Source: Nanopusillaceae archaeon (GTDB lineage: Archaea; Nanobdellota; Nanobdellia; Nanobdellales; Nanobdellaceae). Taken from it: a stretch of DNA of 7,095 nt. This document shows positions 1 through 7,095 of the stretch, one piece after another. The position numbers were made by a program, and so were the translations under genes. The stretch spans positions 1-7,095 of the forward strand of contig JAWBIX010000019.1 of assembly GCA_038833255.1 (NCBI GenBank), read 5' to 3'. The notes beneath the pieces are model-generated. The model ran no database searches and was not told where the DNA came from. It saw nothing but the letters and a program-made list of their open reading frames with translations. Position 1 is the first letter of the stretch. The number at the start of each line of letters is the position of its first letter.

Positions 1-268
1 TTAGTGTCATTATCATTGCTAAAGCAATATCATCTTCTAATGTAACATTTTCATAATATCTAATTCCTCCTTTGTATGGTCCTAAAAAATTATTGTGTTG
101 AACTCTGTATGCTTCAAAAACTTTTAAACCTTTAGATGTTTTTATTGGAATGTTTACATGCAAAATCCTTTGAGGTTTTAAAATTAACTCTTCAAAATCC
201 TTTGGATAATTATTTAATTCTATCCCTCTTCTATATGTTTTTATTACATTTTCTAACATCGAAACCAT
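1..268 (-). CDS. gdhA: Glutamate dehydrogenase (Glu/Leu/Phe/Val dehydrogenase family), N-terminal ~89 codons. The gene continues past the left window edge.
   Basis: I translated the reverse strand from the ATG at 268..266: [89 protein letters not shown]. The frame stays open to position 1. It contains the hallmark GDH N-terminal block RVQHN..GPyKGGIRy...v.l.e..ALA..MT, including the K-G-G catalytic-lysine region. It is not in the ORF track because there is no stop codon inside the window. Confidence 0.85.
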
Positions 269-317
269 AAATATCAACTAAATATTTAACTTTTCTGGTT
301 TAAATACTTTTCTATAG

Positions 318-327
318 TTTATATTTA
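318..327 (+). promoter_or_regulatory. TATA-box-like element (TTTATATTTA) for the ATPase gene, inside the 82-bp divergent gdh/ATPase intergenic region (269..350).
   Basis: The sequence tttatattta is centred about 29 nt upstream of the ATG at 351. That spacing fits an archaeal TATA box driving a leaderless or very short-leader mRNA. No Shine-Dalgarno-like purine run lies before the ATG. AT-rich background makes chance matches easy. Confidence 0.3.
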
Positions 328-350
328 TTCCATAAATAACTCTATTATTT

Positions 351-1604
351 ATGGAGTATTATCCAAGAAAAATAGAGGAAAAATTGGAGAGATGGATAAA
401 TAGAGATGAATATATAATTATTAAGGGTCCTAGACAATCCGGAAAAACAACTCTTTTGCTCCACTTAAAAGAAATTCTTGAAAATAGTGAATACATAAGT
501 CTAGAGGATTTTGAATTAAGAGAGGCTTTTCAAAAAAATTTTAAAGAAGCATTAAAAAGATTTATTCCTAAAAACAGAGAGAAAAAAATATTGCTAATAG
601 ATGAAGCGCAATATGTTAAAGACATAGGAAGTAAATTAAAATATATCTATGATTTTTATAAAGATGTTTTAAAGGTTATAGTTACTGGTTCTGGTTCTTT
701 TGATATAAAAGTAGAAATAGGGAAACATTTAGTTGGAAGAGCTATATATTTGGAACTTTTGCCACTTAGCTTTGAAGAATTTATTTTATGGAAAGCAAAA
801 GATTTATACGAAATATTCAAAGATTATATAAATTCTATTTTTAACTTTATAGAAACTCAAAAGTTAGATGTAGAGCCTGTTTTTGAAAAAGAATTTTACA
901 ATTTGATGCAGGAATATATAATTTTTGGTTCTTATCCAGCTATAGTTAAAGAGAATGATGAAAAAATAAAAAAAGAGCTACTCGAAAATTTAATTAGAAT
1001 GTACATAGAAAGAGATATATTTTATTTTTTGGGAATTAGAAATATTGAAAAATTTAACAACCTTATGAAATTTTTGAGTTTCAATGTCGGAAATCTTCTT
1101 AATCTTTCATCAATATCTCAAGATTTAAGAATAGACTATAAAACATTAGAAAATTACTTAGAAACTCTTGTACAAACATATACAATTTCTTTACTTTCGC
1201 CTTTTTATAAAAATGTAGTTACTGAAATTAAAAAATCTAAGAAAGTTTATTTTTTGGATACTGGATTAAGAAATGTTTTGATTTCAGATTTTAGAGAATT
1301 GGAAAATAGAATTGATAATGGTAGATTATTAGAAAATTTTGTATATATTCAGCTAAGGAACTATTTTAATAAAATAAACTTTTGGAGAACTACAGGAAGC
1401 AATGAAATAGATTTCATAGTACAAAAAGATTATGAAATAATTCCAATAGAGGTTAAATTTAGAGAGAGTAAAATAAGCAAAGGTTTTGTTAACTTTTTAA
1501 AAGTTTATAAGCCAAAGGTTGCAATAGTTTTTACTCTTGGAAAATTTGGAATAACTGAAATAAATAAGACAAAAATTGCATTCGTTCCGCACTACTTTAT
1601 ATAA
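351..1604 (+). CDS. AAA_14 / DUF4143 family ATPase (COG1373-type ATP-binding protein with a C-terminal restriction-endonuclease-like module).
   Basis: This is a 417-aa ORF. Walker A is GPRQSGKTTLL (res 26-36) and Walker B is KILLIDEAQY (res 79-88). The central region is YIERDI...NIEKFNNLMKFLSFNVGNLLNLSSISQDL. The C-terminal block GRLLENFVYIQL...NEIDFIV....IPIEVKF matches the typical DUF4143 E.DF...iEvK signature. Confidence 0.9.
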   Translation: MEYYPRKIEEKLERWINRDEYIIIKGPRQSGKTTLLLHLKEILENSEYISLEDFELREAFQKNFKEALKRFIPKNREKKILLIDEAQYVKDIGSKLKYIYDFYKDVLKVIVTGSGSFDIKVEIGKHLVGRAIYLELLPLSFEEFILWKAKDLYEIFKDYINSIFNFIETQKLDVEPVFEKEFYNLMQEYIIFGSYPAIVKENDEKIKKELLENLIRMYIERDIFYFLGIRNIEKFNNLMKFLSFNVGNLLNLSSISQDLRIDYKTLENYLETLVQTYTISLLSPFYKNVVTEIKKSKKVYFLDTGLRNVLISDFRELENRIDNGRLLENFVYIQLRNYFNKINFWRTTGSNEIDFIVQKDYEIIPIEVKFRESKISKGFVNFLKVYKPKVAIVFTLGKFGITEINKTKIAFVPHYFI

Positions 1605-1669
1605 TCGCTAATATCATTACTTCTTAAGCTATTGAAATCTTCTGTTTGAATAAAGAACAAATACTTGAA

Positions 1670-1750
1670 GTAAACATTACTAAAATTAAACCATACTTAA
1701 ATTTTAGTCATGCCGAAATTTAACCATGGTTAAATTTTGGTAATGTTTAT
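1670..1750. promoter_or_regulatory. Nested palindromes in the 210-bp gap upstream of the orphan/MazF pair. There is a perfect 22-bp palindrome (1716..1737), a degenerate copy 33 bp upstream (1682..1705), and an outer 24-nt inverted repeat (1670..1693 versus 1727..1750).
   Basis: Hand-indexed. AAATTTAACCA|TGGTTAAATTT at 1716..1737 is self-complementary at 11/11 positions. AAAATTAAACCA|TACTTAAATTTT at 1682..1705 pairs at 9/12. The 20-mers 1686..1705 and 1719..1738 match at 17/20 and sit 33 bp apart. The arms 1670..1693 and 1727..1750 pair at 21/24 Watson-Crick plus 2 G:T. The region has no ORF longer than 17 codons. Confidence 0.45.
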
Positions 1751-1814
1751 TGTTAAAATTAAATATCTATAAAGAAAAATTAAGTTTTATTCTTCTGAAG
1801 AAATATATATTATT

Positions 1815-2408
1815 ATGATAATAGCAAGCAAAATACTAACTGATGTTTCTGCCCTTATACTTTCAAGAGAACTTCACGAAAAAAGAATAGAAAAAAGAGA
1901 ATATTTGGATAAATTAAACGAATTACTAGAAAAAATATTGAAAGAAGAGAATTTAATTCAATCTTTAGACAAATACTTACTTGAATATTTAACTATTTTA
2001 GTTTCTTTAGCTATGGAAGAAAATCTTTTAATAATAAACGTTTCAAAAGAAGATTTAGAAAAATATGAAGAATTTGTAAAAGATATACAAAATGAATTAG
2101 AAAAAAGAATTTTTGAAATCATATACTATTTTGATACATTTAGAATTTACGTAATAAAAAACAAAGGAGTATCTGGATTAATAGACTTATTGCAAAACAT
2201 AGATTTTATATTTCTTTCTATCAATGTATTAAAACTTTCATTATTATCGCTTCTTTACGAAAAAGATAAAGAAAAAGTATTGAAATACGAAAATTATATA
2301 AATGAAATGATAGAAGTGTGTAAAAAATTATTGTATGAGTTAGAGGATAGAATGGAAACAGAAGCTCTAATGAAACTTTCAGAAGAATATCTAAAAGAAT
2401 TTTTATAA
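1815..2408 (+). CDS. Hypothetical protein, 197 aa, predicted all-helical with an acidic C-terminus. By position it is a candidate non-canonical antitoxin or partner of the downstream MazF.
   Basis: ATG at 1815 and TAA at 2406..2408, only 7 nt before the MazF ATG at 2416. I recognise no family motif: no RHH, AbrB or HTH signature, and no HEPN Rx4-6H. Composition is E/K/L/I-rich with heptad-like stretches, and the C-terminal tail is YELEDRMETEALMKLSEEYLKEFL. Coding status rests on ORF length and the tight coupling to the next gene. Confidence 0.6.
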   Translation: MIIASKILTDVSALILSRELHEKRIEKREYLDKLNELLEKILKEENLIQSLDKYLLEYLTILVSLAMEENLLIINVSKEDLEKYEEFVKDIQNELEKRIFEIIYYFDTFRIYVIKNKGVSGLIDLLQNIDFIFLSINVLKLSLLSLLYEKDKEKVLKYENYINEMIEVCKKLLYELEDRMETEALMKLSEEYLKEFL

Positions 2409-2415
2409 CTTCAAA

Positions 2416-2757
2416 ATGGATAAAAACCTTAAAGGAAAAATTGTATTGATAGAATATCCTTATACAGATTTGTCTGGTAGCAAACTAAGACCGGCATTAG
2501 TTTTATATGATAGGGATTATGATGTAGTGCTTGCTTTTATTACTTCTAGGCTTTACATGTATAATGAAGAAACAGATGTGCTTATAAAAAGTGATAGCCC
2601 AGAATTTAAATCTACTGGCTTAGAAAAAGATTCTATAATTAAGCTAGATAAAATATTCACTATAAGCAAAGAAAAAATAAAGAAAATTATTGGAGAAGTT
2701 AGTGACAATCTGAAAAATGAAATAAACAGAAAACTACAAAAAATTTTAATGTTGTAG
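2416..2757 (+). CDS. mazF: Type II toxin-antitoxin system toxin, PemK/MazF family endoribonuclease.
   Basis: This is a 113-aa ORF. It follows the family pattern G.Ivl.eyPytd.sg.KlRPALVL......dvvlafITS.......d.li.......tGL.kdS.Ikldkiftisk..I.k.IGevs......i..kl. The size and the SH3-like barrel sequence pattern are typical of MazF/PemK/Kid. Confidence 0.85.
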   Translation: MDKNLKGKIVLIEYPYTDLSGSKLRPALVLYDRDYDVVLAFITSRLYMYNEETDVLIKSDSPEFKSTGLEKDSIIKLDKIFTISKEKIKKIIGEVSDNLKNEINRKLQKILML

Positions 2758-2761
2758 TTTG

Positions 2762-2784
2762 AAAAATCTATTTTTTAATTTTTT
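2762..2784. terminator. Oligo-T termination region shared by the convergent MazF (+) and histidine phosphatase (-) genes.
   Basis: The 33-bp convergent gap holds two T6 tracts on the + strand (2771..2776 and 2779..2784). A T5 tract read on the - strand is the complement of 2762..2766. Archaeal RNA polymerase terminates at oligo-T runs. No stem-loop is needed or seen. Confidence 0.4.
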
Positions 2785-2790
2785 AAATTA

Positions 2791-3372
2791 TTAAGCACGA
2801 ACAAACTTTATTTTCCTAAAATCAAGATTTTCTATTAAAAATCCTATTGATCCTTTTTCTAAAAAATCTTCATAATCCCAAACATATTTAATATCTTTTT
2901 TAGTAAAAATTGAATAAAAGCTTAAAATGTTAGTATAATGAGTTACAATTACTACATTTTTATATTTCAAATTTTTTAAATATTTTTCTATAAACTTTTT
3001 TGTTCTTTTGAAAACAGAAATTACGCTTTCTCCTAGAAAAGGTTTATATTCGCAATAATGCGAGTTTTTACTCTTAAATTCTAAAAACTTTTCTGCCTTT
3101 TCTCCAAAAAACTTATAAATACCTTCGTTTCTTTCTTTTAGCAAACTGGTTTTTATTATTTTTGTATTGAATTTGATAGAAATTGCTTTGGCTAAGAATA
3201 AGCATCTTTTAGTTGGAGAAGAAAAAATTATATCTATGTTTTTAAAATGCTTTCTTAACAATGAAAATATTCTAAAAATTTGCTCGTATGTTTCTTTTAA
3301 TGGTTTGTCTTTTCTTTTATCCCAAATTGGATGTCTAAGAATTATAATGTATGATGCCATAATATTTATCAT
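2791..3372 (-). CDS. Histidine phosphatase superfamily protein (phosphoglycerate-mutase-like / CobC-like phosphatase).
   Basis: The N-terminal catalytic motif is IIILRHP (RH present, with P where the usual RHG has G). Other family motifs are SSPTKRCLFLAKAI (SSP..R...TA-like), LLKERNEGIY..G, GESV and VVIVTHYTNI (the second catalytic His). The true start may be the second ATG at 3360 (MASYIIILRHP), which would place RH within about 10 residues of the N-terminus, as is usual for the family. Confidence 0.8.
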   Translation of the reverse strand: MINIMASYIIILRHPIWDKRKDKPLKETYEQIFRIFSLLRKHFKNIDIIFSSPTKRCLFLAKAISIKFNTKIIKTSLLKERNEGIYKFFGEKAEKFLEFKSKNSHYCEYKPFLGESVISVFKRTKKFIEKYLKNLKYKNVVIVTHYTNILSFYSIFTKKDIKYVWDYEDFLEKGSIGFLIENLDFRKIKFVRA

Positions 3373-3388
3373 TATTACTTCTTTAAGT

Positions 3389-3399
3389 TATTTTTAAAA
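3389..3399 (-). promoter_or_regulatory. TATA-like element (TTTTAAAAATA on the minus strand) upstream of the phosphatase gene.
   Basis: It lies in the 77-bp gap between the BpsA-like stop (3450) and the phosphatase ATG. It is centred about 22 nt from the ATG at 3372 and about 34 nt from the ATG at 3360. This suggests the phosphatase can be transcribed on its own. Confidence 0.3.
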
Positions 3400-3449
3400 C
3401 AAAAATTAAAATTTAAAGATAAAGGAAGTTACATTTTCATGTTTTTGTC

Positions 3450-4583
3450 TTACAAAAGTTCTACTATCATAAGATCAGACGAAAAAGCATAGCTACTTTT
3501 TAATAACTCTCTTAGATAACGTAACTCATCTTCATTAATTATTTGTCTTGGATCTTGGCGATGTTTGATAACAAATTTATTTCCTTTTTTTATTATCTGA
3601 GGTATAGGATGTAATATTGGGTATAAGTTAAACCCTTTATAGTACTTATGTATTACAAAACCGTTTTCGAAGAGTTTTCGCATATATTTATAATAATTTT
3701 CTGAATAGATGATAGGATTTAATGAGATATAACCTCTAATTCCAGCAATTTTTTTAATCATTTTTATTGCTGCGTCAAAAAAACATAAAAAGTCAGCATC
3801 AAATGAAAATATTTCCAATTTGTTTTTAAATCTTTTTGGAATTCTTGAGCATAGGTCAAAAACTTCTAGTTTGAAACTTTCATGATTACTAATAACTTTT
3901 TCTATCAAATATATTAGTTCTTCGTCTATATCAAAAACATATATCTTGTTTACTATTTTTGAAATTTTTTCAGTTGTTTCTTGCTTTTGTAGAACTTCAC
4001 TTTCAAGTTGAGAAATTAAAAGATAAAAACTAATGGATAGTAAATCATCATCTCCCAATATTCCTATAGTAGTGTCAAAAAGATATGAATTTGAATAGAT
4101 TATTTTTATTCTCTTTATAGAAGAAACATTAGTACAATAATGTTGTTCATATGCATGTTTCAGTTTGAAATTTCTAAAAAATTTATCTCTAATTTCAGAA
4201 AAATTACGAAGAATGTTTCTCCAGTTGATTACAGAAATTGATGGAAGAGGTAAAGAAAAATTAACTTGAATATCACTTGTTAAATTTTTACCTTCTTTTG
4301 AGAGTTTTATGAGATTGTTTTCTTCAAGAAACTTTAAAAATATAGAAAGAATTCGTGAAGGTATACAACTTTCCTTTAGAAGTTTTTTATAACTTTTGTA
4401 GTTGTAAACAATCCATAATAGGTTTTGAAATTTTAGAATAGAAGGAAAATATCTAAAGAGAAGATTTTTAACATCTCTTTTTGAGAGAATGCTATCTTTA
4501 TGAACTTCTAAAAATAAATTATAGGTGGTGGTTGAAGATAAAAAATTCTTATAAAGCCTTTCTATATCCCTTTTATATAGCAT
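3450..4583 (-). CDS. DUF43 / BpsA-like protein (branched-chain polyamine synthase family) with an N-terminal winged-helix-like region. It is a divergent member lacking the TDPP motif.
   Basis: This is a 377-aa ORF. It is collinear with my recollection of Thermococcus kodakarensis BpsA. YEQHYCT aligns with FDQAYVT. GILGDDDLLSISF (GDDD at nt 4044..4055) aligns with VLGDDDLTSVAL. IYVFDIDEELIYLIEKV aligns with IAVLDIDERLTKFIEKA. LEVFDLCSRIPKRF aligns with IFTFDLRKPLPDY. GYISLN aligns with GYFGIT. ENGFVIHKYYKGFNLY aligns with EFGVVITDIIRNFNEY. Residues 70-98 (IPSRILSIFLKFLEENNLIKLSKEGK) look like a wHTH recognition helix plus wing. Confidence 0.8.
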   Translation of the reverse strand: MLYKRDIERLYKNFLSSTTTYNLFLEVHKDSILSKRDVKNLLFRYFPSILKFQNLLWIVYNYKSYKKLLKESCIPSRILSIFLKFLEENNLIKLSKEGKNLTSDIQVNFSLPLPSISVINWRNILRNFSEIRDKFFRNFKLKHAYEQHYCTNVSSIKRIKIIYSNSYLFDTTIGILGDDDLLSISFYLLISQLESEVLQKQETTEKISKIVNKIYVFDIDEELIYLIEKVISNHESFKLEVFDLCSRIPKRFKNKLEIFSFDADFLCFFDAAIKMIKKIAGIRGYISLNPIIYSENYYKYMRKLFENGFVIHKYYKGFNLYPILHPIPQIIKKGNKFVIKHRQDPRQIINEDELRYLRELLKSSYAFSSDLMIVELL

Positions 4584-5521
4584 CCTAAGATTTCATATAT
4601 ATTTATTTTTTCATCTTCTGGGACTACGATTGAAGTATCATCACCAATTTCTACTTGTCTAACCTTTATTATTTCTGCATTTGGATTTATTTCTTTTAAT
4701 TCTTGCATTATTAGCTGTTCTTTTAGACTATTCTTAAATATATTTGCTTTATTTAAGAAAATTATATGTGAATTTCTGAGATTATATATTCCTGGATAAC
4801 TTATATAGTCCCAAGCTTCTCTTCCTAAATCAACGACAGTAATATATACATCTGGCTTTATTAGAGGCGGCTCTGTAGAACCTTTACATATTCCCCATAT
4901 TACTATTTCAGTTTTTGTATTGTTTAATGTAGTGTAATCAATTCCTACATATACTGGTATGTTTAATGATAGATATGGTTTAAATTCTGAAGATTCTATA
5001 ACAAATGGACTATTTTTTATATCTTCTTCGGTTTTTATTACTGAATGAGTAATAGAAGAATCAAATTTTCCATTAAATTCTGGATAAGTTGCAACTATTA
5101 ATGGAATATTCTTATTTTTAAAGTAAGTCGCATAAGTAAGAGTTACTGCAGATTTACCTGCTCCTTTAGTAGAGGTAGTAATAGCTATAACTGGTTTGTT
5201 TATTTTTTTCATCATTTTTTCATAGTTAGGGAATATTACTTCAAAATTTCCAAAAACCTTTACTATATCTTTTTGGGGAACATCGGCTAAAGAAAAAATT
5301 ATTCTTTCTATATTATCGCCTTTACTAATACTTGCTACTACTTCTGAGAAATCATTAAAAGTTCTTTCTATTCTAAAAGGTAGTTTATCCTTTATATTAT
5401 CAACGTTTCTATTTTTATTTCTTACTATCCATACTCTCCTTTCTTCTAGGCTGTTGTAGGAGGTATGAAAGATATATGCTCTTTCTAACTCTCCTATAAA
5501 GATTTCGTTTGATCTACTCAT
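4562..5521 (-). CDS. P-loop NTPase, SIMIBI-class, COG2403 / cyclic-2,3-diphosphoglycerate-synthetase-like. A short, divergent member of the family.
   Basis: This is a 319-aa ORF. The P-loop is KPVIAITTSTKGAGKSAVT (nt 5150..5176 encode TSTKGAGKS). Downstream blocks are collinear with the COG2403 consensus as I remember it. IPLIVATYPEFNGKF aligns with rvvvvRHPMPYGdl. VYVGIDYTTL aligns with vyaGVDYe.il. IVIWGICKGSTEPPLIKPDVYITVVD aligns with iilWDGGNNDfpf.kPDl.ivv.D. SYPGIYNLRNSHIIFLNKAN aligns with yyPGe.n.r.AD.vvINK. INPNAEIIK aligns with lNP.A.ii. Its TAG at 4562..4564 lies 22 nt inside the next gene. Confidence 0.65.
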   Translation of the reverse strand: MSRSNEIFIGELERAYIFHTSYNSLEERRVWIVRNKNRNVDNIKDKLPFRIERTFNDFSEVVASISKGDNIERIIFSLADVPQKDIVKVFGNFEVIFPNYEKMMKKINKPVIAITTSTKGAGKSAVTLTYATYFKNKNIPLIVATYPEFNGKFDSSITHSVIKTEEDIKNSPFVIESSEFKPYLSLNIPVYVGIDYTTLNNTKTEIVIWGICKGSTEPPLIKPDVYITVVDLGREAWDYISYPGIYNLRNSHIIFLNKANIFKNSLKEQLIMQELKEINPNAEIIKVRQVEIGDDTSIVVPEDEKINIYEILGCYIKGI

Positions 5522-5541
5522 AAATGATAAAAAACATTAAA

Positions 5542-5550
5542 GTATAAAAA
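5542..5550 (-). promoter_or_regulatory. TATA-like element (TTTTTATAC on the minus strand) about 25 nt upstream of the P-loop gene ATG.
   Basis: The 55-bp gap between the NTase stop (5577) and the ATG at 5521 reads, on the minus strand, ...gtaaaatttttatactttaatgttttttatcatttATG. The TATA-like core is centred about 25 nt from the ATG and there is no SD-like motif. This is consistent with a leaderless P-loop/BpsA-like bicistron. The evidence is weak because the background is AT-rich. Confidence 0.3.
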
Positions 5551-5576
5551 TTTTACTATTATTTTTTAATGAATTT

Positions 5577-6443
5577 TTAAATGTTGCATAAATTTAAGTT
5601 CGAAAAATAATAACTAGAAAAACATGTAAGATATTCTATAAGTCTTTTGTTAATTTTCGTATTTTCATATCCATATGATAACATCAAATTATATATTAGT
5701 TTTTCAAGAAAATTTTCAACTTCTCTTCTTGGATAGTTATCTCCTAATAAAAATTCTTTTTCAAATTTTTTAGATTGTTTAATTAAAACTAATTTAAGAA
5801 CTTTTTGAATAAATTTAATAATTCCTACATCATTTGATGAATAAACTCTATAAATAGGAATTTTTAGCAAAAATGAGTAAGACTTCTCAAGAATATAAGT
5901 ATCATAAAGATATTTTAGTATTTCTGAAGTTTTGTAGGGCTTAATAATCTCTCTTAACTCTGAAATAAATAAATCTTCTTTATTTATAACTTTTATTTTA
6001 TCTGTACAAGCAAAATCAAATTTATATCCAATTTTTTCTAAGAATGTATCGAATTTTGATAATGTTATATAGTTAATTCTTTTTGTTCCCAATTTAATTG
6101 ACAAATATGGGTAAATATACTCTTTATTTAATTTTTTGAGTTTTGAATAAATTAAGATATTATCATCCTCTAATCTAAATAAAAGTGGTGAAGTTTTTAG
6201 ATTTTCTTTTATAAGTTTTATTACATTTCTTTTATAATTGTTAATCTGTTCTTTCTCATCTACTTCAATATAAATATCAACATCTTTATTAAATCTTCTA
6301 TATTTTTTATCTACATAAGTATTAAAAGCAGTTCCACCAACAACTATAGCATTATATCCTCCTTCGTGAGATAAAATATAATAAACCGAATCAAAAAGTT
6401 TAAACAGTAATTTACCATATTCAATTTTCCAATTACTATCCAT
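5577..6443 (-). CDS. Nucleotidyltransferase-fold protein, AbiEii/DUF1814-like (Pol-beta superfamily minimal NTase).
   Basis: The NTase core is YNAIVVGGTAFNTYVDKKYRRFNKDVDIYIEVD. GG is at nt 6333..6338 and DVD at nt 6276..6284, giving the pattern hhGG.A.......R...DhDh seen in AbiEii-type toxins. The length (288-296 aa) and a C-terminal helical block EDLFISELREII......LKYLYDTYIL resemble the AbiEii motif-IV region (K..A...R....RDlyDl). The ORF track starts at the TTG at 6467. I prefer the ATG at 6443 (MDSNWKIEYG...) because a GAGGT Shine-Dalgarno-like motif sits 9 nt upstream of it. Confidence 0.6.
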   Translation of the reverse strand: MDSNWKIEYGKLLFKLFDSVYYILSHEGGYNAIVVGGTAFNTYVDKKYRRFNKDVDIYIEVDEKEQINNYKRNVIKLIKENLKTSPLLFRLEDDNILIYSKLKKLNKEYIYPYLSIKLGTKRINYITLSKFDTFLEKIGYKFDFACTDKIKVINKEDLFISELREIIKPYKTSEILKYLYDTYILEKSYSFLLKIPIYRVYSSNDVGIIKFIQKVLKLVLIKQSKKFEKEFLLGDNYPRREVENFLEKLIYNLMLSYGYENTKINKRLIEYLTCFSSYYFSNLNLCNI

Positions 6444-6452
6444 AAAAATATT

Positions 6453-6457
6453 ACCTC
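6453..6457 (-). promoter_or_regulatory. Shine-Dalgarno-like GAGGT, 9 nt upstream of the NTase ATG at 6443.
   Basis: The minus strand reads TAA(ArcTGT stop)agttttttgtcattcaGAGGTaatatttttATG. This suggests the NTase is translated from the same transcript as the ArcTGT gene rather than from its own leaderless mRNA. Confidence 0.35.
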
Positions 6458-6473
6458 TGAATGACAAAAAACT

Positions 6474-7095
6474 TTAAATGTAAACTTTTAATAAGTTCTT
6501 TCTGCTCTTAATTTTTAAAATATAACCCTTTGGTATTATTATTACTGCTTGCTTTATCTTTTTGTTTTCTAAGAATGAATTAATTTCGTTACTTAAATCT
6601 TCAAACACTTCTCTATCAAAATCATCGTTAATTTCGCTCTGGAAAAATGGATATGTATATCTTAAACCAAACTTAAAAATTCCAAAATATGGAGAATAGA
6701 AATAAACTTTGAAATCGCTATATTTTTTAGTAAACTTTTCTAAAGTTTTTTCATTATTTTTCCAAAGCAGATATGGAAACAAAAGAATTTTTTCATCAAC
6801 ATCTTTATTCATTTCTTTTAGCTTTTCTCTTGCAATCAAAACTTTTGGATTGTTTAAATCGAAGCTATCATACAAAAATATTGCTTTTTGAGATACTTTG
6901 TAAAAAGGTGTTAAATTTTTTAGAAAATCTTTAAAATCTTTGAATTGCTTAAAAGCTTTATAGAGTGCTGGATGAGAAAAAGATTTTTCTCTTAAATATT
7001 CCCATAATCTTCCTTCTATTATTGCTTGTTTTGTATTTTCCAACTCTTTTTTAATAACGTATAAATTATGAATTGCTAACAATCTTATTAACTCA
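6474..7095 (-). CDS. tgtA: Archaeosine tRNA-guanine transglycosylase (ArcTGT), C-terminal ~206 codons. The gene starts beyond the right window edge.
   Basis: The frame stays open upstream of the track's TTG 'start': nt 7083..7094 read E-L-I-R in frame, so the protein is ...ELIRLLAIHNLYVIKKELENTKQAIIEGRLWEYLREKSFSHPALYKAF... This is the characteristic end of the archaeal TGT catalytic domain (HNLY....I..aI.EGrLWE.v....r.HP.Ly). The C1-domain signature TYPFFQSEINDDF (nt 6618..6656) follows; compare Pyrococcus LTYPFAQSEAEDDF. The stop is TAA at 6474..6476. Confidence 0.85.
   Translation of the reverse strand, partial: ELIRLLAIHNLYVIKKELENTKQAIIEGRLWEYLREKSFSHPALYKAFKQFKDFKDFLKNLTPFYKVSQKAIFLYDSFDLNNPKVLIAREKLKEMNKDVDEKILLFPYLLWKNNEKTLEKFTKKYSDFKVYFYSPYFGIFKFGLRYTYPFFQSEINDDFDREVFEDLSNEINSFLENKKIKQAVIIIPKGYILKIKSRKNLLKVYI

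Follow-up and report, generated by a model that had tools for sequence, protein, structure and literature searches.

Four co-directional genes on the minus strand of a 7,095-nt window (the whole stretch of DNA analysed here) occur together again in a second, distant lineage and therefore probably form an undescribed small pathway. The explanation we favour, with a probability of roughly 40%, is a lineage-restricted, non-defence pathway of aminopropyl transfer, which would be encoded by an operon-like cluster of four enzymes around a translationally coupled P-loop/BpsA-like pair.

Layout and conservation of the four genes

The minus-strand ORFs encode a putative nucleotidyltransferase (NTase; 5577–6467, 296 aa from a TTG at 6467, or 288 aa from the ATG at 6443 used in NCBI calls), a predicted truncated cDPG-synthetase/COG2403-type P-loop protein (4562–5521, 319 aa), a BpsA-like protein of PF01861 (3450–4583, 377 aa) and a His_Phos_1 histidine phosphatase (2791–3372, 193 aa). 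The first three lie exactly where a sequence-only reading of this DNA had placed them; the phosphatase, absent from that reading, is a fourth co-directional member of the conserved set. The 22-nt overlap that it claimed between the P-loop and BpsA-like genes is also exact (4562–4583, minus strand; P-loop stop codon at 4562–4564, BpsA-like ATG at 4583–4581) and is found in the NCBI gene calls for sister contigs. Because stop codons are common in DNA of ~24% GC, as in this window, ORFs of this length are not chance products.

The cluster lies between a MazF/PemK RNase gene and the C-terminal part of ArcTGT (6474–7082, minus strand; NCBIfam arcsn_tRNA_tgt, 7.7e-30), the latter being included as context only. 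The surrounding genes are housekeeping genes (RNR, ArcTGT, glutamate dehydrogenase and aminopeptidase), and no tRNA or Rfam elements were found within the window. The host is a DPANN archaeon, a tiny symbiont labelled Nanopusillaceae or Aenigmatarchaeota by submitters.

All four genes were also present on L007, a single unrelated contig from a metagenome, at identities of 31–49%: 31–33% for the NTase, 49% for the phosphatase, 47–48% for the P-loop protein and 38% for the BpsA-like N-terminus. The trio first singled out in this DNA is thus a conserved neighbourhood that includes the phosphatase, which occupies a different position within the L007 cluster, where the upstream neighbour and the gene following the NTase also differ. 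In L007 the P-loop/BpsA-like overlap persists, there at 35 nt. Conservation of the BpsA-like N-terminus begins with its first residue, whereas the tail of the P-loop protein is not conserved. The same two lineages are the only ones in which either the NTase or the short P-loop protein was found, and the cluster is otherwise very rare. In almost every one of some 15 sister assemblies the genes are intact and at least 99.8% identical; the cluster is fixed rather than variable, and it was not found on viral contigs. The view that the combination is undescribed stood, in that no PADLOC system corresponds to it and literature searches gave none. With only two lineages known, a conserved neighbourhood is thin evidence in DPANN genomes, which are compact.

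The coupled P-loop and BpsA-like proteins

A Pfam search with the P-loop protein returned nothing significant (best match cobW, E 0.12). Sequence comparison with the PDB identified cDPG synthetase (cDPGS; 9sxb, 5e-4), and relatives of ~440 aa annotated as 'predicted GTPase' proteins matched at 1e-17. An AF2 model (core pLDDT about 80–90) gave cDPGS 8oru as its best Foldseek match (1e-10), followed by LpxK and HypB. These matches bear out the earlier placement in the COG2403/cDPG-synthetase lineage, of which the protein is predicted, from sequence and model, to be a truncated member. In common with cDPGS (8ork/8oru, 9sxb) and the ~440-aa COG2403-type proteins, it has a P-loop kinase-like core with an intact Walker A motif, TKGAGKS (aa 118–124; 5150–5170, minus strand), whose G120, G122, K123 and S124 are invariant in aligned short and long forms. 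The motifs KPD...TVxD..R...YPG...NK...NP.A are likewise conserved, and the family-invariant acidic residues D80, D167, E176, D195, D224 and D231 are retained.

In contrast to these relatives of 440–460 aa, the window protein lacks a C-terminal subdomain of ~120 aa, in which the adenosine contacts of cDPGS (T353, E404) lie. The Gly-rich N-terminal motif GAAGRDFHNFN is lost, NKxD has become NKAN and R146 of cDPGS is replaced by Gly. Alignments to long forms and cDPGS revealed a short-form signature, IWGICKGSTEPP (4865–4900, minus strand), where long forms have a Walker-B-like LWDGGNND and cDPGS has LEGSGA; here the acidic residue is gone and there is a 2-aa insertion (WGICKGSTEPP). Without the C-terminal subdomain, the Gly-rich motif, the Asp of NKxD and a Walker-B-like acidic residue, the protein may be catalytically dead. 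The gene is also frameshifted in two sister assemblies. However, among 5.8 billion clusters the only short relative, P0002 (47–48% identity), shares with it a 16-aa block that is fully identical at 48% overall identity, a sign of purifying selection. In the five contexts of long COG2403-type proteins that we examined, carbamate-kinase-like neighbours occurred in three and BpsA, His_Phos or NTase neighbours in none; the BpsA/P-loop pairing is thus absent from these five neighbourhoods of long forms.

The partner of this protein matched BpsA_C in Pfam (1.4e-17; 64 bits, cutoff 27) and, in the PDB, BpsA (5xnc, 1.2e-7) and 2qm3 (2e-6), and PGAP names it a 'bis-aminopropyl spermidine synthase family protein'. 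On these matches, in agreement with the earlier family call, it is assigned to the BpsA_C family (PF01861) and predicted to be aminopropyltransferase-like. It resembles Tk-BpsA (5xnc), Tt-BpsA (6j27) and PF1111 (2qm3) in overall length and two-domain layout. GILGDDD (aa 174–180; 4044–4064, minus strand) aligns with the LGDDD of all three structures; in BpsA, the GDDD motif positions the aminopropyl group of decarboxylated SAM (dcSAM; PMC12979288). The equivalents of Asp225 and Tyr290 and the VFDIDE (VxDxDE) ribose-binding strand are conserved. The claim that invariant motifs had been lost therefore stood for the P-loop protein and largely failed for the BpsA-like core.

Differences from characterised BpsA lie elsewhere. 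The profile match is partial (positions 63–202 of 243), ~17 aa are inserted after GDDD, and FSFDAD (aa 259–264; 3792–3809, minus strand) keeps the Asp225 equivalent in the 5xnc alignment with the prolines of TDPP replaced (TDPP to FDAD). Glu259 and Tyr316 have no aligned equivalent, the acidic carrier cluster falls in a 55-aa C-terminal stretch that is unalignable, and translation of the window protein is coupled to that of a P-loop protein, a pairing absent from the five long-form neighbourhoods. The protein had been read as wHTH-bearing and as a possible regulator. No sequence search detected a wHTH in it; alignments to 5xnc and 2qm3 begin at residues 88–92 in both proteins, and the wHTH-type N-terminal region is part of the BpsA family architecture, not a mark of a regulator.

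These features bear on a possible, though rather unlikely, alternative, in which the unit is limited to the overlapping pair, or none of the genes form one. An ordinary, fast-evolving branched-polyamine synthase of a thermophilic symbiont would then lie beside a decaying P-loop remnant and an unrelated NTase and phosphatase, which stay adjacent because so small a genome seldom rearranges. The PGAP name, the intact GDDD and other core residues, the P-loop losses and frameshifts, the housekeeping surroundings and the restriction to two lineages all fit such an account, whereas the adjacency of the four genes despite internal rearrangement and a changed flank, the overlap in both lineages, the purifying selection on the P-loop block and the extremely narrow distribution common to the NTase and short P-loop protein argue against it. 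So do the DPP-to-DAD change, the insert after GDDD and the unalignable C-terminus for an ordinary BpsA.

The nucleotidyltransferase and phosphatase

The window NTase matched DUF6036 in Pfam marginally (1.7e-5; 25.1 bits, cutoff 23.6) and gave no AbiEii match at E≤1; its L007 ortholog also matched DUF6036 (6e-4) and AbiEii weakly (0.021). No PDB sequence relatives were found. Motif I, VVGG (aa 42–45; 6333–6344, minus strand), is invariant between the two orthologs, as are K61, D62 and D64 of motif II, KDVD (aa 61–64; 6276–6287, minus strand), which provides the metal-binding carboxylates; E100 is also kept. The GG...DVD core (aa 44–45 and 62–64) is thus intact, as had been noted from sequence. 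The protein is marginally assigned to DUF6036 as a predicted Pol-beta-type nucleotidyltransferase, so of the original 'AbiEii-like nucleotidyltransferase' the enzyme class was retained and the AbiEii family was not. With two members in 1.84e9 representative proteins (one relative of the window NTase), it is a near-orphan and the fastest evolving of the four genes.

The phosphatase matched His_Phos_1 (2e-15), and its complete catalytic set (R13-H14, R56, E80/E83 and H145) is invariant in the L007 ortholog. It shares these residues with histidine phosphatase branch 1 (CobC, PspA, dPGM-like) and differs in falling under all NCBIfam equivalog cutoffs and in having RHP/RHL and THYTN where the usual motifs are RHG and SHGG. 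The sole metagenome relatives retrieved were unrelated bacterial proteins; beside these lies a gene for a membrane protein that is CobS-like in appearance (by eye).

We found no support for a defence or toxin role for the cluster, as had been proposed in the sequence-only reading. Such a toxin–antitoxin or defence module would centre on an AbiEii/MenT-like tRNA-modifying NTase, with the P-loop, phosphatase and wHTH proteins regulating it, for instance by a phosphorylation switch of the kind seen in MenT toxins, which auto-phosphorylation silences; phosphorylation control of MenT toxins is described in PMC11375011. The NTase shares motifs I and II and a helical C-terminal half of comparable size with AbiEii/MenT (DUF1814) and DUF6036 proteins, has GG and DxD, and has conserved K163 and D189 at spacings resembling those of D80/K189/D211 in MenT3 (by eye). 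The weak AbiEii match of the L007 ortholog, the rapid evolution and near-orphan status of the NTase, and defence-type genes nearby (MazF/PemK, a PDC-S01 ATPase and cas1-cas4-cas2) also fit. However, no AbiE/MenT-type antitoxin gene lies upstream of or overlaps the NTase: the upstream gene is ArcTGT in the window and EVE-like in L007, and the gene that follows varies. PADLOC gave no match at E≤1 for the BpsA-like, NTase and phosphatase proteins, none to models of AbiE or other NTase/antitoxin systems, and for the P-loop protein nothing beyond a weak match to a generic AAA-ATPase (PtuA, E 3e-4, 18 bits). The coupled pair excludes the NTase, and the cluster is fixed rather than variable and non-viral. 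We consider this scenario very improbable.

Candidate substrates and pathway

The other function first suggested, a link to ArcTGT in tRNA or polyamine thermoadaptation, was not supported, as the adjacency is not conserved: the EVE-like gene upstream in L007 (weak, E 0.0023) is unrelated to TGT. The lack of conserved adjacency also counts against a broader and quite unlikely possibility, a cassette that processes RNA (tRNA) ends or modifies the RNA, in which P-loop kinase, phosphatase, nucleotidyltransferase and SAM/dcSAM-dependent Rossmann transferase would act on RNA ends or bases, as a functional analogue of bacterial Pnkp/Hen1 RNA repair or in aminopropyl-type tRNA modification. The heal-and-seal plus modify logic of Pnkp/Hen1 fits the four activities, the window copy sits between ArcTGT and an RNase gene, and the EVE-like neighbour would have a nucleic-acid-binding, PUA-like fold. 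DUF1814/AbiEii-like NTases, moreover, target tRNA 3' ends (PMC7450476). Against this, the P-loop fold is nearest to cDPGS, LpxK and HypB rather than polynucleotide kinases, His_Phos_1 would be unusual as an RNA-end phosphatase, GDDD is specific for the dcSAM aminopropyl amine in polyamine synthesis (PMC12979288), and the window holds no tRNA or Rfam element.

Several observations count in favour of the proposed aminopropyl-transfer pathway: the recurrence of all four genes and of the overlap in L007, the narrow distribution common to the NTase and short P-loop protein, the conserved active-site residues of the BpsA-like protein, phosphatase and NTase, the Walker A and acidic residues that the P-loop protein keeps, the Foldseek proximity of its fold to cDPGS and LpxK, both small-molecule kinases, the PADLOC results against a defence role, and the near-identity of the genes across sister assemblies. 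Counting against it are the restriction to two lineages, the P-loop losses and frameshifts, the unaligned Glu259, Tyr316 and acidic carrier cluster, and the lack of any SAM decarboxylase or spermidine synthase gene in ~30 kb of context; the targets of AbiEii/DUF6036-type NTases are also more commonly RNA or protein than metabolites. In this pathway, the BpsA-family enzyme would still bind decarboxylated SAM and would move its aminopropyl group onto an acceptor other than that of canonical BpsA. The P-loop protein would be produced in a fixed ratio with it and would bind NTP through the intact Walker A. It could phosphorylate or activate the acceptor, much as cDPGS and LpxK act on small phospho-metabolites; alternatively, it could be a partner subunit gated by NTP. 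The histidine phosphatase would take phosphate off an intermediate or product, and the Pol-beta-type NTase, its carboxylates intact, would nucleotidylate an intermediate or the same target. We infer each of these steps. The substrate may be RNA, a polyamine-like compound or some other small molecule, and only the BpsA-like gene makes a polyamine or thermoadaptation role plausible.

Gene organization and recurrence in a second lineage

Five co-directional ORFs occupy the minus strand of this very AT-rich window (GC ~0.19–0.28), encoding the C-terminal part of ArcTGT (6474–7082), an NTase of 296 aa (5577–6467), a P-loop protein of 319 aa (4562–5521), a BpsA-like protein of 377 aa (3450–4583) and a phosphatase of 193 aa (2791–3372). 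The coordinates reported for the NTase, P-loop and BpsA-like genes by the sequence-only reading, as well as the 22-nt overlap between the latter two (4562–4583), proved exact, and the NCBI gene calls give the same overlap. Two starts are candidates for the NTase: a TTG at 6467 (296 aa, 6 nt past the ArcTGT stop), which aligns with the N-terminus of an ortholog in a second lineage, and the NCBI ATG at 6443 (288 aa). The AT-richest stretch of the window coincides with the NTase gene (5501–6250, GC 0.19–0.22) and the GC-richest with the P-loop gene (4501–5500, GC 0.27–0.28). No tRNA or Rfam elements were found in the window.

The plus strand carries an AAA_14/DUF4143 ATPase (351–1604), which matches the PADLOC candidate defence family PDC-S01 (3e-91), and a 197-aa ORF with no family match (1815–2408). 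A PemK/MazF toxin gene (2416–2757; Pfam 1.9e-16) starts 8 nt past this ORF, and the two (1815–2757) may form a toxin–antitoxin pair with an unusually large partner. In most sister metagenome-assembled genome (MAG) contigs the PemK call is just 76 aa long, compared with 113 aa in the window.

Exact-sequence look-ups showed that ~20 near-identical MAG contigs carry the window, labelled by their submitters as Nanopusillaceae archaeon or Candidatus Aenigmatarchaeota, both DPANN archaea. Across ~15 of these sister loci the four genes from NTase to phosphatase are at least 99.8% identical; the loci therefore represent one population and are not independent evidence for conservation. In every sister contig an acylphosphatase gene is the immediate upstream neighbour of ArcTGT, and cas1–cas4–cas2 adaptation genes lie ~7 kb beyond ArcTGT (L001, 503–2285 and 7303–7572 for the two features).

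The cluster recurs in a second lineage, on a 3.5-kb JGI metagenome contig (L007) with the gene order EVE-like, NTase ortholog, His_Phos_1, short P-loop and BpsA-like N-terminus. In a search of 5.8 billion clusters, its P-loop protein, P0002, was the one close relative found for the short P-loop protein of the window (47–48% identity). The NTase ortholog shares 31–33% identity with that of the window (DUF6036, 6e-4) and the phosphatase 49% (with 2791–3372); the BpsA-like ortholog, of which only the N-terminus is present before the contig ends, shares 38% and overlaps the P-loop gene by 35 nt. Thus the trio of NTase, P-loop and BpsA-like genes singled out by the sequence-only reading does recur, with the P-loop/BpsA-like overlap preserved, and it does so together with the phosphatase: in both lineages four genes co-occur, not three, with the phosphatase in a different position. 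The cluster is real and conserved, though known from two lineages only.

Between window and L007, N-terminal conservation of the BpsA-like protein begins at residue 1, whereas the C-terminal tail of the P-loop protein is not conserved; this speaks for the annotated start and for translational coupling of the pair. A programmed frameshift fusing the two proteins was excluded as a conserved feature, as the two reading frames are offset by +2 in the window but by +1 in L007. In L007, the NTase ortholog is preceded by an EVE-like gene (2–403; Pfam 0.0023, under the cutoff). EVE domains have a PUA-like fold and bind nucleic acids.

Outside these two lineages relatives were scarce. An exhaustive phmmer search of 1.84 billion representatives with the NTase returned, apart from the query, only its L007 ortholog and a single spurious repeat protein, and word-indexed homology searches with the BpsA-like protein and the NTase recovered the query proteins alone. 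Scanning GTDB species-representative genomes with the short P-loop alignment gave no matches. Neither did a degenerate DNA pattern for the P-loop motif GICKGSTEPPL in those genomes, in viral contigs or in JGI metagenome contigs, the last being a weak negative in a collection that lacks L007 itself. A phosphatase alignment scan of metagenomes yielded two loci only, both unrelated, high-GC and bacterial, in which the phosphatase adjoins a membrane-protein gene that is CobS-like by eye. Each protein of the cluster belongs to, or derives from, a known family. The sequence-only reading knew of no described system that combines these families; in line with this, we found neither the combination, nor the truncated P-loop form, nor its coupling to a BpsA-like gene in the literature searched or in PADLOC.

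The BpsA-like protein and the overlapping P-loop protein

Assignment of the 3450–4583 product to DUF43/BpsA was borne out by Pfam BpsA_C (1.4e-17; 64.2 bits versus a cutoff of 27), with a match that spans just profile positions 63–202 of 243, and by PDB entries 5xnc (1.2e-7) and 2qm3 (2e-6). We assessed its motifs by alignment to Tk-BpsA, with residue roles taken from PMC12979288. The GDDD motif of Tk-BpsA (G157–D160), indispensable for catalysis (PMC12979288), is kept: GILGDDD at aa 174–180 (GDDD 177–180) aligns to the LGDDD of 5xnc, 2qm3 and 6j27. Acceptor activation in Tk-BpsA involves Asp225, Glu259, Tyr290 and Tyr316 (PMC12979288); the equivalents of Asp225 (FSFDAD) and Tyr290 (GFNLY) are present, as is the VFDIDE strand, and Glu259 aligns to an Ile with a Glu three residues on. 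The suggestion that this protein had lost normally invariant motifs therefore largely fails for its core, where GDDD and the Asp225 and Tyr290 equivalents are all in place. Nor does the N-terminal region read as a winged helix–turn–helix point to a regulator: it is standard BpsA architecture, the alignments to 5xnc and 2qm3 start at residues 88–92 of both proteins, and no profile detected an HTH in the BpsA-like protein.

Relative to Tk-BpsA, both prolines of the TDPP motif are replaced and a ~17-aa insert follows GDDD. In BpsA, a flexible C-terminal acidic cluster (E339, D342–E345) serves as the aminopropyl carrier (PMC12979288), and the last 55 aa of the BpsA-like protein do not align with the region holding Tyr316 and this cluster. 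A PDB search with the C-terminal 97 aa returned no BpsA match and nothing relevant; a NEDEL stretch lies at aa 350–354, within the part that does not align. We consider an ordinary BpsA flanked by bystander genes somewhat unlikely.

The P-loop protein (4562–5521) has no significant Pfam family (best cobW, E 0.12). Its placement in the COG2403/cDPG-synthetase lineage was confirmed by matches to 9sxb (5e-4) and to ~440-aa COG2403-type 'predicted GTPase' relatives, here termed long forms (1e-17 to 1e-12). We used an alignment with these long forms to build an AlphaFold model (mean pLDDT 68.5; core residues 100–300 mostly 80–90), whose best PDB fold matches are cDPGS (8oru/8ork; Foldseek 1e-10), then LpxK and HypB. 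Walker A (GAGKS) and many family-invariant residues are kept, and K145 of cDPGS is retained as K119, although the adjacent R146 has become Gly120. [quoted passage not shown] At the other end, the protein stops ~35 aa past its INPNAE motif, so that the ~120 C-terminal residues present in long forms and cDPGS are missing; the adenosine contacts of cDPGS, T353 and E404, lie in its C-terminal domain.

Short and long forms share core motifs, but the N-terminal GAAGRDFHNFN, WDGGNND, NKxD and the EDGPTxTHG C-terminal domain of the long forms are changed or missing in the two short forms alike (the P-loop protein and P0002). In the window, the Walker-B-like acid of LWDGGNND (long forms) or LEGSGA (cDPGS) is gone, the segment reading IWGICKGSTEPP, and the Asp of NKxD is replaced (NKAN). 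For this protein the claimed loss of invariant motifs thus stands, extending to the Walker-B-like acid, the NKxD Asp, GAAGRDFHNFN and the C-terminal ~120 aa, with Walker A kept. Importantly, the P-loop protein and P0002 share an identical 16-residue block, WGICKGSTEPPLIKPD, despite an overall identity of 48%, which argues for selection on the protein rather than simple decay. In two sister assemblies the P-loop gene shows independent 1-nt indels, A7 to A8 near 5209 (L017) and loss of a C from ACCTCC near 5463 (L018), which reflect either errors of assembly or genuine inactivation in subpopulations.

Of five long-form contexts, three (L008, L011 and L026) have carbamate-kinase-like AA_kinase genes next to the long form, once (L026) together with OTCase and a class-III aminotransferase; no BpsA, His_Phos or NTase genes adjoined the long forms in the five. 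These neighbourhoods hint that the long-form family acts in the catabolism of carbamoyl phosphate, arginine or polyamines.

Candidate accessory enzymes and alternative readings

The 5577–6467 product had been described as an AbiEii-like NTase. The GG and DVD elements are present, but the family assignment did not stand: PF08843 and the PADLOC AbiE models gave no match to the window NTase at E ≤1, which instead passes the DUF6036 (PF19502) gathering score marginally (25.1 versus 23.6 bits). Its L007 ortholog scores 20.1 bits against DUF6036, under the cutoff of 23.6, and 0.021 against AbiEii, also below cutoff. Conserved in both are GG, K-D-x-D, E100, K163 and D189; by eye only, the K163/D189 spacing resembles that of the toxin-specific Lys and Asp of MenT3 and MenT4. 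Profile searching of the PDB with both NTases gave no match, and a single-sequence AF2 model of the window NTase reached a pLDDT of 36, too low to be of use. The phosphatase (2791–3372) matches His_Phos_1 (57.4 bits versus a cutoff of 21.7) with a complete catalytic set, R13-H14, R56, E80/E83 and H145, invariant in both orthologs. Judged by these residues, both enzymes look active.

A toxin–antitoxin or defence module built around the NTase, one of two proposals made for the locus, lacks support and seems highly improbable. The window NTase is without an AbiEii match, and PADLOC matched none of the BpsA-like protein, NTase and phosphatase, returning for the P-loop protein only a weak generic AAA-ATPase (PtuA, E 3e-4, 18 bits). 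No antitoxin gene lies upstream of the NTase, the neighbour being ArcTGT in the window and the EVE-like gene in L007. The coupled pair is P-loop and BpsA-like, not NTase and partner, and the locus is fixed in sister genomes, amid housekeeping genes. Present evidence does not justify listing the cluster among defence systems.

The second proposal, a tRNA/polyamine thermoadaptation neighbourhood, had leaned on proximity to ArcTGT (6474–7082). That adjacency is not conserved: the upstream gene in L007 is unrelated to TGT, and TGT was rejected as a cluster member. An RNA repair or modification cassette appears distinctly improbable.

A candidate enzyme cluster and its implications

We favour, at a probability of roughly 0.4, a lineage-restricted enzyme cluster around a BpsA-family aminopropyltransferase and a truncated cDPGS-type P-loop partner. 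Its core would be a BpsA-family, probably dcSAM-dependent aminopropyltransferase, as predicted from sequence, co-produced with the truncated P-loop protein as a putative NTP-binding partner; the phosphatase and NTase would act as accessories. In compatible-solute pathways the usual order is kinase, nucleotidyltransferase, transferase and phosphatase. In a more specific version, which we regard as unlikely, the products of the overlapping P-loop and BpsA-like genes would be the two subunits of a new enzyme. With the phosphatase and NTase, this enzyme would produce a thermoprotective metabolite not known before, aminopropylated and/or phosphorylated, or place an aminopropyl-type modification on tRNA, and genome-reduced DPANN symbionts of hot springs would have retained the pathway.

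Because DPANN symbionts have lost most of their biosynthetic capacity, a cluster of four enzymes that persists intact in two divergent lineages probably matters to them. Should the locus merely comprise a divergent BpsA and bystanders, the result would be an ordinary annotation refinement. Activity of the BpsA-like enzyme together with a P-loop partner would extend the known chemistry of branched-polyamine synthases and give a first hint at what the uncharacterised cDPGS-related 'predicted GTPase' family does.
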